NCBI GenBank assembly: GCA_019752815.1
Contig: JAIELQ010000006.1
Location: forward strand, 1,577 to 65,576
DNA from: Patescibacteria group bacterium
Lineage (GTDB): Bacteria; Patescibacteriota; Minisyncoccia; Phycocordibacterales; UBA918
Length of the DNA: 64,000 bases
Reading direction: 5' to 3'
The translations under genes and the position numbers were made by a program. Every line of letters begins with the position of its first letter. Positions within the stretch are counted from its first letter, which is position 1. The notes below the pieces were generated by a model. It had not been told where the DNA came from and searched no databases. It was given only the letters and a program-made list of their open reading frames with translations. Positions 1 through 64,000 of the stretch are shown here, in pieces.

Positions 1-65
1 TAGTTTAATGGATAGAATGCCAGTTTGCGGAATTGGCGATTCAGGTTCGATTCCTGGTGAGAGCA
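1..65 (+). tRNA. 3' portion of a tRNA (window begins inside the gene); anticodon loop TTGCGGA suggests tRNA-Arg(GCG)
   Basis: T-arm TCAGG-TTCGATT-CCTGG, acceptor 3' strand TGAGAGC plus discriminator A; anticodon stem CCAGT/ATTGG with 7-nt loop. 5' end lies outside the window. Confidence 0.45.
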
Positions 66-439
66 CAAATCAGCCGACCGAAACACGATAGTGTTCCGGT
101 CGTTGCTGTTTGTAGCTCTCACCAGGAATCGAAAGACGCAAGCCGGGACCCCTCCGGGCCGGCGCGTCGGGGTCGCGAACACTTACTAGATTTGGAACGC
201 AGTGAACAAATATAATTAGTGATTCGTGACCGATTCCGTACATATACAAAAATAAGCACACCAATCGGGGTCCCATTTTTGTTCGTGCTCTCACAGCAAT
301 GACTGGGAGACATTGTGGTAGGAATCGAAGCCCGATTGAGCTGGATTGGAAGCGAAGCGCACCAATCCAGCCAATTGGGATATTGAACTCGTAGAGTTCG
401 ATTCCTGGCTTCAGTGTAAAAATCTGATACCATAAAAAA

Positions 440-856
440 ATGAAAACAGACTACATGGTTATAGGGCGAACCCGTAACTCAGAAAATATACTGCGACTGA
501 TACAAGGAATAGAAGATAAAGGTTTTAGCTGCTATAACTTTTTAAGTAAACCATGTACCCCTGAATCAGATGGCTTGCCCTGGCAAGAACAAATGAATAT
601 CTTAGAATCACACCCTGATTTTTGGAATGATCCGAATCACCGCAATCATTTTGAAGATGATATGAATAGTTTACGAAACTCAGATACAATCGTATTGCTA
701 TTACCAGCGGGAATGGCAGCACATATGGAGGCGGGGGTGTCGTATGGTTTAAATAAAAGGTTGATATTAATCGGTGAGGTAGAAAAACCTGAAACACTAT
801 ATTTGATGTTTAACGAACGATATCCAGACATTGAGACCTTTTTAGCTACGCTGTAA
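440..856 (+). CDS. nucleoside 2-deoxyribosyltransferase-like (Rossmann-like) protein
   Basis: 138 aa; the motif DTIVLLLPAGMAAHMEAGVSYGLNKRLILIG resembles the NDT/YtoQ family C-terminal motif (D..G.GxE.G.A...GK). Confidence 0.4.
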   Translation: MKTDYMVIGRTRNSENILRLIQGIEDKGFSCYNFLSKPCTPESDGLPWQEQMNILESHPDFWNDPNHRNHFEDDMNSLRNSDTIVLLLPAGMAAHMEAGVSYGLNKRLILIGEVEKPETLYLMFNERYPDIETFLATL

Positions 857-893
857 TTTTGCCAACCCCCGCAAAATCCCCTACAATACGTTC

Positions 894-1274
894 ATGCGTA
901 AACTAGGAATCGACTATGGCACTAAAAAAGTAGGGTTAGCTATGACAGATGAATCAGGGAGTATGGCATTCCCACACAGTGTCATTCCAACCACTCCTGA
1001 CCTGCTTAAAAAAATAGTAGCACTTATAGACAAAGAAAAAATCGGAGAAATTGTTATTGGTCATTCGCTCGATAGGAACGGGAAACCCAATGCCGTTCAC
1101 GCTGCCGTTGAAGGTCTGATGCTTGATTTAACACTCGAAACAGGATTACCGGTACATTTACAACCCGAACAGTATACGACTCAAGCAGCTATACAGTTAC
1201 AGGGTAAGACCGCAATGACGGACGCTGCCGCCGCAGCTTTGATACTCGATTCATTTATCACTAAGAAAAAATAA
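894..1274 (+). CDS. ruvX: Holliday junction resolvase-like protein RuvX/YqgF
   Basis: N-terminal GIDYGTKKVGLA signature of the YqgF/RuvX RNase H-like fold; 126 aa. Confidence 0.85.
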   Translation: MRKLGIDYGTKKVGLAMTDESGSMAFPHSVIPTTPDLLKKIVALIDKEKIGEIVIGHSLDRNGKPNAVHAAVEGLMLDLTLETGLPVHLQPEQYTTQAAIQLQGKTAMTDAAAAALILDSFITKKK

Positions 1275-1275
1275 C

Positions 1276-1608
1276 ATGGACACCATTACCTACGAAGACT
1301 TTGCAAAATTACAGATAGTGATTGGTACAATTATTGCAGTTGAGGAAGTACCAGATTCAAATAAGTTGCTTAAATTGACGGTTGATATAGGAGGGGAGAC
1401 ACCACGGCAGATTCTGTCGGGGATTAAAAAATACTTTAGTGACCCACAATCCCTCGTTGGGGTGCAAACACCCTTTTTAATAAACTTGGAGACAAAAGTA
1501 ATCGCGGGCCTAGAAAGTCATGGTATGATTTTAGCCGCCAGTAACGACGCAGAATTTGCGCTTCTGACATTAAGTCAGCCACTCCCGTCGGGATCAAGTG
1601 TGCGATAG
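1276..1608 (+). CDS. stand-alone tRNA-binding (EMAP/Myf/CsaA-like) domain protein
   Basis: 110 aa; FAKLQIVIGTIIAVEEVPDSNKLLKLTVDIGGE is typical of the tRNA-binding OB-fold found at the MetRS C-terminus and in CsaA. The MetRS in this window lacks that domain. Confidence 0.7.
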   Translation: MDTITYEDFAKLQIVIGTIIAVEEVPDSNKLLKLTVDIGGETPRQILSGIKKYFSDPQSLVGVQTPFLINLETKVIAGLESHGMILAASNDAEFALLTLSQPLPSGSSVR

Positions 1609-1613
1609 TAAAA

Positions 1614-1644
1614 AATCTCATGCCTATGTGCATGAGATTTTTAT
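1614..1644 (+). terminator. intrinsic terminator hairpin
   Basis: ATCTCATGC-ctatgtg-CATGAGAT followed by TTTTTAT. Confidence 0.6.
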
Positions 1645-1668
1645 GTGAGTTAGACGTGTAATTCACTG

Positions 1669-2787
1669 ATGCGAGAGCGTATAATGATAGCAATGAATGC
1701 CCTTTCGTTGTTTGAAAAAATTATTCCGCCACCGTCATACATCATGATGGAGAGTGTTGGTGTAGATATCTCGGACACGTCACTAAAATATATAAAATTT
1801 TCCAGTAGCGGCCATGTTGCAGCAAAGAATAAGTTGCAATTGTGGGGCGAGGTAGAAATCCCTGATGGTGTACTAAAACGGGGTCAGGTTTCTGATCAAA
1901 AAAAGCTCACGAGTGTACTGGAAGAATTTAAGAATTTGACGAAAGCAGAATACGTTCGGGTTTCTTTGCCTGAAGAAAAAGCGTATTTGTTTGAAACAGA
2001 AATTAAACGTTCAACGCCTGCCAAAGAAATTAGAGGACTCCTCGAGTTCCGTCTCGAAGAAAATGTACCCATTCCTGCCAAAGAAGCATTTTTTGACTAT
2101 GATATTTTAGAGAGTGACACAACTGATAAGTCGTTGCGCATAGTTGTAGCAGCGTACGCTCGGGATACTATTTTAAACTACTATGATGCATGTCTCGGGG
2201 CTAAACTAATTCCCGTTTCATTTGAAGTAGAGGCTCAAGCCATGGTGCGGTCCGCTCTTCCGGTGGATTGTGCTGGCGCACACATGTTAGTGGATTTTGG
2301 TAAAACCAGAACCGGTATTGGAATTGTGCTTGACGGAGTACTAATGTATACCTCGACTATCGATTTTGGTGGTAATCAATTGTCAGATATTTTGCGTAAG
2401 GAGCTTGGTAACTTATCAGAAGCTGAACTTACTGACATAAAAAATAATCAGGGATTGATTAAAGGAGTAGGGGATACCGTTTGCTATGATGCACTGATTT
2501 CAACCATTTCAGTTATCAAAGATGAAATTGAATCAAGGATTCAGTATTGGCACGCTGGCGATTATAAACAGACGGCTCGCCGTATCCAATCAATAACACT
2601 CTGTGGTGGTAGTGTAAATTTAAAAGGACTACCAGAATATTTTACTGAGGTGTTAGGAATTAAAACAGTGCGCGCAAATGTGTGGCAAAACGCTTTTTCG
2701 CTAGACGATGTAGTGCCGCCAATTGATCTCCGACATTCATACGGTTACGCCACGGCTATTGGGCTTGCTCTTAAAAAAACGGTATAG
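1669..2787 (+). CDS. pilM: type IV pilus assembly ATPase-fold protein PilM (true start may be the internal Met near 1693)
   Basis: Actin-like fold pattern (GVDISDTSLKYIKF ... VDFGKTRTGIGIV) in PilM-N-O gene order. Confidence 0.7.
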   Translation: MRERIMIAMNALSLFEKIIPPPSYIMMESVGVDISDTSLKYIKFSSSGHVAAKNKLQLWGEVEIPDGVLKRGQVSDQKKLTSVLEEFKNLTKAEYVRVSLPEEKAYLFETEIKRSTPAKEIRGLLEFRLEENVPIPAKEAFFDYDILESDTTDKSLRIVVAAYARDTILNYYDACLGAKLIPVSFEVEAQAMVRSALPVDCAGAHMLVDFGKTRTGIGIVLDGVLMYTSTIDFGGNQLSDILRKELGNLSEAELTDIKNNQGLIKGVGDTVCYDALISTISVIKDEIESRIQYWHAGDYKQTARRIQSITLCGGSVNLKGLPEYFTEVLGIKTVRANVWQNAFSLDDVVPPIDLRHSYGYATAIGLALKKTV

Positions 2788-2789
2788 CT

Positions 2790-3332
2790 ATGATTAATCT
2801 TATTCCACCAAGTGCAAAAAAAAGTATCGCGTTCGAGTATTGGAAGCGGGTAGCCGCTGTGTGGCTTGCTCTTGTTAGTTGTGCGTTTGTAATTCTCTCG
2901 GTGTTCTTACTCCCAACACATATTGCCTTACGGTCGGAAATTGGGTATCTGGAAGAAACAGTATCTGCCGGTTCGGCTCGAGTTTCAAATTATGATATTT
3001 CATCAACTGAATTAATTGCAGCTACAAACCAAGCACGATTGCTCCTGGATAATGCGACTACCACTATTCCTTCTGATTTGATTACTGCACTTACCCAGTA
3101 TGCGGGTAGTAATGTAGCGCTTAATAACTTTCAATTCGTAAAACTAACTTCCACCCCTTCTATAACTCTGGCGGGATTAGCAGCTACGCGTCAGGATCTG
3201 GCTCAGTTTCGTGATGCGGTAGCGGCAGATGCTCGGTTCGCTACGGTTGATTTGCCAATTTCAAATTTAATTAAAGACAAAGATCTGCTGTTTAGTATGG
3301 AGATTACGTTGGCAACTAGTACACGCTTATGA
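2790..3332 (+). CDS. pilN: type IV pilus assembly protein PilN (single-TM)
   Basis: 180 aa with an N-terminal TM helix after a short cytoplasmic tail, immediately after pilM with a 2-nt gap. Confidence 0.6.
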   Translation: MINLIPPSAKKSIAFEYWKRVAAVWLALVSCAFVILSVFLLPTHIALRSEIGYLEETVSAGSARVSNYDISSTELIAATNQARLLLDNATTTIPSDLITALTQYAGSNVALNNFQFVKLTSTPSITLAGLAATRQDLAQFRDAVAADARFATVDLPISNLIKDKDLLFSMEITLATSTRL

Positions 3333-3862
3333 ACAAAAAATCCCACACATTTTTAATTGTCGCCACTATCTGTTTTTTGGTTTCTGCCAGTGTATTTCTC
3401 TATGCGCTCTACGAGGTAAATAAGCAGGGAGTACGCTATGCTGAATCTAAAAAATTAATCGGCGAGCAAACAGCCAAAGAAGCGTCGTACAATACGGTGC
3501 AAAGTTTGTTGGAATCTACTCGCGACGATAGGGCACAGATCAAAAGTTTATTTATTGAGGAAGATGACACTATTTCATTTATCTCAGAAATTGAAAAAAA
3601 TACAGGCATTGTGGGTGTGGCACTGACTACGAACGAGTTGTCAATTATGCCGAGTACTACTGATACAAATGGCGTCACCTCACCTGCCTTGCTGCTCGTA
3701 GGGTTTGATTTTTCGGGGTCGCAAAATGCAGTGTGGCAGTATCTTACGCTGCTTGAAAACATACCCTACCATAAACAGATGACCCAGATATCGTTTGTAA
3801 AATCAGATAATAATCTTTGGAAAGCTAATGTTAAAATGCAACTAACACTCCGGTATGATTGA
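3329..3862 (+). CDS. pilO: type IV pilus assembly protein PilO-like
   Basis: 177 aa, N-terminal TM helix; overlaps the pilN stop by 4 nt. Confidence 0.5.
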   Translation: MNKKSHTFLIVATICFLVSASVFLYALYEVNKQGVRYAESKKLIGEQTAKEASYNTVQSLLESTRDDRAQIKSLFIEEDDTISFISEIEKNTGIVGVALTTNELSIMPSTTDTNGVTSPALLLVGFDFSGSQNAVWQYLTLLENIPYHKQMTQISFVKSDNNLWKANVKMQLTLRYD

Positions 3863-4307
3863 ATCTAAAGATATTAAAAAAATGGTACAGCATATCCTGA
3901 GAAGGGATAAAGGTATTGCCGATACCCAAATTATGCACCCCACTCGAGAGTGGTTTACCGGTCTCGCAATTACTCTTGGTATGGTAGTTTTGGGCTCATG
4001 GTTTTGTTACTACTTGTATTCGTTTCATCATAACGAAATGAAAAAAGAAGTAGTGATTATTGAGCAGGCAGTGCCATATCAAGCGGCAACGGTAAAAAGT
4101 GCCCTTGAGGTATTTGCAACTAAACAAGAGAAGTATAATGAAATTTTAGGTGGTGGAATGAACGATATTCCTGTGTCAGTAGCAACAACAACCACTCCAG
4201 TCGAGGTTAGTGCTACTTCAACCGAAGAGATTCCAGAATTGATTGTGGATCCGGCACCTATTTTTGAGGATGACGGAACACCAATTGAAGCAACTTTGAC
4301 TCCATAG
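3855..4307 (+). CDS. membrane-anchored protein, possibly PilP-like pilus assembly component
   Basis: 150 aa, TM helix at about 40-60, Thr/Pro-rich C-terminal region; 8-nt overlap with pilO. Confidence 0.35.
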   Translation: MIESKDIKKMVQHILRRDKGIADTQIMHPTREWFTGLAITLGMVVLGSWFCYYLYSFHHNEMKKEVVIIEQAVPYQAATVKSALEVFATKQEKYNEILGGGMNDIPVSVATTTTPVEVSATSTEEIPELIVDPAPIFEDDGTPIEATLTP

Positions 4308-4419
4308 AAGAGGGGCAGAAAACTACTTGTAAGAGTGGTTTTTTGTTTGTGCTTCAACTAGGAGTAATCCTGACGGTCACCAAGCTATAGTGTTTTGTTT
4401 AAACCCGATTTGTTTTGTG

Positions 4420-4491
4420 TGCCTCTGCTAGGAATCGAACCTAGAATAACGGCTTAGAAGTCCGCAGTTATATCCATTTAACTACAAAGGC
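4420..4491 (-). tRNA. tRNA-Arg(TCT)
   Basis: Reverse complement GCCTTTGTAGTTAAATGGATATAACTGCGGACTTCTAAGCCGTTATTCTAGGTTCGATTCCTAGCAGAGGCA. The acceptor stem pairs and the T-loop is TTCGATT. Reading the anticodon loop as CTTCTAA (U33 then TCT) is loose because the flanking stem pairs poorly. Confidence 0.75.
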
Positions 4492-4607
4492 AAGTGAAGA
4501 ACAAAGTGGAAATTCCTTTACATTTGGTTTCTGAGCGTCGCTTTTGAAAGCTTTGCTTACAAAGGCATTTATTTAGGAATTTTTACCACCGGAATCGAAC
4601 TCTACGA

Positions 4608-4662
4608 GTTCAGTACAGGTTGTCAGTATTTTATTGCATTAATGCATAAAATACTAGGCAAC
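4608..4662. repeat. family-A palindromic element (GGTTGCC...GACAACC outer stem, inverted orientation, long inner hairpin)
   Basis: TTCAGTACAGGTTGTC-[AGTATTTTATTGCATTAATGCATAAAATACT]-AGGCAACC, preceded by a tRNA T-arm-like fragment GGAATCGAACTCTACGAG. Confidence 0.6.
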
Positions 4663-4689
4663 CTCCTGAAACAGTTTCCCAAACTGTTT

Positions 4690-4745
4690 CAGCCTAGAAT
4701 AACGGCTTAGAAGTCCGCAGTTATATCCATTTAACTACCAGGGCA
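4690..4745 (-). pseudogene. partial duplicate of tRNA-Arg(TCT) (5' half through anticodon/variable region; T-arm and 3' acceptor missing)
   Basis: Reverse complement TGCCCTGGTAGTTAAATGGATATAACTGCGGACTTCTAAGCCGTTATTCTAGGCT is near-identical to 4436-4491. A third, shorter fragment lies at about 4751-4779. Confidence 0.6.
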
Positions 4746-4874
4746 ATTTTTACTTAGAAGTCCACAGTTATATCTATAGGACTATCAAAAGTGCTGGCAT
4801 CACAATAGCAGAAAATGTTCCAACTTCAAATATTGAAAATGGCTCGCGCGATGCGCGAGCCATTGATTAAGATT

Positions 4875-5036
4875 TCAGATTGATGCCCAATCCCGAAAGA
4901 TTGGCTGTTCTACCTGTTTGGTGGCCGAACCCGAACCTTGTTGTTGCTGAGACTTCCCAGTTGGTCGTTTGGTTTCGCTGCTGCCACCCTGCTGTTGTGA
5001 AGAGCTTTCTCCGCCACCTTGTTGTGGTGTTGTCAT
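4875..5036 (-). CDS. small Gln/Gly/Ser-rich hypothetical protein (53 aa), below the ORF-track size cutoff
   Basis: ATG preceded by the strong SD AAGAGGAT 7 nt upstream; translation MTTPQQGGGESSSQQQGGSSETKRPTGKSQQQQGSGSATKQVEQPIFRDWASI. A perfect hairpin GGCTCGCGC-gat-GCGCGAGCC lies just downstream, at 4843-4863. Confidence 0.3.
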   Translation of the reverse strand: MTTPQQGGGESSSQQQGGSSETKRPTGKSQQQQGSGSATKQVEQPIFRDWASI

Positions 5037-5158
5037 GATTTAATCCTCTTTTCGACGTTGTCCCTCGTTGGACGTTTGTTTATAGTACGCCTGGTAGTTA
5101 GAGAGGGCCAGCGGAGGGGTGTGTTTAAGTGTTTGCATAAACGAGCGATGAGAGGCTC

Positions 5159-5210
5159 GGTCACGAATCACTAAGTATAATTCATCACTACGTTCAAATT
5201 CTACTAAGTG
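5159..5210. repeat. family-B repeat (GGTCACGAATCACTAAGTATAATT...CTACTAAGTG)
   Basis: Copies at about 180-240 (inverted), 5159-5210, 5335-5393 and 10288-10345 (inverted). Confidence 0.6.
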
Positions 5211-5221
5211 TTCTTGACCAC

Positions 5222-5292
5222 GACTCGACTGTCGCAAAGCGACATGTCTCCGTCTTTCGAGCCTCTCCGCAAGCAAAGCAGTTTGCTTGCTC
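5222..5292. repeat. family-C structured repeat (GACTCGACTGTCGCAAAGCGACATGTC...CCGCAAGCAAAGCAGTTTGCTTGC)
   Basis: Second copy at 24237-24310 and a partial third at about 5475-5517. The two contained hairpins carry compensatory substitutions between copies. Confidence 0.6.
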
Positions 5293-5400
5293 ATCGCGCA
5301 CAAAACAAAAAAGCTTTTGCCCCGCCTGTGGTCACCAGTCACTAAGTATATTTGTTCGCCTTCAGCTCCAAATCTACTAAGTGCTGTCGAACCTTATAGG

Positions 5401-5443
5401 TTCAGTACAGGTTGTCGCAGTTTTTTTAAAACAGCTGGCAACC
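5401..5443. repeat. family-A palindromic element (inverted orientation)
   Basis: TTCAGTACAGGTTGTCGCAGTTTTTTTAAAACAGCTGGCAACC is the reverse complement of GGTTGCCAGCTGTTTTAAAAAAACTGCGACAACCTGTACTGAA. Confidence 0.6.
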
Positions 5444-5510
5444 TCTTGCGAAATTGGTCCCATCCCATTTCTCACCCGACTCAACTGTCGCAAAGCGACA
5501 TGTTTCCGTC

Positions 5511-5577
5511 TCGCACCAACGCAAATCATAAAACACCACTCTAGCTAGAGTGGTGTTTTATGATTTGCGTTGGTGCG
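5511..5577. repeat. 33-bp perfect inverted repeat (cruciform/terminator) abutting the tRNA-Val 3' end
   Basis: CGCACCAACGCAAATCATAAAACACCACTCTAG | CTAGAGTGGTGTTTTATGATTTGCGTTGGTGCG. Confidence 0.7.
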
Positions 5578-5646
5578 CGATGAGAGGCTCGAACTCCCGA
5601 CCTTTTCAGTGTAAATGAACTGCTCTACCAACTGAGCTAATCGCGC
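5574..5646 (-). tRNA. tRNA-Val(TAC)
   Basis: Reverse complement GCGCGATTAGCTCAGTTGGTAGAGCAGTTCATTTACACTGAAAAGGTCGGGAGTTCGAGCCTCTCATCGCGCA. Canonical D-loop, anticodon loop TTTACAC, T-loop TTCGAGC. Confidence 0.8.
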
Positions 5647-5741
5647 GATCAACTTGGGTTAACCAAGGTACGCCTATAGTACCTGGTTTTAAAATAAATT
5701 CAATACCAAATGGCCTAATTCAGAAGTATACTAATACCTAT

Positions 5742-6014
5742 ATGACAGAATTGTATGCCGTAATAACGGGGAAGGTGCAAGGGGTGCGGTATCGAGACTA
5801 TGTGCAGGTTTCGGCAGGGAAGCTTGGTTTAACCGGTTTTGTGCGAAATAACCGAGACGGCAGCGTCACGGTAGTTGCTCATGGAATGCCAGATGATCTG
5901 AAGCTATTTGTTGAATACCTCCATGAGGGTTCATTATTATCAAAAGTAGAAGGGGTGGCAGTTGAATGGCGGACTGCTCAAACAACGTTTGATGATTTTG
6001 CTACGCTACAATAG
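5742..6014 (+). CDS. acyP: acylphosphatase
   Basis: 90 aa; VxGxVQGVxYR acylphosphatase signature (ITGKVQGVRYRDYV ... GFVRNNRDGSV). Confidence 0.8.
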   Translation: MTELYAVITGKVQGVRYRDYVQVSAGKLGLTGFVRNNRDGSVTVVAHGMPDDLKLFVEYLHEGSLLSKVEGVAVEWRTAQTTFDDFATLQ

Positions 6015-6019
6015 TTACT

Positions 6020-6721
6020 ATGTTAGAAAATCCCCTAAGTACAACCCCAGTTGTCCCTCAGTGTGTGGGATTTATTATGGATGGTAATCGCAGGTGGGCA
6101 AAAGAACAAAATTTCGCAACTCTTGATGGACATAAGGCAGGTGAGAGTATTTTTTACGATTCAGCCCAATGGGTTAAGGAATTATGTATTCCACACGCTG
6201 TGTATTATGCATTTTCTACTGAGAATTGGCAGCGTAACCCAGCAGAAGTCAGTTACTTGATGCAGTTATTTGAATTATTTCTTGAGCGTATGCTTGGTGA
6301 GATTACTGAAGTGCAGGTTCGGGTGAAGGTGGTTGGTGCACGTGCAGACTTTTCAGTACATCTTCAATCATTGATTGAACGTTTGGAGACAGTAAGCGAG
6401 CAGTATACTAAAACTACTATTTGGGTAGCGCTCTCGTACGGTGGACGGGCTGATATTGTCTCAGCCTGTAATCAGGCCATAGAAGCAGGAGTACCCGTTA
6501 ATGAAGAAAGTTTTGGTCGATACCTACAAACGAACGGTATGCCGGATCCGGATTTAATTATTCGTACGAGTGGCGAACAGCGCCTATCTAATTTTCTACC
6601 CTGGCAATCTGTCTACAGCGAGCTCTTTTTCACTGATACCTATTGGCCGGCATTTACTAAAGAGGAATTTACGCGTATTGTAGGCCAATATGGAGACAGA
6701 CAAAGGCGTCGAGGCAAATAA
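6020..6721 (+). CDS. uppS: undecaprenyl diphosphate synthase (cis-isoprenyl transferase)
   Basis: GFIMDGNRRWA motif plus the C-terminal RTSGEQRLSNFLPWQ motif. Confidence 0.85.
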   Translation: MLENPLSTTPVVPQCVGFIMDGNRRWAKEQNFATLDGHKAGESIFYDSAQWVKELCIPHAVYYAFSTENWQRNPAEVSYLMQLFELFLERMLGEITEVQVRVKVVGARADFSVHLQSLIERLETVSEQYTKTTIWVALSYGGRADIVSACNQAIEAGVPVNEESFGRYLQTNGMPDPDLIIRTSGEQRLSNFLPWQSVYSELFFTDTYWPAFTKEEFTRIVGQYGDRQRRRGK

Positions 6722-7469
6722 TATAGCAAATCCAATCGTAATCTACGAAGACACAGAGGTCCTGGTGGTTAATAAACCATATGGGATGCTCGTGCATGAG
6801 GATTGGCAAAAGAGTGATACCCCAACATTGGTAGAGTGGTTTTTAGCGCGCGTGCCAACTGCCCAGGGTGTAGGGGAAGCAACGGCAACTCCTGATGGAA
6901 AGCCGCTTGAACGATCAGGCGTGGTACATCGCCTGGATCGAGAAACTTCGGGGGTAATTATCTTAGCTAAAACGCCTGAAGCACACGCACACTTAAAAGC
7001 ACAATTTCATGACCGTTTAGTTAATAAAGAGTATCGGGCGTTTGTGTACGGTCGTATGCATGAACGATGGGGTAGTATCGATCGACCGATTGGTCGGAGT
7101 AATAAAGATTTTAGATTGCGCTCTGCCCAACGGGGTGCCAGAGGTACATTGCGCCAAGCCTTAACTGAATGGGAGCGGATAGCTACTGGTGAGTACGAAG
7201 GACAAAATTTTTCGTATTTAAAACTTAATCCTAAAACCGGCCGTACCCACCAGCTGCGGGTACACCTAAAAGCTAATGATCGGCCCATTGTCCAAGATGT
7301 GCTCTATTCAGGAAAATTACGCCACCAATCAAACAATTTAGGACTCACTCGGTTGGCACTCCATGCCCATATACTGGAAATCGTATTACCAAACGGTAGC
7401 AAAGAGCGTTTTATCGCCCCAGTACCTCATGAATTTGAGTTAGCTGCTGAGAGAATCTCAGAAGTCTAG
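6690..7469 (+). CDS. RluA-family pseudouridine synthase
   Basis: HRLDRETSGVIILAKT catalytic Asp motif; C-terminal HQLRVH. Confidence 0.7.
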   Translation: METDKGVEANNIANPIVIYEDTEVLVVNKPYGMLVHEDWQKSDTPTLVEWFLARVPTAQGVGEATATPDGKPLERSGVVHRLDRETSGVIILAKTPEAHAHLKAQFHDRLVNKEYRAFVYGRMHERWGSIDRPIGRSNKDFRLRSAQRGARGTLRQALTEWERIATGEYEGQNFSYLKLNPKTGRTHQLRVHLKANDRPIVQDVLYSGKLRHQSNNLGLTRLALHAHILEIVLPNGSKERFIAPVPHEFELAAERISEV

Positions 7470-7533
7470 GCTGTATTGCACTTAGGAAAGGCTTGTGGTA
7501 GATTATGGCACGTTTTAGACGCTTTATATTATT

Positions 7534-8181
7534 ATGACAACACTACACAGCGGGGTAATCACCTCACCAGTTCAGATGGAAGACCGTAAAAACCTTGGGC
7601 TAAAAGCCGGAGATACGGTTAAAGTACACCAACGAATTATCGATAAAGGCAAGACTCGTATTCAGATTTTTGAAGGTTTGGTTCTCGCGCGCAAGCACGG
7701 AGACGAAGCCGGAGCTACATTTACCGTACGAAAAATGTCCAGTGGTATTGGTGTCGAAAAAATCTACCCATTATACTCTCCACTGATTGAACAAATTGAA
7801 ATCGTGAAGCGTGCCAAGGTACGTCGTGCCAAGCTGTACTACATCCGTGAAAAGGTAGCTCGCGAAATTAAACGACAAATGCGTCGTATGAGTCTCGTGT
7901 CAATGTCGACCGAATCAGAAACTGATGCAACTGCGCGCATTGATGCTGAAGCAAAAGTAATCTCCGATGCAGCAGCCGCAGCTGAAGCCGAAGCAGTGAA
8001 GGTGGCAGAAGCACAAGCTGCAGCAGAGGCCCCAGCACAAGAAGTTGTTGCAGAAGACACTCCAGTTGCTGAAGCCGAAGTGGTTGCTGAAGCCGAAGTG
8101 GTTGCTGAAGCCGAAGTGGTTGCCGAAGCAGAAACTACTCCAGACACACCAGCTGAAGCAGAAAAGAAAGACGTAGCGTAA
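7534..8181 (+). CDS. rplS: 50S ribosomal protein L19 with a roughly 100-aa Ala/Glu-rich C-terminal repeat extension
   Basis: N-terminal 115 aa match L19 (GDTVKVHQRIIDKGKTRIQIFEGLVLARKHG). The tail holds tandem AEAEVVAE repeats (GAAGCCGAAGTGGTTGCT x3 at about 8070-8125). Confidence 0.8.
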   Translation: MTTLHSGVITSPVQMEDRKNLGLKAGDTVKVHQRIIDKGKTRIQIFEGLVLARKHGDEAGATFTVRKMSSGIGVEKIYPLYSPLIEQIEIVKRAKVRRAKLYYIREKVAREIKRQMRRMSLVSMSTESETDATARIDAEAKVISDAAAAAEAEAVKVAEAQAAAEAPAQEVVAEDTPVAEAEVVAEAEVVAEAEVVAEAETTPDTPAEAEKKDVA

Positions 8182-8195
8182 ATAAAAATACAATA

Positions 8196-8225
8196 GAAAA
8201 AAGCGTCCATCAGGGCGCTTTTTTG
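8196..8225 (+). terminator. intrinsic terminator
   Basis: AAAAAAGCGTCC-atca-GGGCGCTTTTTTG. Confidence 0.65.
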
Positions 8226-8236
8226 TATGCTACTAT

Positions 8237-9079
8237 TTGCCTATGACCCTAGAACAAAAGTTCCACACCTTGGTGCAATTAGTTGAAACCTTAGGACAGC
8301 AAGCCCGAGCCTATTTTGATGATAATCAAAATACTAATGAACAAAAAACAGACGGTTCAATAGTTACCCAAATAGACAAGGATATTGAAGACGCACTAGT
8401 TGATTTTATTAGAACTGAATTTCCGGATGATACGATTATTGGCGAAGAAGGCGAGGGATTTGTCGGTACAAGCGATTTTGTCTGGCATATCGATCCAATT
8501 GATGGCACTGATAATTTTTTGCGTCGCATCCCATTTTGTGCTATTTCAGTAGCTCGCTTAGGTAGTACTACTGAAGACTCGTTTGGAATTGTACACAATC
8601 CTATTACCAATCAGACGTTTGCGGCCCTCATGGACAATGGGGTGTACGAGCGAGAACATGTTCATGTACTCACAGATGAATTATTGGGCGGGCGAGCCGT
8701 GGTATCAATCGGGAGAGGAAGGGAGCAGTGGATGAAGTCTGCCGCGTTTAATTTGTTTAAGGCAATTGGAACTGAGGTTGGTAAACCGATGATTCTCAAT
8801 TGTACTGCTTTAGAATTAGCGTACATTGCAGCCAATAGAATTGATGGGGTACTTAACTTTGGAGAAAAATCGTACGACTACGCCGCCGGTTTATTTCTCG
8901 TAAAAGCGGCCGGGGGACAAATTTCGGTTTTTGAACATAATACCTGGTCACCATGGATAGGGAGTCTCAAGGAATTGTGTGCTGAGCATGGTAAAACAAT
9001 GTTTATCTCTCATGGTGGTATCCATACCAAAGCAATAGAATTGATAGGTAATCCACGAGATTGGAGCGATGAGAAGTAA
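8237..9079 (+). CDS. inositol monophosphatase family protein (SuhB/CysQ-like)
   Basis: IGEEGEG ... HIDPIDGTDNF metal-binding motifs of the IMPase superfamily. Confidence 0.7.
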   Translation: MPMTLEQKFHTLVQLVETLGQQARAYFDDNQNTNEQKTDGSIVTQIDKDIEDALVDFIRTEFPDDTIIGEEGEGFVGTSDFVWHIDPIDGTDNFLRRIPFCAISVARLGSTTEDSFGIVHNPITNQTFAALMDNGVYEREHVHVLTDELLGGRAVVSIGRGREQWMKSAAFNLFKAIGTEVGKPMILNCTALELAYIAANRIDGVLNFGEKSYDYAAGLFLVKAAGGQISVFEHNTWSPWIGSLKELCAEHGKTMFISHGGIHTKAIELIGNPRDWSDEK

Positions 9080-9157
9080 GGTATAAAAAACATAAAGTCT
9101 GATACATAAATTAATTGGTAGACAATATATGCTTGAGTATATTATATAATATAAAGT

Positions 9158-9826
9158 ATGGGGAAGCCTGGTCCAAAACCAAAAGGCAAAGTTGTAATAA
9201 AATGGTCACCGCGGTTTGCGTATGCTATTGGTCTGCTTGTTTCAGATGGCAATTTGTCGCCTGATGGTAGACACATTGCTTTTACTTCAAAAGATATTGA
9301 ATTAATTAATCTCTTCCAATCTTCTTTGAGCCTTGATATGTATATTGGTAAAAAGGCCAGTGGATATTTAGAAGATAAAAAGTATTTTCGAGTTCAATTT
9401 GGCGACGTCTTGTTTTACAATTTTTTATTATCAATAGGTTTAATGCCTAACAAATCAACAGTTATTGGGAAAATTAATATTCCGCCGCAGTTTTTCTTTA
9501 ATTTTTTGCTCGGTTCATTTGATGGAGATGGTTGCACGTATTCTTACTTTGATCCCCGCTGGAAATCTAGCTTTATGTTCTATACAGTTTTTGTGTCTGC
9601 CAGTGAGGAACATATAAATTGGATTAGAACTGAAATACATACCACTTTGGGGATTAAAGGGCACATAACAACTAATAGGACAAAATCAATTTTTCAGCTT
9701 AAATATGCAAAAGCCGATTCTGTTTTGCTCTTACAAAAAATGTATCAGAATAAAAATTTACCCGGTTTGACACGTAAGCGCTTGAAAATTGAAGAGATGT
9801 TGCGTATAATCGGGCAACGTCTTTAG
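9158..9826 (+). CDS. free-standing double-motif LAGLIDADG homing endonuclease
   Basis: Two LAGLIDADG-like motifs (YAIGLLVSDGNL and LLGSFDGDGCT) about 100 aa apart; own promoter-like TATAAT upstream. Confidence 0.7.
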   Translation: MGKPGPKPKGKVVIKWSPRFAYAIGLLVSDGNLSPDGRHIAFTSKDIELINLFQSSLSLDMYIGKKASGYLEDKKYFRVQFGDVLFYNFLLSIGLMPNKSTVIGKINIPPQFFFNFLLGSFDGDGCTYSYFDPRWKSSFMFYTVFVSASEEHINWIRTEIHTTLGIKGHITTNRTKSIFQLKYAKADSVLLLQKMYQNKNLPGLTRKRLKIEEMLRIIGQRL

Positions 9827-9853
9827 TTTAAGTATAGCTCTTGACAAAACATT

Positions 9854-9935
9854 GCCCAGGTGATGAAATTGGTATACATGTATCCTTGAGGTGGATATGC
9901 CGAAAGGTGTGGAGGTTCAAGTCCTCTCCTGGGCA
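9854..9935 (+). tRNA. tRNA-Leu(GAG), class II with long variable arm
   Basis: GCCCAGG acceptor pairs with CCTGGGC, anticodon stem-loop ATCC-TTGAGGT-GGAT, variable arm ATGCCGAAAGGTGT, T-arm GGAGG-TTCAAGT-CCTCT. Confidence 0.8.
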
Positions 9936-9994
9936 CAAAATAAAAAACTTTGCTTTTCTGCAAAGTTTTTTATTTTGGTGAGAGGACTTGAAAA

Positions 9995-10028
9995 GGTTGC
10001 CAGCTCTTTTGAAAAAAGAGCGACAACC
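9995..10028. repeat. family-A palindromic element, flanked by inverted tRNA-Leu T-arm fragments
   Basis: GGTTGCCAGCTCTTTTGAAAAAAGAGCGACAACC. GAGAGGACTTGAA (9979-9991) and TTCAAGTCCTCTC (10047-10059) flank it as inverted repeats. Confidence 0.6.
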
Positions 10029-10045
10029 TATACCGAACATGTAAT

Positions 10046-10068
10046 GTTCAAGTCCTCTCCTGGGCACA
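10046..10068 (+). repeat. 23-nt direct repeat of the tRNA-Leu 3' end (GTTCAAGTCCTCTCCTGGGCACA)
   Basis: Exact copy of 9915-9937; att-like duplication. Confidence 0.7.
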
Positions 10069-10080
10069 TTGATGTAAACT

Positions 10081-10115
10081 AAAAAACACTCTTCGAATAG
10101 AAGAGTGTTTTTTAG
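10081..10115 (+). terminator. intrinsic terminator
   Basis: AAAAAACACTCTTC-gaata-GAAGAGTGTTTTTTAG. Confidence 0.65.
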
Positions 10116-10237
10116 TTTAGCAAGCAACCTGCGTTGCTTGCGGCATCAATGTGAGACGGAGTCATGTTTTCTCCTCTTTCCTAGAGGAGAAAACAGACGA
10201 GGAGGGGTGAGAAGTGACCTAACGTCACTTCGCAAGA

Positions 10238-10278
10238 CCTTGCCAGCTACTTTGAAAAAGTAGCGACAAGGTGTACAG
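10238..10278. repeat. family-A palindromic element
   Basis: CCTTGCCAGCTACTTTGAAAAAGTAGCGACAAGGTGTACAG. The inner stem is compensatory relative to other copies. A family-B copy (inverted) follows at about 10288-10345. Confidence 0.6.
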
Positions 10279-10412
10279 AATTCGTAGAATTGAAAGCACT
10301 TACTAGATTTGGAGCCAAAGGCGAACAGATATTAATAGTGACTTGTGACCTGATAAAACAATAATTCCTACTCGCCAAACCGCCCCGTTCACAGTACTAT
10401 TATCTCATCAGT

Positions 10413-10610
10413 ATGCTTCAGAATTCAGTTTAAACCAAACGCAAAGCCGCCGGTCTAACCCAGGAAGATTTAGCTAAGGCGGTTGGAGTGACCAGGCAAA
10501 CAATAATCTCAATTGAGAAAGGGAACTACGTCCCCTCAGTTTTGCTCGCAATGAAAATTGCTCAGTGTTTTAATTCGAATGTCGAAGATGTATTTTATGT
10601 AACTTTTTAA
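10413..10610 (+). pseudogene. XRE-family HTH transcriptional regulator interrupted by an in-frame TAA at codon 7
   Basis: ATG at 10413 reads MLQNSV, then TAA (10431-10433), then [58 protein letters not shown], a canonical Cro/C1-type HTH. No alternative start precedes the HTH. Confidence 0.5.
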
Positions 10611-10612
10611 TT

Positions 10613-10969
10613 ATGAAAAAAGATATTAGTGTTCCACTGATAGTAATGATTACCGCTTTGGCATTTCTAGATCCATTTATGTATCTAATGCCCAGCATGA
10701 TGGTGTCATTTGTACTAGGTATTTTAATGATTGCAACGGTGGTTTACGGGCTCATTATTTTTAAGGAGAATGCCCAAGACGAACGTGAGGTGGCCGTGCG
10801 GGCATTTGCTGATCGACATGCTGGTTTAGTAGGTACTATTGGATTGGTGCTTGTAATTGTCTATCAGGTACTCGTGGTACATCATGTCGATGCCGTTATT
10901 GTACTGATTCTGCTTGCTATGCTTATCACAAAATATGTGGCGCACGTGTACGCCGAAAAACATCTCTAG
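10613..10969 (+). CDS. small 4-TM membrane protein, partner of the upstream HTH gene (DUF2178-like arrangement)
   Basis: 118 aa, four hydrophobic helices; start 3 nt after the HTH stop. Confidence 0.45.
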   Translation: MKKDISVPLIVMITALAFLDPFMYLMPSMMVSFVLGILMIATVVYGLIIFKENAQDEREVAVRAFADRHAGLVGTIGLVLVIVYQVLVVHHVDAVIVLILLAMLITKYVAHVYAEKHL

Positions 10970-11009
10970 TACATACAAAAAGACTCACACATGTGTGAGT
11001 CTTTTTGTA

Positions 11010-11522
11010 TTATTTAGTTGTAAGGTATTCTTCTAAAAATGCTAATTCACGAGGAATGTTAAAGTGGCTTTCGTAGTTTGTTCGTTCTCCGTTGCGTACT
11101 AGATCGAGTACCACTGCAGGAGAGACCCAGATATTAGTTTGACCAGCGGCAATCTCGGCTTCTTCAAAGGTAGGTGCGGTAATAGGGGATGTGACCTTGG
11201 CCACATAGCAGTAACTAATATGGAGAAGTTTGTATTTTGCTCGGTACTCAATAGTCACGCCAACCGGACGCAGTATTTCGCAGTCACACCCCACTTCTTC
11301 GCGCACTTCACGCACGAGTGCTTCCTCAATGCTTTCGCCCGGGTCAACACCTCCGCCGGGTAGTTTGTAAAAACGATAGTTTTGCAGGTGCTGGATCGCA
11401 ATTTCTCCAGCTTCGTTAACGAGAATCACACGGGCACTTTTACGGAGTTCGTAGGTACTTTTTAATTTCTCAGCTTCTCCGATTCCTACCGTGGCGTCAG
11501 ATATTTCCGCTAGTATTTTCAT
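11010..11522 (-). CDS. NUDIX hydrolase
   Basis: Nudix box LPGGGVDPGESIEEALVREVREEVG. Confidence 0.8.
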   Translation of the reverse strand: MKILAEISDATVGIGEAEKLKSTYELRKSARVILVNEAGEIAIQHLQNYRFYKLPGGGVDPGESIEEALVREVREEVGCDCEILRPVGVTIEYRAKYKLLHISYCYVAKVTSPITAPTFEEAEIAAGQTNIWVSPAVVLDLVRNGERTNYESHFNIPRELAFLEEYLTTK

Positions 11523-11543
11523 GAGAAAAGTCTACCATGAACT

Positions 11544-12140
11544 TTATTTTGGTTCACGTTTTGGATAAATTTTGAGGGCATACTCAATGATGTGACTGGC
11601 GTAAATAAAGAGTAGTAGGGTAGTAACTATGATAATAGGTAAGATTATTTCGAGATGCTTCATTCGACCAAACATAGTCTCGGCAATGGTGGCAAAAAAG
11701 TACCCCAAGGCGGTAAAGACAAATACCCAAATCCATACTCCAATAGCGTTGTATACGAGAAAACTACTTGTAGACATAGGAGTCTTTCCTAGGCTAAACG
11801 GTATTACCATACGTAATCCGTACATAAATCTCATTGATACGGCCATCAGACGTGGGCGTTTACCCACAATATCAGCCGAGCGATTACTGAGACTATTAAG
11901 AAACTCTGAGCGGGCAAGCCACGTATTATGACTATATCGACCTAACATAAACCAAATAACATCTGACAGCCAGGTTCCAAAAAATGCCGCCAACATAACA
12001 ATCGGTAAATCGAGTTTGCCTAAGTAGGCGAGGAAACTAGCAACGAGGAGTAAAGCGTCACCTTCAAATAGTGATCCCAAAAAAACCGCTAGGTAGCCGT
12101 AGGTTTCAACGAGGTGCAATAAATACGGAGATAATTCCAC
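11544..12140 (-). CDS. DedA/SNARE-associated family membrane protein
   Basis: YGYLAVFLGSLFEGDALLLVASFLAYLG DedA motif; 4-5 TM helices. Confidence 0.7.
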   Translation of the reverse strand: MELSPYLLHLVETYGYLAVFLGSLFEGDALLLVASFLAYLGKLDLPIVMLAAFFGTWLSDVIWFMLGRYSHNTWLARSEFLNSLSNRSADIVGKRPRLMAVSMRFMYGLRMVIPFSLGKTPMSTSSFLVYNAIGVWIWVFVFTALGYFFATIAETMFGRMKHLEIILPIIIVTTLLLFIYASHIIEYALKIYPKREPK

Positions 12141-12189
12141 TCCCGTATCATACCAGAAAAAGTTAATAGCGAGCTAACGTAGATATAGT

Positions 12190-13206
12190 TTAACGATTAC
12201 TTCGTGCTTCTTTGATTGATGCATAGTAGGCAACTGATACACAAAACAGGCCAACCAAACCGGTAATAATTTCAGGTACATGAATAACTAAATTGGCAAG
12301 CATCGCTATCGAGAGGCCTAAAATTGCCCAATGCGCTCCTTGTTCTAGATAAACTAAATGAGCGAGAGTTTTTCGAGCCACCATGTAGACGGTAAATGAG
12401 CGAACAAAGTATGCTCCAATTCCAAGGCCTGTTACGATAATGAGTAAATTGCTTGAGAGGGCAAACGCTCCTACTACGCCATCGAGTGAAAAGGCAGAAT
12501 CAAGAACGTTAAGATACAAAAAAAGCGCCAAACCACCTTTTGCCACCTGACTACTTTCCAGGGATATCGAGCTACTAATGCCTTCCATAATGATAAAGAG
12601 TAGTAAGCCAATAAAACCTGCAACTAAAATTGAGGCTTGGTCAAAAGGGGAGATAAACGAGAGACCAATGAGCACTGCAATAGCAATAGCGATTTCTAAT
12701 GCTTCCATCCGCCCCCATTTCACAAAATGTTGTTCAATACGGGCAATGAAGTGGACGGATTTCCCAACATCAAAGAAATATTTTAAAGATACCATCAATA
12801 AAAATATTCCCCCAAAGGCAGTAATGGCTCCGCGCACTCCCTCAAGTAGTTCGCCGTACGCTACGGGGTCCATCACTGCCAGTTTGGAAATAAAAATTGG
12901 TGACGCCCAGGCAGCAACACTTACAATCAAAATAGGTAGTACTAGACGGGTGCCAAAAACTGCCACTAAAATACCCCAAGTTAAAAACCGCTTTTGCCAG
13001 ATAGGGCTCATTCGGGCGAGTACTTTGGCATTCACAACTGCGTTGTCAAACGATAAGGTCACTTCCAGAATTGAAAGGATGATTACAATAAAGAGAGCAG
13101 ACATTCCGGCCTGATACCAGACAGCAATAAATCCCACGAGAGCAACAATGATCGGTCCGAGAAAATACTGCTGTATGGTGTTTGTCATATGCGGTGAGTA
13201 TACCAC
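12190..13206 (-). CDS. TerC family integral membrane protein
   Basis: LSFDNAVVNA motif characteristic of TerC/Alx; polytopic. Confidence 0.7.
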   Translation of the reverse strand: MVYSPHMTNTIQQYFLGPIIVALVGFIAVWYQAGMSALFIVIILSILEVTLSFDNAVVNAKVLARMSPIWQKRFLTWGILVAVFGTRLVLPILIVSVAAWASPIFISKLAVMDPVAYGELLEGVRGAITAFGGIFLLMVSLKYFFDVGKSVHFIARIEQHFVKWGRMEALEIAIAIAVLIGLSFISPFDQASILVAGFIGLLLFIIMEGISSSISLESSQVAKGGLALFLYLNVLDSAFSLDGVVGAFALSSNLLIIVTGLGIGAYFVRSFTVYMVARKTLAHLVYLEQGAHWAILGLSIAMLANLVIHVPEIITGLVGLFCVSVAYYASIKEARSNR

Positions 13207-13225
13207 CTAGGGGAGGTATATGAAG

Positions 13226-13480
13226 TTATATTGGAAATTTTTGCCGACGAGAAGTAACTTTTGATACCAGTTCGTGTTTACTGCGGTCACCGTTTCGACT
13301 CTCGACTCGTGTACGCCAGCGAACATAAGTTTTGGGTGATTGATGCGTGCGCATAAAAGCAACAACTTCATTTTCAGTCAAACCCCATTCGCGTTTGATT
13401 GTTTCAAACGAAATTGTGTCGCCCCAAGCCATGAGAATGATTTGTTCAATTTGTTCTGGTGTAAAGTGATGAGCTTTCAT
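13226..13480 (-). CDS. TIGR03643/DUF2805 family small protein
   Basis: FTPEQIEQIILMAWGDTISFETIKREWGLTENEVVAFMRTH pattern. Confidence 0.5.
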   Translation of the reverse strand: MKAHHFTPEQIEQIILMAWGDTISFETIKREWGLTENEVVAFMRTHQSPKTYVRWRTRVESRNGDRSKHELVSKVTSRRQKFPI

Positions 13481-13537
13481 ACGAGTATCTTACTATGTTG
13501 GTGGTAATAAAACAGCTCTTATTACGGCATACAATAT

Positions 13538-14104
13538 ATGGATAAAATACTTTTTGCGGTAATCGCACTGCTCGTCTTGGGAGGTGGTGTTTTGGTATTT
13601 AATACTGATACCGCACCAGATGGAGAAAAAATTAATAACAATTATCAAAATGTTGAACCGATTGGGGAAGTTGATAATAAAAGAGAAGTCCCTCGTGATG
13701 TTAACGAAACTAAAGTATCAGGTAACAATACTATTTTAGATTTAAGCAATCAAAATTTAACTTCTGTCCCACAAATAACGTTTTCCAATACTGCAATTCT
13801 AGAGCTTAGTTTGGCAAATAATTCACTCACAGGCTCTTTGCCGGGTGAAATTCGTTTCCTGCAAAACTTAAAAGTGCTTAATCTGAGCAATAATCAATTC
13901 ACTGGTCTTCCGGCAGAGATTGGTCAATTACAAAATCTAGAGGTACTTGATGTGTCCAATAATAAGATAACCGGTTTACCAAATGAACTAGGGAATCTCA
14001 AAAACTTAAAAGTGCTTAAACTAACGGGTAACCAATACTCAGTTTCTGATTTAGAGGGAATTAAAAATAAGTTACCTGCTTCTGTAGTGATCGAGCTAAA
14101 TTAG
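13538..14104 (+). CDS. membrane-anchored leucine-rich repeat (LRR) protein
   Basis: N-terminal signal-anchor, then about six 23-aa LRRs (LxxLxLSNNQFTGLPxEIGQLQNLEVLDVSNNKITGLP). Confidence 0.7.
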   Translation: MDKILFAVIALLVLGGGVLVFNTDTAPDGEKINNNYQNVEPIGEVDNKREVPRDVNETKVSGNNTILDLSNQNLTSVPQITFSNTAILELSLANNSLTGSLPGEIRFLQNLKVLNLSNNQFTGLPAEIGQLQNLEVLDVSNNKITGLPNELGNLKNLKVLKLTGNQYSVSDLEGIKNKLPASVVIELN

Positions 14105-14129
14105 CTATTTCGCATACATAAAATTTTCC

Positions 14130-14627
14130 GTGTACAATAGAGAATCTATGCGAAAAATTTGGAACAGGCCTAACCAGCAAGTTTGGAGCCTCTCAACCAT
14201 TGATGCTGATGGTGTAGGGAATATGAACATATGTACCTATGTATCCGCTGTATCAATGGAGCCAAAGTTACTGATGGTAGCGGTGTATCACGGGACTAAA
14301 ACCCATAGTAATTTAGTGGTAACTAAGCGAGCGGTCCTGCAGTTGCTTAGTGAAGAATTAGCCCCGGTCACAAAGGTATGTGGTCATTTATCAGGCACAA
14401 AAATTAACAAAATGAATCGTTTACAAAAACGGTATGAAGTTTTTACCGTACATGATATTCCAGTCTTTGCTCGTAGTGCTGGTTATATGGAGTTGCAACT
14501 ACAGAAACTAATTACAGTGGGTGGTGATCACGATTTAGCCGTCTGTACGGTAACTAGTAGTAAGAATCTGCATGACATCCCTCTCCTGACCACGGATCAT
14601 TTACGTGCAAACGGACTACTCCGGTAA
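14130..14627 (+). CDS. flavin reductase-like FMN-binding domain protein
   Basis: Pattern resembles PF01613 (VWSLSTIDADGVGNMNICTYVSAVSMEPKLLMVAV). Confidence 0.45.
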   Translation: MYNRESMRKIWNRPNQQVWSLSTIDADGVGNMNICTYVSAVSMEPKLLMVAVYHGTKTHSNLVVTKRAVLQLLSEELAPVTKVCGHLSGTKINKMNRLQKRYEVFTVHDIPVFARSAGYMELQLQKLITVGGDHDLAVCTVTSSKNLHDIPLLTTDHLRANGLLR

Positions 14628-14634
14628 ATTATAA

Positions 14635-15273
14635 TTACTCAATTGGAATCAAAATTTCATTACGGAGGGTGAGCGGGATCGATAGTGGGGGATTATAGCG
14701 CGCGGTTTCAATCGCTCCGGTTGCGACTTTCCCATCACGGATGAGGTATGAAACCAGCTCGGCTTTTTTTGCTTCAGTTCTTGATGTTGTTGGGTACCAA
14801 GTGTAGCGGAGAACTGCCACTTTTCGAGCCGGTACTGCTATGAGTTTCACTGCTTCATTATTTGGTAGTGGCAATGTATCAAGGGTGTATTTTGCGGGCA
14901 CTACAAACGCGATTGTGCGGGTAGCGTTTGTTGCTGCAGATTCCAGTACCGGTACGGTCATAGCAATTTTTTCTGAGTTGTTCTCACTGGGACTTTCAAG
15001 GACCGGTGTGGTCATTGCTATACTTTCGCGTTTGATGTTATTACCAAAAATATAATCAGCGATAATGCGAAATCCTTCCCGGGTAGCATTTTGGTAATCA
15101 CCGGTTACTTCGGTGGTGGCCATAATGTATGGTTCGTACTGTCGAATTTCGTAACCACCTTTTTTCTCAAGGATCGTGTATGTTGGTTCTTCAATGGTCC
15201 ATATTACGGCGTAACTACCAATAATCCATAAAATTAAACCTACAATAATGGCTCCTAAAATATAGTAATACAT
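14635..15273 (-). CDS. SOUL/HBP heme-binding family protein, membrane-anchored
   Basis: N-terminal TM, then EEPTYTILEKKGGYEIRQYEP ... IAMTTPV motifs typical of SOUL. Confidence 0.5.
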   Translation of the reverse strand: MYYYILGAIIVGLILWIIGSYAVIWTIEEPTYTILEKKGGYEIRQYEPYIMATTEVTGDYQNATREGFRIIADYIFGNNIKRESIAMTTPVLESPSENNSEKIAMTVPVLESAATNATRTIAFVVPAKYTLDTLPLPNNEAVKLIAVPARKVAVLRYTWYPTTSRTEAKKAELVSYLIRDGKVATGAIETARYNPPLSIPLTLRNEILIPIE

Positions 15274-15346
15274 ATGTTTAGTATACGCTCATTTTACGAT
15301 TTGTGTGATGTAACGTTTTGATACATTATAGCCATAATATAGCTGA

Positions 15347-15889
15347 GTGAAGCATATGGAATATATCGATGAAATACGTGAGTTAATTAGCAAATCCGCG
15401 CAAGGAAATTCGGACTGTTTTCAACAGCTGTACGAACTTTTGATTGATAAAGTTTTTGCGTATGTACGGTATCGAACTAATTCAGAAGATGATGCGCTCG
15501 ATATAACCCAAGAAGTTTTTGTAGATATATACAAAGGACTTCCAGGTTTTACGTATACATCCAAAGAACAGTTCTACGGATTTGTCTTTACGATAACCAA
15601 ACGTAAATTAGCAAAATATTATGCTGACAAGCATACGCATGCAACAAAAACGACAACTGAGTTTAACGAAGACAACTATAGTGATTCTTTGTTAAATCCA
15701 GAAACAGAGCGAGATGTTGCGCGCGCACTCACTACACTTGATGAGACTGCTCGTGAAATTGTAGTGTTGCATCATTGGTCACGATATTCATTTCCAGAAA
15801 TAGCAGCACTTATACAGATGACGGAATCAGCAGTGCGGGTGCGACACCATCGAGCCCTGAAATTATTATCAGCCTCATTACATTCCTAA
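15347..15889 (+). CDS. ECF-type RNA polymerase sigma-70 factor
   Basis: Region 2 (DALDITQEVFVDIYKGL) and region 4 HTH (REIVVLHHWSRYSFPEIAALIQMTESAVRVRHHRALKLL). Confidence 0.8.
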   Translation: MKHMEYIDEIRELISKSAQGNSDCFQQLYELLIDKVFAYVRYRTNSEDDALDITQEVFVDIYKGLPGFTYTSKEQFYGFVFTITKRKLAKYYADKHTHATKTTTEFNEDNYSDSLLNPETERDVARALTTLDETAREIVVLHHWSRYSFPEIAALIQMTESAVRVRHHRALKLLSASLHS

Positions 15890-15893
15890 TTAT

Positions 15894-16658
15894 ATGAAAG
15901 AACATACTACAACAGAAATGCTTTTGGAATCACAGCATGCTCCACTCGCTCAAGATAAAAAAGAAGCGCTCTGGAAAAATATTGAGGCTGATATTGCCGC
16001 GCTTCCAGTTCCATCACCGTATGCATTTACTATGGTAACTAAAAAATCTATGACCTCAATTGCTCTTGCGTTGGTACTAATGTTCAGTCTTGGCGGTACC
16101 GCCTACGCCTCAAACGACGCCAGACCGGGAGATATCCTTTTCCCCGTTGATCAAGCATTCGAAGAAATCAGATTGGCGCTCGTGCGTAACGATGATAATC
16201 GCGCCCAATTACAAATCGCGTACGCCGAAGAACGACTTAGTGAACTGCGCTCAATTCTGGCAGAACGCAATAATGGACAAGTGGCGACCTCAACCAACAG
16301 CAGCAATGCTACTTCGACGGTAGTAACCTTTGAAGCCGAAGCTGATGTTTTCACTAACACCACAATCGTAACGGTTGAAATTAATGACCGAAAAACAACT
16401 TTTGAAACTTCAGCTAAAACAAAATCAGCCGTCGTGGATGAAATTGTCCGTCGGCACAACGTTGACCGCACCGTAGTTGAGCAAGCACTTGATTTTGAAA
16501 TTGAAGATCGAGCGAGTCGGGTGAGTGATGCAGATGATTCAGATTCACGCAACAATGATGATGACAAAGACAAAGACAAAGATGAAGATCGTGATTCTGA
16601 TGATGACAATAGTAACGACAATGATGATGAAGACTCTGACGACAAAAATGAAGATTAA
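15894..16658 (+). CDS. putative anti-sigma factor (single-TM) with an extremely acidic Asp/Asn-rich C-terminal tail
   Basis: Immediately downstream of the ECF sigma; cytoplasmic N-terminus, TM at about 55-75, tail DSDSRNNDDDKDKDKDEDRDSDDDNSNDNDDEDSDDKNED. Confidence 0.5.
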   Translation: MKEHTTTEMLLESQHAPLAQDKKEALWKNIEADIAALPVPSPYAFTMVTKKSMTSIALALVLMFSLGGTAYASNDARPGDILFPVDQAFEEIRLALVRNDDNRAQLQIAYAEERLSELRSILAERNNGQVATSTNSSNATSTVVTFEAEADVFTNTTIVTVEINDRKTTFETSAKTKSAVVDEIVRRHNVDRTVVEQALDFEIEDRASRVSDADDSDSRNNDDDKDKDKDEDRDSDDDNSNDNDDEDSDDKNED

Positions 16659-16676
16659 TACCTAAGAAAAGACATG

Positions 16677-16700
16677 CTAAAAAGCACCAATCGGTGCTTT
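16677..16700 (+). terminator. intrinsic terminator
   Basis: AAAAGCACC-aatc-GGTGCTTTTTT. Confidence 0.7.
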
Positions 16701-16886
16701 TTTACTGTATCGCAATAAAACATCATATAGTCAATAAGATAAACTTTATTGTGACTCCTCATACAACCGAAGTCGCTAGCGTTGGTTTAGTGCCAGTCAC
16801 AATGTAATCACGGGTGTTCATAGTGTGGGCAAAATCTTGAGTGCAATCATAGTATCATAGAGGTATCTGGTTAATTTTATAAAGTA

Positions 16887-17594
16887 ATGCTTTCAATTTT
16901 TCCACAACATATAAAAACGCATCAAGCGGTTTTATGTATCGCTATTGTTTTTGTAATTGCAGTTTTAGTCAGTGTCGCTATTTCTGGGTCGACTGCTCCG
17001 TCCACTTTTTTTATGAAAAATTCAAATACAGTCAGTGAATCGCTTGGTAGTCAATCGTTATCTACTGTCGTCCCGCGCACACATACCAGCAGTGAATCAT
17101 TAGAAGTTTTTCGTGTAAGTAAAGATGTGTCAGCTACTGAATTTGCTGTTTCGGGACCAAACATTAAGTTATCAAAATCAAAAGAACGTGAATTTGAAAA
17201 AAAACGCCAAGAAAAACTATCAGCTAGTCTTTGGTCAGACCAGCCGGGAATGGTTGTTGGTAGAGTAGTTAATATGGATGAACAGATTACTGAAGAACCG
17301 GTAGCAGAAGAGCTGCTTGTCTCGGAACCGAATATCACTAACATTTTTAATGCTGAAGATGATGATTTTCTAGGTATCAGCTCGTCTGCTTCAGTAGACA
17401 GTAATGCTACGCCGGAGGTCATGGATCATCAAGCTACTTTATCGCTTGAGCAAAATGTAGACACCGCTTCGTCGACGATTGAATCGAGTGAGAATACTTT
17501 TACAGAGAATGCTACAACGACTGCTCCTGTACTGACTAATGAGTCGGAGGAAGAGTCTTTCATCGAAATGATACCAGAAATCCTGCCGATATAA
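16887..17594 (+). CDS. hypothetical membrane-anchored Ser/Thr/Glu-rich protein
   Basis: N-terminal TM, low-complexity acidic body; directly upstream of the giant surface-protein gene. Confidence 0.4.
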   Translation: MLSIFPQHIKTHQAVLCIAIVFVIAVLVSVAISGSTAPSTFFMKNSNTVSESLGSQSLSTVVPRTHTSSESLEVFRVSKDVSATEFAVSGPNIKLSKSKEREFEKKRQEKLSASLWSDQPGMVVGRVVNMDEQITEEPVAEELLVSEPNITNIFNAEDDDFLGISSSASVDSNATPEVMDHQATLSLEQNVDTASSTIESSENTFTENATTTAPVLTNESEEESFIEMIPEILPI

Positions 17595-17671
17595 AGTAAG
17601 GTAGAGCCATAAGTGCCAATTGAGCCAATAACGTACGTGGCGTGTTATAGCCAGGTTCGAGCTGGTCTTAG

Positions 17672-20600
17672 GTGCACTGTAGTATACTAATTTATATGTC
17701 GTTGTGTATCGACGCAGGGGTTGCAAAACTTGCTCAATTAACCCAAAAAAAATCAGTAAAAATTATTGGAGTAGGATTATTTCTCCTGGTAGTTCTTGCG
17801 ACGCTCATGTTTGGTACTCAGTTTTCTACAGCCGGACACCAATTTTCAAGTGGGTCAGGCACGGCTGCTGATCCGTATGTAATCGCTGATTGTACCGAAT
17901 TACAGTCTATAGATGACGAACCAGAAAATTTATACGCCCACTATATCCTTGCGGGAGATATCGACTGTTCGGGTATACCGTCTTTTGAAACAATTGGAAA
18001 TTACAACGATTTTACCGATACCTATGCACCGTTTCGGGGTTGGCTTGATGGGCAAGGGTACACAATTTCTAATGTATCGGTCGGGACCGCTGGTACTGAA
18101 CATAACGGAATATTTGCATCAATCCAAGGGGCGTCGATTAGAAATCTTAGACTCGATACTATCACTGTCAACGGCTCATCGTATTTAGGAGCGTTAGCGG
18201 GTGAGGCGGATCATTCTGCCTTGATAGGAATTTCAGTGACGAACTCTACCATCACGTCTCAAAATTCTGGCAGTATATATGTTGGTGGCCTAGTGGGGCT
18301 AGCGCTCACGAGTAGTTTTTATGGAATCTCGGTTGCTACTACAACGGTCACAACTGCCTTTTCTTCACCAACTACAAACGTACACGTGGGAGGAATTGCT
18401 GGAAATATTAACGGATTTTCCACTATAGAACGATCGATGTCTCAGGCCACTGTTACAGCTAATGTGTCAGCGGTGGGTGGTTTGGTTGGAAGTATCTCAT
18501 ATGCTTCAACCATTACAAATTCCTACTCTACGGCTGTAGTGAGTGGTTACAATCGAGTGGGGGGAATTACGGGGGCGTTTGACACCAGGGGAATTGATTC
18601 ATATATCGACTCCACCTACTCAGATGCGAGTACCACTGCCACCTTTATAAATGCTAATGTGGGTGGTATTAACGGTGGTTTAATTGGGGTCTCGACGGCA
18701 GATTTACATATCTCAAATTCTTTTGTAGTAGGGAGAGTGAGTAGTACCACCTTAAGTGGTGGTATTTCAGGAGTATCATCTTCAAACTTAAGTAACACGG
18801 TATATTACCCAGCTGGTACCAATCAAACCAGATGTACTGGTGGTGGAGCCTCGTATACTGCTTTGGAATGTACTACTAACAACTCGAGCGCGTACTATAA
18901 TTCAAGTGTAAATGAACCTCTGGCACAATGGGATTTTACCAATGTGTGGTCTGAGGTGTCGGGAGCTCGCCCTAGCCTCAATGTATTCCCGTACACTGAG
19001 CCAATCGGGGCAACCTCAATTACTACGTGTGCTGATCTCTCCCAAGCTGTTAAAGCCAATCCGGTTGGATGGTTTCTGTTAGGTAATAATGTCGATTGTA
19101 CTGTCGGCGTAGATAATATTCCGTTAAATGGAAATGTGGTTAACAACCCGCCGTTTCATGGAATTTTAGATGGGCAAGGATTTACCATTTCTGGTATTGC
19201 TGCGACGCGTACCAGTGCGACACAGTATCAAGCTGGACTTGGTCTGTTTAGTCGGTTGTACGGTGCCACGATTAGAAACGTAAATCTCGACGGCGGCGGA
19301 GTGACTGCACTTAGTGTTGATGTTGATCGGGTCGGGGGATTGGCTGGTACTGGTATGGCGGTCATGGTAAATAATGCCACGAGTTCTGTACCAGCCCGAA
19401 CCGGGGGGCAATTTGGTGGGGGTCTCATTGGGTATGGTTCAGGAGAATTTACGAATATTTCTGTTTCGGCTGATGTCGATTCCGTATTGGCGTCCTCTGA
19501 GTGTATGGGAGGTATCGTTGGTTGTGGTGGTGGGTTCATCAACATGGAAACAGTGTCCTACACTGGGTCGGTTACTGGGTACAACTTTGTCGGGGGAATC
19601 CTTGGGGTCGGTAGTTTTTTTCTAATTAATAATGCAACTTCCTCCGGAACCCTGACTGCGGGAGGTATCAGTGGAGGAATAGTGGGTGACTCAAATGGTA
19701 GCTTTGAGCTAACTTCAGTCATCGATCGTTCCTTTTCAAACATGGACATTTCACCTAATTACGCGGTTGATGCGAGCTTGGGTGTGGTTGGCGGGGTTGT
19801 TGGTAGTGCGGGTGGAGTCAGTATCATAAATAGTCGTTTTGCCGGTAGTATCAATATTGGGTTGGGGTATTCAACTTCAATTGGGGGCATTGCGGGGTAT
19901 ATTGGAACGAATGTGGAAGGTACACCATCAATGATTGCGAGCTCTTCGGTTAATGCCGTTATTACTTCAGTGGGAGATGGTACTAACCCGTTTATAGAAA
20001 ATATCGGTGGCTTAGTTGGAGATGCTGATGCTGTGGTGATAAGTACGAGCACTGCTTCTACTACCATGAGATTTGGTAGTGACACTGTAACAAATTATAT
20101 TAGTTCATTTTATAACATTGGCGGTTTGGTTGGGAATGGAGGTGGTCTCATGCAGATAAATAATGTAGAGACCCGTGGATCAATTACTGTTTATGAAGAT
20201 ACAACAGGTTCTACTGGATATGGGTACGGACTTGGTGGCTTCTTTGGCGCTTCGTACAATCCATCGCGTATCAGTAATGCTACTTCAAGTATCGATTTGT
20301 TGCTGTATTCGTATCAACCCGGAGGGGTGGGTAATTTTGCTGGTGAAATAATCAATGCCACTACTACTAATATTGTGACAACCGGTGCTATTACCATTGA
20401 CGCTGCTGATTACCCGTATAATGTCGGCGGCTTTGTCGGGTACGCTAACAATTTAATCGTTGGTACAACGACGGTATTAAGTGACCTCATGCTCACTGAT
20501 ACGGCTGGTTCCTACTCAGTGGCGGGATTTGCTGGCTATCTAAACAACTCGTCGGTATATACCACGTTTACTGATAGTATGATCACGATAAATTCCGGAA

Positions 20601-23600
20601 ATGCCTTTTCTACTGGTGCTTATTATATTGGTGGTTTCCTCGGTCGATCAGTCGGGAGCAACTTAACTGATACGTACGCCTCAACATCAATCACAGTGAC
20701 TTCGGTGGCACTAAATGCGCTCGCTGCTTCAGATATTGGTGGTTACGTGGGCGGGTTATTGGGTGGAACTAATACCATTACGAATGCCTATTCTTCTGGC
20801 GCACTCACACTGATTGCTAGTAGCACTGCTCCATATCAAAATGTGGGTGGGTTTATTGGTGCTTCGGAGAGTAATTTAAATAGTATTTCCAATACATTTA
20901 CGGTCAGTGCCATTTCTAGTTTGGCGTCTTCAACCCGAGTCGGCGGGTATATAGGTACATACGTTGGTGGGGAAACGTTTGCTGATAATCGGTACGATGT
21001 AACCCGAACAACGCGCACGCTTTGTTCAGGTATTGATGGGGTAGACCCGCTCTGGTGTAGTGCACAAAATATCGCCAACAGCACACCAACGTATTTCTAC
21101 ACCGCCACTAATCCACCACAATCTACTTGGAACTTTTTAGACATTTGGCTTGAACACCCAGATACGTACCCAACGTTTGGTGTTGGTGTTCCCGTGGGTA
21201 GCAGCACGCCGGCCACTGTCTCAACCCAAGCTGGGGTAGCGACGACGACAGAAACTAGTGCCGAGGTAGTCGGGGAGATCACCGATGTGGGAAGTGGAAC
21301 GGTGACAGAACGAGGGTTTGTATACGGAACGACGACATCACTTGGAGCGACAACGACGCAAACCAGTCTTGGCTACAGCACGGGGGCATTTACAGAAACA
21401 GTATCTGGATTAACGTGTGCTACCGCCTATTTTTTTGCGGCCTATGCGTCTGGTACTGAAGGGGTAGCATATGGTTCTACTGAGACATTTGTAACTAGTG
21501 CCTGCGCGGTCCCACCGCTCGCTACGTCCACCCCGCCAACGAACAATTCATCAGGTGGTAGTGCAACTCGAAATAGCGGCGACCGTGAGATAGTGATCCG
21601 TATTTGTCAGGTTACCAGAACAACATCTACGGGAGAGTTCATCTATGCTTCTCAAGATATAACGACCGTTGATGCGGAAGGTGTCCTCTTTGATGATACC
21701 GAAACCAAGTACCGTAATGCCATCATCCCTGCCTTTAGTTATCGTGTAGACGGCGAGCTCAAAACTTACTCCGGAAAAAATTTGAGTTCTGAAAATAATG
21801 TAATCTACAGCAATAATTGTATCCGCCCGACCGTGCCGGCAGTGGTTGCGGTGTCACCGCTACCTCAGAGTAATGTGCCCGTGATGGCTCCGCTCGTGCC
21901 ACCAAAGGAGATAGTTCCCTGTGATCCAAAAAATCTGCAAACCGTAATTACCTCTGCGCTCGGTAACGAAACTACTGTCAGTATAATGGTTCCCGCTAAC
22001 AGTATTTCTTCTACTCAGTTGAATGCCGCCGGTCGTGCTGAGTTTGAGGTGCTTCTCACCACGGCTGCAGTCGATGCGAACGTCGCCGCTGCCAAAAGTG
22101 CAAATTTCACTAACCTCTTGCTCAGTTTAATGAACACCGAAGGGAACACTTCGTCCATCGTGGTAAATGACATTGATACCCCATACAATCCACCTCTGCC
22201 AGCTGGTGTACGGAGGAATGAAAATGCAGTCAATGGGGTAGTAGAGTTTGTTAGTAGTGGTCCATGTACGCCGAGTCGGGCGACAGTACAAAATCCTCCC
22301 GCACGGCCAATCGTACCACCGGTTGCTGTTACCGTAACAAGTAGGATTATTGGGGAACAGATTTTGACTATTCTTGATGAAATTGACGTGACAGAGGCGA
22401 CTCTCCTCACTGAACCGTTTGTAATTACGGCCGCTGACGAACAAGGGAATTCTATAGAAGTATTTGATAAGCCATTTCCGGTAACGATTTCGAACCCGAA
22501 CGTGCGTACGGATGATGCGTATATCTATATCGTTAAACTCGATCGTGATAACGCTACGTGGTTTGAAGTGCCCTACGTCAGTGATGGTAATAACATTCGA
22601 ATTACGATTGAACAACCAGGAGAGTATTTTGTTTGGCTTTTGCCCAAGAAAGCCAATGCCTTTTCTGGCACGATTGAACCGGTGTCTAATCAGCCGTGGT
22701 TGGACTTCACGTTGCCTGGTTGGCTGATGTGGTTACTAACGCTGCTCGGACTAACAGCTGGAGTCGTTATGTTCCTTGGATTTATTTCTAAAATTCCTTT
22801 TTCGGTTACCAATGGACGCCCAATTGTTACGCAGGCTAGCCGTAATGTTTTTGGATTACTTGTCTTTAGAAAAAAAATTCAACCGTGGGGCACTATTTAT
22901 GATAGTGAAACAAAAGCGCCGCTTGATCCAGCGTACGTGGAGCTATTTGATGAAGCAGGTGTAAAAAGAAATGAAGCCATTACCGACCTTGATGGTAGGT
23001 ATGGATTCTTGGTCCCGCCGGGAGTCTATACCATGAATGTACGCAAATCTAATTACGTGTTTCCGTCTATTAAATTGCAGTCAGCTACCCGAGATATTAT
23101 CTATACTAATCTCTATCACGGCGGCCCAGTGACTGTTTCCGAAGCGGTCGCCTGTGACATTCCGATGGATGCGGTTGTGTTTGATTGGAACCAATACGAA
23201 AAACTTCGTACGAAACAAACTATTTTCTTCAGCCGACTCGATGTGGTAGTGGTGCAGGTACTGGATATTTTGTTCTTTGTAGGAGCGGTGGCTATGGTTC
23301 TGCAGTTTATGAATGCTATGAATATAGTGACTGGTATCCTCGCAATCATATATCTATTTTTATTTGTGATGCGTATCTATAGTGGTAAGCCAGCTTTGTA
23401 TGGTGTGGTTACCGAAGGTGGTAAGCCGTTGTCACATGCCGTAATAAAAATATACCAACAGGGTAGAGAGGTGGCTTCACGTATTACTGATGACAAAGGC
23501 AGATATATCGCCCTTGTTAACCCTGGAAGATACGAAGTGAGAATTGAAAAGCGTGTCAGTCAAGATCGGTTTGAAACGGTGTTAGAGCAAGCAGTAAAAT

Positions 23601-23650
23601 CAAAAAATGGGATGCTAAACGTCTGGCTTAAAGTTCCGGTCGGAAATTAG
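17672..23650 (+). CDS. giant (1992 aa) cell-surface protein with dozens of GLUG-type repeats, TM helices and two C-terminal CarboxypepD_reg-like domains
   Basis: N-terminal signal-anchor; about 30-40 repeats centred on VGGLVG/IGGIAG/VGGFVG (GLUG motif); C-terminal TM segments at about 1700 and 1880 flanking Cna-B/CarboxypepD_reg-like units (DxDGRYGFLVPPGVYTMNVRKSNY; TDDKGRYIALVNPGRYEVRIEK). Confidence 0.8.
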   Translation: MHCSILIYMSLCIDAGVAKLAQLTQKKSVKIIGVGLFLLVVLATLMFGTQFSTAGHQFSSGSGTAADPYVIADCTELQSIDDEPENLYAHYILAGDIDCSGIPSFETIGNYNDFTDTYAPFRGWLDGQGYTISNVSVGTAGTEHNGIFASIQGASIRNLRLDTITVNGSSYLGALAGEADHSALIGISVTNSTITSQNSGSIYVGGLVGLALTSSFYGISVATTTVTTAFSSPTTNVHVGGIAGNINGFSTIERSMSQATVTANVSAVGGLVGSISYASTITNSYSTAVVSGYNRVGGITGAFDTRGIDSYIDSTYSDASTTATFINANVGGINGGLIGVSTADLHISNSFVVGRVSSTTLSGGISGVSSSNLSNTVYYPAGTNQTRCTGGGASYTALECTTNNSSAYYNSSVNEPLAQWDFTNVWSEVSGARPSLNVFPYTEPIGATSITTCADLSQAVKANPVGWFLLGNNVDCTVGVDNIPLNGNVVNNPPFHGILDGQGFTISGIAATRTSATQYQAGLGLFSRLYGATIRNVNLDGGGVTALSVDVDRVGGLAGTGMAVMVNNATSSVPARTGGQFGGGLIGYGSGEFTNISVSADVDSVLASSECMGGIVGCGGGFINMETVSYTGSVTGYNFVGGILGVGSFFLINNATSSGTLTAGGISGGIVGDSNGSFELTSVIDRSFSNMDISPNYAVDASLGVVGGVVGSAGGVSIINSRFAGSINIGLGYSTSIGGIAGYIGTNVEGTPSMIASSSVNAVITSVGDGTNPFIENIGGLVGDADAVVISTSTASTTMRFGSDTVTNYISSFYNIGGLVGNGGGLMQINNVETRGSITVYEDTTGSTGYGYGLGGFFGASYNPSRISNATSSIDLLLYSYQPGGVGNFAGEIINATTTNIVTTGAITIDAADYPYNVGGFVGYANNLIVGTTTVLSDLMLTDTAGSYSVAGFAGYLNNSSVYTTFTDSMITINSGNAFSTGAYYIGGFLGRSVGSNLTDTYASTSITVTSVALNALAASDIGGYVGGLLGGTNTITNAYSSGALTLIASSTAPYQNVGGFIGASESNLNSISNTFTVSAISSLASSTRVGGYIGTYVGGETFADNRYDVTRTTRTLCSGIDGVDPLWCSAQNIANSTPTYFYTATNPPQSTWNFLDIWLEHPDTYPTFGVGVPVGSSTPATVSTQAGVATTTETSAEVVGEITDVGSGTVTERGFVYGTTTSLGATTTQTSLGYSTGAFTETVSGLTCATAYFFAAYASGTEGVAYGSTETFVTSACAVPPLATSTPPTNNSSGGSATRNSGDREIVIRICQVTRTTSTGEFIYASQDITTVDAEGVLFDDTETKYRNAIIPAFSYRVDGELKTYSGKNLSSENNVIYSNNCIRPTVPAVVAVSPLPQSNVPVMAPLVPPKEIVPCDPKNLQTVITSALGNETTVSIMVPANSISSTQLNAAGRAEFEVLLTTAAVDANVAAAKSANFTNLLLSLMNTEGNTSSIVVNDIDTPYNPPLPAGVRRNENAVNGVVEFVSSGPCTPSRATVQNPPARPIVPPVAVTVTSRIIGEQILTILDEIDVTEATLLTEPFVITAADEQGNSIEVFDKPFPVTISNPNVRTDDAYIYIVKLDRDNATWFEVPYVSDGNNIRITIEQPGEYFVWLLPKKANAFSGTIEPVSNQPWLDFTLPGWLMWLLTLLGLTAGVVMFLGFISKIPFSVTNGRPIVTQASRNVFGLLVFRKKIQPWGTIYDSETKAPLDPAYVELFDEAGVKRNEAITDLDGRYGFLVPPGVYTMNVRKSNYVFPSIKLQSATRDIIYTNLYHGGPVTVSEAVACDIPMDAVVFDWNQYEKLRTKQTIFFSRLDVVVVQVLDILFFVGAVAMVLQFMNAMNIVTGILAIIYLFLFVMRIYSGKPALYGVVTEGGKPLSHAVIKIYQQGREVASRITDDKGRYIALVNPGRYEVRIEKRVSQDRFETVLEQAVKSKNGMLNVWLKVPVGN

Positions 23651-23673
23651 ATTATTGTGGTACCATAGAACAT

Positions 23674-24114
23674 ATGTCTGATTTAAATAAAGTAGAAGCA
23701 GCAATTGCTACCTTCGAACAAAAATCGTTAGGTGAGGTAAAGGTCTTAATGGTGGAAGACGATCCTTTCTTGTCAGAGATGGTGTTAACTAAATTGTCAG
23801 CCGAAGGGTGTATTCCGTATTCAACCGCTGATGGGAGTGAGGCGCTTGGTCTTATTGAGCAATTTCGTCCACATGTTGTTCTGCTTGATCTGATGTTGCC
23901 AGGGATGTCGGGAGAAGAAATATTACAGCAACTCAAAACAAATCCAGAATTAAAAGATATTCCAGTAGTTATTTTTTCTAATAAAAGTGAGGAAGAGGGA
24001 ATTAGAGAAAGTTTAAATAATGGCGCTGCGCGGTACCTTGTTAAATCAGCCACTGACATCCAAAAGTTACCGGGTATTTTGGCTGAAGTAGTAGCCGAGA
24101 GTAAGAAAATTTAG
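23674..24114 (+). CDS. stand-alone response-regulator receiver (CheY-like) domain protein
   Basis: KVLMVEDDPFL ... VVLLDLMLPGMSGEEI ... K receiver signature; no output domain. Confidence 0.8.
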   Translation: MSDLNKVEAAIATFEQKSLGEVKVLMVEDDPFLSEMVLTKLSAEGCIPYSTADGSEALGLIEQFRPHVVLLDLMLPGMSGEEILQQLKTNPELKDIPVVIFSNKSEEEGIRESLNNGAARYLVKSATDIQKLPGILAEVVAESKKI

Positions 24115-24120
24115 TTACAA

Positions 24121-24150
24121 AAAAAACACTCTCCCCGAGAGTGTTTTTTT
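24121..24150 (+). terminator. intrinsic terminator
   Basis: AAAAAACACTCTC-cccg-AGAGTGTTTTTTTG. Confidence 0.7.
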
Positions 24151-24236
24151 GTTGCTCATTGGCGGCTACTGGGAATTGGTCAGGAGTCGATTTGAAACAT
24201 CGTCGCAAAGCTCCTTGTTTCAATATCGCTCACGAC

Positions 24237-24310
24237 CCTGACTCGACTATGGCAAAGCCATATGTCTGCGTCTTTCGATTCTCTCCGCAAGCAAAGCAGT
24301 TTGCTTGCTC
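24237..24310. repeat. family-C structured repeat (copy 2), adjacent to the tRNA-His 3' end
   Basis: GACTCGACTATGGCAAAGCCATATGTCTGCGTCTTTCGATTCTCTCCGCAAGCAAAGCAGTTTGCTTGCTC. Hairpin ATGGC-aaa-GCCAT replaces GTCGC-aaa-GCGAC of copy 1. Confidence 0.6.
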
Positions 24311-24353
24311 TAGCCGCCCATACGCAAAAATCCCCAAAGGGGGATTTTGCTCC

Positions 24354-24427
24354 TGGGCGGCTAGAGAGAATCGAACTCTCGATACCGGTTCCACAAACCG
24401 GAGTTTTACCACTAAACTATAGCCGCC
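24354..24427 (-). tRNA. tRNA-His(GTG) with G-1
   Basis: Reverse complement GGCGGCTATAGTTTAGTGGTAAAACTCCGGTTTGTGGAACCGGTATCGAGAGTTCGATTCTCTCTAGCCGCCC. Anticodon loop TTGTGGA. Confidence 0.8.
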
Positions 24428-24568
24428 ATTTTGACCTTGGGAGCGGAGCTCCTCGGTGCACACTGTTATACCTATTTTTTATGTAAAAGTCGAGTGGTGA
24501 CTACGGTAAGGCTAGAAAATAACAATTTATCTTGTATACTCATAGGTATATGAATCAAGAAACATTGC

Positions 24569-25786
24569 TTGTGGGGTTGTTTTTTATCTTTATGTTGGGG
24601 GCGGGAATTGGGTTTTATATTGCTAAAATGGTCTACTAGAGTTGGGTATATGACAACTCTTTTAGTCCGTAGTTTTTTTCTCCTCCTGTGTATATTAGTG
24701 CCAGCCGGATTGCAGGCTCAAGAAGTACATCAAGAACTGCAAGAAACCGTTAAGGCTAAGGTACTCGAAATTGTTGAACAGTCTGATCGGCAAATCATGG
24801 GGACTGATGCTACAACGACGGTGCAGACGCTGCGAATAGAGTTGCTGGCGGGCGAGAAGGTAGGACAGGTGATGTCGCTTGATAACGACATTATGGTCCT
24901 TGAGGTCGGTGATGTCATTTTTGTAAACCGATTAGTGGCGATTGATGATACGGAGTACCTGACATTCAAAGATATTGAGCGGCGACCACAGCTGTTTTGG
25001 ATGGCCTTGCTTATGGTTGCGCTGGTAATTGGATTTTCAGGCTGGCAGGGGATGCGAGCACTTATTAGTTTAGGATTGAGCATTTTCGCCATTATATTTT
25101 TACTCGTACCGGCGTTGCTCGCAGGGTATGAGCCGGCCCTCGTTAGTTTAGTCATTGCCGGTGTGATATTAGCCTCGTCACTCTTTTTGACACATGGTTT
25201 TAAACCCCGGGTGACGATTGCGTTTATCGGAACATTTAGTGCGGTCGGGGTAACGTGTTTGCTCGCGTGGTTATCGGTTGACTGGTTGCGTCTAACGGGG
25301 TTTGGGTCTGATGCGTCGGTGTATTTGAATTTCTCAACTGGTGGGACCCTCGATATCGCTGGGCTACTGCTCGGGAGTATTATCATCGGACTCCTTGGGG
25401 TGCTCGACGATGTATCGATTACCCAAGCGTCAGTCGTTCAAGAACTCAGGCGAGCCAATCTAGAATTGTCACCGTTTGAATTGTATAAGCGAGCAATTAA
25501 CGTTGGGCGGGACCATGTGGGGTCACTCGTAAATACTTTGGCGCTCGCGTACCTCGGTACCGCCTTGCCCCTCGTGATGTTTTATTCCCGGGCAAACGCT
25601 GATTTCTGGCAATCAGTTAATCAAGAAGTAATCGCGGCCGAAATATTACGTATTATCATCGGTAGTATTGGTCTTATATTAGCGGTTCCGTTCACAACAG
25701 CTGTGGCAGCTTGGTATTTTGGAAACAGGGAAGTGAGTGTTGATCACGACCATGAGCACGGTCATCACCACCATCATTCACATTAA
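24569..25786 (+). CDS. YibE/F-like polytopic membrane protein with extracytoplasmic N-domain and His-rich C-terminus (true start probably at the MTTLLV signal peptide near 24647)
   Basis: Signal peptide, then a roughly 100-aa soluble domain, then 6-7 TM helices; C-terminus HDHEHGHHHHHSH. Confidence 0.45.
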   Translation: MWGCFLSLCWGRELGFILLKWSTRVGYMTTLLVRSFFLLLCILVPAGLQAQEVHQELQETVKAKVLEIVEQSDRQIMGTDATTTVQTLRIELLAGEKVGQVMSLDNDIMVLEVGDVIFVNRLVAIDDTEYLTFKDIERRPQLFWMALLMVALVIGFSGWQGMRALISLGLSIFAIIFLLVPALLAGYEPALVSLVIAGVILASSLFLTHGFKPRVTIAFIGTFSAVGVTCLLAWLSVDWLRLTGFGSDASVYLNFSTGGTLDIAGLLLGSIIIGLLGVLDDVSITQASVVQELRRANLELSPFELYKRAINVGRDHVGSLVNTLALAYLGTALPLVMFYSRANADFWQSVNQEVIAAEILRIIIGSIGLILAVPFTTAVAAWYFGNREVSVDHDHEHGHHHHHSH

Positions 25787-25821
25787 TTTGGTATACTAGA
25801 AGCATTTAATCAACGTAATTA

Positions 25822-26211
25822 TTGTATATGAAAGATTTTATCGAGGAATTCAAAGCGTTTGCAATGAAGGGAAATGTTATTGATTTAGCGGTAGCGGTGG
25901 TAATTGGAGCTGCATTTGGAAAAATTGTAGCGTCTTTAGTAGAAAACATTATTATGCCTGCTATTGGGATTATCCTCGGTGGGGTTGATTTTACAACCTG
26001 GTCACTTTCGGTCGGGGACGCAGAGATTACCTACGGAGTATTTATTCAAAGCGTCTTTGACTTTACGATTATTGCCTTTGTGATATTCCTCGTCGTGCGT
26101 GCCCTGTCACGATTTAAAAAGAAAGAATCTATTACACCGACTGTTACTCCGGAACCATCAGACGAGGTTAAGTTACTGATGGAAATCCGCGATAGTTTGC
26201 GGCGGGATTAA
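25822..26211 (+). CDS. mscL: large-conductance mechanosensitive channel MscL
   Basis: FKAFAMKGNVIDLAVAVVIGAAFGKIVASLVENIIMPAIG is the MscL TM1 signature; 129 aa. Confidence 0.85.
   Translation: MYMKDFIEEFKAFAMKGNVIDLAVAVVIGAAFGKIVASLVENIIMPAIGIILGGVDFTTWSLSVGDAEITYGVFIQSVFDFTIIAFVIFLVVRALSRFKKKESITPTVTPEPSDEVKLLMEIRDSLRRD
26173..26200 (+). repeat. 28-bp direct repeat (left copy) bracketing the DGR cassette; lies in the mscL 3' coding end
   Basis: TTACTGATGGAAATCCGCGATAGTTTGC, identical to 28921-28948. Confidence 0.8.
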
Positions 26212-26279
26212 ACATTAAATTGATTAGGAATAGGGTGTATTCACAAGCTATTGAACCATTACGGCACCCTTGCTTTTTC

Positions 26280-26299
26280 TTGAAAAACATGCTATAATA
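26280..26299 (+). promoter_or_regulatory. sigma70-like promoter for the DGR target gene
   Basis: TTGAAA - 17 nt - TATAAT. It is followed by a 5'-UTR 14-bp inverted repeat TTCGCCACAACTTG...CAAGTTGTGGCGAA at 26323-26377. Confidence 0.5.
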
Positions 26300-26422
26300 C
26301 CAGCATTGTTCTTTAGTATTTATTCGCCACAACTTGTTTCAAATAAAATTTTTAATTTGTAGCAAGTTGTGGCGAAGTCCATAAGGATTAGTTGTACAAC
26401 ATACAGAAAGTAGAGGCTTCCG

Positions 26423-27073
26423 ATGAGAACCATCGCTTCCCTCGTAGACACGGCGACCCAAATGGGTCAGACGGCAAAATGGCTACGTTTGCTTGCGGAG
26501 CTGGGTGTAACTCCTCAGCATCTCCAGCGAGCTATCGACAGCAAGTCCGCCCGCACCAATTTGGCGGAATTCTTGCAGGCCGATTGCCCGAAAATCAACT
26601 GGACCGACCCGAATGAGCCGAAAGCCAAACGGGTGAAGAAAGGCGCACAAACTTTCGACGAAGTCGCCTACTTCCAAACCCGTACGGGTCTCTGGGTTGA
26701 TGGTGATCTCGGTCGCTATGTGGGACTGAAAGTCCGTCCCTCTCGCTCGCACCTGGCGTTGAAACGCCGAGTGCTGTCGAAAAACGAGAGCGAAGCGACG
26801 ATGTTCGGTAAGTCTGGTTCCAATCAGTATGCTGAAACCTGCACGAACGCTGTCGATCTTGGTCAGATTGCTTGCAAGATTGACAGGCAATGGAATGGGG
26901 AGGAAGGTGAACTGTTGACTGACGGCAGTGCGAATATTTTCCCGGTCATCGGTCTTGATAGTGCGCTCCGCGTCGTGCGCGTCTATCGGCACGGTGGCGA
27001 GTGGTTCGTGCGCTGCGACCCGTTCAACCCCGACGACGTCTGGAGCACTGGCGACCAGGTGTTCCGCAACTAG
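26423..27073 (+). CDS. DGR target (variable) protein; C-terminal variable repeat
   Basis: 216 aa with markedly higher GC than its surroundings. The last 37 codons form the VR, matching the TR except at TR adenines (VR ALRVVRVYRHGGEWFVRCDPFNPDDVWSTGDQVFRN versus TR-encoded ALRVVNVNRNDGKWNVNCNPFNPDNVWNTGNQVFRN). Confidence 0.75.
   Translation: MRTIASLVDTATQMGQTAKWLRLLAELGVTPQHLQRAIDSKSARTNLAEFLQADCPKINWTDPNEPKAKRVKKGAQTFDEVAYFQTRTGLWVDGDLGRYVGLKVRPSRSHLALKRRVLSKNESEATMFGKSGSNQYAETCTNAVDLGQIACKIDRQWNGEEGELLTDGSANIFPVIGLDSALRVVRVYRHGGEWFVRCDPFNPDDVWSTGDQVFRN
26961..27071 (+). repeat. DGR variable repeat (VR), 111 nt
   Basis: 97 of 111 nt identical to the TR; all 14 mismatches fall at TR adenine positions. 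Confidence 0.85.
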
Positions 27074-27425
27074 TCTTTGGGAACTTAGACCTAAAAAAGT
27101 CCTTAGCACTTCATCCTTAGTACTTTGTCCTTGTGACATTGTGCTAGGGGTGGAGGCTATTTTTGTATATACTTCCATACTATAATATATTGGCGTTTGT
27201 ACTGAGAGTCCGACTACGGTTTTACTCCATAACGTAAGTAACTGTCGACGCCAGAATAGCAGTGATCACGGTTTCTGCTAGTGTGCCCAGCATTACTTTT
27301 TAAAAAATATAATTAGTTGGTGAGATAGACTGGGCAATTATGATTGCGAATAAAATTCAACCCCCAGAGTATGTCAAAATTTCAAAGGGTGGTGGTAAGG
27401 ATGGTCTATCTCTCATATGTACCTG

Positions 27426-27536
27426 GTGCGCTCCGCGTCGTGAACGTCAATCGGAACGATGGCAAGTGGAACGTGAACTGCAACCCGTTCAACCCCGACA
27501 ACGTCTGGAACACTGGCAACCAGGTGTTCCGCAACT
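27426..27536 (+). repeat. DGR template repeat (TR), 111 nt
   Basis: In the VR-equivalent reading frame the TR carries 8 AAC plus AAT, GAT and AAG at the positions that differ in the VR. A possible TATAAT lies upstream at about 27309. Confidence 0.85.
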
Positions 27537-27554
27537 CATATCATTTCTCCCTTA

Positions 27555-27907
27555 CTTTTCGGTGAGGGAGTTTTGTTTCTCGACTTGCCCAAGCCATCCG
27601 CCCAGCATTCGGCCGGTTTCATCAAGCGGCAAGGAAAGCAATTCGTATTTTTGCGTATCAATGGAACGAGTTTCCCAGAGAATGTTAAGGAGAATTTTTA
27701 TTGTATCAAGTTTACGGATAGCAGTCCGCAAATAAATAATTTTGTCAGCTTTTTTACAAAACTGGCACTTGCCACCATCTCGATTATCTCAATAAACAGG
27801 GTATCGATTTTGGGTGCGAGAGTATAGCGATGCGGTTTTTGGATGGTATGAAAAATACTGTACCAAAAAATGTACACCGTACGGATTTTTTGGATTACCG
27901 GCACCAA
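27555..27907 (-). pseudogene. accessory variability determinant (Avd)-like four-helix-bundle gene, apparently frameshifted at a T6/A6 run (about 27750-27755)
   Basis: C-terminal frame translates ...ADKIIYLRTAIRKLDTIKILLNILWETRSIDTQKYELLSLPLDETGRMLGGWLGQVEKQNSLTEK, which resembles the PF05635/Avd C-terminal helices (FLriAkGSlnELetqL...eeigkmLngLiksl). The N-terminal portion is open in a different frame (27698-27907). Total span is about 117 codons. Confidence 0.35.
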
Positions 27908-27951
27908 ACTTGCTTGGAACCTTGCGGGGGGGGGTAGACTTAGGGGGAATC

Positions 27952-28965
27952 ATGAAAAAAGCTAAAAAATTGTTTGCAGGTAGTTTTGATAGTATCACAA
28001 CTATGGAAAATATTTTGATAGCCTGGCGAGCCTTCAAACGCGGTAAAACTAAAAAGTTAGACGTACAGGAATTTGAGCGAAATCTAATAGTGAATCTCCT
28101 TTCGCTCCACACAGATTTACAAAATGGTACTTACCGTCACGGTGGTTACCAGGCATTTAAAATTAATGACCCAAAACCACGTGACATTCATAAGGCGTTG
28201 GTGCGTGACCGAGTAGTACATCATCTATTGTATCTTAGTCTCGCACCATTTTTCTTTCAAATTTTTGTCACCGATTCTTATTCGTGTCAGCTAGGCAAGG
28301 GCACACATAAGGCTCTTAACAGGTTTAGGGAATTTTCAAATATCGTGGCAAAAAATAATACCAAACCATGTTTTGTTTTGAAGTGTGATATTAGAAAGTT
28401 TTTTGCCAGTATAGACCATGAGATATTACAGAGTATTTTGGAAATGAGACTTAATGATAAGCGCTTATTAGCTCTCATACGAGTGGTGGTAGAAAGTTTT
28501 AATAGTGGTGTGGAAGGGAAGGGTTTACCGTTGGGCAACCTAACTTCACAGTTACTGGTTAATATCTACATGCACGAGTTTGATATGTATATAAAACAAA
28601 CGCTTAAAATACCCTATTACATTCGGTACGCTGATGATTTTGTAATTTTTTCGGCAGATAAAGACGAGCTCCTAAAAACACTATCATATATGATAGTGTT
28701 TTTAGGAGATACATTGCGTCTCACAATGCATCCAGATAAAGTAGCTATAAGCATTCTTGCTTCAGGAGTTGATTTTCTAGGTTGGGTTCATTTTCCAAAT
28801 CAGCGGGTGTTGCGGACGGTGACCAAAAAGCGGTTATTTAGAAAATTGGCTAGTAGTAACTTTGATCAAACAGTCGTACAGTCATATTTCGGCTTATTAC
28901 AACATGGCGATACTTACAAATTACTGATGGAAATCCGCGATAGTTTGCAGGATAATCATAATTAG
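27952..28965 (+). CDS. DGR reverse transcriptase (start assigned to the in-frame ATG of MKKAKKLFAG, recalled from a hand-translation of the track ORF 27814-28965; an ATG could not be re-verified in the printed sequence at 27952)
   Basis: RT motifs including RYADDFVIF (YxDD), LKCDIRKFFASIDH (motif A region) and QGxxxSP-like GLPLGNLTSQLLVNIYMHEFD. At about 340 aa the size is typical of DGR RTs, and it has no maturase or endonuclease domains. Confidence 0.8.
   Translation: MKKAKKLFAGSFDSITTMENILIAWRAFKRGKTKKLDVQEFERNLIVNLLSLHTDLQNGTYRHGGYQAFKINDPKPRDIHKALVRDRVVHHLLYLSLAPFFFQIFVTDSYSCQLGKGTHKALNRFREFSNIVAKNNTKPCFVLKCDIRKFFASIDHEILQSILEMRLNDKRLLALIRVVVESFNSGVEGKGLPLGNLTSQLLVNIYMHEFDMYIKQTLKIPYYIRYADDFVIFSADKDELLKTLSYMIVFLGDTLRLTMHPDKVAISILASGVDFLGWVHFPNQRVLRTVTKKRLFRKLASSNFDQTVVQSYFGLLQHGDTYKLLMEIRDSLQDNHN
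28921..28948 (+). repeat. 28-bp direct repeat (right copy) at the RT 3' end
   Basis: TTACTGATGGAAATCCGCGATAGTTTGC. The RT C-terminus LLMEIRDSL duplicates the MscL C-terminal LLMEIRDSL. Confidence 0.8.
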
Positions 28966-28987
28966 AAAGACTGGGTAGTTTTCCGGT

Positions 28988-29012
28988 AAAAACGGCGCCG
29001 TCGGCGCCGTTT
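28988..29012 (+). terminator. intrinsic terminator after the DGR RT
   Basis: AAAACGGCGCC-gtc-GGCGCCGTTTT. Confidence 0.7.
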
Positions 29013-29357
29013 TGGTACCTTGTGTGATCAGCTATCAACGGATGCTCTTCCCAAAACCAAAAAAAGTTTTGGAGTACGAAGACCTGATTAGTTATCCCCA
29101 TTCTTTTGCACGGGTGGTATTTGGCCGGCCTTACTTTAAGCCATATCTGCACGCCATAGCCGTTTTTTACATTTGTACTGAAACCGTTTATTATAGTGCT
29201 ATCACCGCGTCTCCACCGCGATGTGTGTCGGAGGTCAGGACACGCAGCGTTACGTTTTAAAAACGTACCTGAGCCCAGTCTCATAAACTGGGCAGTCTTT
29301 ACCTCACCTTGTAGTCGCGCACATGTATTTATTAAAATAGATTGAACACTTAAGTAT

Positions 29358-30671
29358 ATGCAAATTAAAAACATTAAAAAGCGTGATGGATCACTACAGT
29401 CCTTCGATATTGTGAAAATCGAACACGCCATTTTAATGGCCCTAAAAGAAACTGGCGAGGGAAGTGAAGTTGATGCAGAAAAAGTAGCCGAGAAAGTACA
29501 CCAAAACACCGTCTCAATGTGTGTACAGGCTGGTACGGCAGAAGCTTCAGATCCACAGTCACAAAAATGTGTGAACGGGTACCCAACCGTCGAAGAGGTG
29601 CAAGATATCGTCGAAGCGTCGCTCATGGAGCTGGGGTATTTTGAAACTGCCAAAGCGTACATCATTTACCGAAATGAACGCAAAAAAATGCGAGAACCGG
29701 ATATTTTCCGCAAGCGTCCAAACCTCAAGCCGTACGAATACCCGGAATTGTATGAATACGTTGATGCGGTTCGTCACTCGTACTGGGTACACACTGAATT
29801 CAATTTCACGGGGGACGTACAGAACTTTCACGTAAACGTTAATGACGTTGAACGCAGTGCTATCAAAAACACCATGTTGGCGATTGCACAAATTGAAGTA
29901 GCAGTAAAAAGTTTCTGGGGAGACATCTACAAAAAAATGCCAAAAGCCGAGATCGGGGCAGTAGGGGCAACATTTGCTGAATCCGAAGTACGTCACACCG
30001 ATGCGTATTCACACCTATTGGAAATCCTCGGGCTCAATAATGAGTTCACCAAAATCAAAAAGATTCCGGTCATTCAAGAACGAATGAACTATTTGGAACG
30101 AGTAGTGGAACTGTCAAAGACAAATGAAAACAAAGAATATGCCCAAGCGGTAATGTTGTTCTCGTTATTTGTTGAACACGTCTCTCTCTTCTCACAGTTC
30201 TTGATCATGATGTCATTTAACAAACATAAAAATTTGTTCAAGGGTATCAGTAATGCGGTAGAGGCCACTTCAAAAGAAGAAAACCTGCACGGTATGTTTG
30301 GTATTGATGTGATTAACATCATTAAAAAAGAGCACCCAGAATGGTTTGATGCTGAAGCTAAAAACCGTATCCTTACCGCGTGTGAAGAAGCGTTTGCTGC
30401 CGAGAGTAAAGTTATTGATTGGATCTTTGAGGCCGGAGAGCTTGATTTCTTGCCCGCAGCTAACGTGAAGGAGTTTGTAAAGCACCGCTTTAACAACTCA
30501 CTAGCGTCTATTGGAATGGAACGATTGTTTGATGTTAACCCAGTTTTGCTTGAAGAAACTGATTGGTTTGATAATGAAGTTATTGCAACCAAGCACGTTG
30601 ATTTCTTTGATAAACGTTCTATTAACTACAACAAACGATCAGCGAGTGTAACGAGTGAAGATTTGTTCTAA
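29358..30671 (+). CDS. nrdB: ribonucleotide reductase small (beta) subunit with an N-terminal ATP-cone domain
   Basis: Residues 1-90 are ATP-cone-like (IKKRDGSLQSFDIVKIEHAILMA); the remainder is a ferritin-like R2 (SFWGDIYKKMP ... ESEVRHTDAYSHLLE ... FSLFVEHVSLFSQFLIMMSF). Confidence 0.75.
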   Translation: MQIKNIKKRDGSLQSFDIVKIEHAILMALKETGEGSEVDAEKVAEKVHQNTVSMCVQAGTAEASDPQSQKCVNGYPTVEEVQDIVEASLMELGYFETAKAYIIYRNERKKMREPDIFRKRPNLKPYEYPELYEYVDAVRHSYWVHTEFNFTGDVQNFHVNVNDVERSAIKNTMLAIAQIEVAVKSFWGDIYKKMPKAEIGAVGATFAESEVRHTDAYSHLLEILGLNNEFTKIKKIPVIQERMNYLERVVELSKTNENKEYAQAVMLFSLFVEHVSLFSQFLIMMSFNKHKNLFKGISNAVEATSKEENLHGMFGIDVINIIKKEHPEWFDAEAKNRILTACEEAFAAESKVIDWIFEAGELDFLPAANVKEFVKHRFNNSLASIGMERLFDVNPVLLEETDWFDNEVIATKHVDFFDKRSINYNKRSASVTSEDLF

Positions 30672-30728
30672 GGGGTGGAAGGGGAGTCGCATTCTTTATT
30701 ATTCTGCATTTAAACCATTGATGATTGT

Positions 30729-32426
30729 ATGGCTACTCAAAATAAACCATGGGACTGGGTGAACGATAATACACGAGCGTTTATGGCGCGCGGGTATCTG
30801 GTAGAAGGACAGACAACCGAAGAACGGGTGCGGGCCATCGGCGAATTTGCAGAGAACATCCTTGGTCAAAAAGGCTTTGCGGATAAGTTTGAGAAATACA
30901 TGAGTCTTGGATGGATCTCACTCGCCACTCCAGTGTGGGCCAACTTTGGTCTTAAGCGGGGCTTGCCAATTAGTTGCTTCGGTTCGTTTGTGGCTGATGA
31001 CATGGCGAACATTCTCCATACCCAAGGAGAAGTGGGGATGATGAGTAAGTACGGGGGAGGATGTTCAGCCTATTTTGGCGCTTTGCGTGGTCGCGGAAGT
31101 GAAATTACCCAGAACGGCTACTCGTCAGGCCCGGTGCACTTCATGCAGTTGTTTGAAAAAATCTTGGATGTAGTGAGTCAAGGTGCAACCCGTCGCGGTG
31201 TGTTCGCGGCGTACTTGCCGGTTGAGCACCCCGACATTTTAGAGTTTCTCGATATCGGAGCGGAGGGAAATCCTATCCAAAAAATAAATCACGCGGTGAC
31301 GGTAACAGATGCGTGGATGCAGTCCATGATTGATGGTGATGAAGAGAAGCGAAAAATCTGGGCTAAAATCATCCAACGACGTGGCGAAATTGGGTACCCG
31401 TACATCATGTTTATTGATAATGCGAACAACGCCCGCCCGCAGGTATACAAAGATAAAGAACTCCCAATCTATGCCAGTAACGTTTGTAGTGAAATCATGT
31501 TGCCGAGTAACGCAGATTGGTCATTTGTGTGCTGTTTGTCATCAATCAACCTCCTCCACTACGATGAGTGGAAAGATACTGACTTAGTCGAGACAATGAC
31601 GTACTTCCTTGAGGCAGTCATGACTGACTTCATTAATAAACTCGAAGCCATGCGCGACTCAGAATTTGCCGACAAACGGTTGGCCTTTAAGTTTATGGAG
31701 CGACCATACAATTTTGCCAAAGCCAACCGTGCCTTGGGCTTGGGCGTACTCGGATACCACTCACTCTTGCAGAGTAAGGGCCTCGCATTTGAAAGTGGTG
31801 AAGCTGACGCCATCAACAAAGAAGTCTTTAAAATTATTCAAGAACGATCACTTAAAGCATCAGAAGAAATGGCTAAAGAGTTTGGTGAGCCGGAAGTTCT
31901 TAAGGGATATGGCCGACGTCACACCACAACAATGGCGATTGCTCCGACGACTTCATCAGCCTTTATCTTAGGTCAGGTATCACAGGGAATTGAACCAATT
32001 TGGAGTAACTGCTACATCAAAGACGTCGCCAAGATGAAAGTCGTTATCAAAAACCCGATGCTCACAACGTTGCTTGCCGAAAAAGGGAAGGACACTAAGG
32101 ATGTTTGGGATAGTATTCGCGACGCCGATGGTTCAGTCCAGCACTTAGATTTCCTCACTGATGATGAAAAAGCCGTCTTCCGAACATTCGCTGAAATTGA
32201 TCAAACCAAAGTCATTGAACAAGCAGCCGACCGTCAACAGTATATCGACCAAGGCCAGTCACTTAACGTCATGGTGGCACCTGACACGCCAGTTAAAGAC
32301 ATTAACCGTCTCTACCTCCAGGCGTGGAAGCAGGGTTGTAAAGCGCTCTACTACCAACACAGTATGAACGCTGCCCAGCAGCTCACCCGCAAGAAGATTG
32401 CCGAGCGAAATGCTACGAAGGAATAA
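30729..32426 (+). CDS. nrdA: ribonucleoside-diphosphate reductase large (alpha) subunit, short form without ATP-cone
   Basis: 565 aa; class I R1 core (SCFGSFVADDMANI... ; ...CSEIMLPS... ; C-terminal region). No N-terminal cone. Confidence 0.75.
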   Translation: MATQNKPWDWVNDNTRAFMARGYLVEGQTTEERVRAIGEFAENILGQKGFADKFEKYMSLGWISLATPVWANFGLKRGLPISCFGSFVADDMANILHTQGEVGMMSKYGGGCSAYFGALRGRGSEITQNGYSSGPVHFMQLFEKILDVVSQGATRRGVFAAYLPVEHPDILEFLDIGAEGNPIQKINHAVTVTDAWMQSMIDGDEEKRKIWAKIIQRRGEIGYPYIMFIDNANNARPQVYKDKELPIYASNVCSEIMLPSNADWSFVCCLSSINLLHYDEWKDTDLVETMTYFLEAVMTDFINKLEAMRDSEFADKRLAFKFMERPYNFAKANRALGLGVLGYHSLLQSKGLAFESGEADAINKEVFKIIQERSLKASEEMAKEFGEPEVLKGYGRRHTTTMAIAPTTSSAFILGQVSQGIEPIWSNCYIKDVAKMKVVIKNPMLTTLLAEKGKDTKDVWDSIRDADGSVQHLDFLTDDEKAVFRTFAEIDQTKVIEQAADRQQYIDQGQSLNVMVAPDTPVKDINRLYLQAWKQGCKALYYQHSMNAAQQLTRKKIAERNATKE

Positions 32427-32430
32427 GTTA

Positions 32431-32461
32431 AAAAACCCGTACTCACAGTGCGGGTTTTTTA
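32431..32461 (+). terminator. intrinsic terminator after nrdA
   Basis: AAAAACCCGTACTCACAGTGCGGGTTTTTT. Confidence 0.75.
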
Positions 32462-32768
32462 ATACTGTGGTGAGTTACCCCCAAACCCCTGGTGATATGT
32501 GCTCCAGCCTCCACGTACAATCGTGTATGATAGAGATAAGAGAAAAAGCGGTCTTAAGCAGGGGCTACGTTTCGCGACGACATAGCCCCCGCTTAGTACC
32601 GCTTTTTTGTTTGCGATTAGCGGTAGTCCAGTGTCGCTCAAAATGTTGAGTGGTGTGCTCAGCTATACCATTAAGGAACGATAGGTCCACGCCTGCTCAA
32701 AGAATTATCGAAGCGCGCCTTGACTGACTTACTTTTGAAGTAATGGCGAGCTTGGTATACTAGTTTGT

Positions 32769-33719
32769 ATGCGATTACAATTCCCAGTGGCACTCCTCGC
32801 TGCCGCCGTATTCTCTGGCTGGTATTTTTATAGTGAAGCGCATCCGTGCATTTTCCCATTGCCGTATACTATTGGCGCGATTGATGAGCGTTTTAAGCTT
32901 GATGCCGCTACCGTTAGAAAAATTACCGAGGAAGCAGAAACAGTTTGGGAAGAAGCTTTGGGACGTCAGCTATTTACCTATGATGAGGCGGCGGATTTTA
33001 GGGTTGATTTTACCTATGACGATAGGCAAGCACGTAGTGAATCAGCTGAGGCGCAAAAGGCAGAGCTCGATGAAAAACAAAATGTCAGTAAATCAATTAA
33101 TGAAGAATACACCGAACTTCTCGCAGAATATGATGAATTAAAAGATACGTATGAGGCAAAAGTAGCTGCGTATAACGAACGTTTAGAAAAATTTAACACG
33201 ACAGTTGCATCATATAATCAAAACGGGGGAGCTCCGGAGGAAGAGTATCAAAAGCTACAACAAACAGAGCGCAGTTTAAAAAACGAGGAATCAGCTCTTG
33301 AAGGTGAAGCTGAAAAATTATCTACCCTCGCTAAAAATATTAACGACGTGAGTGCGCGTGGGAATGACATCATTTCAGAATACAACGAAGGAGTGTCCGA
33401 GTATAACCAAACCTATACCGGCGGGGAGGAGTTTACCCAGGGTGAATATAATGGAGATGCCATTACCATCTACCACTTTAAAGACCAAACCGAGCTTAGA
33501 AACGTACTTATTCATGAATTCGGGCACGCTATTGGGCTCCCGCACGTTGAAGGGGGGGAGTCCATCATGTATTATTTAATGGATAAGCAACCAGCTACTT
33601 CAGAACTATCAGAAAGTGACTTGGCTGCTTTAGGAAAAGTGTGCAAACCAAATGACAGTGTAAGCACACGTTTCCATCAGTTTTTCAGTTCACTTTTTAA
33701 CAAATTACATTTAATCTAA
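32769..33719 (+). CDS. secreted metzincin (matrixin-like) zinc metalloprotease with a coiled-coil insert
   Basis: Signal peptide; HEFGHAIGLPH (HExxHxxGxxH) followed by the Met-turn SIMYY; the central region is a Glu/Lys-rich coiled coil. Confidence 0.7.
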   Translation: MRLQFPVALLAAAVFSGWYFYSEAHPCIFPLPYTIGAIDERFKLDAATVRKITEEAETVWEEALGRQLFTYDEAADFRVDFTYDDRQARSESAEAQKAELDEKQNVSKSINEEYTELLAEYDELKDTYEAKVAAYNERLEKFNTTVASYNQNGGAPEEEYQKLQQTERSLKNEESALEGEAEKLSTLAKNINDVSARGNDIISEYNEGVSEYNQTYTGGEEFTQGEYNGDAITIYHFKDQTELRNVLIHEFGHAIGLPHVEGGESIMYYLMDKQPATSELSESDLAALGKVCKPNDSVSTRFHQFFSSLFNKLHLI

Positions 33720-33728
33720 AAAAAATAT

Positions 33729-34514
33729 ATGTCAGAAATTTTAAATTCAAAATTGAATCAGCTCCTCATCACACTGGTGCTGGTTGGTTTTGTAGTGGCT
33801 CTTGGTTCATACGCTTTTGTGACACTTAAACAACAAGCGCAATGGGGTGGTCCAACTACCATTAATGTGTCGGGTACGGGGGAGGTAATGGCCACACCAG
33901 ATATTGCCCAGTTCTCATTTAGTGTCCGGGGTGAAGGCGCAGATGCAGCTGCCGCACAAGCTAAATCAGCCGAAGTCATTAATGCAGTGACGGCATATCT
34001 CAAAGAAAATGGTATCGAAGATAAAGATATCAAAACTGAAGGCTATAACATGAATCCGAAATACAAGTTTGAACAAAAACCATGTCTCATCGGCTCGTAC
34101 TGTCCACCGGGAGAACAAATTCCTGATGGGTTTGAGGTGTACCAAACTATTACCGTAAAAGTTCGAGTAATTGATAAAGCGGGCACACTCTTATCAGGTA
34201 TCGGTGATAAAGGAGCGACTGATATTTCTGGACTCACCTTTACCATCGATGATGATGAGGCTCTCAAAGATGAAGCACGCAAGCTCGCCATCGAGGATGC
34301 ACAAGCTCAAGCCGAAATTCTAGCTGATAGTTTGGACGTGAAGATTGTAAAAATGATCAGTTACTACGAAGATAGTCCAATGGAACCTATGTATGGTGGT
34401 GGCATGATGGGTGTGCCGATGTCAGCCAAAGCAGAAATGGCACCAACCCCAAATATTCCAACGGGGGAGAATAAGACTGTGAGTAACGTCACAATTACCT
34501 ACGAAGTCAAATAA
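33729..34514 (+). CDS. SIMPL/DUF541 family periplasmic protein (26-kDa immunogenic protein-like)
   Basis: N-terminal TM anchor; INVSGTGEVMATPDIAQFSFSV is the characteristic SIMPL start motif. Confidence 0.65.
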   Translation: MSEILNSKLNQLLITLVLVGFVVALGSYAFVTLKQQAQWGGPTTINVSGTGEVMATPDIAQFSFSVRGEGADAAAAQAKSAEVINAVTAYLKENGIEDKDIKTEGYNMNPKYKFEQKPCLIGSYCPPGEQIPDGFEVYQTITVKVRVIDKAGTLLSGIGDKGATDISGLTFTIDDDEALKDEARKLAIEDAQAQAEILADSLDVKIVKMISYYEDSPMEPMYGGGMMGVPMSAKAEMAPTPNIPTGENKTVSNVTITYEVK

Positions 34515-34727
34515 AAACGTATAAATCGGCGATTCGCGTTGTATCTAGATACACCGTACGCTCGTTCGGTCATGCAAAAGTAAACTTTTGCGCGACTCTC
34601 ACTCGCTACGTTGTCGCTACGTAATTTTGTTCAGTCACTGTACAGATGTACAGCTTCCTCTCAAAATTACTAGGCTCCTAGCGACTCATCCAATTTCTAC
34701 ATTTTTATGGGTAGATTAGGAAGTTAG

Positions 34728-34760
34728 AAAACACCCCAGGCTGTGCCTGGGGTGTTTTCT
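34728..34760 (+). terminator. intrinsic terminator closing noncoding element A
   Basis: AAAACACCCCAGG-ctgtg-CCTGGGGTGTTTTCT. Confidence 0.7.
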
Positions 34761-34882
34761 GGTATTTCTACTTTTTTCTATTCAATGTCCCATTTTCTAG
34801 TGGCTTTGACACTTCTGGAATACAGGTGTATAGTTGAAGTAATTCGCCCTGGAGGCGTTTTTATTTTGGTTAATTATTTATC

Positions 34883-35071
34883 ATGCAACAACTCACCCAA
34901 TATTTCCGCGACACCATCGCTGAAATGAAACAAGTAAAGTGGCCAACCCAAAACCAAGCGCTTATTTACACCGCCCTGATTATTTTCGTGTGTATTGTTG
35001 TCGCGTTGTTTGTCAGTATGTTCGACTTTATCTTTGCCTCAGGCATCGACTTTATTATTAACCGCTTCTAG
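34883..35071 (+). CDS. secE: preprotein translocase subunit SecE
   Basis: 62 aa; FRDTIAEMKQVKWPTQNQALIYTALIIFVCIVVALFV is the SecE pattern and it sits directly upstream of nusG. Confidence 0.7.
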   Translation: MQQLTQYFRDTIAEMKQVKWPTQNQALIYTALIIFVCIVVALFVSMFDFIFASGIDFIINRF

Positions 35072-35076
35072 TATCT

Positions 35077-35622
35077 ATGGCCAAACAACAATTCACTGGT
35101 GAACGTCACTGGTATGCAATTCATACGTATTCTGGATACGAAAATGCGGTAGCTCGAAATCTCAAGCAACGTATCGACTCACTCAACATGACTGAGAAAA
35201 TTTTTAACGTGGTAGTGCCATCAGAAAAGAAAATTCGAGTAAAAGGTGGTAAGCGAGTAACCGAAGAAGAAAATCTATTCCCCGGGTACGTGCTCGTTGA
35301 AATGGTGGTAGATGATGAATCATGGTACGTCGTACGAAACACGCCTCGCGTAACTGGATTCGTGGGTAGTGGGACTCAACCAGTTCCATTGTCAGAAGCC
35401 GAATACAAAGCCCTCCTCAGCCAAATGAGTGACGATTCAGTCACGCACAAGGTAGATCTCTCAGCCGGAGACCTAGTGATGATTACAGATGGTCCATTTA
35501 AGGAACTCGAAGGGAAGGTGAGTGATGTTGATGAGAAGTCAGGAAAGGTCAAAGTGTTGGTAGCGATGTTTGGGCGGGAGACTCCAGTCGAGCTCGACTT
35601 CCTCCAAATCAAAAAAGTATAA
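35077..35622 (+). CDS. nusG: transcription termination/antitermination factor NusG
   Basis: NGN domain (WYAIHTYSGYENAV) plus KOW (GDLVMITDGPFKELEGKV). Confidence 0.85.
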   Translation: MAKQQFTGERHWYAIHTYSGYENAVARNLKQRIDSLNMTEKIFNVVVPSEKKIRVKGGKRVTEEENLFPGYVLVEMVVDDESWYVVRNTPRVTGFVGSGTQPVPLSEAEYKALLSQMSDDSVTHKVDLSAGDLVMITDGPFKELEGKVSDVDEKSGKVKVLVAMFGRETPVELDFLQIKKV

Positions 35623-35765
35623 AACTCCTAAAATGGGCGGCTTGCTTTGTCGCTACGAGTTTTTGTTCGGTCAATGTAGCAATCACTACATTTCTCTCAC
35701 AAAAACTCTAGGCTTCGCGCAATCCATCCCATTTAAGAAGTTTTAGTGAGCTGACAAATATAAAG

Positions 35766-35800
35766 AAAACACCCCCAAGCTATGCTTGGGGGTGTTTTCT
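35766..35800. terminator. bidirectional intrinsic terminator closing noncoding element B
   Basis: AAAACACCCCCAAG-ctat-GCTTGGGGGTGTTTTCT. It is compensatory relative to the element-A terminator. Confidence 0.7.
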
Positions 35801-35895
35801 TGCGCTCGTCTTTGCGAGGAATGAAGCGAAGCGAAATGACGTGGCAATCCAGAGTGATACATGAATATGACCCGCTGGATCACATCCATAACGGG

Positions 35896-36090
35896 TCATT
35901 TTTCAATATCTTCAGGCTTGGTGTCTTTATCACCAGGGAACTTGAAGTTTCTCTGGATATCCAGAGCAATTGCTGCTCCTTTTGAGTTTCTTCTGTTGTG
36001 TCTGTTCACTCCAGAAAATTCATCACTCCTCAGAATTTCCTGACCTTCAGTTGTAAGTAAAAGTTCACGCAGTGCGAATGGTCGTTCCAT
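35896..36090 (-). CDS. convergent small hypothetical protein (64 aa) with strong SD
   Basis: AGGAGG 6 nt upstream of the ATG; TTGCAA/TAGAGT promoter-like hexamers; ends at the bidirectional terminator. Confidence 0.4.
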   Translation of the reverse strand: MERPFALRELLLTTEGQEILRSDEFSGVNRHNRRNSKGAAIALDIQRNFKFPGDKDTKPEDIEK

Positions 36091-36247
36091 GTCATCCTCC
36101 TGTTAAATCCCTTAAATACTCTAGCATTTTTTGCTTTGGTTGCAAAAAGCTTGAATTCTTGTACAATACGCGGGCTTCTAGAGGGGTAGGCGGATATGGA
36201 CATATGCCTCCTCTCACACAACAAAACAACTTTAATAAACACACATC

Positions 36248-36673
36248 ATGGCTAAAAAACTCGTAAAGACAATCAAAGTACAGTCAAAAGGTGGTAAAGC
36301 GACACCAGCTCCACCACTAGGACCAGTACTTGGACAAGCTGGTATTAACATCGGTGAATTTGTAAACCAATTCAACGAACAAACTCGTGACCGAATGGGG
36401 GAAGTAGTTCCAATTGTAATCTCAGTCTATGATGACCGAACATTTACGTTTGTTACTAAAACTTCACCAGCCTCACGCCTTATCTTAAAAGCTATCGGCA
36501 AAGAAAAGGGTTCAAGTAAGAACAAACAATCAAAAGCTGGAAACATCACTAAAGCTCAAATTCGCGAAATCGCTGAAATCAAAGCCGTCGACATGACAGC
36601 AGCAAGCATCGAAACCGCAATGAAGAGTATCGAAGGAACAGCTCGTTCAATGGGGGTAACAGTTATAGATTAA
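36248..36673 (+). CDS. rplK: 50S ribosomal protein L11
   Basis: [39 protein letters not shown] is the canonical L11 N-terminus. Confidence 0.9.
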
Positions 36674-36683
36674 CTGTTACCGA

Positions 36684-36724
36684 GGTTGCCAGCTATTTTG
36701 AAAAAATAGCGACAACCTGTACAG
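36684..36724. repeat. family-A palindromic element, immediately 3' of rplK
   Basis: GGTTGCCAGCTATTTTGAAAAAATAGCGACAACCTGTACAG. Confidence 0.65.
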
Positions 36725-36904
36725 TCTCTGTAAGAGATTATGTTATTGACTAAGGTCTTATATCTTCTAGCAAAAAAGCGCCTCAGGCGCTTTTTTGTTG
36801 TCTGGTTATCTACGATTGGCTTTGCATGTAAGAATCTCTGATGTACTGCGTCAAAAGGTTTAGAGCCCAGTTTTCTGGGTACGTTCAAAAAAAAGGAGTA
36901 TGCC

Positions 36905-37357
36905 GTGAAAGTTTTGAAATTCGGCCTTTTTGGTCACCGGTGGAAAAAACGTGACGAACTTTTTCTTGTTGTAAGTGACACAATGAGGCTTGATGTCTCA
37001 ACTGCTCACCCCAGTTTACTTAAAAGAGTCATGAACCGCGAACGTTTTGCCACGTTTGTGAGTCCTGAAGAACGAGCAAGAAAACTCATTATCCCCCCTG
37101 AAGACAAAATATCGATAATTACTGAACTCAACTATGTTGGTTCAGTAAAGATTGACGAAGAAGCGTGGCGACATTTTGTCTTTGTGGTTGGTCATGATTT
37201 CTGCTTTAAAGATCGCCTTGGACGTGAGTATGTCACCTCAACGGCTAATCTGAGAGCTAATTTGGGTCAGGTGAATGGTCCGGTGGTGGAAGAGATTATT
37301 GCTAACCGCGTACCTCATCTCAAGATCCTGCAACCTGAGGCGCTTAGGTCGCCGTAA
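36905..37357 (+). CDS. hypothetical protein (GTG start)
   Basis: 150 aa, no recognisable motif. Preceded by the motif TGCGTCAAAAGGTTTAGAGCC, which is shared with the next gene's upstream region. Confidence 0.4.
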   Translation: MKVLKFGLFGHRWKKRDELFLVVSDTMRLDVSTAHPSLLKRVMNRERFATFVSPEERARKLIIPPEDKISIITELNYVGSVKIDEEAWRHFVFVVGHDFCFKDRLGREYVTSTANLRANLGQVNGPVVEEIIANRVPHLKILQPEALRSP

Positions 37358-37627
37358 CGTAGCCCCGTCCACATTTTGATTAATGTGGGTGGGGCTCATT
37401 CATTATGTAAGCAATGCTTTCATTTACATCGTTCACGACTAATGTACGCAAGCTTCCACCGCCACTCACTCGTAATTGTATACAAGTATTCAATTACTTC
37501 GTTCGTATCTAAAGAAAGTAAACTTTCTCCGATACTCACTCGTAATTGTAAGAAGGGGGGAAGTGATGCGTCAAAAGGTTTGGAGCCGTAAAAAACGGTG
37601 AGTTCAACAACATAATGAGGGCAGGAA

Positions 37628-38044
37628 ATGCTTGGTGAGATTATAAAACCATTCATCCCCGAGAAGATGATATTGGTCGCTGTTTGCGAAGGAGATCAGC
37701 TCTACATCTTTGATCGACAGCAATTTGCCGGTCTTATCGGCAACAAAGCCTCTCGTCCGTGGGGGACCAGCCCTCGCAGTCGCGGTCAGAAGCTTGTACG
37801 CAAAGTAGCAGAAAGTGGCAATCGGCACTTCGCTGTCCAGAGGTCAGCTGCTCTGGCTGAATCAGTGCATTTTGTGTTTTGGTTTCCGAAACCAGGCACC
37901 TTCAAGCCTGACGAGTGGGTAGGTAAGGTGGTCAGCTTGCCTGATGAAACTGTTGTGCCCAAAGCCAAGCTTCGTGTCATCGAGACTGCGCTTGTGCGGG
38001 CGCGAGAAAATCTGACGCTTGAAAATTGGCAGAAGATTGCCTAA
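37628..38044 (+). CDS. hypothetical protein
   Basis: 138 aa; GC-shifted; the upstream motif TGCGTCAAAAGGTTTGGAGCC lies at about 37568. Confidence 0.4.
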   Translation: MLGEIIKPFIPEKMILVAVCEGDQLYIFDRQQFAGLIGNKASRPWGTSPRSRGQKLVRKVAESGNRHFAVQRSAALAESVHFVFWFPKPGTFKPDEWVGKVVSLPDETVVPKAKLRVIETALVRARENLTLENWQKIA

Positions 38045-38191
38045 GATTAAGCCAGTAACCTGGCAAAAAACCGTGGCGTCCGACTCACCTCGGGCGCCGC
38101 TTTTTATATACCCTCATTTCTACTAATAAATAAAATTGTATGTTATAACAAAGTCAGCAAAAGATAAGTACATAAACAGGAGAGGGAAGAC

Positions 38192-38743
38192 ATGGAAGCC
38201 ATTCTGACGCCGATTATCACCAACCCTAACCGCCCGCTACCACGCAGTATGTTCGTCCCTGGTATTCGACATACGGTTATGGTGGGGGTGGTGAGTCAAG
38301 ACAGTGGCTTTGCGGTGATTAAGCCACTGCGTGACCCGACCGGTCATGTGTGGATTCCACCGCAAGGTCCAGTCGGACACAAACGTTCTCTGTTTGTGGC
38401 CGGACGACACGTGTTGCGTGAAGAAATTCCCTCGTTGCAACGTCCGCATCAGCATGGTGTTCCAATTATTGATTGGAGAAGTGCCACCTACGCCGGCTCT
38501 GCCATAAACGAGCATGCACGAAGCGGTCGGTGCAAAATGGTGCATGTGGTGCTATTCCGAGCCCAATCTACTCGGATACCGGTTTTGCGAGGTAATGGTT
38601 CGGATTGTGTTGATGCGCAATGGGTGTTCTCTAACGAGATGTTGGAGCATTTGCTCGAGACAACACAACAGAGCAACCCAATCAAGGCCAACATTGTGTT
38701 GGAAGCTGCCTGGATTGCCAAGACCATTGGCTGGCTCAACTAG
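38192..38743 (+). CDS. hypothetical protein
   Basis: 183 aa; GC clearly above the window average. Confidence 0.4.
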   Translation: MEAILTPIITNPNRPLPRSMFVPGIRHTVMVGVVSQDSGFAVIKPLRDPTGHVWIPPQGPVGHKRSLFVAGRHVLREEIPSLQRPHQHGVPIIDWRSATYAGSAINEHARSGRCKMVHVVLFRAQSTRIPVLRGNGSDCVDAQWVFSNEMLEHLLETTQQSNPIKANIVLEAAWIAKTIGWLN

Positions 38744-38879
38744 ATTTTTTCGGCTCGTGCCGGTTGCGTTTTGCGCAACCGGCACCCGTTACCCTAAGGT
38801 CCTCATTTGAGGATTTTTTTGTTATTTTTGGATAGTTTGGTATAGTGCAACAAGAAAGAAACCCTGGAAAGGATTAACA

Positions 38880-39305
38880 ATGCACCGTACATCAATGTAT
38901 GTTGGAATGGCGCTGACAGATGCGCCACCAGAATTTCGAATCGACTTCCAAAATGAGCTGAAAAGTGAATTGCGGAAGTTGCCCGATGTCACCGTTCTTG
39001 ATTTCGTTGGTCTGGAAGATGGTACTGCGGTTGAGGTCTATAATCATGATCGCAAATGTACCGAGGGCGCCGACCTCTGCATTTTCATCGTCGACCACGC
39101 CTCGACCGGTCTGGGGATGGAAATCATGATTCGGCATCATTCCCGCCGGCATATGCTATTTTTCGCCAAAAAGAATAGCCGGGTGACGCGGATGCTCACG
39201 GGCTTCCTTCAGTGCGAGGGACGCAATTTAGGTCGATATGAGGATGTTGCCGACATTATTGCCGCTGTCAAAGAATTCCTTGATCAGCGCAATCATTCGG
39301 CCTAA
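38880..39305 (+). CDS. nucleoside 2-deoxyribosyltransferase-like protein (second paralog)
   Basis: ADLCIFIVDHASTGLGMEIMIRHHSRRHMLFF resembles the NDT motif (D.....D.GxGxExG.A...GK). Confidence 0.35.
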   Translation: MHRTSMYVGMALTDAPPEFRIDFQNELKSELRKLPDVTVLDFVGLEDGTAVEVYNHDRKCTEGADLCIFIVDHASTGLGMEIMIRHHSRRHMLFFAKKNSRVTRMLTGFLQCEGRNLGRYEDVADIIAAVKEFLDQRNHSA

Positions 39306-39313
39306 TCGAAGCA

Positions 39314-39350
39314 GAAGCGCCTCGGCCCAGGCGCTTCTTTCTTTTGTTTT
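39314..39350 (+). terminator. intrinsic terminator
   Basis: GAAGCGCCTCGGCCCAGGCGCTTC followed by TTTCTTTTGTTTT. Confidence 0.65.
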
Positions 39351-39375
39351 AGGGAGGATGTTATACTGTGCCGGT

Positions 39376-40479
39376 ATGGAAATTTCTGGAAAGGGGGCTT
39401 TGCCCGCCCAATTAATCGAGCAGCTAATTAATGAAGGTAGTATAAAGGGTGCAGACAAAAAACATATTTCCCCAGCTTCACTTGACCTGACGGTGAGTGA
39501 TGAGGTCTACACTATCAAAGGGTTACTCTTGCCAAAAGTTGGTGAAAAAATTAGCGATTTACTAGAACTGATGGAAGCCGAGAAAACAGATTTCACCACT
39601 CCGCTCGCTGCCGGGCAAATGTATTTGGTAAAGTTAAACGAAGCACTTTCACTCCCGGATACACTGTACGGGTATTGCAATCCTAAATCATCAACCGGAC
39701 GTCTCGACGTACATATTCGTGTGTTAGCAGATGGGGTACCGCGATTTGATTCTATTACTCCAAAAGGATTTACCGGTAGCTTGTGGGCGGCAATTTTCCC
39801 CCAGTCGTTTGCAATTAAACTAGAGGCTGGTATACCACTCACACAGCTCAGACTATTTACTGCCGATACGCGTTTTACTGAAGATGATTTGAAGGTCGCT
39901 ATGGGTAACGGTTTGGTTTTTGATAGAGTGTCAGGAGCGCAGCTGCTATACGACGATTTGGTTACCAATGATCAAGACGGTTCGGTAGTGCTCACGGCCT
40001 TAGTTGAAGAAGGGATTTGTGGATATGAATGTATTTCTGAACCCGACCAAGTCATTGATGTACAAAATATTGCGGGGTATGCCGGCTCAGACTTTTTTAA
40101 ACCACTGACGATTGAGCGTGGAGCCCTTCGGCTCAAACGTGATAAGTTTTACATCCTTTCAGGAGCTGAGGCGGTTCGTATACCTCCTGAGCTCGCCTCT
40201 GAGATGGTACCAATGGATGAACGTAGTGGAGATTTTCGTTCTCACTACGCTGGATTTCTCGACCCGGGTTGGGGGTATGGACTAGCTGGTGAGGGGAAGG
40301 GTAGACCATTTACACTCGAAGTTCGCCCCTTTGAGGATTTAGTTATCCGGGCAGGTCAGCCAATCGCAAAAATAAAATTCGAAAAAATGACTGTTGCTCC
40401 TACGTTTCATTATGATACTAAAGTATCAAATTATTTAGTCCAAACAGGTCCAAAATTAGGAAAACAGTTCAGGAACTAA
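39376..40479 (+). CDS. dcd: dCTP deaminase-like protein (long, bifunctional-type dUTPase-fold enzyme); start at the MEISGKG ATG
   Basis: dUTPase/dCTP-deaminase fold motifs (LLPKVGE ... GYCNPKSSTGRLDVHIRVLADG ... DPGWGY). Context is a dTTP-synthesis cluster. Confidence 0.55.
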   Translation: MEISGKGALPAQLIEQLINEGSIKGADKKHISPASLDLTVSDEVYTIKGLLLPKVGEKISDLLELMEAEKTDFTTPLAAGQMYLVKLNEALSLPDTLYGYCNPKSSTGRLDVHIRVLADGVPRFDSITPKGFTGSLWAAIFPQSFAIKLEAGIPLTQLRLFTADTRFTEDDLKVAMGNGLVFDRVSGAQLLYDDLVTNDQDGSVVLTALVEEGICGYECISEPDQVIDVQNIAGYAGSDFFKPLTIERGALRLKRDKFYILSGAEAVRIPPELASEMVPMDERSGDFRSHYAGFLDPGWGYGLAGEGKGRPFTLEVRPFEDLVIRAGQPIAKIKFEKMTVAPTFHYDTKVSNYLVQTGPKLGKQFRN

Positions 40480-41396
40480 ATAGCCTTTTCGTCAGCTCGA
40501 GCATGAGCGAGGAGTAAAATAAAAGCTGTTTGCGAAAATCCCAAGTAATGATCGGTACCGGTTATAGTATTTTCGAGTATTTCAATTTTTAACTCTGATA
40601 GTTTAAGTAAGTCCCGTATAGCCAAATCAGTATAATCAATTCCGCCAGATATTTGGGTTACCCGGTCACCCATAATTTCAGCTACTTTATCACCGAGTAT
40701 CTCAAGTGCGTACGAATCATTTTTCATTTCATTAATGGTTTGAGAAAAAAGTGAAATCTCTTCAGAAAATCCTAAAACCTTACTACGGTTATTGGGAAAC
40801 GAACCAGCAGCAGCGCTCTCAACACTAATAGTGCCGATGTCTAAGGTAGCGGTTAAATTCTTAATGGTTGATTGGACCATATCTTCTGGTAGAGAAGCAA
40901 ACTGTGTTTGTAGTCGCTTGATTCTTTCCTCGCGTACCTGGCACCCCTTTGCTGTTATCGAAATTACCCATTGAATGAGGCGTCTTCCTTCTTCAATGGT
41001 TGTAGGTTTTTCAAGATGTTCAAAGTCGAAGTCATCTTCTTCTGTATCGTAATGCCAAATTAAGGGCGCGGTATCAAAACCAATTACAATAGACTCTGGA
41101 TTGATTGTCTGATGATCGAGTATGTGTTGCACTTTTGCTCCTGCTATATGGCGCACGATATCGCGTCCATCGTCTGCATAGTAAGATGGAATACCCTGCG
41201 AGGCATCAAGCTCTTTAGACTTGTCGGCTTCAACGGCAACCGGTATACGTTCAGATTTTGATACATCACTAAAGCCCAGTGATTCTAGTTGTGATTTACG
41301 AAAGTCAGATTGGGAGGCTAAAACTACCGGATATTTATTCCAGTACGCAAGTATTTCCTCGGTCGGTGTATGAAATTTTGGTCCGCCTTCGTGCAT
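40476..41396 (-). CDS. Maf-like nucleoside-triphosphate pyrophosphatase domain protein with a C-terminal extension
   Basis: N-terminus PVVLASQSDFRKSQLESLGF resembles the Maf motif (LILASGSPRRRELLEQLGL). Confidence 0.45.
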   Translation of the reverse strand: MHEGGPKFHTPTEEILAYWNKYPVVLASQSDFRKSQLESLGFSDVSKSERIPVAVEADKSKELDASQGIPSYYADDGRDIVRHIAGAKVQHILDHQTINPESIVIGFDTAPLIWHYDTEEDDFDFEHLEKPTTIEEGRRLIQWVISITAKGCQVREERIKRLQTQFASLPEDMVQSTIKNLTATLDIGTISVESAAAGSFPNNRSKVLGFSEEISLFSQTINEMKNDSYALEILGDKVAEIMGDRVTQISGGIDYTDLAIRDLLKLSELKIEILENTITGTDHYLGFSQTAFILLLAHARADEKAI

Positions 41397-41408
41397 AAAC
41401 GAGACGCA

Positions 41409-42770
41409 TTATTCCTTTTTTACGATATCGTGCTCGCCTCGTTTGATGTTGAAACGACCAGGGTCTGGATCGAGATGGAAAGTTAGTCCGGCGTCTCCAT
41501 ATTTTTCTTGCAGTAGAGAGGCCATAATTCCGGCTTTAGTTGCGAGTGTGGGATGAACGAGGCTCGTTGCTCGTATCTCTATTAGATACACCAAGGCAGG
41601 CAGGTCACCTGACAGGTAATTACTAATGTTATAGCCCATTGGTAGGTAGTATTGGCGAATGTTTTTATCTGGTGTCAGAGATTCTATAGCAGTTTTCTGT
41701 TCAGCGATTAATGCAGTAGCTTCAGTGCGTAATTGTGGAGTTAGTTGCTCAAGATACCAAGGATTAAAACCGATATCAGCAGTAAGTAGAGGCATACGTT
41801 GGGTAACAGCCCGATGGCGCTGAATATCCCGGAAAGAACCAAAATCAAGGGTAAACGCCAGCGCTACTTCACCGTATACTCCAAGCCATTTCGGGAGCTC
41901 AGTTTTTGCTGGACGATTTACTAATAGTTCACGGTAGGGTGTTAGACCCTTTATATCAATACTGTCCCGCACAATCTCCATCTCTCTCGAATGGGCATCA
42001 TGGTAGTAGTACTGATTCATTGTTTCGGCGACATATTTCTCGGTCGCTTCGTAGCGTTTCTTTTCAACAGAAAAAGAATTTGGATAGGCAGCAATCATGC
42101 CGTCTTCGAGTACCTGGGCAATTTCCTGTACTTCAAGTAATGGGTGATGGCGCAGATGGGCGATACGATCGGCAAACTGCCGGAGTGTTCCTGTCCAAGC
42201 TAAGTTGGTTGAAGCTCCCGCCGGCAAAAACCCACGAGTAATATCAAACGCTCGGGCAGCAATTGCTTTGTCATAGGTCACTTCCTTTTCTCCCTCACCA
42301 AGCGGATACCGTTTTTTTAATTCCACCTTCATTTCCTCTACTGCTTTTAAATAAAACGCTCGCCACGTCTCGAGGATTTTATTTCCCTCAGGACTTCCGA
42401 CGGGGTTGATAAATAGTTGCCCAGCAAAATCAATGTAGCGAGTTGAAGCTTCTTGTCCGTTATAAAGCTTGTAATCCTGGATAGCTTTTGCCGCCAACAT
42501 CGAAACACCCTCAATAAAAACTACTGCCATTCCACAGTCACCAATAGATTTGTGCCCATAGCCAACGTAGTACGTCGACATAAATTTGTCAGCTCCTTTT
42601 TCAGCGAGTATTTTTAAGTGCTCATCCACTCCACCGGTTGAGCGGGAGTGCAGGGCTTGAAGCATCGCTAAAGCTTCAGCGGTTAACGTTGCTCCTGGAT
42701 CAATAATCACTATCTTCCCGCCACTACCGAGTGCGGCTCTTGTGTGGTTTAAATTTTCGATGTTTTGCAT
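41409..42770 (-). CDS. long-form flavin-dependent thymidylate synthase (ThyX)-like protein
   Basis: ThyX-like segments: YGHKSIGDCGMAVVFIEGVSMLAAKAI ... EASTRY in the N-half and SFRDIQRHRAVTQRM (RHR motif) in the C-half. Confidence 0.45.
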   Translation of the reverse strand: MQNIENLNHTRAALGSGGKIVIIDPGATLTAEALAMLQALHSRSTGGVDEHLKILAEKGADKFMSTYYVGYGHKSIGDCGMAVVFIEGVSMLAAKAIQDYKLYNGQEASTRYIDFAGQLFINPVGSPEGNKILETWRAFYLKAVEEMKVELKKRYPLGEGEKEVTYDKAIAARAFDITRGFLPAGASTNLAWTGTLRQFADRIAHLRHHPLLEVQEIAQVLEDGMIAAYPNSFSVEKKRYEATEKYVAETMNQYYYHDAHSREMEIVRDSIDIKGLTPYRELLVNRPAKTELPKWLGVYGEVALAFTLDFGSFRDIQRHRAVTQRMPLLTADIGFNPWYLEQLTPQLRTEATALIAEQKTAIESLTPDKNIRQYYLPMGYNISNYLSGDLPALVYLIEIRATSLVHPTLATKAGIMASLLQEKYGDAGLTFHLDPDPGRFNIKRGEHDIVKKE

Positions 42771-42922
42771 ATACTTTAATTGTAGTTTCTGTTGGGTTTT
42801 TAAGATTGATACTTATACCCAATAGTAGTGAAAAGACACTAATAAGTCAGGAAATTTGTATCTGTACAGTTGACCTGCTATGTAAGCTGTTCGCTAATAC
42901 TAAGAGATTTTGGAGGTAGGCT

Positions 42923-43630
42923 TTGTGCGGTGTTACTATTAACACCATGCAAACAGGTAAACTTATAGTATTAGACGGGGGAGATGGGGCAGGGAAAGCA
43001 ACCCAGGTGGCTTTGTTGGTAAAGCAATTAATGGCAGATGGCTATAAAGTCGAAACTCTAGATTTTCCGCAGTATACTCAAAATACATTTGGTGCATTGA
43101 TTCGGGAATGTCTCGATGGTAAGCGGGGTGACTTTATGGCAACCGATGCACGAGTCGCCTCAACGCTGTATGCCGCTGATAGATTTGAATCAAAACCGAG
43201 ACTTGAATCATGGCTTGAAGAGGGAAAAATTGTTGTTCTTGATAGATACGTTAGTTCGAACATGATGCACCAAGGCGCCAAGATTAAAGACGCAGATGAA
43301 CTCGAAGCCTTTTTAGGATGGCTTGATCACATGGAACATGGCGTGTTTGGTCTGCCTCGACCTGATGTGATTTTATATCTTGAGGTACCGTTTGGAGTGA
43401 GACAAAATCTTAAAAAAGTAGCGGTAGCCGCGGGCAAACATGGAGCAGATGTAAAACTAGATCTAGCCGAAGCCGATCACCACCATCAGGAACAAGTAGA
43501 GATTAGAGCTAAAACGATAGTGTCGAGTAAAAACAATTGGAAAGTAGTTCATTGTTGTGAGGGTGAAAATATTCGCAGTCGTGAAGATATCCATACTGAT
43601 GTGTACGCGATAGTTAAAGGGGCTTTATAA
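42923..43630 (+). CDS. tmk: thymidylate kinase family protein (paralog 1)
   Basis: P-loop LIVLDGGDGAGKATQ, DRY-like motif LDRYVSSNMMHQGA, lid region. Confidence 0.65.
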   Translation: MCGVTINTMQTGKLIVLDGGDGAGKATQVALLVKQLMADGYKVETLDFPQYTQNTFGALIRECLDGKRGDFMATDARVASTLYAADRFESKPRLESWLEEGKIVVLDRYVSSNMMHQGAKIKDADELEAFLGWLDHMEHGVFGLPRPDVILYLEVPFGVRQNLKKVAVAAGKHGADVKLDLAEADHHHQEQVEIRAKTIVSSKNNWKVVHCCEGENIRSREDIHTDVYAIVKGAL

Positions 43631-43633
43631 CCT

Positions 43634-44056
43634 ATGCAGCTACGGATTAAAAAACTCCATCCCGATGCTAAGATGCCACAATTTGCGCATGCGAGTGATG
43701 CGGGTTTGGATTTGTGTACGGTTATTGATTTCACCATTAATCCCGGTGAGCATCGCTTAATCTCGACTGGTCTCACGATTGTATTTCCTGACGGCTATAC
43801 CGCCCTAGTCTGGGACAAGGGAGGAATTGCTAATAAACGCCACCTAAAAACAGTGGGTGGAGTGTTTGATACCGAATATCGGGGGGAGTATCTAATTGGG
43901 TTATACAATTTTGGCCACGAACCCCAGACATTTGCTGTCGGTGATAAAATTGCCCAGCTACTGATTCAAAAAGTTGAACATCCTGAAATTATTGAAGTGA
44001 CTGAATTAGATGAAACTGTCCGGGGGGACGGAGCGTTTGGAAGTACCGGTGTATAA
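43634..44056 (+). CDS. dut: dUTP diphosphatase
   Basis: dUTPase motifs (ASDAGLDL ... GDKIAQLLI ... RGDGAFGSTG). Confidence 0.85.
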   Translation: MQLRIKKLHPDAKMPQFAHASDAGLDLCTVIDFTINPGEHRLISTGLTIVFPDGYTALVWDKGGIANKRHLKTVGGVFDTEYRGEYLIGLYNFGHEPQTFAVGDKIAQLLIQKVEHPEIIEVTELDETVRGDGAFGSTGV

Positions 44057-44077
44057 TAGAATGATAATCTTCAGCAT

Positions 44078-44770
44078 ATGAATACGGCAAAATTAATTGT
44101 GATTGATGGTGGGGCAAATGTAGGAAAGGCAACACAGGCTGATATGTTGATGAATCGTTTGCTGAGTGAGGGGTACTCAGTGGGAAAAATTGATTTTCCC
44201 CGGTACAGTCAAAACTCGATTGGTCACTTTATTCGTGAATGTCTCGATGGAGAAGAGGATAGGTTCGCAGCGCTAGATCCTAAAATTGTAGCTATGATCT
44301 ATGCGGCTGACCGTTTTGAATCTAAGAGTCAAATCGAAGAGTGGATTAGTGAAGGTCGTATCATTATTTTTGACCGATACGTTAGTTCTAATATGATGCA
44401 CCAGGGTGCCAAAGTGCAAGACAGCGATACCCGAGACGAATTTTTTTCTTGGGTAGAACATTTAGAATATGATATTTTTGGATTGCCCCGCCCGGACATG
44501 ACCGTTTTTTTGGATATTCCACCTGAAGATAGTCAGAAACTCCTCGAATATATTGATGACATCGGCGTAACGGTAGTTGACCCACTAGAAAAAGACCGGC
44601 TCCATCAAGCGAAAGTTTCAAAATGTGCGAGCTATCTCGCCAATACTCAAAATCAGTGGGTCACGGTCTCATGTGTTACAGAAGGTTCTCTTCGCCCACG
44701 TGAAGAGATCCATGAGGAAGTTTATAGCGCTGTTAAGCAACAGTTACCACCAGTTCCAGCAAAAGCGTAG
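44078..44770 (+). CDS. thymidylate kinase family protein (paralog 2)
   Basis: LIVIDGGANVGKATQ P-loop; FDRYVSSNMMHQGA is identical to the paralog-1 motif. Confidence 0.65.
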   Translation: MNTAKLIVIDGGANVGKATQADMLMNRLLSEGYSVGKIDFPRYSQNSIGHFIRECLDGEEDRFAALDPKIVAMIYAADRFESKSQIEEWISEGRIIIFDRYVSSNMMHQGAKVQDSDTRDEFFSWVEHLEYDIFGLPRPDMTVFLDIPPEDSQKLLEYIDDIGVTVVDPLEKDRLHQAKVSKCASYLANTQNQWVTVSCVTEGSLRPREEIHEEVYSAVKQQLPPVPAKA

Positions 44771-44776
44771 GCTTAT

Positions 44777-45118
44777 ATGGATTTTGATACATATCAAAAA
44801 GAATCTCGCCAGAAAGCTGTATATCCTGAAATTGGTAATAATTTTGTATTCCCAACGTTAGGACTAGTTGGTGAGGCAGGAGAAGTGGCAGAGAAAATTA
44901 AAAAACTAATTAGAGATAAAAATACTGCTACGTCAGAGACTGTGACGAGTGAAGACAGGGCTGAAATTCAAAAAGAGCTTGGTGATGTGTTGTGGTACTT
45001 AGCTCAGTTAGCCAGCGAGTTTAAACTGTCTTTAACTGATGTGGCGCAGACTAACCTCAATAAAATCGCTTCACGTCACGATAGGGGAGTTGTCCATGGC
45101 GACGGTGACAATCGGTAG
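44777..45118 (+). CDS. MazG-like nucleotide pyrophosphohydrolase (all-alpha NTP-PPase)
   Basis: ELGDVLWYLAQLASEFKLSLTDVAQTNLNKI is the MazG EExxE/D core. Confidence 0.65.
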   Translation: MDFDTYQKESRQKAVYPEIGNNFVFPTLGLVGEAGEVAEKIKKLIRDKNTATSETVTSEDRAEIQKELGDVLWYLAQLASEFKLSLTDVAQTNLNKIASRHDRGVVHGDGDNR

Positions 45119-45208
45119 TGATATAATTCGAACACAAACAATTTTAAACTATGATTTAAGTACCTGTACAATTTCTGAAGATTATTTAAAACTTTAAGTG
45201 TATTAAAA

Positions 45209-46477
45209 ATGCAAAATTACGATTTCATTAAAGCGCAGGATCCAGAATTGTACGCGACGTTGATTGGGGAGGAGGCGCGCGAGGCGCGGGGGATTGAGCT
45301 AATCCCGAGTGAGAACTATGTCTCACGAGCGGTCTTGGAAGCCAATGGCTCAGTATTCACGAACAAATATTCTGAAGGGTACCCGGGCAAGCGTTACTAT
45401 GGCGGACAACAGTACACCGACCTCATGGAATCCATCACGATTGAGCGAGCTAAAACTTTGTTTAAGGCAAAATACGCCAACGTACAACCACTCGGTGGCG
45501 CAGCCGCTAACGTAGCAATGTACTTTGCGCTGATGGAGCCGGGAGACACGGTCTTGGGAATGGATCTTTCGCACGGTGGTCACTTGACCCACGGGCACCC
45601 AACTACCGCGATTAACAAAGTATTCAACTTTGTTCGTTACAAAATGAAGGACGTTGATACGGGTGAAATTGATTACGAGGCATTGCGTCAAACAGCGCTC
45701 GAACACAAGCCAAAAATTATCCTGGCTGGCTTCTCAGCGTACTGTCGTGAACTCGATTACCAAAAGTTTGTGGATATCGCACGTGAAGTCGGGGCCTATG
45801 CAGTTGCTGATGTGGCCCACATCACCGGATTAATTGCTGGTGGGGCCGCCCGCAATCCATTTGATTATGGCTTTGATGTGATGACGATGACCACCCATAA
45901 ATCGCTCCGTGGTCCGCGTGGTGGAATGATTGTAGTTCGCGAAAGTGAAGAGATTGCTAAAAAAATAAACAAAGCCGTTTTCCCAGGAATGCAGGGTGGA
46001 CCACACATGCACATTATTGCCGCCAAGGGGGTAGCCTTTGGTGAAGCTTTGACTCCGGCCTTTAAAACCTACGCGGCGCAAATTCTCAAAAATGCCAAAG
46101 CGATGGAAGCGGTGTTCAAAGCCCACAACGTACGATTGCTCTGTGGTGGAACCGACAACCATATGCTACTCGCTGACGTATTTGGTAGTCTCGGTGTGAC
46201 TGGTCAAGAAGCCGAGACGGTCCTTGATAAAGTCGGTATCACGCTTAACAAAAACATGATTGCTGATGATTCGCGCAGTGCCATGGATCCATCAGGTATT
46301 CGGTTTGGTACACCAGCGATGACCACGCGGGGGATGATGGAGGCTGACGCTACAAAGCTTGCTGAAATTATGATTACGACCATGAAGGCTAAAGATGACT
46401 TGGTAAAGATTAACGAACTCCAAAATGAGGTACAACAGTTATGTGAGGCGCACCCAGTCCCAGAGAATTTTATTTAA
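45209..46477 (+). CDS. glyA: serine hydroxymethyltransferase
   Basis: PLP-site THKSLRGPRGG and the canonical SHMT N-terminus. Confidence 0.9.
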   Translation: MQNYDFIKAQDPELYATLIGEEAREARGIELIPSENYVSRAVLEANGSVFTNKYSEGYPGKRYYGGQQYTDLMESITIERAKTLFKAKYANVQPLGGAAANVAMYFALMEPGDTVLGMDLSHGGHLTHGHPTTAINKVFNFVRYKMKDVDTGEIDYEALRQTALEHKPKIILAGFSAYCRELDYQKFVDIAREVGAYAVADVAHITGLIAGGAARNPFDYGFDVMTMTTHKSLRGPRGGMIVVRESEEIAKKINKAVFPGMQGGPHMHIIAAKGVAFGEALTPAFKTYAAQILKNAKAMEAVFKAHNVRLLCGGTDNHMLLADVFGSLGVTGQEAETVLDKVGITLNKNMIADDSRSAMDPSGIRFGTPAMTTRGMMEADATKLAEIMITTMKAKDDLVKINELQNEVQQLCEAHPVPENFI

Positions 46478-46498
46478 AATAGCGCATTAACCTAAAGA

Positions 46499-46524
46499 AA
46501 AAACTGGCATCAGGCCAGTTTTTT
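46499..46524 (+). terminator. intrinsic terminator after glyA
   Basis: AAACTGGC-atca-GGCCAGTTTTTTC. Confidence 0.7.
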
Positions 46525-46687
46525 CTTTAGGTTCAAAGGTCGGTGTAGGGTATTGGCAATTTCTAAAAAGATGCTATAATATTGATAAGTGAGGGGGTTG
46601 AACTCCTTTCGCCTCGGATGTTACGTCCGCACTGTCCCTCGTTCGCACTGAGGTCTGTGTTTGTCTTCGGATTTGAACGCGATCTCG

Positions 46688-46737
46688 CCGCTTGGTTTGT
46701 CAGCTTGCTGGCAAACCAAGCGGATTTTTTTATATTG
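46688..46737 (+). promoter_or_regulatory. leader-embedded intrinsic terminator (attenuator/riboswitch expression platform candidate)
   Basis: Perfect 15-bp stem CCGCTTGGTTTGTCAGC-ttgc-TGGCAAACCAAGCGG followed by ATTTTTTT, about 110 nt downstream of a TATAAT (about 46575) and 20 nt upstream of the gene start. Confidence 0.5.
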
Positions 46738-46756
46738 CATACGTTATACTATTTAC

Positions 46757-47833
46757 ATGAATCTTCGGGACACGTTCCATCATGCCAAGCGTCATTGGCT
46801 GACCATCGCCTTTATTTTAGGGTTTGTCACTGACTACATCTTACTTAATCGGATTGATGATACGTTTGATAATGCCTTATTGTTCTTTTATGTGGTGTTG
46901 GCGTCACTTTCGATTTTGCTTTTGTATGCCAGTATTGCCGAGAAACTGGGCTCTAAGCCCTCGGCCTTTTTTCGTAAAATTGCCCCGATATTAATGCAGT
47001 ACTCATTTGGGGGTTTGTTTTCGGGGATGCTTATTTTTTATAGTCGTAGTGGTGCTTTGTGGGCATCATGGCCATTCCTACTTTTGTTTATCGCTGCTAT
47101 CTACGGTAATGAGACAGTGCGTAATCGGGGTCAACAATTAGTGTTTAACGTGCTGGCATATTTTGTGGGATTGTTCTCGTACCTCGTGATGGTGATACCA
47201 GTTTTGTTGGGTCGGATGGGGCCAGAAATTTTTGTGGCGAGCGGATTGCTGGCATTAGTAATTGTGTACATGCTGGTACAACTGCTAACAAAAATCATTC
47301 CCAACTACATGGCACTCCAGACTAAACCAATTGTCTTTATGGTGTTTGGGTTATTTGTGGGGCTCAATACGCTTTATTTCACAAACATCATTCCACCAAT
47401 TCCACTGTCTCTCCAAGAAATCAATATTGTGCATTCGGTCGTGAAGTTCGGTGACTCGGGGTACGAGCTGACATTAGAACCAATACCGTGGTACCGAGTA
47501 GATAAAAAGATCAACCTGGTTTTTCATCCGTCAGACACTGGTACGGTCGCGTGTTTTACACGAGTGTTTGCCCCCGCCAAAATTGATACCGATATTTATC
47601 ATCTCTGGGAGTATAAAAATGCCGATGGCGCCTGGACTGAGTATTTTAAAAAATCCTATCCCATTACCGGCAAGGCTGTAAATGGGTATCGAGGCTGGAC
47701 CGCCATAACCGCTAGTCGTGATGGAGAGTGGCGTTGCAGTGTAGAAACACAACGGGGGCAGGTGCTCGGCAGTAAACGATTCACTATTGATAATTCTGTT
47801 TCTCCGAGGGTCCTCGAAAAAGTAGTTGACTAA
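46757..47833 (+). CDS. polytopic membrane protein with C-terminal soluble domain (DUF2914-like)
   Basis: Start at MNLRDTF; about 8 TM helices, then a C-terminal beta-rich domain containing GWTAITASRDGEWRCSVETQRGQVLG. Confidence 0.45.
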   Translation: MNLRDTFHHAKRHWLTIAFILGFVTDYILLNRIDDTFDNALLFFYVVLASLSILLLYASIAEKLGSKPSAFFRKIAPILMQYSFGGLFSGMLIFYSRSGALWASWPFLLLFIAAIYGNETVRNRGQQLVFNVLAYFVGLFSYLVMVIPVLLGRMGPEIFVASGLLALVIVYMLVQLLTKIIPNYMALQTKPIVFMVFGLFVGLNTLYFTNIIPPIPLSLQEINIVHSVVKFGDSGYELTLEPIPWYRVDKKINLVFHPSDTGTVACFTRVFAPAKIDTDIYHLWEYKNADGAWTEYFKKSYPITGKAVNGYRGWTAITASRDGEWRCSVETQRGQVLGSKRFTIDNSVSPRVLEKVVD

Positions 47834-47864
47834 TTACAATATCATGCTATGGTATGCGTCCTGC

Positions 47865-48190
47865 AAACAGGGCAGGGAGTTATAGAAGGATATCAAAGAC
47901 ATGATGCAGCACGGAGAAACCGGAGCGCAGTTGCCGCGAAACTTGTCTCGAAAGCGCGGCAGAGAAGTTGTGCAAATGCACAACGGAAATACGTCACGCG
48001 TGTGGCGAGGAGGTAACCTCTTTGCAGTGCCTCACCCAGACGCGATGAAAGGCGTTGTGGTCGAAACGAAGCGGACAAGGGTTTACCAAAAACCCATTCA
48101 AAAGGGTAACTGACGAAGGACAGTGGTTCGCGGGAATCCTCCCGCGACCACGCAATATTCGCTCGTGCCTCGGCACGGGTTTTTTTGATA
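47865..48190 (+). promoter_or_regulatory. structured leader upstream of argS with terminal intrinsic terminator; T-box-like candidate
   Basis: About 320 nt between a promoter-like TTACAA..TATGGT and argS. Contains CAGAGAAG, a T-box-like AGTGGTTCGCGGG pairing with CCCGCGACCAC, then the terminator GTGCCTCGGCACGGG plus T7 at about 48163-48187. Confidence 0.35.
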
Positions 48191-48229
48191 CTAACCCTCG
48201 TGGTAATTATTTGCTATAGTGTGCCTATT

Positions 48230-49996
48230 ATGGAAGCCGTCATTAGAACAGCCGTCGCCGAAGCCCTAGCAACCCTTGGATTACCGCCAAGTGATTTTGT
48301 GATTGAACACCCGGGCGACATCAGTCATGGTGACTATGCCTGTAACGTGGCTATGGTCTCTATGAGGGCACAAGCTGTAGAAGGTACAGAATACACTGGT
48401 AAAAAAATATCAACTTTGGATACATTTACACCTCGAACTCCAACAAGACCAGGTTTTAAGAACCCTAGAGAATTAGCGGTACTAATCAAAGAAAAACTAG
48501 AAGGCCAAATCGAATATGTTGAAAAAATTGAAATTGCCGGTCCAGGATTTATCAATTTTTATTTCACTCGTGATTTCTTTGTGGCTGAAACCAATCGGAT
48601 TATAAACCTAGGTGAAAACTGGGGGCGAAATGATTCGTGGGCAGATAAAAAAGTAGTGGTGGAATACACTGATCCCAATCCGTTTAAAGAGTTTCATATT
48701 GGACACTTGTTTACCAACGCAGTTGGGGAAAGTATTGCCCGACTATTTATGATGGCCGGAGCGGATGTGCGGCGAGTATGTTACCAGGGAGATGTTGGAC
48801 TTCATGTTGCTCACGCTATTTGGGGGATGCAAAAATTGGGCATGACTTCTGAGAGTGATTTTACGGCAAAAGATTTGGGGCGAGCCTACGCTACCGGAGC
48901 CACTGCTTATAAAGAAAATGAGTCAGCTAAAACAGAAATCACTGTACTTAATAAAGTTATTTATGAACGAAGTGACGAGAGAGTTAACGCACTCTACGAC
49001 GCAGGGCGAAGAGTTTCCCTGGCTTACTTTGAAACGATCTACAAGTTGGTAGGTACCGAATTCTCAGAATATTTTTTTGAGAGTGAAGCTGCGGGCGTTG
49101 GGAAGGAATTGGTTTTAAATAATCCAGAAATATTTCCCTTAAGTGATGGGGCACATATATTTGAAGGAGAAAAATACGGATTGCATACTCGAGTATTTTT
49201 GAACAAGCTTGGTTTGCCGACGTATGAAGCAAAAGAGCTCGCACTCGCCAAACTCAAAAATGACCGACTCGGCGGGTATGATCATTCTGTTATTTCAACA
49301 GCGAATGAAATTAGCGAATACTTCAAAGTTTTAAAAAAAGCTATGGGATTTGTTTATCCTGAACTCGCGGCTAAAACAGAACACATTGGACATGGTATGG
49401 TGAAGCTAGCTACCGGTAAGATGTCATCTCGAACGGGAGATGTGATTTCAGCAATAGATTTTATTGCTGATGTGGCCCAGTCAGCTCACGACAAAATTAC
49501 TGAAACAGGTATGACAATAGCGTCACCGGAGCTCTCAAATGATATTGCGATTGGAGCTATTAAATACGCCACATTGCGAGGGAGTATTTTGCAGGATTCA
49601 GTGTTTGATAAGGAGCGAGCACTTAGTTTTGAAGGTGATTCTGGTCCATACCTACAATATACGCATGCCCGTATCTGTAGTGTGCTCGATAAAGCACGTG
49701 CAGCCGGCATTGTTCCTTCACTGACACCTGCACCAACAGAGCCATATCTCATTGAAAAAACTTTGTACCGATTTGAAGAGGTGGTACAAGCAGCTCTCGA
49801 TGACCGTGCCCCACACAAGGTGGTAGGGTATCTCACCGAACTCGCTGGCGCTTTTAACACTTTCTACGCTCATGAAAAAATGGCTGATGCTACAGATAAA
49901 TTCGCACCGTACAAATGTCTCCTTGCCCAGGCAGTGGCGACCACCCTTAAAAACGGTTTGTTTATTCTTGCCATTAAAGCTCCAGAACGATTGTAG
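48230..49996 (+). CDS. argS: arginyl-tRNA synthetase (start at the MEAVIRT Met)
   Basis: N-terminal add-1 domain (HPGDISHGDYACNVAM), HIGH motif FHIGHLF, KMSSR-like motif GKMSSRTGD, anticodon-binding C-terminus. Confidence 0.8.
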   Translation: MEAVIRTAVAEALATLGLPPSDFVIEHPGDISHGDYACNVAMVSMRAQAVEGTEYTGKKISTLDTFTPRTPTRPGFKNPRELAVLIKEKLEGQIEYVEKIEIAGPGFINFYFTRDFFVAETNRIINLGENWGRNDSWADKKVVVEYTDPNPFKEFHIGHLFTNAVGESIARLFMMAGADVRRVCYQGDVGLHVAHAIWGMQKLGMTSESDFTAKDLGRAYATGATAYKENESAKTEITVLNKVIYERSDERVNALYDAGRRVSLAYFETIYKLVGTEFSEYFFESEAAGVGKELVLNNPEIFPLSDGAHIFEGEKYGLHTRVFLNKLGLPTYEAKELALAKLKNDRLGGYDHSVISTANEISEYFKVLKKAMGFVYPELAAKTEHIGHGMVKLATGKMSSRTGDVISAIDFIADVAQSAHDKITETGMTIASPELSNDIAIGAIKYATLRGSILQDSVFDKERALSFEGDSGPYLQYTHARICSVLDKARAAGIVPSLTPAPTEPYLIEKTLYRFEEVVQAALDDRAPHKVVGYLTELAGAFNTFYAHEKMADATDKFAPYKCLLAQAVATTLKNGLFILAIKAPERL

Positions 49997-50206
49997 TCTG
50001 ATTTGACGGTTGGCATATTCTTAGTATGCTTGTCGGTAGGTTGTTCGGTACGGAACACGCAAACAGAAAATCCATCGAGAGGGGCAGATGTTCGTAAAAA
50101 TATTCTTGGAGCTCTATCAGCCGACCTGGCAAGAAGTTCTCTCTAGAGAAGCAGGGAGACGCCATCGCGAGGATTGGCTCTGCCATTTGGGTTTTAACAG
50201 GTGAAT

Positions 50207-50238
50207 AAAAAGCGCGGCAGGTCCGCGCTTTTCGCTTT
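50207..50238 (+). terminator. intrinsic terminator about 210 nt downstream of argS
   Basis: AAAAGCGCGGC-aggt-CCGCGCTTTTCGCTTT. Confidence 0.65.
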
Positions 50239-50335
50239 CTAGCAGGAACCCATTTTTGTGGTACTATAAAAAAGCTGGTCTGATACATCAGTTTTATTAG
50301 TATGTCTGATACACATACGTAACTCATTTTTATAT

Positions 50336-53300
50336 ATGAACAAAGCCCATGGACGGGAGAATGACTCAGTTGCAGTTGTTCCCGAAGTTGATAAATCAGA
50401 AGTAGCGATTCGTGAAGAAGCTATCCAAGCATTTTGGCTGGAGCACGATATTTTTAATAAAAGTATAGAAAAACCAGCCGGTGAAGATCCTGCCGGCCAG
50501 TTTACCTTTTACGATGGTCCGCCGTTTGCGACGGGTACCCCACACTACGGACATATTTTAGCGAGTACGATAAAAGACACGGTACCACGATTTTGGACCA
50601 TGAACGGCCTTCGGGTTAATCGCACCTGGGGGTGGGATTGCCATGGGTTGCCACTCGAGAACCTCATTGAGAAAAAACTAGGTTTAGCAACTAAACGTGA
50701 CATCGAGGAATACGGTGTGAAGAATTTTAATGAAGCTGCTCGTAGTACCGTGATGGAATATGCCGACTACTGGAAAATGGCTATTCCACGTATGGGACGC
50801 TGGGCCGATATGGAGAACGACTACAAAACCATGGATAGCACCTACACCGAAAGTGTGTGGTGGGTGTTTTCAGAACTCCATAAAAAGGGATTAGTGTTTG
50901 AAGGTTTTAAAACCATGCACTTGTGTCCGCGCTGTGGTACGACCTTAAGTAACTTTGAAGTTAACCAAGGCTATAAAGACATCAAAGACATCGCGGTGAC
51001 CGTTAAACTACCTCTTCTTGATGACGCTGGCAACGTAACCGATACGTCACTCCTAGTTTGGACAACCACACCGTGGACACTGCCCGGGAATATGGCGGCG
51101 GCGGTTCATCATGAGCTGGATTATGTAAAAGTGAAAGTGTCTGCAGATGGAGTTTCGGAATACTATATTTTAGCGAAAGGCCGACTGTCACAATTAGGAG
51201 AAGCGGCTTATGAAACGGTTGAGGAAATGAAAGGTGCTGCCTTGGTTGGGAAATCGTATCAGTCACCATTTAACTACCTGCACACCCAAGACTTTGATAA
51301 AACAAACGCTTGGAAAATTTGGCATGCAGATTATGTAGAGGTGGGAACCGAAGGTACGGGAGCAGTGCATATTGCACCAGCCTATGGGGACGACGACATG
51401 AAATTGGCTCAAGCTAATAACGTTCCAATTATTCATCACGTCGACACGGCCGGGCATTTTGTGTCGTTTGTGACCGATTTTGCGGGGCGATTAGTTAAGC
51501 CAAAAGACGATGATACTGCTGGTGTAGATCACAAAGACACCGACATTGAAATCCTTAAAGCCCTCCAAGCAGCCGGTAAAGTATTTAAAAAAGAAAACAT
51601 CACCCACAGCTACCCGCACTGTTGGCGTTGTGATACACCACTACTTAACTACGCGACGACCTCGTGGTTTGTGAACGTACCAAAAATCAAAGACGAACTA
51701 ATTGCCGCGAACAATGCGGTGAACTGGATTCCGGATCATGTCGGTAGTAACCGGTTTGGTAATTGGCTCGAGGGGGCGCGTGATTGGGCAGTATCACGTC
51801 AGCGGTACTGGGGAGCACCACTACCAATTTGGAAAAACCCAAAAACGGGCGATTTCAAAGTGTTTGGCTCATTAGCAGAATTGCAACAGTATGTGCCAAA
51901 AAGTGGCAATACATACTTTGTGATGCGCCATGCCGAGGCAGCGAGTAATCTGACTGGAATCATTGACGCCATCGCTGACGAAAACAATCCGCTGACTGAA
52001 GCCGGTATAACTCAGTGTAAAGAAGCAGCCGAAACATTGCGTACCAAGGGTATTACCCATATCGTCCATTCGGGTATGCAGCGTACGCGCGAAACGGCGC
52101 TCGCTATTGCCCGTGAACTTGGTCTGCCTGAAACTGCCGTATCAGCTGATGCGCGCATAATTGAATTACAAACCGGTGCTGCGTACGAAGGTAAAACCTG
52201 GGATGAATACAATGCTAATTACAGTAGTGAAGAAGAGAAATTTACCAAAGTAATTCCTGGTGTTGAAAATCGCTACGACCTGATTAAACGAGCAGGGGAG
52301 TTTCTGTATGATTTTGACGCTGCTCATCAAAACGAAACGGTATTAATTGTGGGGCACGCCAGTTCAACGTTTGCATTGCGGTGTGTGGCCGAGGGAGCTG
52401 AACATAAACGAGTGATCGAGCTTAAAAAACAAGGCTACTACAAAAATGCTGAGGTGCATGCGCTCCCATTTACCCCGGTACCACACAACGATTTATACGC
52501 CTTGGATTACCACCGACCGTATATTGATGATATTAAGTTGGTTGATACTGACGGTACCCAATTAGTTCGGGTGCCTGACGTGTTTGATTGTTGGTTTGAA
52601 TCGGGCTCAATGCCGTACGCGCAACATCACTTCATGGGGCAAAACCCTGAGCAGTTTTTAGCGACCCAATTCCCGGCGCAGTTTATTGCCGAGGGTCTCG
52701 ACCAAACGCGGGGTTGGTTCTATTCACTTATTGTGCTTGGCACTGCGTTATTTGGAAAAGCACCGTTTGAAAATGTGATTGTAAACGGACTAGCACTCGC
52801 TGAAGATGGTAAAAAAATGAGTAAGTCCCTCAAGAATTATCCTGATCCAATGGAGCTGGTAGATAGAGTAGGGGCAGACGCTGTTCGCTACTATATGCTC
52901 ACTGCACCAATTGTACGTGGCGAGGATTTGAACTTTAGTGAGAAAGAAGTCACTGAATTGCAACGTAAAAATATCGGTCGTCTCCACAACGTGCTCGCCA
53001 TGTATGAGATGTACGCCAACGGCACTGATGCGTCCGGAGCCTCAGATACGATTTTAGATCGCTGGATATTGGCGCGACTCAACCAATTAATTGCTGATAC
53101 TACAGCTGGGTACAAATCATACGAACTTGATAAAGCCACCCGGCCGCTGGCTGATTTTATTGATGATGTATCGGTCTGGTACCTCCGTCGCAGTCGGGAA
53201 CGTCTCAAGTCAGATGATAGTGAGGATAAAACTAAAGTCCTCGGCACCTTACGATTTATTTTACGAGAGCTGGCTAAAGTAATGGCTCCAGCCATGCCGT

Positions 53301-53893
53301 TTTATGCAGAGTATCTGTATCGGGCTGTTCGCGCAGAATCAGAACCTGAAAGTGTACACCTCACCGCTTGGCCTACAGGGGATACTGTCGACACTGGGTT
53401 AATCGAAAGTATGGGTGTAGTCCGCATGTTTGTTACAGCGGGGCTAGAAGCGCGAACCAAAGCCAACATCAAAGTACGCCAACCATTGTCAGAATTATTT
53501 ATTCGAACGACGATGTTGCCTGACACCGAACTGCTTGATCTCATCAAAGATGAGTTAAATGTAAAACAAATTAGTTTAGATGGGGTAGAGAGCGGAGCTG
53601 ATACCACCTCAAAAATCACCCTCATAACTGAGTTAACGCCCGAGCTGATTGCGGAAGGGGCAGTACGTGAAGTAATGCGAGCGGTGCAGGATATGCGTAA
53701 AGATGCTGGTTTGGAACCTAGCGATCGGATTGTGCTCACGATTGATACAAACGAGAATGGTCAAAATGCTGTCAACACCCATAAGGAAAGTTTGCTTAAA
53801 ACGGTCGGTGCTACAGATATTGTATTTGATGTCACCTTTGGAACTAGCGTTACGAGTGGAGACTATAGTTTTGTTTGTGCAATTTCGCAATAA
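50336..53893 (+). CDS. ileS: isoleucyl-tRNA synthetase (type 2) carrying an inserted histidine-phosphatase (PGM-like) domain
   Basis: HYGH motif (FATGTPHYGHIL), KMSKS (KMSKSLKNY), editing domain. A roughly 190-aa insertion (about nt 51905-52490) between WGAPLPIW and the HRPYID/VPDVFDCWFESGSMPY blocks shows the RHAEA...RTRETA...IVGHAS histidine-phosphatase signature. Confidence 0.85.
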   Translation: MNKAHGRENDSVAVVPEVDKSEVAIREEAIQAFWLEHDIFNKSIEKPAGEDPAGQFTFYDGPPFATGTPHYGHILASTIKDTVPRFWTMNGLRVNRTWGWDCHGLPLENLIEKKLGLATKRDIEEYGVKNFNEAARSTVMEYADYWKMAIPRMGRWADMENDYKTMDSTYTESVWWVFSELHKKGLVFEGFKTMHLCPRCGTTLSNFEVNQGYKDIKDIAVTVKLPLLDDAGNVTDTSLLVWTTTPWTLPGNMAAAVHHELDYVKVKVSADGVSEYYILAKGRLSQLGEAAYETVEEMKGAALVGKSYQSPFNYLHTQDFDKTNAWKIWHADYVEVGTEGTGAVHIAPAYGDDDMKLAQANNVPIIHHVDTAGHFVSFVTDFAGRLVKPKDDDTAGVDHKDTDIEILKALQAAGKVFKKENITHSYPHCWRCDTPLLNYATTSWFVNVPKIKDELIAANNAVNWIPDHVGSNRFGNWLEGARDWAVSRQRYWGAPLPIWKNPKTGDFKVFGSLAELQQYVPKSGNTYFVMRHAEAASNLTGIIDAIADENNPLTEAGITQCKEAAETLRTKGITHIVHSGMQRTRETALAIARELGLPETAVSADARIIELQTGAAYEGKTWDEYNANYSSEEEKFTKVIPGVENRYDLIKRAGEFLYDFDAAHQNETVLIVGHASSTFALRCVAEGAEHKRVIELKKQGYYKNAEVHALPFTPVPHNDLYALDYHRPYIDDIKLVDTDGTQLVRVPDVFDCWFESGSMPYAQHHFMGQNPEQFLATQFPAQFIAEGLDQTRGWFYSLIVLGTALFGKAPFENVIVNGLALAEDGKKMSKSLKNYPDPMELVDRVGADAVRYYMLTAPIVRGEDLNFSEKEVTELQRKNIGRLHNVLAMYEMYANGTDASGASDTILDRWILARLNQLIADTTAGYKSYELDKATRPLADFIDDVSVWYLRRSRERLKSDDSEDKTKVLGTLRFILRELAKVMAPAMPFYAEYLYRAVRAESEPESVHLTAWPTGDTVDTGLIESMGVVRMFVTAGLEARTKANIKVRQPLSELFIRTTMLPDTELLDLIKDELNVKQISLDGVESGADTTSKITLITELTPELIAEGAVREVMRAVQDMRKDAGLEPSDRIVLTIDTNENGQNAVNTHKESLLKTVGATDIVFDVTFGTSVTSGDYSFVCAISQ

Positions 53894-53982
53894 TATTTTG
53901 CTCGTCATCTTTCAAGTAATCAACTAGTGTGTTAAAAATCGATGAAATACTAGGTGAGAAAGTCTGGGAGACTTTCGCAAGA

Positions 53983-54023
53983 GGTTACCAGCTTTTTTTC
54001 TAAAATAGCGATAACCTGAACAG
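53983..54023. repeat. family-A palindromic element, 3' of ileS
   Basis: GGTTACCAGCTTTTTTTCTAAAATAGCGATAACCTGAACAG. Preceded by the hairpin GAAAGTCTGGGAGACTTTC. Confidence 0.55.
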
Positions 54024-54099
54024 CTTTTGTAAAAAGAACAAGGAAAAGTCAGCCCCCCATGGGAAACAAACAATAAAATCTACATATGAATTTTCCAGT

Positions 54100-54684
54100 A
54101 TGAGCTATCAAACTTATATAACAAATGCAGTTATTGTAGGTAGTTTTGACAGTAACACTGCAGACAAATCATACCTCCTCTTTACCCGCGATGCCGGGAT
54201 GATTTATGCGTCTGCACGCAGTGTGCGTGAAGAGCGGAGTCGGCAACGATTTGCGCTTCAGGATTTTAGTCGTATTACGGTTTCACTTATTAAAGGCAAA
54301 ACGGGTTGGCGCATTGGCAGTGTACAGTCGGAAGGCAATTATTTTGTAGAGGCAAACGACCGGGCGGTGCGAGGGAGTATTGTACGTATTTGCAAACTAC
54401 TGCGTCGCTTTGTAGCTGGCGAAGAACCACATCCTGATTTGTACGAAGAAATAGTAGCGGGACTCGAACATCTGGTTAACCCGACTCTGCCTAATCGTAA
54501 TTTAATTGAGGAGATTATTCTGGCGCGAGTATTGTATCGTCTCGGGTATATTGCGAGTGCCAGTGATATTGCACCGGTGCTTGATACTGACCTTTCAACC
54601 TTGTTCACAACTGAATTGAAAGATACGTTGTTGGCTCGATTGAAAACAATAACTACTAAGGCTACTACCGCGAGTCACCTTTAA
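54100..54684 (+). CDS. recO: DNA repair protein RecO-like
   Basis: N-terminal OB-fold pattern (NAVIVGSFDSNTADKSYLLFTRDAGMIYASARSVREERSR) and RecO-like length. Confidence 0.45.
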   Translation: MSYQTYITNAVIVGSFDSNTADKSYLLFTRDAGMIYASARSVREERSRQRFALQDFSRITVSLIKGKTGWRIGSVQSEGNYFVEANDRAVRGSIVRICKLLRRFVAGEEPHPDLYEEIVAGLEHLVNPTLPNRNLIEEIILARVLYRLGYIASASDIAPVLDTDLSTLFTTELKDTLLARLKTITTKATTASHL

Positions 54685-54809
54685 GACCTTCGTAAACGAC
54701 ACACTTCTTTGTTGTCCAGCGTAAAATATTCCTCATCGTACTAAAAAGTACGACTCGTAATATTTTACTTGCACGCCTCGAATTGTGCTCATTTACATAG
54801 GTCTTAATT

Positions 54810-56789
54810 TTGAGAAATGATATACTAGTAATCACCATGGCATTACTAAAAGACCAAGCTCAAATAGATGAAATGCGTCGCCGTTTGTATGAGCGGGGTG
54901 GAAGCGTGCAGCCTAATGAACGACATGGTTTGACGCCAATTGAACAAACTCCCCAAACAACCTGGCCGGGCCAAAAAACAGTCCCGGATCGGACTCCATT
55001 AACTGACCATCGGGCAGAGGAGCTTGATGAACCAATGCTCACATTGCATGAAGAAGTGGTAAAGAAAAAAGCGCGTTATTCGTACCGCAGTATTATCTTA
55101 TTAGGCACATTAGGATTGTTTTTGGTAACGGTTCTATTTTCGACTCTGTATCTCATGTTTGGCAACAGTCAAATATCTAATGACAATATTAGTATTGCGA
55201 TTAACGCACCGTTAACTATCGGCGGTGGGGAGGTAATGGATATTCAGGTATCAGTTACAAATCAAAACAAAGTCCCCATTGAATCTGCTGTTTTGATTAT
55301 TAACTATCCCTCAGGTACCAAATCAATTGATACTCCAGCCCGCGACCTCTACGAAGAGCGCGTAACGCTGAACCGAATCAATGCCGGTGAAGCAATTAAC
55401 ATTCCCCTTAAAGCCGTAATGTATGGCGAAGAAAATCAAGAACGACAAATCAAAGCCACGATTGAGTATCGTTTAACAGATTCAAATGGAACGTTTTATA
55501 AAGAGAGTGATCCGCTCACGTTTAAAATTAGCTCATCGCCAGTCGTAATTCGAGTTGAATCAACCAAAAAAGTTTCGGCTGGACAAGATGTGGAAATTAA
55601 GCTGACGGTTCAGTCGAATGCCTCAACGCCAATCAAGGATTTGCTCATCACTGCTAATTATCCTGTTAATTTTGACTACAGTAGCTCTAATCCAACGCCA
55701 GACTTTCGTGAAAATGCCTGGTTAATCAAAGAGCTTTTGCCGGAAAAGTCAGCTACTATTGTATTGCGGGGGGCAATTATAGGTAAACAAGCAGAGGAGT
55801 TCCAGCTGCAGTTTTCTGCCGGTACACCACAACAAGACAACCAATTTATAATTGGGTCAGTGTTAGCCAACGCCACTACTGATTTTGTGATTGAGCAACC
55901 GTTCATTGATGTTGGAATCGGTGTAAATAGTTTTTCAACAGAAGTCGTAACACTACCAACTGGGCAGAACACCCTGGTTGAAGTAACAGTACAAAATACC
56001 TTAGATCAAACACTCTATGACATGGCGGTTGAAGTAGGGATTAAAGGAAATATTTTAGTCCGCGAAAATGTCCAAGTTACCAGAGGATTTTATGATTCAA
56101 CCAAAGACGTCATCAGATTTGATCCTTCAGGAGATAGGAGTCTGGCTACCGTTGCACCAGGAGCTACTAAAAAGTTTTCCTTTACTTTGAGACCAGGTGA
56201 TCAAACATCAACCCCTTCATATAACCTAACAGCCAATGCATATGCGCGGCGAGTGAACGAATCAAGTGCCACTGAGCAACTAGTGGGTACTGCAAAAACT
56301 GAAGTTAAATTTACCTCATCAGTGGCCGTTGGTCGTACCGTTGCCCGGAATGTTCCCGGCTTTGTGGATGCTGGACCAATTCCGCCAGCCCCCGATACCA
56401 AGACTACGTATACGGTTACCCTTAATGCGAGTGCGGGTGGTAATGATGTGACCGGAGCAGTTCTAACGACGTCGTTGCCACAGTATGTCAGTTGGGAGAA
56501 TTTGAGTCTCGGTGATGGTACGCTCGCGTTTAACCCAGTGAGCAAAGAAATTACCTGGACAGTGGGAGAAATAAAGGCTGGCTCTAAAAAATCAACGACC
56601 TTCCAAGTCGGGCTCTTGCCAAGTCAGAACCAAATTGGTACAACTCCTGCAGTGATTGGAACCCAACGTTTCCGCGCCACTGACCGATTCACAAACGAAG
56701 TCATCCGAGCCGAAGCGCCACCCGCAAGTTCAGAGTTAGGACTAGAATCCGGCTTTGAAGAACAAAACGGTGTAGTAACGCGTCCATAA
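54810..56789 (+). CDS. large membrane-anchored extracytoplasmic protein (beta-rich; CARDB/DUF11-like repeats)
   Basis: 659 aa; about 90-aa cytoplasmic N-terminus, one TM (IILLGTLGLFLVTVLFSTLYLMF), then repeated beta-strand modules. Confidence 0.4.
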   Translation: MRNDILVITMALLKDQAQIDEMRRRLYERGGSVQPNERHGLTPIEQTPQTTWPGQKTVPDRTPLTDHRAEELDEPMLTLHEEVVKKKARYSYRSIILLGTLGLFLVTVLFSTLYLMFGNSQISNDNISIAINAPLTIGGGEVMDIQVSVTNQNKVPIESAVLIINYPSGTKSIDTPARDLYEERVTLNRINAGEAINIPLKAVMYGEENQERQIKATIEYRLTDSNGTFYKESDPLTFKISSSPVVIRVESTKKVSAGQDVEIKLTVQSNASTPIKDLLITANYPVNFDYSSSNPTPDFRENAWLIKELLPEKSATIVLRGAIIGKQAEEFQLQFSAGTPQQDNQFIIGSVLANATTDFVIEQPFIDVGIGVNSFSTEVVTLPTGQNTLVEVTVQNTLDQTLYDMAVEVGIKGNILVRENVQVTRGFYDSTKDVIRFDPSGDRSLATVAPGATKKFSFTLRPGDQTSTPSYNLTANAYARRVNESSATEQLVGTAKTEVKFTSSVAVGRTVARNVPGFVDAGPIPPAPDTKTTYTVTLNASAGGNDVTGAVLTTSLPQYVSWENLSLGDGTLAFNPVSKEITWTVGEIKAGSKKSTTFQVGLLPSQNQIGTTPAVIGTQRFRATDRFTNEVIRAEAPPASSELGLESGFEEQNGVVTRP

Positions 56790-56813
56790 TCACTTACTAA
56801 TTAACTTTACCGT

Positions 56814-58211
56814 ATGACAAATCCTGACAGTACACAAAACAAAATGGAAAAAATCACCGCACTCTGCAAGCGTCGCGGGTTTGTGTTTGCGGGTAGTGAA
56901 ATCTACGGCGGATTTGTCGGTTCGTTTGATTATGGTCCGTATGGGGTAGAGCTCGCAAACAATATTAAAGCTGCGTGGTGGGAGGCAATGGTACAACATG
57001 AACGCAATATTGTAGGTTTGGATTCCGCTATTGTGACTCATCCAAAAGTATGGGAAGCATCAGGTCACGTGGGTGGTTTTTCCGACCCCATGGTTGAATG
57101 TAAAGAATGTAACACACGGTCACGAGCTGATCATTTGCTCGAAGAGCTCGATGTGTTTGCAGATGAAAAAATGACCATTGAAGAAATCAATACTATTTTT
57201 GATGCAAATCGAGATAAGCTGGTGTGTCCAAAGTGTGGTTCCAAGAATTTTGGAGTTGTCCGGAAATTTAATCTTTTGGCACAAACAAACCTCGGTAATT
57301 TTTCTGAGGACTGGAGTAAAGAACCAGCATATTTGCGGGGAGAAACTTGTCAGGGAATTTATATCAACTTCAAAAATGTCCTGGACACAACACGGGTAAA
57401 GGTGCCTTTTGGGATTGCCCAAATAGGGAAGGCATTCCGAAATGAAATTGCTCCCCGACAATACATCTTCCGCAAACGTGAGTTCGAGCAAATGGAGATG
57501 CAAATGTTTGTAGCGCCGGCAGAAGAAATGTCAGTCTATGATATATGGAAAGCCAAACGCATGCAGTATTACATCGACATGGGCTTCAAGCCAGAAAATC
57601 TTCGATTCCATGAACATGAGAATCTCGTATTTTATGCCAAAGCAGCGTTTGATATTGAGTATAATTTTCCATTTGGTTTTAAAGAATTAGAGGGTGTTCA
57701 TGCTCGGGGAAATTATGACTTAACCCAGCATCAAACATTCTCAGGGGTATCAATGGAATATACCGATCCATACACCAATGAAAAATACATTCCACATGTA
57801 GTTGAAACTTCGGTTGGTTTAGATCGTACATTTTTGGCTGTTATGACTGAGTTCTATGATGAGGACACTATCGGAGAAGAGTCTCGCATTGTACTTCGTC
57901 TACCCAAAAAACTAGCACCAATCAAGGTGGCTGTTTTCCCGTTATTGCGCAACCGTCCTGAGTTAGTGCAAAAGGCTGAAGAAGTATTTGCCTTAGTATC
58001 AAAAGAAATGCGGGCTGAGTTTGACGATAATGGAAATGTCGGTAAACGCTATCGCCGCCAAGATGAAATTGGCACACCTCACTGTGTGACTATCGATTTT
58101 GATACTCTCGGTGAAAATCCAGAATTACTCGATACTGTTACGGTCCGTAACCGCGACACTGGCGCCCAAGAACGAATCGCCATTGCAGAACTTGTAAACT
58201 ACCTCAAATAG
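56814..58211 (+). CDS. glyQS: glycyl-tRNA synthetase, alpha2 (class II, eukaryote/archaeal-like) type
   Basis: N-terminus GFVFAGSEIYGGFVGSFDYGPYG is characteristic of GlyRS; class II motifs. Confidence 0.85.
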   Translation: MTNPDSTQNKMEKITALCKRRGFVFAGSEIYGGFVGSFDYGPYGVELANNIKAAWWEAMVQHERNIVGLDSAIVTHPKVWEASGHVGGFSDPMVECKECNTRSRADHLLEELDVFADEKMTIEEINTIFDANRDKLVCPKCGSKNFGVVRKFNLLAQTNLGNFSEDWSKEPAYLRGETCQGIYINFKNVLDTTRVKVPFGIAQIGKAFRNEIAPRQYIFRKREFEQMEMQMFVAPAEEMSVYDIWKAKRMQYYIDMGFKPENLRFHEHENLVFYAKAAFDIEYNFPFGFKELEGVHARGNYDLTQHQTFSGVSMEYTDPYTNEKYIPHVVETSVGLDRTFLAVMTEFYDEDTIGEESRIVLRLPKKLAPIKVAVFPLLRNRPELVQKAEEVFALVSKEMRAEFDDNGNVGKRYRRQDEIGTPHCVTIDFDTLGENPELLDTVTVRNRDTGAQERIAIAELVNYLK

Positions 58212-58231
58212 GGTACTGTATCTCCCAGACC

Positions 58232-58771
58232 TTGTTTTGGAGATTGCTGATGCCAAAAAGAAAAGCCTTTGGCAAGGACGAGGCCATCATAGCCTTTGTG
58301 TCTGGCCAAATTCGAAAAACCCAAGCGACATTTGGAGTGACGGTCGCTGAAATGGCTCGAGTCGCTGGTTATGAACGGTCAGTTTTTCATCGCGTTCTTC
58401 GCGGTGATAGTATCTGTAACATCGAAGCGCTACATCGGCTGTCCGTTCACTACAACCTGCCGATGGACTACTGGTTTCCACCTCGGGAAGGGATTGCAGC
58501 TCCGCTGCTACCAGTTCCTCAAGTTGTTCCTGTGCAGGACAATGCAATACCAACGATGCTGCCTTTTACTCGAAAGATGATACGGCAGATGAATATCATG
58601 TCTGTGTCTGACAAGCGTATACTGCTCGTCCTTGCCTTGAAACATGCGCAGCAGTTGCAAGGGCTCGTTTTGCTCGCCAAGGCACTTGAACAAGTAAATC
58701 CTGAGACAAAAAAGAAGATTGTCATGGCAGTACAAAAGCTCGCAGCGGTCAAAAAACAACCGGTCCCATAA
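58232..58771 (+). CDS. hypothetical HTH-domain protein
   Basis: Probable HTH FGVTVAEMARVAGYERSVFHRVLRG; start may be at MPKRKAF. Confidence 0.35.
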   Translation: MFWRLLMPKRKAFGKDEAIIAFVSGQIRKTQATFGVTVAEMARVAGYERSVFHRVLRGDSICNIEALHRLSVHYNLPMDYWFPPREGIAAPLLPVPQVVPVQDNAIPTMLPFTRKMIRQMNIMSVSDKRILLVLALKHAQQLQGLVLLAKALEQVNPETKKKIVMAVQKLAAVKKQPVP

Positions 58772-58821
58772 AGGGACCGGCTACTTTTTTATTTTGCTAG
58801 CTATGGTACTGTATTTAGACT

Positions 58822-60264
58822 ATGTTAGACAAAAACCCCCGCTATATCACCACTACCTTGCCGTACGTTAACGCTGAGCCACATATTGGTTTCGGCTATG
58901 AAATAGTAGTAGCCGATACGCTCGCACGTTACTGGCGCCTCATGGGGCACGAGGTATTTTTTACCACCGGTACTGATGAACACGGACAAAAAATTGCTGA
59001 AAAAGCCGACAGCGAAGGCATCCCACGCCAAGAGTATGTTGATACTTATGCAGCCAAATTTGCCGATTTAAAGACCTCTCTTAATATCTCAAACGATAAT
59101 TTTATTCGCACGACAGATGCTTCACACAAAGCAGCTGCTCAGGCTATTTGGAATAAATGTTTAGAAAAAGGCGATATCTACAAAAAAACCTACAAAGGTC
59201 TCTACTGTGTGGGGGACGAGATGTTTTTGCGTGATAGTGATTTAGTACATGGTCGGTGTCCTAACCACCCGAATGTAGATCCAGTGGAGATTGAAGAAGA
59301 GAACTACTTTTTCAAACTCTCAAACTATCAAGATAAACTCATTGATTATTTGAACGATCCTGCCCGTACCTTGTCTGAATCATATCGTGCCTGGGCGCTA
59401 CAGTTTGTTTCGGCCGGTCTTGAGGATCTCAGTATCTCACGTAGTAAAAAACGAATGGACTGGGGGATTCCCGTGCCGGGGGACGATGACCACGTTATGT
59501 ACGTATGGTTTGACGCGTTAACCAACTACATCAGTACGCTTGGCTGGCCTGATGACGCTGACGGTAACTTTAAAAAATTCTGGGTAGATGGCGAAACTGT
59601 CCAGCTGGCGGGTAAGGACCAGGTACGCTTCCAATCAATTATTTTTCAGGCAATGTTACTGTCCGCTGATGTTCCGCAAACAGATACCATTTGCTACCAC
59701 GGATTTATTAATAGTGGGGGACAGAAAATGAGCAAGAGTCTCGGTAACGTTATTTCACCTGCGGAATTAGTGGCCCGCTACGGTACTGATGCAACCCGTT
59801 ATTTACTCCTGCGTCATGTACACCCGTTTGATGATACTGATATTACTTGGGAACGGCTTGACGAATGGTACACCGCCGATTTGGTAAATGGGTTAGGGAA
59901 TCTAGTTGCTCGAGTGATGAAAATGGCCGAGACTCATTTAGATGAACCTATTGCTCGACCAGAAGCATTCGCGTTTTCATCTGAGTATGCGCAAGCAATT
60001 GAAGCATATAACTTGCAGTCAGCAACCGATTACATTTGGAGTCGCATTGGTGCTCTTGATGAACGAATTACAGCCGAAGAGCCATTTAAGTTAGTGAAAA
60101 CAGATAAACCAAAAGCCCAGATTATCATTCAGGAATTAGCTGTTGAAGTGTACGCAATCGGTAGGTTACTCAATCCGTTTATGCCCGCAACGAGTGAAAT
60201 TATTAAAGCTGCTGTTCTCGAAAACAAAAAACCAGACAACCTCTTTAACCGGCTCGAGTCTTAA
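58822..60264 (+). CDS. metG: methionyl-tRNA synthetase, short form lacking the C-terminal tRNA-binding domain
   Basis: HIGH-class motif (NAEPHIGFGYEIVVAD), KMSKS (KMSKSLGNVI); 480 aa. Confidence 0.9.
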   Translation: MLDKNPRYITTTLPYVNAEPHIGFGYEIVVADTLARYWRLMGHEVFFTTGTDEHGQKIAEKADSEGIPRQEYVDTYAAKFADLKTSLNISNDNFIRTTDASHKAAAQAIWNKCLEKGDIYKKTYKGLYCVGDEMFLRDSDLVHGRCPNHPNVDPVEIEEENYFFKLSNYQDKLIDYLNDPARTLSESYRAWALQFVSAGLEDLSISRSKKRMDWGIPVPGDDDHVMYVWFDALTNYISTLGWPDDADGNFKKFWVDGETVQLAGKDQVRFQSIIFQAMLLSADVPQTDTICYHGFINSGGQKMSKSLGNVISPAELVARYGTDATRYLLLRHVHPFDDTDITWERLDEWYTADLVNGLGNLVARVMKMAETHLDEPIARPEAFAFSSEYAQAIEAYNLQSATDYIWSRIGALDERITAEEPFKLVKTDKPKAQIIIQELAVEVYAIGRLLNPFMPATSEIIKAAVLENKKPDNLFNRLES

Positions 60265-60265
60265 T

Positions 60266-60877
60266 ATGGAAAAAACCCAGATTGTCTTTATTCATGGTGG
60301 AGATTCGTTTGATACTGTCGAAGAATTTCATGAATTCGTGCGGAGTCTAAAATATGATCCCTACGCCATCGAACAAAAGAAATGGCGTGACGGTATTAAG
60401 GAGACTCTGGATGAAACACATGAATGTATCATGCCACGTTTTCCAAATGCGATGGATGCTGACTTTTTGGCATGGAGTATTTGGTTTGAGAAAGTAATCC
60501 CGTATTTGCGAGATGGGGTGGTGCTGGTAGGGCACTCGCTTGGGTCAGGTTTCTTACTCCGGTATCTCACTGAAAACAATATGCCAGTTTCGGTATCACA
60601 ACTTCATCTTGTAGCGGGAGTGATTGATGACCTTGATTGTCCGGGTGTGGGGGAGTTCGGAGTTGATATCACCAATTGGTCTGGTTTTGCCTCGTCAATC
60701 GATGAGGTGCATGTCTGGCACAGTAGTGACGATATTCTCGTTCCTCTTCATCATAGCGAACGTCTGGTCGCTCACTACCCAAGTGCCATCACGCACTATT
60801 TCATCGACCGCGGACACTTCCTCCAATCAGAATTCTCCGAGCTACAAACAGTGATCAAAAACATCACCAAACTATAA
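60266..60877 (+). CDS. alpha/beta-hydrolase fold serine hydrolase (YdeN/RBBP9-like)
   Basis: Start at MEKTQIVFIHGG; nucleophile elbow GHSLG; about 200 aa. Confidence 0.55.
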   Translation: MEKTQIVFIHGGDSFDTVEEFHEFVRSLKYDPYAIEQKKWRDGIKETLDETHECIMPRFPNAMDADFLAWSIWFEKVIPYLRDGVVLVGHSLGSGFLLRYLTENNMPVSVSQLHLVAGVIDDLDCPGVGEFGVDITNWSGFASSIDEVHVWHSSDDILVPLHHSERLVAHYPSAITHYFIDRGHFLQSEFSELQTVIKNITKL

Positions 60878-60901
60878 GTTTTAATGTTACAATTAAGGTA
60901 T

Positions 60902-61024
60902 ATGGATAATGTATCTGAAAAAAGAAATACATATACTTGGAACGATGATATCCGTCGTTTAGCTGAGAAGGTGGGTAAAGATATTCGCGAAAGTGAGCGT
61001 CGGGGTTTTAGCTGGGAAGAATAA
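60902..61024 (+). CDS. small (40 aa) antitoxin-like protein overlapping the PIN gene start (TAATG)
   Basis: MDNVSEKRNTYTWNDDIRRLAEKVGKDIRESERRGFSWEE; its stop overlaps the downstream ATG. Confidence 0.3.
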   Translation: MDNVSEKRNTYTWNDDIRRLAEKVGKDIRESERRGFSWEE

Positions 61025-61551
61025 TGAAACTAAAGATACCAGAACGTGGTTTCGTATTGCTTGATACTAACGTCCTTATTGATACTTCAAAATACCCCGA
61101 TAATTTTTTAGTGCTACATAATGAATTAAAAAGACTACATATTAGTTCAGTTGTTGAAAGTACAATTCGCTTCGAGTTTTTACGGGGATTGCGTAACGTT
61201 TCAGATGGTGAAAAATTGTTGACGGGACTTTGCGGGGAGAATCATTTAGTTTTAAATCCTGATAAGGATACTTTTGATAGAGCCTTAAAAATATCACAAA
61301 TTTATGTGCGAAATGATAACAAACAAGTAAAGATTGCTGATGTTATTATTGCAGCGCAAATTGCTAAATATGCAAAAGGGGCTGGTAACGCAAACGAGCT
61401 ACTCTTGGCAACACAAAATCACAAAGACTTCCCGCCAGTTTTATTTGAGAGGGTAGACGAAATGCTGATAACAATTCCAGACGGAACTATTAAAATAATT
61501 GGGTTTTATAGGTTTAAATCAGATAGATTTAATGAGTTGCAAGTAATATGA
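61024..61551 (+). CDS. PIN-domain protein (VapC-like toxin candidate)
   Basis: VLLDTNVLID N-terminal PIN motif with acidic residues downstream. Confidence 0.55.
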   Translation: MKLKIPERGFVLLDTNVLIDTSKYPDNFLVLHNELKRLHISSVVESTIRFEFLRGLRNVSDGEKLLTGLCGENHLVLNPDKDTFDRALKISQIYVRNDNKQVKIADVIIAAQIAKYAKGAGNANELLLATQNHKDFPPVLFERVDEMLITIPDGTIKIIGFYRFKSDRFNELQVI

Positions 61552-62405
61552 AATACATTGACACTCATGCGCATTTGAATTTGTCGGCTTTTGCTCCTGA
61601 TGTTGAGGCAGTGATTGAGAAGTGTAATCAGGATGGGGTGGGGGTGATAAATATTGGTACCAAGGAATCAACCAGTGCGCGGGCGGTTGAGTTGGCGTTA
61701 ACCAATCCTCATCTCTACGCGATTGTGGGACTTCATCCCATCCAAACCGTTCCGCAATCACATGATGAAGATGAGTTGGGTGAGGGCGGAATGCCCTTTG
61801 TGTCAAAAGGCGAGACCTTTAATACTGATTTTTACCGCAATCTAATTGCGACGAGTAACGGTAAGGTTGTGGGTATTGGTGAATGTGGATTTGATTATTA
61901 TCACACTGATCCTTCAACCTATATTACTCAAGAGGTGGTCTTTATTGAACAAATTAAACTAGCTAATGAACTGCAGTTGCCATTGATGATTCATACCCGT
62001 GGACCAAAACCGGGGGAGAGTAGTCCTACCGGACGCAGTGTCTATGCTGATGTGCATGCAGTGTTAAAACAGTACGCCAAAGTCCCATTTAACGTTCACT
62101 TTTATGCTGGAACGCTCGATGAAGCCAAGGCTTTTTTTGATATTGGCGGGACCATTTCATTTACCGGTGTCATAACGTTTGCCAAAGTATACGAGGATAT
62201 TGTGCGTGCAGTGCCGCTCGACCGTATCCACGCAGAAACTGATTGTCCGTATGTAGCACCAATACCGTATCGTGGGGCCCGTTGCGAACCCTGGATGGTT
62301 CAAGAAGTGTATAAAAAAATCGCCCAAATACGGGATGAGGACACAGATGTTGTGAGAGAGCAGCTATTAGAAAATGCTCACCGTCTGTATACAGTAAAAA
62401 AGTAA
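61548..62405 (+). CDS. tatD: TatD-family metal-dependent hydrolase/DNase
   Basis: IDTHAHL ... GECGFDYYH ... TD TIM-barrel motifs. Confidence 0.85.
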   Translation: MKYIDTHAHLNLSAFAPDVEAVIEKCNQDGVGVINIGTKESTSARAVELALTNPHLYAIVGLHPIQTVPQSHDEDELGEGGMPFVSKGETFNTDFYRNLIATSNGKVVGIGECGFDYYHTDPSTYITQEVVFIEQIKLANELQLPLMIHTRGPKPGESSPTGRSVYADVHAVLKQYAKVPFNVHFYAGTLDEAKAFFDIGGTISFTGVITFAKVYEDIVRAVPLDRIHAETDCPYVAPIPYRGARCEPWMVQEVYKKIAQIRDEDTDVVREQLLENAHRLYTVKK

Positions 62406-62420
62406 AAAGCGAGCCTGGGG

Positions 62421-62858
62421 TCAGGCTCGCCTAAAGAGTTTTTTCTGGCAACAAATAAATTTGAAGTGTCGAAAGGCATATTCGATGTTACGCATTGCCA
62501 GTCCACGCAATTGTCGTTCATGAGCCTGAAGACATTGTGTCTTTAAATCATACAGCTCTTCACGACTAATGGTATGCCAACGGGCGCGGAGCGTGACATC
62601 TCGCCTGAACCACTTTTGTTGGAGGTTAAAGAACGCTTGCGCCTCCATTTCACCTCGAAGATTGTTGCATTGAGAACAGGCAGCAATCAGATTGTCGTAA
62701 ATTGTTAACCCGCCATAGGTACGAGGTTGAAGGTGATCTTTTGTCAGTAGATTTCGAGGTTGGGTAATACCTTCTTTGTATTGGTGGGTAATCATCCGAT
62801 GTCCGCAGTAGCAGCACCGATGATTTTGGGATTCGGTGAGCCGATGCATGTATGCCAC
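62421..62858 (-). CDS. HNH endonuclease
   Basis: CCYCG ... DHLQPRTYGG ... NLIAACSQCN (HNH with zinc-ribbon cysteines). Confidence 0.7.
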   Translation of the reverse strand: MAYMHRLTESQNHRCCYCGHRMITHQYKEGITQPRNLLTKDHLQPRTYGGLTIYDNLIAACSQCNNLRGEMEAQAFFNLQQKWFRRDVTLRARWHTISREELYDLKTQCLQAHERQLRGLAMRNIEYAFRHFKFICCQKKLFRRA

Positions 62859-63023
62859 TGCAGTGTCCTTTTCAAAGGTCTCTCTCCTGATACTAATACA
62901 ATACGCGCCCGATAACGATTTTTTACTGGGGATTCAGCTTAAGATACTTGGTATATAAAGCTTAATTATTGTTGTATAAAATAAAACTTTAGGTATAGTA
63001 CCAACAGAGAGGAGGGTACAAAG

Positions 63024-63329
63024 ATGTCGGAGACATGTAATTGTATTATAAGCCGGCTAAATATTGCTGGTATTGATTCTCTTTCGGCACGTGAGGGTGA
63101 AGATTGGTGGTGTGAGTGTTTGCGACCAGCAAACCACAAAGGTCCACATCTCATCAAACGGGTAGAAAGAGTCGGCGGTCAGTATGTCGTTTGGGAACAA
63201 GACTGCTGCGAACCTGGAATATGTGATGATTGCGATGGAGAAGACCCAGAAGGCTACTGTTTGGTCTATGGGTTTGTTAGTGAAGAAGTAGCTTGTCGCC
63301 TGATTGCCGATGGGTCACTTGAATCATAA
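63024..63329 (+). CDS. Cys-rich small hypothetical protein
   Basis: 101 aa with 12 Cys (CNC ... CEC ... CCEPGICDDCDGEDPEGYC). Confidence 0.3.
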   Translation: MSETCNCIISRLNIAGIDSLSAREGEDWWCECLRPANHKGPHLIKRVERVGGQYVVWEQDCCEPGICDDCDGEDPEGYCLVYGFVSEEVACRLIADGSLES

Positions 63330-63523
63330 AGGCCAGCGTGAGAACGCTGGTCTAATTATTAAGTTGCTTAGCAGCTCGGCTGTCTCAATAGATTAAAATT
63401 ATCTCAAAAATTAGATGACCACGCGACGCGCAAGGAAAATTTGTCGAGCCTTACTTTTTTGTAAGGTGAGGGGAATTTTACCGCAGCGCAACAAAGTGGG
63501 CGCTAATTTTTGAGGTAATTTTT

Positions 63524-64000
63524 TTAATCAAAGATGGAGATAAGATACTCATCAATTTTTCGCTGCTCCCAGTCATAGAAACTTGCATTTGCACGATCAA
63601 GGTCGCGGGCCAATTTTTCGCCCACAAAACGCCAGTGCCATGGTTCAAACACATAGTACGCGTTACCTTCAGGGTAGGAGAGGGTAAATCCGTATTTTGA
63701 TGCGTTATCTAACATCCACTGGTATGCCGGAGTATTTTCAAAACCGGTGAGACCACCACCGAGTCCTTCGGTCGTAAAATCAACGGCCGTTCCTAATTGA
63801 TGTTCAGAATACCCCTGATCAGCCGAGAAGGCATTAGCACCCGAACCATAGGTAGTGGTGTATGCACCTTTCAGACTCGCTTGCTCGTTATATGAGCGGT
63901 AGGCAGAGACTACCCATAATTTAATGCCGTCTTCTAAGGCATCTTCAATCATTTCATTGAGGAAAGGCTCAACCTTGCCGTGAATTGATTTAGAAACAGA
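63524..64000 (-). CDS. M15-family D-Ala-D-Ala carboxypeptidase (VanY-like), N-terminus beyond the window
   Basis: SAYRSYNEQ ... SEHQLGTAVDF ... EPWHW motifs; the ORF stays open to the window edge. Confidence 0.7.
   Translation of the reverse strand, partial: SVSKSIHGKVEPFLNEMIEDALEDGIKLWVVSAYRSYNEQASLKGAYTTTYGSGANAFSADQGYSEHQLGTAVDFTTEGLGGGLTGFENTPAYQWMLDNASKYGFTLSYPEGNAYYVFEPWHWRFVGEKLARDLDRANASFYDWEQRKIDEYLISIFD

Follow-up and report, generated by a model that had tools for sequence, protein, structure and literature searches.

The locus raises two questions: what kind of element is inserted behind mscL in this Patescibacteria genome, and whether that element is still at work. The window is the whole stretch of DNA that was analysed, with a length of 64,000 nt. 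We regard it as very probable that the region is a chromosomal Patescibacteria-type diversity-generating retroelement (DGR) of architecture B3 that forms an inserted unit of 2.8 kb, with clear past diversification of its target and uncertain present activity. Both parts of the latter statement are made because the VR/TR divergence is adenine-only and the avd gene is broken. A preliminary description had proposed a DGR consisting of a target gene with its VR, a TR, an avd-like gene, and a reverse transcriptase (RT), and this is confirmed by the VR/TR comparison, the RT and Avd matches, and the architecture.

The VR (26961-27071, plus strand) consists of the last 37 codons of the target gene, and the TR (27426-27536, plus strand) is a noncoding template copy. 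They form a gap-free direct repeat of 111 nt with a spacing of 354 nt and are identical at 97 of 111 positions (87%), which reproduces the coordinates and the identity that had been given before. The recount also bears out the adenine-only divergence claimed earlier, where all 14 mismatches are located at TR adenines and the VR base is G (eight), C (three), or T (three). Adenines make up 28 of the 111 TR nucleotides, and the chance that 14 of 14 mismatches fall on them is P = 1.9e-10 (hypergeometric). In the target frame, all 28 TR adenines fall on the first or second codon position. Codon comparison agrees with the earlier claim that the TR reads AAC, AAT, GAT, or AAG at exactly the 11 codons that are recoded in the VR. 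A search of the window with the TR pattern, A being replaced by N, returned two matches where none was expected, namely the VR and the TR, and no second VR. The 3' boundary of the pair is IMH-like by its sequence, with the last mutated adenine 18 nt before the repeat end, TR adenines 27522, 27533, and 27534 unchanged in the VR, and identity ending at 27071/27536; its IMH role is putative.

The RT (27952-28965, plus strand) is encoded by an ORF of 337 aa that exhibits the motifs YADD and LGNLTSQ and matches RVT_1 (E = 2e-21) and phrog_1423 (E = 1.7e-97). It matches PDB 8ub7_A over its full length (E = 5.5e-43), while group II intron RTs match at 1.5e-16 or weaker and retron RTs at 1e-9 or weaker in the same comparison. 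We take 8ub7 (8ub7-8ube) to be the Bordetella bRT, which the 328-aa length also fits. On these profile and PDB matches the RT is classified as DGR-type, in line with the earlier account of a YADD enzyme of about 340 aa that lacks maturase and endonuclease domains. Alignment with the RT of the related locus L007 places the end of RT homology at about 28923 (...GDTYKL), and the final ~14 codons and the stop are the duplicated tail of mscL.

The relatives were surveyed in 61 Patescibacteria loci whose RTs are 49-58% identical to the RT of the window. In 45 of the 61, an A-biased VR/TR pair with a spacing of about 465-500 nt is followed by avd on the minus strand and then by the RT. The DGR of the window is of a known type because the layout corresponds to architecture B3 as published, TR-(avd)-RT with avd reversed, to which 90% of the CPR set belong (Wu et al., 2018; PMC5758913). 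The earlier statement that DGRs are enriched in CPR agrees with what is already known of Patescibacteria, where DGRs of this type are common. A-biased VR/TR pairs were also identified in L084, L085, L007, L010, and L012. The VRs of L017 and L084 (sister lineage) exhibit 14 differences, all at TR adenines, and about 1.8 kb of host DNA is identical between them. The VRs of L084 and L085, which come from different samples, are identical, so diversification is not continuous.

The target gene (26423-27073, plus strand) is an ORF of 216 aa that stops 2 nt past the VR, and the earlier description of a small target with the VR at its extreme C-terminus holds. An extended -10 box, TGCTATAAT (26291-26299, plus strand), was read from the sequence upstream of the gene; it is kept in L017, L084, and L007 and is the putative promoter element of the target gene. 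The 5' leader of the gene contains a long hairpin formed by a 26-nt inverted repeat (26323-26376, plus strand; arms 88% complementary), which is retained in L084 and, with differing sequence, in L007. About 30 nt 3' of the VR, RNAfold predicts a hairpin that is followed by ATTTTTG (27103-27160, plus strand). This hairpin has 80-90% sequence conservation in L007, and the loci of the clade have a counterpart GC-rich hairpin with a T-run 3' of the VR. It would probably serve as the target-gene terminator and possibly as the DGR target-recognition hairpin.

The target protein consists of an exchangeable helical module at its N-terminus (about 70 aa) and a C-terminal alpha/beta domain that bears the VR. 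The structure model has a pLDDT of 73 overall and 80-92 across the C-terminal domain, and a lectin fold (CLec/FGE, as in the DGR variable proteins Mtd and TvpA) is weakly hinted for the VR domain. Neither a signal peptide nor a transmembrane segment can be seen in the protein, and it has no match in Pfam, NCBIfam, or PHROG. Homologues comprise 17 close ones and 1,555 cluster representatives obtained by profile search, and the target is thus a member of a large uncharacterised family (>1,500 clusters) without a Pfam domain; the protein of the window itself was found on one contig only. This family differs from that of 44 other surveyed loci in the RT clade, with which tblastn gave 0 matches and hhalign a probability of 12% with a shallow profile and 68% with a deep one. 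The GC content of the target gene is 56.2%. The earlier figure of about 20 GC points above the neighbours holds in comparison with the RT (36.9%; 19 points), but the excess is only 12 points when the target is set against the window mean (43.8%) and 14.5 points against mscL.

[quoted passage not shown] Its halves match positions 4-58 and 64-105 of the Pfam bAvd profile, together with NCBIfam DivGenRetAVD and the PHROG 'Avd protein of DGR', and the only match in the PDB search is Bbp7. After repair of the frame, the product reaches 48.1 bits on bAvd, above the cut-off of 40. What separates the frames is a deletion of 1 nt within or beside the A-run GTAAAAAAG (27757-27749), where L084 reads GTC AAA AAA GCT GAC and the window reads GTA AAA AAG CTG AC. 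In the genome as assembled, avd is broken by this one missing base. The avd-like gene of the preliminary description is therefore present, but it is on the minus strand and split in two, and the word "complete" was overstated because of the deletion.

A structured noncoding leader (27195-27425, plus strand) was identified directly 5' of the TR using RNAalifold on 46 loci. It consists of plus-strand helices H1 (27207-27226), H2 (27238-27302), of which only the apical hairpin 27262-27283 is retained in the window, and H3 (27320-27414, with inner hairpins 27334-27347 and 27360-27390), and of the invariant single-stranded blocks AAAAAA..TAATTAGTTGGTG and AATAAAATTCA. The consensus fold has 61 pairs, 49 of them with compensatory changes. 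Paired cells amount to 93.2%, compared with 78.7% in the shuffled control and 39-50% in the slid control, and double-change cells number 480 compared with 138 in the control. A window-specific check found the leader helices retained in the window. The leader of about 220 nt has a conserved structure that is strongly backed by covariation, and it matches no Rfam family, either for the window at E <= 1 or for 11 clade loci at gathering scores. On the other side, 10 nt past the TR, the terminator scan identified a hairpin of 9-10 bp followed by UUUUGUUU (27547-27570, plus strand). It is present in essentially all 46 loci, where the stem sequences vary and the pairing is kept. This terminator-like hairpin matches, by analogy, the Avd-binding stem-loop that has been described just downstream of the TR in DGRs (Handa et al., preprint 10.1101/2023.10.23.563531).

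These features suggest a mechanism in which a separate plus-strand transcript would comprise the ~220-nt leader, the 111-nt TR, and the 9-bp hairpin with its U-tract, the ends being those that we infer. The RT and Avd, by their homology to the Bordetella proteins, would reverse-transcribe the TR and misincorporate opposite adenines. The 37 codons at the end of the target gene would then be replaced by the cDNA, and as many as 14 AAY-type codons would be recoded. The sequence itself shows the outcome of this last step in the 14 VR/TR differences, all on TR adenines at codon positions 1-2. We tentatively propose, at rather less than even confidence, that the RNA scaffold of B3-type Patescibacteria DGRs is permuted relative to that of Bordetella, so that the leader and the post-TR hairpin grip the RT and Avd and position the template on a short independent transcript. 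The scaffold role would fall to these two elements because the reverse-strand avd fills the space between TR and RT. If true, this would be a new class of DGR RNA without an Rfam family, and its priming geometry would be unlike that of the downstream Sp RNA of Bordetella phage BPP-1.

The host gene mscL (25828-26211, plus strand) is intact, encodes 127 aa that end in ...KLLMEIRDSLRRD and a stop, and matches Pfam MscL (E = 1.5e-41). It forms the left border of the insertion, where homology with the empty site L079 passes the stop codon and ends at 26215. The left end of the cassette (26216-26299, plus strand) is unique junction DNA with a weak hairpin, a T-run, and the -10 box, and homology with L007, which occupies another host site, begins at 26243. 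The cassette is bracketed by a 31-nt direct repeat with one mismatch (28 nt exact, E = 8e-11). The left copy (26170-26200, plus strand) lies in the final mscL codons; the right copy (28918-28948) opens a remnant mscL 3' end (28918-28965, plus strand) that continues into the divergent tail KLLMEIRDSLQDNHN and a stop. The two copies end differently, in RRD-stop and QDNHN-stop. The outer bounds of 26173-28948 in the preliminary description correspond to the ends of this repeat, although the repeat itself was absent from that account. A GC-rich hairpin with a T-run (28988-29013, plus strand) corresponds in the alignment to the mscL terminator in genomes with an empty site, and full host homology returns at 29087 when the cassette-deleted window is aligned with L079. 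The empty sites are L079-L083 and L086-L087, where mscL lies directly before nrd, and the occupied ones are L084, L085, and L017. From these alignments, the 2.8-kb unit, which close relatives lack, has been inserted between mscL and the mscL terminator. A second mscL 3' end, into which the RT ORF continues, is present at occupied sites; in L084 and L085 this duplication covers 49 nt, is 98% identical, and includes the stop codon.

Other explanations of the locus were weighed. A gene 3'-end duplication beside a group II intron or retron RT, with the A bias arising by chance, would draw on sub-threshold RT matches to group II RT/maturase, Drt, and retron models. These matches cover the RT core only and lie far under the cut-offs, with 132 bits against 300 for TIGR04416 (group II RT-maturase; model positions 3-280 of 353 only) and 55.8 bits against 235 for NF038233 (retron). 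The maturase (X) part has no match in the RT among the NCBIfam models, and the Rfam scans returned no intron or retron RNA family; the RT is neither of the two. An Avd gene is present, and the adenine bias, its like in more than 45 related loci, the RT model scores, and the PDB match refute this extremely improbable reading. It is also very improbable that the cassette is a self-mobile retroelement, with its RT copying the full-length transcript into host-gene 3' ends and generating long target duplications. Such a route would account for the empty and occupied sites among close relatives, for the lack of any integrase or recombinase in the ORF list of the 2.8-kb cassette, for a right boundary that coincides with the last codons of an RT ORF without its own stop (window, L084, and L007), and for the duplication of host 3' ends of 31-108 nt at three genes, mscL, rny, and ychF. 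However, copies at different host sites are homologous from 26243 onwards, about 50 nt before the -10 box of the cassette at 26291, and the mobile unit thus comprises DNA that would be missing from its own transcript. Flanking repeats occur in 3 of 43 surveyed two-flank loci (window, L007, and L075), apart from L084 and L085, which were found separately, and a simple target duplication would not predict the differing tails of the window copies. DNA-level routes, such as recombination at flanking homology or circle integration, explain the observations equally.

The activity of the DGR is a more balanced matter. There is an appreciable, though less than even, likelihood that the DGR died recently through the avd frameshift and possibly an altered RT, leaving the VR as a frozen record of homing. 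Avd is needed for cDNA synthesis in the Bordetella system, and the avd orthologues of L007, L084, and L085 are intact, as is avd in all 55 of the 61 clade loci where it was detected (a single tblastn segment each). The RT CDS contains a perfect 40-nt palindrome (28669-28708; strand not assigned), a 100% complementary inverted repeat that changes about 13 RT residues relative to L084; palindromic positions in this stretch are 40/40 in the window, 22/40 in L084, and 12/40 in L007. Decay is seen in the relative L075, whose RT is truncated, and 19 contigs carry identical copies of the orphan target P0014, none with an RT nearby. Against this, the RT ORF is open, the TR and VR are intact, the leader helices are kept, and the avd lesion is within or beside an A6 run, where assembly errors typically occur. 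The zero-frame sequence gtA AAA AAG is a -1 slippery heptamer of the classic kind, so some full-length Avd could still arise. Regulation of the Avd level through programmed -1 ribosomal frameshifting would fit the exact joining of the frames at this heptamer (27757-27749; dnaX-type X XXY YYZ, correct zero frame), where a -1 slip gives the L084-type protein (...SFVKKADKIIY...). This reading is nevertheless disfavoured and very improbable, as the orthologues and clade loci above encode Avd in one frame and no downstream stimulatory structure is evident. A B3 DGR with clear past diversification and uncertain present activity is the preferred reading.

The findings are consistent with reported CPR DGRs, where the targets are small, carry a C-terminal VR, and lack a recognisable domain, transmembrane segment, or signal peptide (PMC5758913; PMC8144416). 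The window shares gene order, strands, and a Patescibacteria MAG host with B3 (PMC5758913) and DGR clade 2 (Roux et al., 2021; PMC8144416), and its target is likewise small and domain-less with the VR at the extreme C-terminus. It differs in its frameshifted avd and in a target from another family than those of the RT-clade loci. The DGR itself is one more clean example in a group already rich in DGRs. Its large target family, whose members are small proteins that lack a visible signal peptide and have exchangeable modules, sharpens the question of Roux et al. whether CPR DGRs diversify non-membrane proteins, and what these bind. A structured leader, empty and occupied sites, and duplicated host 3' ends were not found in the DGR papers that were searched.

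Comparing the window to Bordetella phage BPP-1 (mtd-avd-TR-brt), both exhibit adenine-specific transfer, AAY codons, a VR at the target 3' end, an unmutated stretch at the 3' end of the repeat (~18 nt in the window, IMH-like), an RT homologous over its full length, an Avd homologue, and a ~9-bp stem-loop after the TR. However, avd of the window is on the opposite strand between TR and RT, and BPP-1 is a phage element with an Mtd target, whereas the window element is chromosomal and cellular with a target that is not Mtd-like. BPP-1 has a 140-nt Sp RNA between TR and RT that envelops the RT and gives the primer, whereas the structured RNA of the window is upstream of the TR. [quoted passage not shown] The leader is likewise a conserved structured RNA beside a DGR template, and such RNA is presumably part of the RNA substrate of the RT; it is located 5' rather than 3' of the TR and is unmatched by the Rfam families, including these motifs. 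The leader offers a concrete RNA for testing the assembly and priming of B3 DGRs, a matter that the structures from Bordetella do not settle for most environmental DGRs.

The cassette also resembles 3'-end genomic islands (attL/attR) in its position at a host-gene 3' end, its direct repeats, one copy completing mscL and the other a remnant, and its empty sites. It differs from them in lacking an integrase or recombinase, in the variety of its host genes (mscL, rny, and ychF), and in tails that are opposite to those of single-crossover integration at the 28-nt identity. The empty and occupied sites and the duplicated host-gene ends present a chromosomal DGR cassette as a discrete insertable unit in reduced genomes.

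The 111-nt direct repeat formed by VR (26961-27071) and TR (27426-27536) is gap-free in the pairwise alignment and identical at 97 of 111 positions. The position of this repeat and its adenine-only divergence, both reported in the preliminary description, were borne out: the recount by TR base placed all 14 mismatches at TR adenines, of which there are 28 (P=1.9e-10). All 28 adenines are located at codon position 1 or 2 of the target frame. Eleven codons are recoded in VR, and their TR versions are AAC, AAT, GAT, and AAG. The target ORF (26423-27073) encodes 216 aa, and VR ends 2 nt short of the ORF end. A scan of the window with a degenerate TR pattern identified no second VR.

The RT ORF (27952-28965) encodes 337 aa with a YADD motif. 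Among solved structures, by far the closest match is PDB 8ub7-8ube, a reverse transcriptase of 328 aa that aligned over the full length (E=5.5e-43) and that we take to be the Bordetella bRT; group II intron RTs matched at 1.5e-16 or weaker. The group II RT-maturase model aligned with its RT part only, at 132 bits against a cut-off of 300, and the retron and Drt models scored far under threshold. The RT also matched PHROG 1423 (E=1.7e-97) and carries the LGNLTSQ motif, which is associated with DGR RTs. The profile searches support the earlier reading of a DGR-type RT without a maturase domain, and the DGR interpretation of the region is likewise supported. The RT coding sequence also contains a perfect 40-nt palindrome (28669-28708, residues ...LLKTLSYMIVFLG...). 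The matching stretch has 22/40 palindromic positions in L084 and 12/40 in L007, which are related loci in other genomes. This palindrome may be a quasi-palindrome correction or an assembly artefact.

The genome scan with the RT as query identified 61 Patescibacteria loci, and the RTs of this clade are 49-58% identical. The arrangement of the window, with an A-biased VR/TR pair, a minus-strand avd, and then the RT, was found in 45 of the 61 loci, where VR and TR are 465-500 nt apart. In two clade loci, L043 (7662-7794) and L056 (5745-5866), the RT is followed by a second VR. These second VRs match the same TR with differences at adenines only, and therefore those cassettes each have two targets.

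The gene between TR and RT (27907-27552, minus strand), which had been described as avd-like, is a homologue of the bAvd and DivGenRetAVD families, and it is broken into two ORFs, each corresponding to one half of these profiles. The joined product of 118 aa passes the Pfam bAvd cut-off (48.1 bits against 40) and matches the PHROG family annotated as Avd protein of DGR. Its sole PDB relative is Bbp7 (E=0.46, full length), which is the Bordetella Avd. The cassette described as complete therefore does have target/VR, TR, RT, and an avd homologue, but the avd is interrupted. The two frames meet in or next to an A-run at gtA AAA AAG (27757-27749, minus strand). The heptamer A AAA AAG, in the zero frame, is a classic -1 slippery sequence, and a programmed -1 frameshift was attractive by sequence alone. 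As a conserved mechanism it was rejected, because the avd orthologues are uninterrupted in L007, L084, and L085 and a single-frame match was obtained at every clade locus where avd was detected. The junction reads GTC AAA AAA GCT GAC in L084 and GTA AAA AAG CTG AC in the window, so one base is missing in the window. Given these single-frame relatives, the split reflects either a lineage-specific 1-nt deletion or an assembly error, rather than conserved recoding. A rough search of the window for further split genes gave no gauge of the assembly error rate, because tightly packed operons yield the same signal.

The cassette is an insertion. It is bracketed by a 31-nt direct repeat (26170-26200 and 28918-28948). 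The left copy forms the mscL 3' end (...KLLMEIRDSLRRD*), and the right copy is joined in frame to the RT ORF, whose final residues are ...KLLMEIRDSLQDNHN*. The RT ORF has no stop codon of its own and terminates within the duplicated mscL tail. Empty sites without a DGR were identified in close relatives (L079-L083, L086, and L087, with MscL 96% and 87% identical), where the gene order is YibE_F, MscL, a spacer of about 125 nt, NrdB, and NrdA. The homology of the window to L079 is lost at 26215 and resumes at 29087, and in-silico deletion between the repeats makes the window collinear with L079, terminator hairpin included. The same site is occupied in a more distant lineage (L084, L085, and L017). 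There the cassette lies between two copies of a 49-nt mscL 3' end, 98% identical and stop codon included, and the RT ORF likewise enters the duplication. Other host genes are duplicated elsewhere, with 87-108 nt of an RNase Y-like 3' end in L007 and 79 nt of a ychF-like 3' end in L075. Of the 43 surveyed loci for which both flanks were present, only 3 have such host 3'-end repeats; L084 and L085 are not part of this count and were found separately.

The cassette contains no integrase. The homology between copies at different sites starts about 50 nt upstream of the cassette's -10 box, which argues against an RNA intermediate and for probable transfer at the DNA level. If a circle had integrated at the 28-nt identity in a Campbell-type event, the left copy would have the donor tail and the right copy the native one. 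This model does not fit in its simple version, because the empty-site relatives carry RRD*, the left tail of the window, and the native tail thus sits on the left. The synonymous excess examined for a foreign origin of the rny repeat in L007 involved counts too small to decide.

The target has no Pfam, NCBIfam, or PHROG match, and Foldseek against PDB returned no match. The lectin fold proposed for it in the preliminary description needs qualification, as this fold is only weakly hinted. The word-indexed search with the target found 17 relatives only and the metagenome scan 4 loci only; in the exhaustive profile search, 1,555 cluster representatives passed E<=1e-3, and 322 passed E<=1e-10. Almost all members are 140-250 aa with the shared domain at the C-terminus, and a few giant members have up to 15 repeats of the last ~70 residues of the domain. 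The proteins P0196 (4,421 aa) and P0140 (926 aa) exhibit 15 and 5 tandem matches, respectively, to this VR-bearing sub-domain. The sub-domain thus also occurs as a repeat module in very large proteins. Pfam domains were absent from all 128 sampled members, and sequence searches linked the family to no solved structure.

The family members at L007, L010, L012, and L084/85 are DGR-linked, as are all members with context except those at the orphan P0014 loci (L001-L006). P0014 is a homologue of 187 aa with a C-terminal domain 64% identical to that of the target, flanked by DUF4015 on one side and YkuD/peptidase genes on the other, with RT, avd, and TR absent nearby. It appears to be a fixed copy whose diversification has ended, since its sequence is the same on 19 contigs, which come from several samples. 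The other 44 clade loci have a different small-target family (...SFDEKDALW...CLLCFCD). Between the two families, a shallow profile of 17 sequences gave an hhalign probability of 12%; a profile of 128 sequences gave 68% over 184 collinear columns (E=4.9e-5). A distant common origin of both families is possible, and this comparison is suggestive only.

The target is built as a mosaic, with N- and C-terminal modules that can be exchanged. The N-terminal ~70 residues are 85% identical between the window and L017, and the C-terminal domains are about 20% identical. The window and L007 have C-terminal type A, L017 and L084 have type B, and all module combinations were found. The target bodies of L017 and L084 (L084 2004-2535, VR excluded) exhibit ~150 differences that are not A-specific, with 45 synonymous and 47 non-synonymous codon changes. 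The target is also GC-rich (26423-27073, 56.2%, GC3 65%) compared with the RT (27952-28923, 36.9%, GC3 34%) and the window (43.8%). The median target-minus-RT difference across 45 clade loci is +14 points with either target family. The 5' leader of the target contains a long hairpin (26323-26376), which is preceded by an extended -10 box (TGCTATAAT, 26291-26299) and followed by the start codon. This hairpin also occurs in L084 (about 1900-1960) and L007 (about 4905-4960), and in L007 the structure is retained with a different sequence. This hairpin may be a regulatory element.

The window VR, with its 14 changed adenines, records at least one homing event. In the sister lineage, L017 and L084 have identical MscL and the same host sequence across about 1.8 kb, and their VRs differ at 14 positions, all TR adenines. 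The VRs of L084 and L085 are identical in different samples. These findings show that diversification occurs but is not constant.

A comparison of the window with L007 showed higher conservation in the VR-TR spacer than in the coding sequence of the RT. In the clade, this spacer begins after the target with a hairpin resembling a terminator, followed by a TATA(C/A)T box and then by a stretch of ~220 nt in which some blocks are invariant. A structured leader (27195-27425) upstream of TR has a conserved multi-helix fold in the alignment of 46 loci (A4), where RNAalifold predicted 61 pairs, 49 of them with compensatory changes. The alignment cells are paired in 93.2% of cases, compared to 78.7% in shuffled alignments and 39-50% with the partners slid, and 480 cells are changed on both sides compared to 138 after shuffling. 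None of the 500 shuffles reached the observed value on any measure. The window retains helix H1, the apical portion of H2, and H3 together with both of its inner hairpins. A search against Rfam, including the RT-1 to RT-19 motifs, found no match for the leader, either from the window (E<=1) or from 11 loci of the clade. Pairing of the invariant leader block AGUCG(G) with the TR 3' end (CGACU) was also considered. The window and L007 (AGUUG/CAACU) looked covarying, but this pairing is unsupported across the clade, because the leader block is invariant and only the TR end varies (GCAACU, GCGACU, GCUACU).

A second hairpin of 9-10 bp with a U-tract (27547-27570) starts 10 nt after TR. It was found in essentially all clade loci, matches no Rfam family, and resembles an intrinsic terminator. 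It is also consistent with the Avd-binding stem-loop of ~9 bp that was predicted immediately after TR in 207 of 278 Avd-containing DGRs (Handa et al., 10.1101/2023.10.23.563531). The leader, TR, and this hairpin would be made as a self-contained transcript.

Specialists may be interested in the structured leader RNA, in the occurrence of both empty sites and occupied sites with host-end duplications, and in how large and modular the target family is. The element itself is of a kind already known. It has been reported that architecture B3, TR-(avd)-RT, accounts for 90% of CPR DGRs (Wu et al. 2018, PMC5758913), and that Patescibacteria DGRs form their own clade 2 with targets typically lacking recognisable transmembrane or other domains (Roux et al. 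2021, PMC8144416). The window element has this layout and these properties and is therefore a standard member of the CPR B3/clade 2 group. Compared with Bordetella, where the RT-enveloping RNA is located downstream of TR, that space in the window is filled by the antisense avd, and the leader may therefore take the RT-enveloping role.

Follow-up and report, generated by a model that had tools for sequence, protein, structure and literature searches.

A DGR cassette in the mscL/nrdB slot of a Patescibacteria group bacterium, bracketed by a duplicated mscL 3' end that also closes its reverse transcriptase gene

Integrative elements that occupy the 3' end of a gene and bring a replacement 3' end with them are known from E. 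coli, where e14 and phage 21 reside in icd, and from the islands found in tRNA and tmRNA genes. Gene conversion between short dispersed repeats and repeat-mediated deletion both belong to general bacterial recombination. The DGRs of CPR bacteria were reportedly treated by Paul and colleagues in 2017. The chromosomal DGRs of Patescibacteria/CPR correspond to DGR clade 2 of Roux et al. (bioRxiv 10.1101/2020.04.01.020958).

Here we describe a DGR locus in a stretch of 64,000 nucleotides from a Patescibacteria group bacterium, which is called the window in the following. The locus resembles the DGRs of Patescibacteria/CPR in the YADD and LGxxxSQ-type motifs of its RT, in a TR and VR that differ at adenines only, in a small target gene whose 3' end contains the VR, in an Avd-type accessory gene, although split here, and in being encoded by the cell and not by a phage. 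It differs from them in that the RT ends in the duplicated 3' end of a host gene (the C-terminal helix of MscL), in that host coding sequence, repeated in direct orientation, borders the cassette on both sides and in that the gene between TR and RT, avd, has the opposite orientation. With the icd- and tRNA-type elements the locus shares its placement within a conserved gene's 3' end, a duplication of this end on both sides that leaves the host gene whole, and empty sites with one copy. However, those elements have a tyrosine or serine integrase and a fixed att core, whereas no recombinase and a variable block of identity are found here; furthermore, the RT of the element has adopted the displaced original 3' end as its coding tail. 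Target sequence repeated in direct orientation on either side of an inserted retroelement also recalls the target-site duplications of transposons and non-LTR retrotransposons, but these are short, of fixed length for each element and found at numerous positions; the present element occupies a single site, with ~45 nt of ancient duplication and no transposase or endonuclease. As in concerted evolution, patchy perfect tracts occur in older, diverged duplicates, and the positions of the tracts are lineage-specific; the usual case differs from the present one, in which the repeats are only ~45 nt long and are constrained at the protein level in two different genes, mscL and the RT. As in repeat-mediated deletion, direct repeats flank a segment that is missing in relatives. 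Among the papers searched, none pairs DGRs with MscL.

Table 1. Features of the mscL/nrdB locus, with positions in the window
Feature	Position	Strand	Remarks
mscL	25828-26211	+	intact, 127 aa, ends LLMEIRDSLRRD*
Repeat copy X	26170-26215	+	last 14 mscL codons, stop codon and 4 nt
Left end of cassette	26216-26422	+	degenerate terminator, promoter-like hexamers, hairpin, target-gene leader
DGR target gene	26423-27073	+	216 aa, no Pfam match, 56% GC; VR inside
VR	26961-27071	+	ends 2 nt ahead of target-gene stop codon
Template repeat (TR)	27426-27536	+	87% identity to VR; 58% GC
avd accessory gene	27552-27907	-	1-nt deletion between 27749 and 27748
DGR reverse transcriptase (RT)	27952-28965	+	337 aa; RVT_1 match 2e-21
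Repeat copy Y	28918-28965	+	28-mer 28921-28948, then divergent tail CAGGATAATCATAATTAG (QDNHN*)
Terminator hairpin	28989-29013	+	AAAACGGCGCC-GTC-GGCGCCGTTTT
nrdB with ATP-cone domain	29358-30671	+	right-hand conserved flank, Pfam
nrdA	from 30729	n.a.	follows nrdB

The 28-mer TTACTGATGGAAATCCGCGATAGTTTGC occurs on the + strand at 26173-26200 and again at 28921-28948, with a spacing of 2,748 bp. The earlier note had reported this perfect direct repeat and had assigned its left copy to the MscL C-terminal LLMEIRDSL and its right copy to the C-terminus of the RT. The translations confirm the assignment: copy X encodes the end of MscL (...EVK-LLMEIRDSL-RRD*) and copy Y the end of the RT (...HGDTYK-LLMEIRDSL-QDNHN*). 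There are exactly two copies in the window, where no third site was found at ≤3 mismatches (0 of 100 shuffled controls gave any match), and viral contigs contained neither the 28-mer nor a degenerate pattern of the RT/MscL junction. With one mismatch the pair stretches to 31 nt (26170-26200 and 28918-28948, spacing 2748).

The 31-mer of X (26170-26200) matches the native mscL end of L176, a relative with an empty site, at every position and is 1-2 nt off the native mscL ends of L184 and L001. Both X and Y are near-identical to the native mscL end of the window's subclade. The window matches L001 up to ...GGGATTAAACAT, and divergence begins beyond this point. The tails of the two copies in the window, RRD* in X and QDNHN* in Y, are unlike. 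As candidates for the origin of the Y tail we compared the subclade's own RRD*/QRD*, which would require two small deletions, and an RHHHN-type tail; alignment to the RRD-type and to the RHHHN-type tails was equally marginal (p ~0.03-0.05 each). If a crossover had taken place at the 28-mer's end when the cassette was acquired, it would look the same here as a later gene conversion, with unlike X and Y tails and an ambiguous origin of the Y tail.

The segment between the two 28-mers is a canonical DGR, as had been proposed, with a target gene that holds the VR, a TR, avd on the minus strand and an RT. All 14 mismatches in the 111-nt TR/VR pair fall at TR adenines; such differences attest to past mutagenic activity only. 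The translation of the RT shows the motifs YADD and LGNLTSQ. Two half-matches to Pfam bAvd were obtained for avd, in different frames, and the missing base is visible in an alignment with four relatives. The avd of the relative L008 is intact (136 aa); the split gene of the window may be a pseudogene or reflect a sequencing error. The left end of the cassette is homologous in all DGR-bearing relatives and is missing from empty sites. It includes a conserved hairpin at 26323-26376 (inverted repeat I1) and the promoter-like hexamers TTGCTT (26270-26275) and TATAAT (26293-26298), read directly from the sequence and separated by a 17-nt spacer. An Rfam search over 25700-29500 gave no credible family; the hairpins yielded sub-threshold miRNA-like matches alone.

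The cassette had been described as GC-rich, which is not the case for the whole, with 43.6% GC compared to 43.8% in the window and 37% in the RT. Only the target gene and the TR are GC-rich, and the same pattern occurs in relatives. Base composition gave no sign of foreign origin, and an argument for foreign origin on this ground was rejected. The GC content of the cassette equals that of the genome. The domain scan covered the ORFs of at least 50 aa between or overlapping 26216-28917, apart from a 54-aa ORF on the minus strand at the left edge (26168-26332). In these cassette ORFs RVT_1 and bAvd were the only Pfam matches, and no recombinase, integrase, transposase or endonuclease domain was found.

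The flanks of the cassette are conserved. MscL matches Pfam PF01741 (1.5e-41) over profile positions 1-122 of 123, including the C-terminal LLxEIRD helix, and is 96% identical to the MscL of those empty-site relatives that share the RRD* tail. On the nrdB side synteny is unchanged in every relative with a contig that reaches that far. The sequence 3' of Y is collinear with the sequence 3' of mscL in empty sites; homologues of the sequence 3' of X occur among DGR-bearing loci only. The hairpin downstream of Y corresponds in position and structure to the terminators that follow mscL in empty sites and the RT in DGR-bearing loci, and the stems of these terminators carry compensatory changes between loci. 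Judged from this conservation, the hairpin was probably the original mscL terminator.

Empty sites, with the order yibE-mscL-nrdB and a single copy of the repeat, were found in L001-L005, L006/L007, L176 and L184. They represent four sampled mscL lineages with 87-96% MscL identity, in which mscL directly precedes nrdB. These sites bear out the suggestion of the earlier note that the DGR, when compared with related genomes, is an insertion. The three closest mscL relatives of the window are all empty, and both a gain and a loss in its subclade would fit.

The gene order yibE-mscL-target-avd(-)-RT-nrdB is common to five DGR-bearing lineages with readable left flanks. At the occupied site of L177 avd is missing, and L179 and L186 are partial contigs that cover the part from RT to nrdB, or the RT alone. 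In every sampled relative with an mscL-tailed RT the cassette lies in the mscL/nrdB slot. Occupied, decayed, target-gene-only and empty sites form one series for this slot. The target gene of the window has 75% identity to the partial target of L179, 31-38% (tblastn) or 33-42% (local alignment) to the targets of L008, L010, L011 and L014, and 26% to that of L177. About 10 loci, many of them on short contigs, were available for these comparisons. A scan of genome contigs with MscL gave, among the matches listed, only distant MscLs from other phyla, and a scan of metagenome contigs with the RT gave, among the matches listed, RTs at ≤59% identity; neither scan contributed a usable close relative. 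None of the sampled relatives comes closer than 87% RT identity as a potential donor. The window showed no second copy of the cassette elsewhere, nor did the viral contigs contain one.

The last 15 codons of the RT (K-LLMEIRDSL-QDNHN, 28918-28962) are mscL-derived. For comparison we used the best 120 of 8,000 RT matches scored at E≤1e-20; the matches listed are CPR RTs of similar length, and most have the C-terminal motif SY.G.L.HGN. Among these best 120 of 8,000, the six next-closest homologues (P0122-P0127) all have MscL-like tails, and tails such as LLTEIRDSLRRN and LVTEIRDSLRHHHN are seen in the RT proteins at 69-87% identity. P0138, at 69% RT identity, has a degenerate MscL-like tail only. 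The nearest tail-less RT among the matches listed (P0129, 70% identity) comes from another locus without mscL. Homologues without the MscL-like tail have the usual end HGNxxKLxxxI, and more distant RTs are likewise ordinary. At the level of the loci, the mscL-derived tail is also present at the RT ends of L179 and L186, and L177 has a degenerate relic only. All readable RT ends among the sampled relatives, as far as 69% RT identity, thereby go back to the mscL 3' end, and well-preserved copies include the stop codon.

In L008, L010, L011 and L014 the RT gene finishes with a copy of the mscL 3' end that includes the stop codon; the duplication measures ~42-50 nt in the relatives with both copies readable. 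The earlier note was right in reading the repeat as a duplicated mscL 3' end, but the data do not support a 28-bp unit created by a recent event in this genome, as the duplication is 42-50 nt long and diverged in relatives. The X and Y copies of L014 have 8 nt differences, all of them synonymous, the Y of L011 contains a frameshift and the Y of L186 a nonsense codon. These changes show that the duplication, which is shared across the clade, is old.

The perfect match between X and Y is variable. In five genomes the perfect runs measure 28, 29 (shifted), 11, 11 and 10 nt. The run of 28 nt in the window extends from codon 2 to TTTGC, the 29-nt run of L008 is shifted toward the stop codon and those of L010, L011 and L014 do not exceed 11 nt. 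The RT and Y of L008 and L010 are 100% identical, yet X matches Y in L008 only. From the X/Y divergence in the other genomes, the probability of ≤1 mismatch in 31 nt is ~0.01. The mean X/Y distance within genomes is 4.8 per 31 nt compared with 6.2-6.7 between genomes; since the former is only slightly smaller, concerted evolution is episodic and not continuous. The boundaries of the identity block differ by genome, which speaks against a fixed att core or a target-site duplication. The variable length and position of the match argue for gene conversion. The perfect 28 nt of the window are most likely a locally homogenised patch and not a fresh scar of insertion.

The similarity of the cassette to its relatives is mosaic. 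Nucleotide identity between the window and L008 is 92-95% over avd and the 5' end of the RT and 58-80% in mscL; between the window and L179 it is 90-96% in the VR-TR region, and the synonymous sites of nrdB are saturated. The pS values are 0.46-0.53 for the RT versus 0.68-0.84 for the flanks, and for the closest empty relative dS is ~1 in the flanks. A breakpoint between L008 and L010 lies near the avd/RT boundary, inside the cassette. The lower divergence of cassette parts than of the flanks, together with the internal breakpoints, indicates that the parts move by homologous recombination. This result agrees with the earlier view that the cassette is not simply vertically inherited, its parts being less diverged than the neighbouring genes. 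It does not agree with the view that the cassette moves as a unit through a recombinase or a retrotransposition-like event, because no recombinase domain was found in the scanned ORFs and the breakpoints of exchange are inside the cassette.

We consider it fairly probable that the locus is an old, site-bound DGR cassette, which was joined to the 3' end of mscL in the ancestor of the clade. In this ancestor the last ~14 codons and the stop codon of mscL would have been doubled. X would form the end of mscL, followed by the cassette-specific terminator, promoter, leader hairpin, target with VR, TR, avd and RT; Y would retain the original mscL terminator and nrdB leader and would now close the RT at its C-terminus. 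K-L, which is common to the DGR RT consensus (...HGNxYKL...) and to MscL (...EVKLL...), may mark the join, and from this protein consensus we infer a single ancestral capture. Afterwards the cassette would have stayed in the mscL/nrdB slot while modules were swapped between lineages by homologous recombination; it would have decayed in some lineages and be absent from others. X and Y would drift, mainly at synonymous sites, and would now and then be re-homogenised by short gene-conversion tracts. We infer that one such tract, or a crossover patch, would account for the perfect 28 nt of the window, and that the repeats would also offer a scarless route of loss, in which X/Y recombination takes 2,748 bp out and leaves an intact mscL of 129 aa with its own terminator.

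Alternatively, the cassette might move without any recombinase: X and Y would recombine to yield a 2.7-kb circle, which after uptake by another cell would enter the conserved mscL 3' end of this recipient by a single crossover and so restore the duplication. The circle would carry one copy of the repeat, its RT ORF being closed by the X tail, and the Y tail and terminator would come from the recipient. Such travel would explain why the same slot is used across lineages with saturated synonymous sites in the flanks and a less diverged cassette, and why the Y tail and the downstream terminator are host-like and vary among close RTs (QDNHN, RHHHN, R*(RRN), RR). The empty sites look like exact products of X/Y recombination, and the core GAAATCCGCGAYAGTTT is conserved in nucleotides across lineages. 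However, the breakpoints of exchange lie inside the cassette and not at X/Y, and the predicted donor-type X tail is not found in the window, where the X tail is that of the empty relative L001. A homology of 28-45 nt is also marginal for RecA-dependent integration, no circle or junction was seen, and the X and Y of L014 have diverged in place. We therefore regard this route as rather doubtful. The same low probability is given to the idea that the duplicated mscL end is both the recombinase-free, homology-addressed transport of the cassette and a functional module of the RT. As transport, X/Y recombination would free a promoter-bearing circular DGR with an RT ORF closed by the repeat, and one crossover at the mscL 3' end, which is conserved in its nucleotides, could bring this circle into the genome of any relative. 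As a module, the captured MscL C-terminal helix would be kept in the RT by purifying selection, as a needed C-terminal helix. In MscL this helix forms a five-helix bundle; the MscL-derived helix might even promote oligomerisation of the RT.

A repeated local duplication at each insertion would also fit the data, in that X and Y have the same type of tail in L008, L010, L011 and L014. The shared tail type was considered as evidence for independent duplications and was judged not to be decisive; there are only two common types, and indels of His codons often switch between them.

A recent insertion of a unit-mobile DGR, with the 28-mer as att core or target-site duplication, is already disfavoured, and we consider it improbable. 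It is suggested by the perfect direct repeat precisely at the borders of the cassette, by the empty sites of the closest relatives and by the near-identity of X and Y to the subclade's native mscL end. But the cassette has no integrase, transposase or endonuclease domain, the duplication in readable relatives is ancient and 42-50 nt long instead of 28 nt, and the boundaries of the identity block vary by genome. Copies at other sites or in viral contigs were not found, only parts of the cassette are exchanged, and with a dS of ~1 in the flanks of the closest empty relative "recent" cannot be shown. An assembly artefact, in which a separate element was looped into the mscL end via the shared 28-mer, is very improbable: although this is a MAG contig and the exact RT and MscL sequences each come from a single contig, the same architecture occurs in independent ENA, JGI and NCBI assemblies of related organisms, the diverged X/Y copies of the relatives could not collapse in an assembly graph, and the leader and terminator contexts run on as in relatives.

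The spread of cellular DGRs between genomes is poorly understood, and surveys infer frequent transfer. We read this locus as an old cassette bound to the mscL/nrdB slot, and the traces left in it are clear enough to follow: they indicate homologous recombination and gene conversion of the ordinary kind rather than a dedicated mobility enzyme. The locus also carries a caution, namely that an element may be flanked by a perfect direct repeat which is not a fresh target-site duplication. Finally, it is a small, clear case of host coding sequence captured by a retroelement: in place of its own C-terminus the RT now has the terminal helix of a membrane channel of the host, and this helix was kept across the clade.

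The segment between mscL and nrdB is a canonical diversity-generating retroelement (DGR), with a target gene and its variable repeat (VR), a template repeat (TR), the accessory gene avd and a reverse transcriptase (RT) gene. It lies on a 66-kb contig labeled 'Patescibacteria group bacterium' by NCBI. The perfect 28-bp direct repeat that the earlier note had reported around this DGR was confirmed: exactly two copies occur in the window, one at the 3' end of mscL (X) and one at the 3' end of RT (Y). The 28-mer is not a common motif in the window, which contains no further near-matches; none of 100 shuffles gave a match. With one mismatch allowed, the repeat extends to 31 nt; the spacing of the copies is 2,748 nt. 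The cassette, i.e. the DNA between X and Y, had also been described as GC-rich, which is not correct. Its GC content is 43.6% as compared to 43.8% in the window; high GC is confined to the target gene (56%) and TR (58%), and RT has 37%. The cassettes of relatives show the same profile.

Features of the mscL/DGR/nrdB region in the window; aa, amino acids.
Feature	Position	Details
tRNA-His	24355-24426	minus strand
mscL	25828-26211	intact; end ...EVK-LLMEIRDSL-RRD* encoded by X; full-length Pfam match
Repeat copy X	26173-26200	TTACTGATGGAAATCCGCGATAGTTTGC
Target-gene leader	26323-26420	conserved; no Rfam match
DGR target gene	26423-27073	216 aa; contains VR
VR	26961-27071	
Open frame around TR	27344-27565	73 aa
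TR	27426-27536	14/14 TR/VR mismatches at TR adenines
Hairpin with T-run	27547-27570	directly after the TR frame
avd	27907-27552	minus strand; frameshift splits gene
Missing base in avd	27748-27749	minus strand
G9 homopolymer	27926-27934	C9 on avd strand
RT	27952-28965	end ...HGDTYK-LLMEIRDSL-QDNHN* encoded by Y
Palindrome in RT	28669-28708	perfect, 40 nt (20+20 nt, no spacer)
Repeat copy Y	28921-28948	TTACTGATGGAAATCCGCGATAGTTTGC
nrdB leader	29090-29357	~270 nt; no Rfam match

The target-gene leader contains a hairpin, TTCGCCACAACTTG...CAAGTTGTGGCGAA, with covariation of the inner stem in the related contig L014; this hairpin is followed by an invariant GTCCATAAGGATTAGTTGTACAAC containing the palindrome GTTGTACAAC. 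The frame around TR reads as a VR-like C-terminus (...VVNVNRNDGKWNVNCNPFNPDNVWNTGNQVFRN...), and the hairpin after it is likewise located at the avd 3' end, which is on the opposite strand. The G9 tract separates the divergent starts of avd and RT. Its equivalent in the related contig L008 is C8; there the annotated 136-aa avd ORF crosses the tract and its ATG overlaps the RT ATG in CATG. A change between C9 and C8 alters the frame of the N-terminal extension of avd, and the tract might act as a switch prone to slippage.

The empty site that the insertion reading of the earlier note called for exists, since the contigs of the closest MscL homologues read yibE-mscL and then directly nrdB-nrdA, with one repeat copy. 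These homologues are P0004 (96% identical; 24 contigs from JGI, NCBI and ENA), P0006 (95%), P0009 (92%) and P0012 (87%). In occupied relatives the DGR lies in precisely this slot, and the genes read yibE-mscL-target-avd (minus strand)-RT-nrdB-nrdA. Their RTs are 86% (L008/L009 and L010), 84% (L011-L013), 71% (L014) and 69% (L177, which has no avd) identical to that of the window. Two partial contigs have RTs with 81% (L179: end of the target gene, avd region, RT, nrdB and nrdA) and 87% identity (L186: little besides RT). The ENA contig L186 ends at 1422-1434 in AGATCGGAAGAGC, an Illumina adapter; these final bases are not genomic. In the contig L180 a 207-aa gene (6600-7223), a distant relative of the DGR target with a C-terminus resembling VR, lies between mscL and nrdB. 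Because TR, avd, RT and the Y copy are all absent there, this gene looks like an orphaned former target; a different hairpin occupies the same leader position. Large serine recombinase genes are located just upstream of yibE in L002 (3832-5442) and L014 (142-1389); the matching region of the window contains tRNA-His and no such recombinase gene nearby. A second variable spot may adjoin the locus.

The DNA after Y is collinear with the DNA after mscL in empty sites and after RT in the remaining occupied loci: a short spacer leads to a terminator hairpin, whose structure compensatory changes preserve, and then to the conserved nrdB leader. In the window, nrdB starts 392 nt after the RT stop; in L001, the closest relative, it starts 400 nt after the mscL stop. 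The DNA after X has homologues in occupied loci alone; it contains another terminator (degenerate in the window), a TATAAT promoter, a conserved hairpin and the leader of the target gene. This difference identifies Y and its terminator as the original end of mscL, which RT has taken over, while X closes mscL. The nrdB leader (e.g. ATCACCGCGTCTCCACCGCGATGTGTGTCGGAGG...CTTGTAGTCGCGCACAT) shows strong conservation across the loci compared, which is weaker in L179, a more distant one; the leader may be a regulatory RNA or operator region.

The earlier note had read the repeat as 28 bp of the mscL 3' end that an insertion duplicated or recombined through. The relatives argue for an old, clade-wide duplication. 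Both copies are readable in L008, L010, L011 and L014. In all four, RT terminates in a duplicate of the mscL 3' end of that locus, which starts at the K-L-L codons and includes the stop codon; in L008 the duplicate continues a few bases further. The same mscL-derived tail is present in L179 and L186, in which only the RT end is readable, and a degenerate relic in L177. The RT homologues P0122-P0127 (71-87% identity) have MscL-like tails (LLTEIRDSLRRN, LVTEIRDSLRHHHN, LLTKIRDNLRR and similar), and P0138 (69%) has a degenerate relic. Among the best 120 of 8,000 matches, the nearest RT without an MscL-like tail is P0129 (70% identity); like more distant RTs it has the ordinary DGR ending ...HGN(T/A)xKLxxxI..., and its locus is unrelated, with DUF5715 and EF-G genes as neighbours. 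X and Y of L014 have 8 nucleotide differences, none of which alters the encoded KLLTEIRDSLRRN*. In L011 a 1-nt deletion in Y lengthens the ORF, and Y of L186 contains a CGA-to-TGA nonsense codon. These data indicate that X and Y diverged in place after an old duplication that sets this clade apart. The join point K-L is common to the DGR RT consensus and MscL (EVKLL), which suggests that the original fusion occurred at this microhomology. Furthermore, seven of eight lineages keep the LLxEIRDSL pattern of the RT tail (0-2 substitutions); this suggests constraint at the protein level.

The perfect X/Y run covers 28 nt in the window (repeat codon 2 to TTTGC), 29 nt in L008, where it is shifted toward the stop (one mismatch and one indel over 41 nt), and at most 11 nt in L010, L011 and L014. 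From the RT start through nrdB, L008 and L010 show 100% identity and therefore have the same Y; five synonymous positions separate their X copies in the shared coding stretch, and only the X of L008 equals Y there. Given the X/Y divergence in other genomes, the probability of at most one mismatch in 31 nt is p ~0.01. An att core or target-site duplication would not leave perfect runs whose length and position vary from genome to genome. Patchy, genome-specific tracts of this kind within an older duplication are the typical trace of gene conversion or a crossover patch. The direction of conversion is likely X to Y, because in the empty relative L176 the native end of mscL has the same 31-mer as X of the window. 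Past the 28-mer the window tails differ (RRD* in X, QDNHN* in Y); the Y tail would be either a mutated RRD/QRD-type or an RHHHN-type tail.

A crossover within the 28-mer would remove exactly 2,748 bp and leave a 129-aa mscL ending in LLMEIRDSLQDNHN*, followed by the original mscL terminator. Because this is exactly the architecture of the empty sites, loss of the cassette through the repeats is plausible. The window DGR may be decaying, judged from avd and from a palindrome in RT that is unique to the window. Its avd is in two frames because one base is missing relative to four relatives (GTAAAAAAG-CTGAC versus GTAAAAAAGACTGAC), which may reflect pseudogenisation or an assembly error; avd of L179 has a different 1-nt gap. 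The palindrome alters ~10 RT residues and is absent from all six RT genes compared, which have at most a weak inverted repeat with longest perfect arms of 3-7 nt. It looks like a quasi-palindrome made perfect by template switching.

Synonymous divergence of the flanks is very high (dS ~1-1.7 between the window and L001; pS 0.68-0.84, near saturation, versus DGR-bearing relatives), and RT has a pS of 0.46-0.53 versus L008, L011 and L179. Sliding-window identity to L008 is 92-95% in the 5' parts of avd and RT and 58-80% in mscL; identity to L179 is 90-96% from the target-gene end to TR and only 74% (nucleotide) in nrdB. Between L008 and L010 the 100% identity, which reaches past nrdB, drops near the avd/RT boundary (about L008 5700-5930) to 60-85% on the left, in yibE, mscL and target; this switch marks a clear recombination breakpoint. 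The window target protein shares 75% identity with that of L179, but only 31-38% (tblastn) or 33-42% (local alignment) with those of L008, L010, L011 and L014, and 26% with that of L177. The mosaic identities and the uneven similarity of the target proteins argue that cassette modules are exchanged among lineages by homologous recombination through conserved flanks and internal segments. Frequent DGR transfer has been inferred by Roux et al. (bioRxiv 10.1101/2020.04.01.020958), who give no mechanism. The cassette ORFs scanned contain no recombinase, transposase or endonuclease domain, and neither the 28-mer nor the RT/MscL junction was found in viral contigs. Inheritance of the cassette is not strictly vertical, as the earlier note had proposed; its view of a unit mobile as a whole is at odds with the mosaic breakpoints and the missing recombinase domain, and the cassette is not a self-mobile unit. 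Pop-out and re-integration of the cassette without a recombinase would yield the empty sites through the same crossover, but we consider this unlikely.

The original observation thus holds, and its interpretation in part. We think it probable that the feature is an old duplication of the mscL 3' end, common to the whole clade, that flanks a site-bound DGR, and that homologous recombination and gene conversion both maintain and reshuffle it. No paper linking DGRs with MscL was found in the literature searched. Taken alone, the DGR is of the ordinary CPR type; the fusion of RT with an MscL tail, together with the host-derived flanking repeats, is a new structural variant.

What the first reader, a model, noticed from the sequence alone, without database searches (positions are those of the whole stretch)
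51905..52490. Isoleucyl-tRNA synthetase with an embedded histidine-phosphatase (phosphoglycerate-mutase-like) domain
Between the conserved IleRS blocks ...RQRYWGAPLPIW... and ...YHRPYIDDI...VPDVFDCWFESGSMPY... lies an in-frame segment of about 190 aa. It carries TYFVMRHAEAASN ... TEAGITQ ... RTRETA ... VLIVGHASS, the RHG/E...R...H catalytic signature of the histidine phosphatase superfamily. This position in IleRS normally holds only a short linker, so this looks like a domain insertion. Possible roles are hydrolysis of a phosphorylated small molecule or tRNA end, pseudomonic-acid-like resistance, or moonlighting.
Basis: partly seen in the sequence, partly recalled or inferred. Interest (0 to 1): 0.6.

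Follow-up and report, generated by a model that had tools for sequence, protein, structure and literature searches.

The report
Phosphatase domain nested inside IleRS
In a large group of tiny "candidate phyla radiation" bacteria, the essential enzyme that loads isoleucine onto tRNA carries a complete, apparently active phosphatase inside one of its surface loops; in sister lineages the same phosphatase is a separate gene right next to it, which points to an undescribed phosphate-removing step linked to tRNA charging.

Summary
ORF 50336-53893 (1185 aa) is an intact type-2 isoleucyl-tRNA synthetase. Residues ~524-712 are a branch-1 histidine-phosphatase domain (Pfam His_Phos_1, E=2e-26) that replaces a ~7-12-residue linker in the CP3 subdomain.

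It is not an artefact. The same architecture occurs in at least 115 species-level Patescibacteria genomes and hundreds of metagenomic proteins, always as one ORF. Junction geometry is almost constant, the full catalytic set (R531, H532, N538, R583, E610, H674) is invariant, and selection is purifying (ω≈0.14).

The main new result concerns origin. In sister lineages a ~190-aa stand-alone homologue is encoded between argS and an insert-less ileS (25/29 and 26/29 loci). The two states exclude each other (96 embedded, 17 stand-alone, 0 both). One locus fuses the domain to the ArgRS C-terminus, another IleRS has two copies, and a ValRS has four.

The domain is therefore a synthetase-associated phosphatase captured from the neighbouring gene. 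Its fold resembles small-substrate phosphatases (PhoE, PspA, GpgP), not true mutases. The substrate is unknown. I found no published description. Verdict: a real, new variant of a known kind, with interest about 0.6.

The parts
50336..53893 (+). ileS: complete type-2 isoleucyl-tRNA synthetase ORF (1185 aa) hosting the insertion; identical to NCBI MBY0538243.1
   Evidence: Motifs HYGH70, KMSKS827, editing TTTPWT243 and GTGAVHIAPAYGDDD340 are intact.
51815..51904 (+). N-terminal half of the CP3 subdomain (PLPIW...GSLAELQQYVPKSG, aa 494-523) leading into the insert. The zinc-knuckle cysteines present in some relatives are lost here.
51905..52471 (+). Embedded branch-1 histidine-phosphatase domain (aa 524-712)
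   Evidence: Pfam PF00300 E=2.1e-26; own HMM envelope; AlphaFold pLDDT >90; Foldseek matches to PhoE, PspA and GpgP
51926..51931 (+). R531-H532 of the RH(G/A) motif; H532 is the predicted phospho-accepting nucleophile
   Evidence: invariant in 80/80 homologues; role inferred from established His_Phos chemistry
51947..51949 (+). N538, conserved Asn of the phosphate pocket
   Evidence: invariant 80/80
52082..52084 (+). R583, second catalytic Arg (S..RTRETA motif)
   Evidence: invariant 80/80
52163..52165 (+). E610, predicted general acid/base (D.R..E...G..EG motif)
   Evidence: invariant 80/80
52289..52291 (+). R652, additional invariant Arg
   Evidence: invariant 81/81
52355..52357 (+). H674, second catalytic His (VLIVGHASS)
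   Evidence: invariant 81/81
52472..52501 (+). Conserved connector (T)PVPHNDLYA (consensus F.P.PHN..YE). It is absent from stand-alone homologues and from insert-less IleRS.
   Evidence: domain end to HRPYID = 13 residues in 86/92
52502..52585 (+). C-terminal half of CP3 (LDYHRPYIDDIKLVDTDGTQLVRVPDVF) returning to the Rossmann fold (DCWFESG)
48185..49996 (+). argS (arginyl-tRNA synthetase), conserved upstream neighbour. In sister lineages the stand-alone phosphatase gene lies between argS and ileS.
54100..54684 (+). recO-like gene, conserved downstream neighbour that anchors the synteny comparison

Best explanation
This is a bifunctional enzyme: a fully functional type-2 IleRS whose CP3 surface subdomain hosts a complete, independently folding and catalytically competent histidine phosphatase.

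SHOWN:
- The domain is a whole ~190-aa protein inserted between ...GS..EL...K and LD.HRPYID.
- Its six catalytic residues are invariant and it evolves under purifying selection.
- In sister lineages a stand-alone homologue is encoded in the order argS, phosphatase, ileS, with 1-8 nt between genes.
- The embedded and stand-alone states are mutually exclusive.
- The same subfamily is also fused to the ArgRS C-terminus, and His_Phos domains occur in multiple copies in another IleRS and in a ValRS.

INFERRED (about 0.55): the association with class Ia synthetases is functional. The adjacent gene was relocated into CP3 (probably once, given the constant junctions) because tethering the phosphatase beside the synthetase is advantageous.

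INFERRED (about 0.25-0.3): the mechanism is standard His_Phos chemistry. H532 attacks a phosphomonoester, E610 protonates the leaving group, and the phospho-histidine is then hydrolysed. The substrate would be nucleotide-like and produced by or presented at the synthetase, such as a 3'-phosphorylated acceptor end or an adenosine phosphate. CP3 follows directly after the CP2-CP3 linker that lines the tRNA CCA-end pocket. Aminoacylation and editing themselves are expected to be unchanged.
For: Architecture. Independent fold: pLDDT 86, core >90; the domain is the best-predicted part of the full-length model. Fold class: (Rv2419c GpgP, PspA, PhoE, HFP; TM about 0.7). Catalytic residues R531, H532, N538, R583, E610, H674 invariant in 80-81 sequences at only 35-40% domain identity. 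Purifying selection: (L002/L004 insert ω 0.14, body 0.11; dN of the insert is 0.3-1.6 times that of the body). IleRS motifs intact and no second ileS in 64 kb. Breadth: (115 species genomes, single ORFs). Stand-alone gene between argS and insert-less ileS. Statistics: (argS upstream 25/29; ileS downstream 26/29 plus 2 convergent). Mutual exclusivity, 96 embedded, 17 stand-alone, 0 both. Constant junction geometry and whole-gene correspondence. ArgRS-His_Phos fusion, two-copy IleRS, four-copy ValRS. CP3 location and the CP2-CP3 linker forming the tRNA 3'-end pocket: (PMC7191050, PMC7955072).
Against: There is no biochemical evidence, and the substrate is unknown. The nearest structural relatives act on small metabolites, not RNA. 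The phosphatase evidently also works as a free protein in sister lineages, so tethering is not obligatory. ArgRS and MetRS in this same window carry no such domain. The full-length model was too poor (pTM 0.48) to show whether the phosphatase active site faces the acceptor-end pocket. Crude NJ trees need 5-6 changes of state rather than one, so the evolutionary history is not settled. Conserved gene order in these slowly rearranging genomes could be historical rather than functional. Unrelated HAD phosphatase genes occupy the same argS-ileS slot in two loci. The ValRS example comes from a 2x-coverage contig with an in-frame stop.
Confidence: 0.55

Rival explanations
1. Hitch-hiking housekeeping phosphatase. 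The domain is an ordinary broad-specificity small-molecule phosphatase (PhoE-like) with no mechanistic link to aminoacylation. Insertion into CP3 of the neighbouring essential gene only secures constitutive co-expression in a minimal genome. CP3 is simply a permissive, variable surface loop.
For: The closest folds are small-metabolite phosphatases. JGI names the stand-alone forms 'broad specificity phosphatase PhoE'. CP3 is structurally variable between IleRSs. The free form exists and presumably works alone. Other phosphatase types (HAD) also sit between argS and ileS in some loci. A related domain is also fused to a non-synthetase enzyme, ATP sulfurylase.
Against: The domain has been physically joined to class Ia synthetases repeatedly and by different routes: operon neighbour, ArgRS C-terminal fusion, CP3 insertion, a second distinct His_Phos at another CP3 site, and CP2 and CP3 insertions in ValRS. 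The conserved rigid-looking connector F.P.PHN..YE, with F712 invariant, suggests a defined docking geometry rather than a loose passenger.
Confidence: 0.3
2. tRNA 3'-end repair site. The phosphatase is a third destination for the flexible CCA end, beside the synthetic and editing sites. It removes a blocking 3'-(pyro)phosphate, installed by toxSAS-type toxins or left after tRNase cleavage and cyclic-phosphate opening, so that the tRNA can be charged.
For: CP3 follows the CP2-CP3 linker that forms the CCA-end pocket. Blocking 3'-CCA pyrophosphorylation is a documented toxin mechanism (bioRxiv 10.1101/2021.04.30.441581, PMC11559606). The association is with tRNA-binding class Ia enzymes that aminoacylate A76.
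Against: No member of this superfamily came up with an RNA-end activity among the structural neighbours. The domain has the helical cap typical of small-substrate enzymes. The basic charge of the stand-alone forms proved to be a genome-composition artefact. There is no evidence that such toxins act on these organisms. Only some synthetases carry the domain.
Confidence: 0.15
3. By-product removal. The domain hydrolyses PPi or AMP released by amino-acid activation and transfer, pulling the reaction forward, and possibly replaces a missing soluble pyrophosphatase.
For: All host enzymes are adenylate-forming enzymes that release PPi. A related His_Phos domain is fused to ATP sulfurylase, another PPi-releasing adenylyl-transferase. 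No ppa-like gene was found in 1.5 Mb of held CPR sequence, though that sample is tiny and local.
Against: His_Phos enzymes are phosphomonoesterases, and pyrophosphatase activity is not a recognised property of the family (my own knowledge). AMP hydrolysis would waste a scarce nucleotide in organisms that cannot make purines. The ATP-sulfurylase fusion is a distant hit (E about 1e-12). Absence of ppa from the genome was not tested.
Confidence: 0.08
4. Non-catalytic elaboration of CP3. The phosphatase fold serves only as a structural, tRNA-binding or regulatory (ligand-sensing) module.
For: In most embedded forms (59/96) the CP3 zinc-knuckle cysteines have been lost, so the insert might substitute structurally.
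Against: All six catalytic residues, including the proton donor E610, are invariant across 80+ sequences while the rest of the domain has diverged to about 35% identity. Pseudo-enzymes normally lose such residues.
Confidence: 0.05
5. Artefact or selfish element: assembly chimera, pseudogene, or intein-like insertion.
For: None beyond the unusual architecture.
Against: More than 100 independent assemblies from several sources give the same single ORF. ω is about 0.1-0.14. The junctions lack intein signatures: there is no Cys/Ser at the N-junction, and the 'HN' of the PHN motif is followed by Asp/Glu rather than Cys/Ser/Thr (read directly from the sequence). No homing-endonuclease or Hint domain was detected.
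Confidence: 0.01

Closest known systems
Type-2 (eukaryote-like) isoleucyl-tRNA synthetase, e.g. T. thermophilus 1ILE, P. megaterium IleRS2 8C8U, yeast 7D5C/8WND, human 9W01
   Same: The whole body aligns end to end (E about 1e-186 to 1e-206), with the same Rossmann fold, CP core, CP1 editing domain, CP2, CP3, anticodon-binding and C-terminal domains and the same signature motifs.
   Different: About 200 extra residues forming a phosphatase domain sit in the middle of CP3, where these enzymes have a 7-12-residue linker. The Thermus-type CP3 zinc-knuckle cysteines are lost in the window protein.
Compact branch-1 histidine phosphatases: B. stearothermophilus PhoE (1H2E), H. thermophilus PspA (4IJ5), M. 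tuberculosis GpgP Rv2419c (4QIH), mycobacterial hydrolase 6S2Q, riboflavin-pathway HFP (9MMH)
   Same: Same fold (TM about 0.7, 20-25% identity), similar size (~190-210 aa) and the same R-H-N-R-E-H catalytic constellation.
   Different: Those are free-standing proteins with metabolite substrates. This domain is nested in, or encoded next to, class Ia synthetases. It falls below every curated family cut-off and has its own connector motif.
NCBIfam NF040702 'isoleucine--tRNA ligase, N-acetyltransferase domain-containing' (ileS_w_GNAT)
   Same: Precedent for an IleRS that carries an extra enzymatic domain (one search lists the model; the window protein matches only its IleRS parts).
   Different: A different inserted enzyme (GNAT rather than His_Phos). 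The window protein scores 296 bits against a cut-off of 1999. The position of the GNAT domain was not examined, and no paper on it was found.
CP1 editing domain of class Ia synthetases
   Same: A hydrolytic domain inserted into the connective polypeptide of the Rossmann fold, and it services the tRNA 3' end. It shows that the CP region tolerates and exploits nested catalytic domains (established knowledge).
   Different: CP1 is universal and ancient and hydrolyses aminoacyl esters. The His_Phos insert is specific to one lineage, lies in CP3, and by its chemistry removes phosphate.
Bifunctional RNase H / acid phosphatase (Rv2228c type, NCBIfam NF005567)
   Same: A CobC/PhoE-like His_Phos domain covalently joined to a nucleic-acid enzyme. 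The insert matches the phosphatase half (52-56 bits).
   Different: That is an end-to-end fusion rather than a nested insertion, with a different partner enzyme. The score is far below the cut-off of 326.

Membership tests
Isoleucyl-tRNA synthetase (TIGR00392 ileS) | Whole-protein score above the curated equivalog cut-off | tested here: met
   875.3 bits against a cut-off of 621.4
Isoleucyl-tRNA synthetase (TIGR00392 ileS) | Class I signature motifs HIGH and KMSKS, and the amino-acid pocket motif D.WF.SG | tested here: met
   HYGH at 70, KMSKS at 827, DCWFESG at 751; invariant among 42 homologues
Isoleucyl-tRNA synthetase (TIGR00392 ileS) | CP1 editing-site motifs (Thr-rich peptide; GTG.VH.AP..G..D) | tested here: met
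   TTTPWT at 243 and GTGAVHIAPAYGDDD at 340
Isoleucyl-tRNA synthetase (TIGR00392 ileS) | Isoleucine-specific aminoacylation of tRNA-Ile | not testable with these tools
   Needs an enzyme assay
Histidine phosphatase superfamily, branch 1 (Pfam PF00300) | Score above the Pfam gathering threshold | tested here: met
   93.2 bits against 21.7, E=2.1e-26, residues 528-697
Histidine phosphatase superfamily, branch 1 (Pfam PF00300) | Catalytic core: RHG-type Arg-His, pocket Asn, second Arg, Glu proton donor, second His | tested here: met
   R531, H532, N538, R583, E610 and H674 are present and invariant in 80-81 homologues. Gly of RHG is Ala here and Gly in 70/80.
Histidine phosphatase superfamily, branch 1 (Pfam PF00300) | α/β fold of the superfamily | tested here: met
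   AlphaFold model with core pLDDT >90; Foldseek probability 1.00 to many solved members
Histidine phosphatase superfamily, branch 1 (Pfam PF00300) | Phosphomonoesterase activity through a phospho-histidine intermediate | not testable with these tools
   Needs an enzyme assay
Cofactor-dependent phosphoglycerate mutase (dPGM; NF038349, TIGR01258, PRK01295 and others) | Score above the curated cut-off | tested here: not met
   57.7-62.3 against 225; 16.1 against 81.7; 26.1 against 316. True mutases rank below phosphatase-type members in the fold search.
Alpha-ribazole phosphatase CobC (TIGR03162) | Score above the curated cut-off | tested here: not met
   58-63 bits against 162.9
Phosphoserine phosphatase PspA (NF045917) | Score above the curated cut-off | tested here: not met
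   50-55 bits against 350; PDB 4IJ5 E=6e-8 only
Phosphohistidine phosphatase SixA (TIGR00249) | Score above the curated cut-off | tested here: not met
   26 bits against 74.5
Mupirocin-resistance IleRS MupA/MupB (NF000257, NF000258) | Score above the curated 'exception' cut-off | tested here: not met
   647 and 704 bits against 1900
Intein / protein-splicing element | Cys/Ser at the N-terminal junction, His-Asn followed by Cys/Ser/Thr at the C-terminal junction, Hint fold | tested here: not met
   The junctions read ...KSG|NTYF... and ...PHN|D(E)..YE. There is no Hint or endonuclease domain.

The most novel reading that the evidence does not exclude
The embedded phosphatase is a third catalytic station for the tRNA acceptor end on a class Ia synthetase. 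It strips a blocking 3'-phosphate or 3'-pyrophosphate from the CCA end, such as toxSAS toxins install or tRNases leave behind, immediately before aminoacylation. This would be synthetase-coupled tRNA-end repair or immunity, in bacteria that first kept the enzyme as an operon partner of ArgRS and IleRS and then built it into IleRS (and, in some lineages, ArgRS and ValRS).
Probability: 0.15. Interest if true: 0.9.

Novelty: new variant of a known kind. Interest (0 to 1): 0.6.

Why it matters
Aminoacyl-tRNA synthetases are among the most conserved enzymes known. Lineage-wide acquisition of a second, intact catalytic centre inside the catalytic body is rare.

Several lines of evidence converge here:
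- a tight argS, phosphatase, ileS operon
- an ArgRS fusion
- a CP3 insertion conserved across a class-level clade
- multi-copy insertions in other synthetases
- invariant catalytic residues

Together they say that a phosphatase activity is tied to tRNA charging in Patescibacteria. No phosphatase step is part of the textbook aminoacylation cycle, so this makes a concrete, testable question: what phosphorylated species must be cleared next to a class Ia synthetase?

It is also a clean natural example of a neighbouring gene being relocated into the middle of the next gene, with both states still extant for comparison. Practically, public annotation calls these proteins only 'class I tRNA ligase family protein', so the feature is invisible to users.

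Tried and rejected
1. Charge as a clue to RNA binding. Stand-alone proteins looked basic (median pI 9.7) against embedded domains (6.1). The control showed this tracks genome GC: embedded domains in low-GC genomes have pI 9.8 and their IleRS bodies 9.2. Rejected as evidence.
2. Full-length AlphaFold model to read the inter-domain geometry. Unusable for orientation. No coordinates are returned in any case.
3. dN/dS. Most pairs were saturated at synonymous sites, and only L002/L004 gave a usable ω.
4. Single versus multiple insertion. NJ trees and 30 bootstrap replicates consistently need 5-6 changes of state, which conflicts with the constant junction geometry. Stand-alone phosphatases are mostly closest to other stand-alone copies even when their neighbouring IleRS bodies differ. 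That suggests ileS displacement or tree artefacts. Left unresolved.
5. Relic of a former stand-alone gene in the 339-nt argS-ileS spacer: none. No Rfam family or T-box lies there. The scanner called no terminator.
6. P0160 and P0143, which looked like 'excised' inserts with connector remnants: both lie on contigs of about 1 kb (the one with stated coverage is 1.5x) and are uninformative.
7. Pyrophosphatase absence. No ppa was found in 1.5 Mb of held sequence, but that sample covers only small local regions, so it is not informative.
8. Literature. Ten searches found no description of an aaRS containing a histidine-phosphatase domain. AARS Online and Chaliotis et al. do not mention it. PMC6429109 was irrelevant.
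9. The afdb50 fold library was unavailable.
Full report
OBSERVATION. The window contains one long ORF at 50336..53893 on the + strand (1185 aa). Pfam finds the class I synthetase catalytic domain tRNA-synt_1 split into two stretches (30-518 and ~750-877). Nested between them is His_Phos_1 (PF00300) at residues 528-697, with E=2.1e-26 and 93 bits against a gathering score of 21.7. Anticodon_1 and DUF5915 follow. NCBIfam's equivalog model for ileS scores 875 bits (cut-off 621). The finding's coordinates (51905-52490 = aa 524-718) contain exactly the quoted motifs. Alignment to solved structures shows query 25-518 matching human IleRS 14-490 and query 724-1082 matching 498-883, and the same pattern in yeast, so ~205 residues replace ~7.

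IS IT REAL? The protein is identical to NCBI MBY0538243.1, which is named only 'class I tRNA ligase family protein [Patescibacteria group bacterium]'. All 120 best protein clusters (65-100% identity; NCBI, JGI, ENA, Logan) carry PF00133 plus PF00300. A scan of one genome per GTDB species found 115 genomes encoding a relative of the insert with its IleRS flanks. By their record titles these are Kaiser-, Nomura-, Adler-, Lloyd-, Zambryski- and Taylorbacteria, Paceibacterota, Parcubacteria and others. I could not verify the 'Saccharibacteria' labels on some third-party assemblies. Every untruncated locus has a single stop-free ORF of 1117-1250 aa. Misassembly, pseudogene and chimera are excluded.

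ANATOMY OF THE INSERT. The segment with its flanks folds confidently as an α/β domain (AlphaFold mean pLDDT 86, core >90). In the otherwise poor full-length model (pTM 0.48) it is the best-predicted part. Foldseek against the PDB gives as best matches the compact phosphatase-type members of the superfamily: mycobacterial hydrolase 6S2Q, glucosyl-3-phosphoglycerate phosphatase Rv2419c, phosphoserine phosphatase PspA, the riboflavin-pathway HFP and PhoE. These have TM about 0.7 and 20-25% identity and rank ahead of true phosphoglycerate mutases. By sequence it is below every curated family cut-off (CobC 58/163, archaeal dPGM 58/225, PspA 50/350, SixA 26/75). It is therefore a distinct subfamily, and 'mutase-like' holds only at superfamily level.

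In an alignment of 81 full-length homologues whose insert is only ~35-40% identical, the complete catalytic set is invariant: R531, H532, N538, R583, E610 and H674. R652, G557 and S579 are also invariant. For the one sequence pair not saturated at synonymous sites, ω is 0.14 for the insert and 0.11 for the IleRS body. Non-synonymous divergence of the insert ranges from about 0.3 to 1.6 times that of the body. The IleRS part keeps HYGH, KMSKS, DCWFESG and both editing motifs, and there is no second ileS in the 64-kb window. Both activities are therefore expected to be functional.

WHERE IN IleRS. According to the yeast and Candida IleRS structure papers, the insertion lies in the CP3 subdomain (yeast residues 459-526; the replaced linker is ~491-498). 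CP3 is a surface element whose topology differs between IleRSs and which binds zinc in Thermus. The CP2-CP3 linker just upstream (ARDW.VSR.RYWG) lines the pocket for the tRNA CCA end. The junction geometry is nearly constant in all embedded forms. P.P.W to the catalytic RH is 30-31 residues in 67 of the 71 sequences where the anchor was found. The domain end to HRPYID is 13 residues in 86/92, through a conserved connector F.P.PHN..YE (F712 invariant). The flanking zinc-knuckle cysteines are retained in 29/96 and lost in 59/96, including the window.

ORIGIN: THE NEIGHBOURING GENE. An exhaustive profile-free search with the insert alone returned many full-length IleRSs and also ~190-aa proteins with their own start and no IleRS flanks. 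Looking up their contigs showed the order argS, His_Phos, ileS (931-991 aa, no insert), then recO further downstream, with 1-8 nt between genes. argS lies directly upstream in the other cases (in L083 confirmed by tblastn). The window has the same synteny minus the free gene: argS 48185-49996, ileS with insert, recO 54100-54684, DUF11 protein.

A metagenome scan seeded with the stand-alone proteins gave 80 more loci of both kinds. Among 113 near-complete ileS genes, 96 have the embedded domain and no adjacent free copy, 17 have an adjacent free copy and no embedded domain, and none has both. L015 has an additional, divergent His_Phos after argS. Of 42 stand-alone genes, 25 of the 29 with enough upstream sequence have argS within 300 nt, and 26/29 have ileS starting within 300 nt downstream on the same strand (2 more are convergent). 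The N-junction of embedded forms (K..GN.YF.(M/L)RHG) mirrors the N-terminus of the free proteins (MK(L/F)NN(K/Q)YY.LRHG). The free proteins end right after the last strand (GELR.L), so essentially the whole gene was inserted and a new 10-residue connector was added. An insert-less relative reads ...IGSTKELGVKLK|DLHRPYID.... Stand-alone forms are labelled Nealsonbacteria or 'PhoE' by their sources.

HOW MANY EVENTS? The constant junctions argue for one insertion. Rough NJ trees of the IleRS body (and 30 bootstrap replicates) nevertheless need 5-6 state changes. Stand-alone phosphatases are mostly closest to other stand-alone copies even where the adjacent IleRS bodies belong to different types. 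Displacement of ileS at this locus, or distance-tree artefacts in compositionally heterogeneous genomes, may explain this. I leave it unresolved.

OTHER PHYSICAL LINKS TO CLASS Ia SYNTHETASES.
- L094 encodes one ORF with Arg_tRNA_synt_N, tRNA-synt_1d and DALR_1 followed 10 residues later by His_Phos_1, an ArgRS C-terminal fusion.
- P0218 is an IleRS with two His_Phos domains. The second, of a different subtype, lies further along CP3, between HRPYID and R.PDV.DCWFESG.
- P0129 is a ValRS by its best NCBIfam matches (though below their cut-offs, as the protein is incomplete), with four copies: one after the QWF motif (CP2 region) and three after RQ.WWG..IPVW (CP3). Its contig has 2x coverage and an in-frame TAA in the fourth copy, so it should be treated cautiously.
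- Nine of ten further odd-length hits were IleRS. One was a His_Phos fused to ATP sulfurylase.

MECHANISM. Shown: an intact synthetase plus an intact, constrained phosphatase module derived from, and alternating with, an operon partner. Inferred from the established chemistry of the superfamily: H532 attacks a phosphomonoester held by R531, R583, N538 and H674, E610 protonates the leaving group, and water then hydrolyses the phospho-histidine.

Repeated joining of this subfamily to ArgRS, IleRS and ValRS by four different genetic routes is the classic signature of functional coupling. I therefore favour (about 0.55) the view that the phosphatase serves the aminoacylation system rather than an unrelated pathway. 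What it dephosphorylates is not determined. My preferred guess (about 0.25-0.3) is a nucleotide-type phosphomonoester at or near the acceptor-end pocket.

The most interesting specific version is removal of a blocking 3'-(pyro)phosphate from the CCA end, as installed by toxSAS toxins. It is possible but unsupported by direct evidence (about 0.15). The sober rival is a PhoE-like housekeeping phosphatase that merely gained secure co-expression by moving into a permissive loop of the neighbouring essential gene (about 0.3). It is supported by the small-metabolite specificity of the nearest folds, by the existence of a working free form, and by unrelated HAD phosphatase genes in the same slot in two loci. 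By-product (PPi/AMP) removal (about 0.08), a non-catalytic role (about 0.05) and an artefact or intein (about 0.01) are less likely, for the reasons given under the rival explanations.

COMPARISON AND NOVELTY. The host is an ordinary member of the type-2 IleRS family, and the guest is an ordinary member of Pfam His_Phos_1 but of no curated subfamily. Nested or appended enzymatic domains in synthetases are a known kind: the CP1 editing domain, and NCBIfam's GNAT-containing IleRS. His_Phos fused to a nucleic-acid enzyme also has a precedent (the Rv2228c RNase H/phosphatase type). A phosphatase inside CP3, its operon-partner precursor, and the ArgRS and ValRS variants were not found in any of ten full-text searches or in two aaRS survey papers. 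The sequences themselves are public and carry automatic Pfam hits. I rate it a new variant of a known kind, with interest about 0.6: surprising to synthetase specialists and directly testable, but with the substrate still open.

Noticed in passing
L089:366-3851 (= L090; protein P0129): A ValRS (best NCBIfam matches are valS models, below cut-off because the protein is incomplete) carries four His_Phos_1 domains, one in the CP2 region and three in tandem after the RQ.WWG..IPVW motif (CP3). All complete copies keep their catalytic residues. The ORF is interrupted by an in-frame TAA inside the fourth copy, after which the domain continues in the same frame. Contig coverage is only ~2x, so this may be a sequencing error or a decaying gene.
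   Followed up: partly
protein P0218 (ENA contig, 4059 bp): An IleRS with two His_Phos domains. The first is at the same CP3 site as in the window. The second, of a different subtype (RHGETEWN), is further along CP3, between HRPYID and R.PDV.DCWFESG. This indicates an independent second insertion.
   Followed up: partly
L094:3369-5555: One stop-free ORF encodes a complete ArgRS (Arg_tRNA_synt_N, tRNA-synt_1d, DALR_1) followed 10 residues later by the His_Phos domain. It is an end-to-end ArgRS-phosphatase fusion, directly upstream of an insert-less ileS.
   Followed up: partly
L016:3470-4123, L056:3774-4526, L015:2842-3486: In loci whose IleRS already has the embedded phosphatase, the argS-ileS gap holds another phosphatase-type gene: HAD-family hydrolases in L016 and L056, and a divergent His_Phos in L015. 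Whether this slot attracts phosphatases for a functional reason is unknown.
   Followed up: partly
protein P0263 (568 aa): A His_Phos domain related to the insert (E about 1e-12) is fused N-terminally to sulfate adenylyltransferase (ATP sulfurylase), another enzyme that transfers AMP from ATP and releases pyrophosphate.
   Followed up: no
window 51815-51904 and 52502-52585: The window IleRS has lost the four CP3 zinc-knuckle cysteines (C..C ... C.C) that flank the insert in 29 of 96 embedded homologues and in insert-less relatives such as L121. Loss of zinc binding seems to follow the insertion in most lineages.
   Followed up: partly
window 49997-50335: The argS-ileS spacer is unusually long for a compact genome (339 nt). 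By eye it contains a GC-rich hairpin followed by a T run (AAAAAGCGCGGCAGGTCCGCGCTTTTCGCTTTC) and a TGGTACTATAAA -10-like element. The scanner called no terminator and only one weak promoter-like site. There is no Rfam family and no relic of a phosphatase gene.
   Followed up: yes
window 48185-60264: The neighbourhood is rich in synthetase genes: argS, ileS, a class II synthetase with an HGTP anticodon domain (56814-58211) and metG (58822-60264), interspersed with recO, a DUF11 surface-type protein (54810-56789) and an HTH protein. Only ileS carries the phosphatase. The order argS, ileS, recO, DUF11 is conserved across almost all 80 genome loci.
   Followed up: partly
window 61024-62405: A PIN-domain gene (61024-61551) overlaps by 4 nt the start of a TatD-family nuclease gene (61548-62405). 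Not examined further.
   Followed up: no
window 50336-53893 (public record MBY0538243.1): Public annotation names this protein and most homologues 'class I tRNA ligase family protein' rather than isoleucine--tRNA ligase, and does not mention the phosphatase. This is presumably because the insert disturbs length and coverage criteria. It is an annotation gap affecting hundreds of entries.
   Followed up: partly
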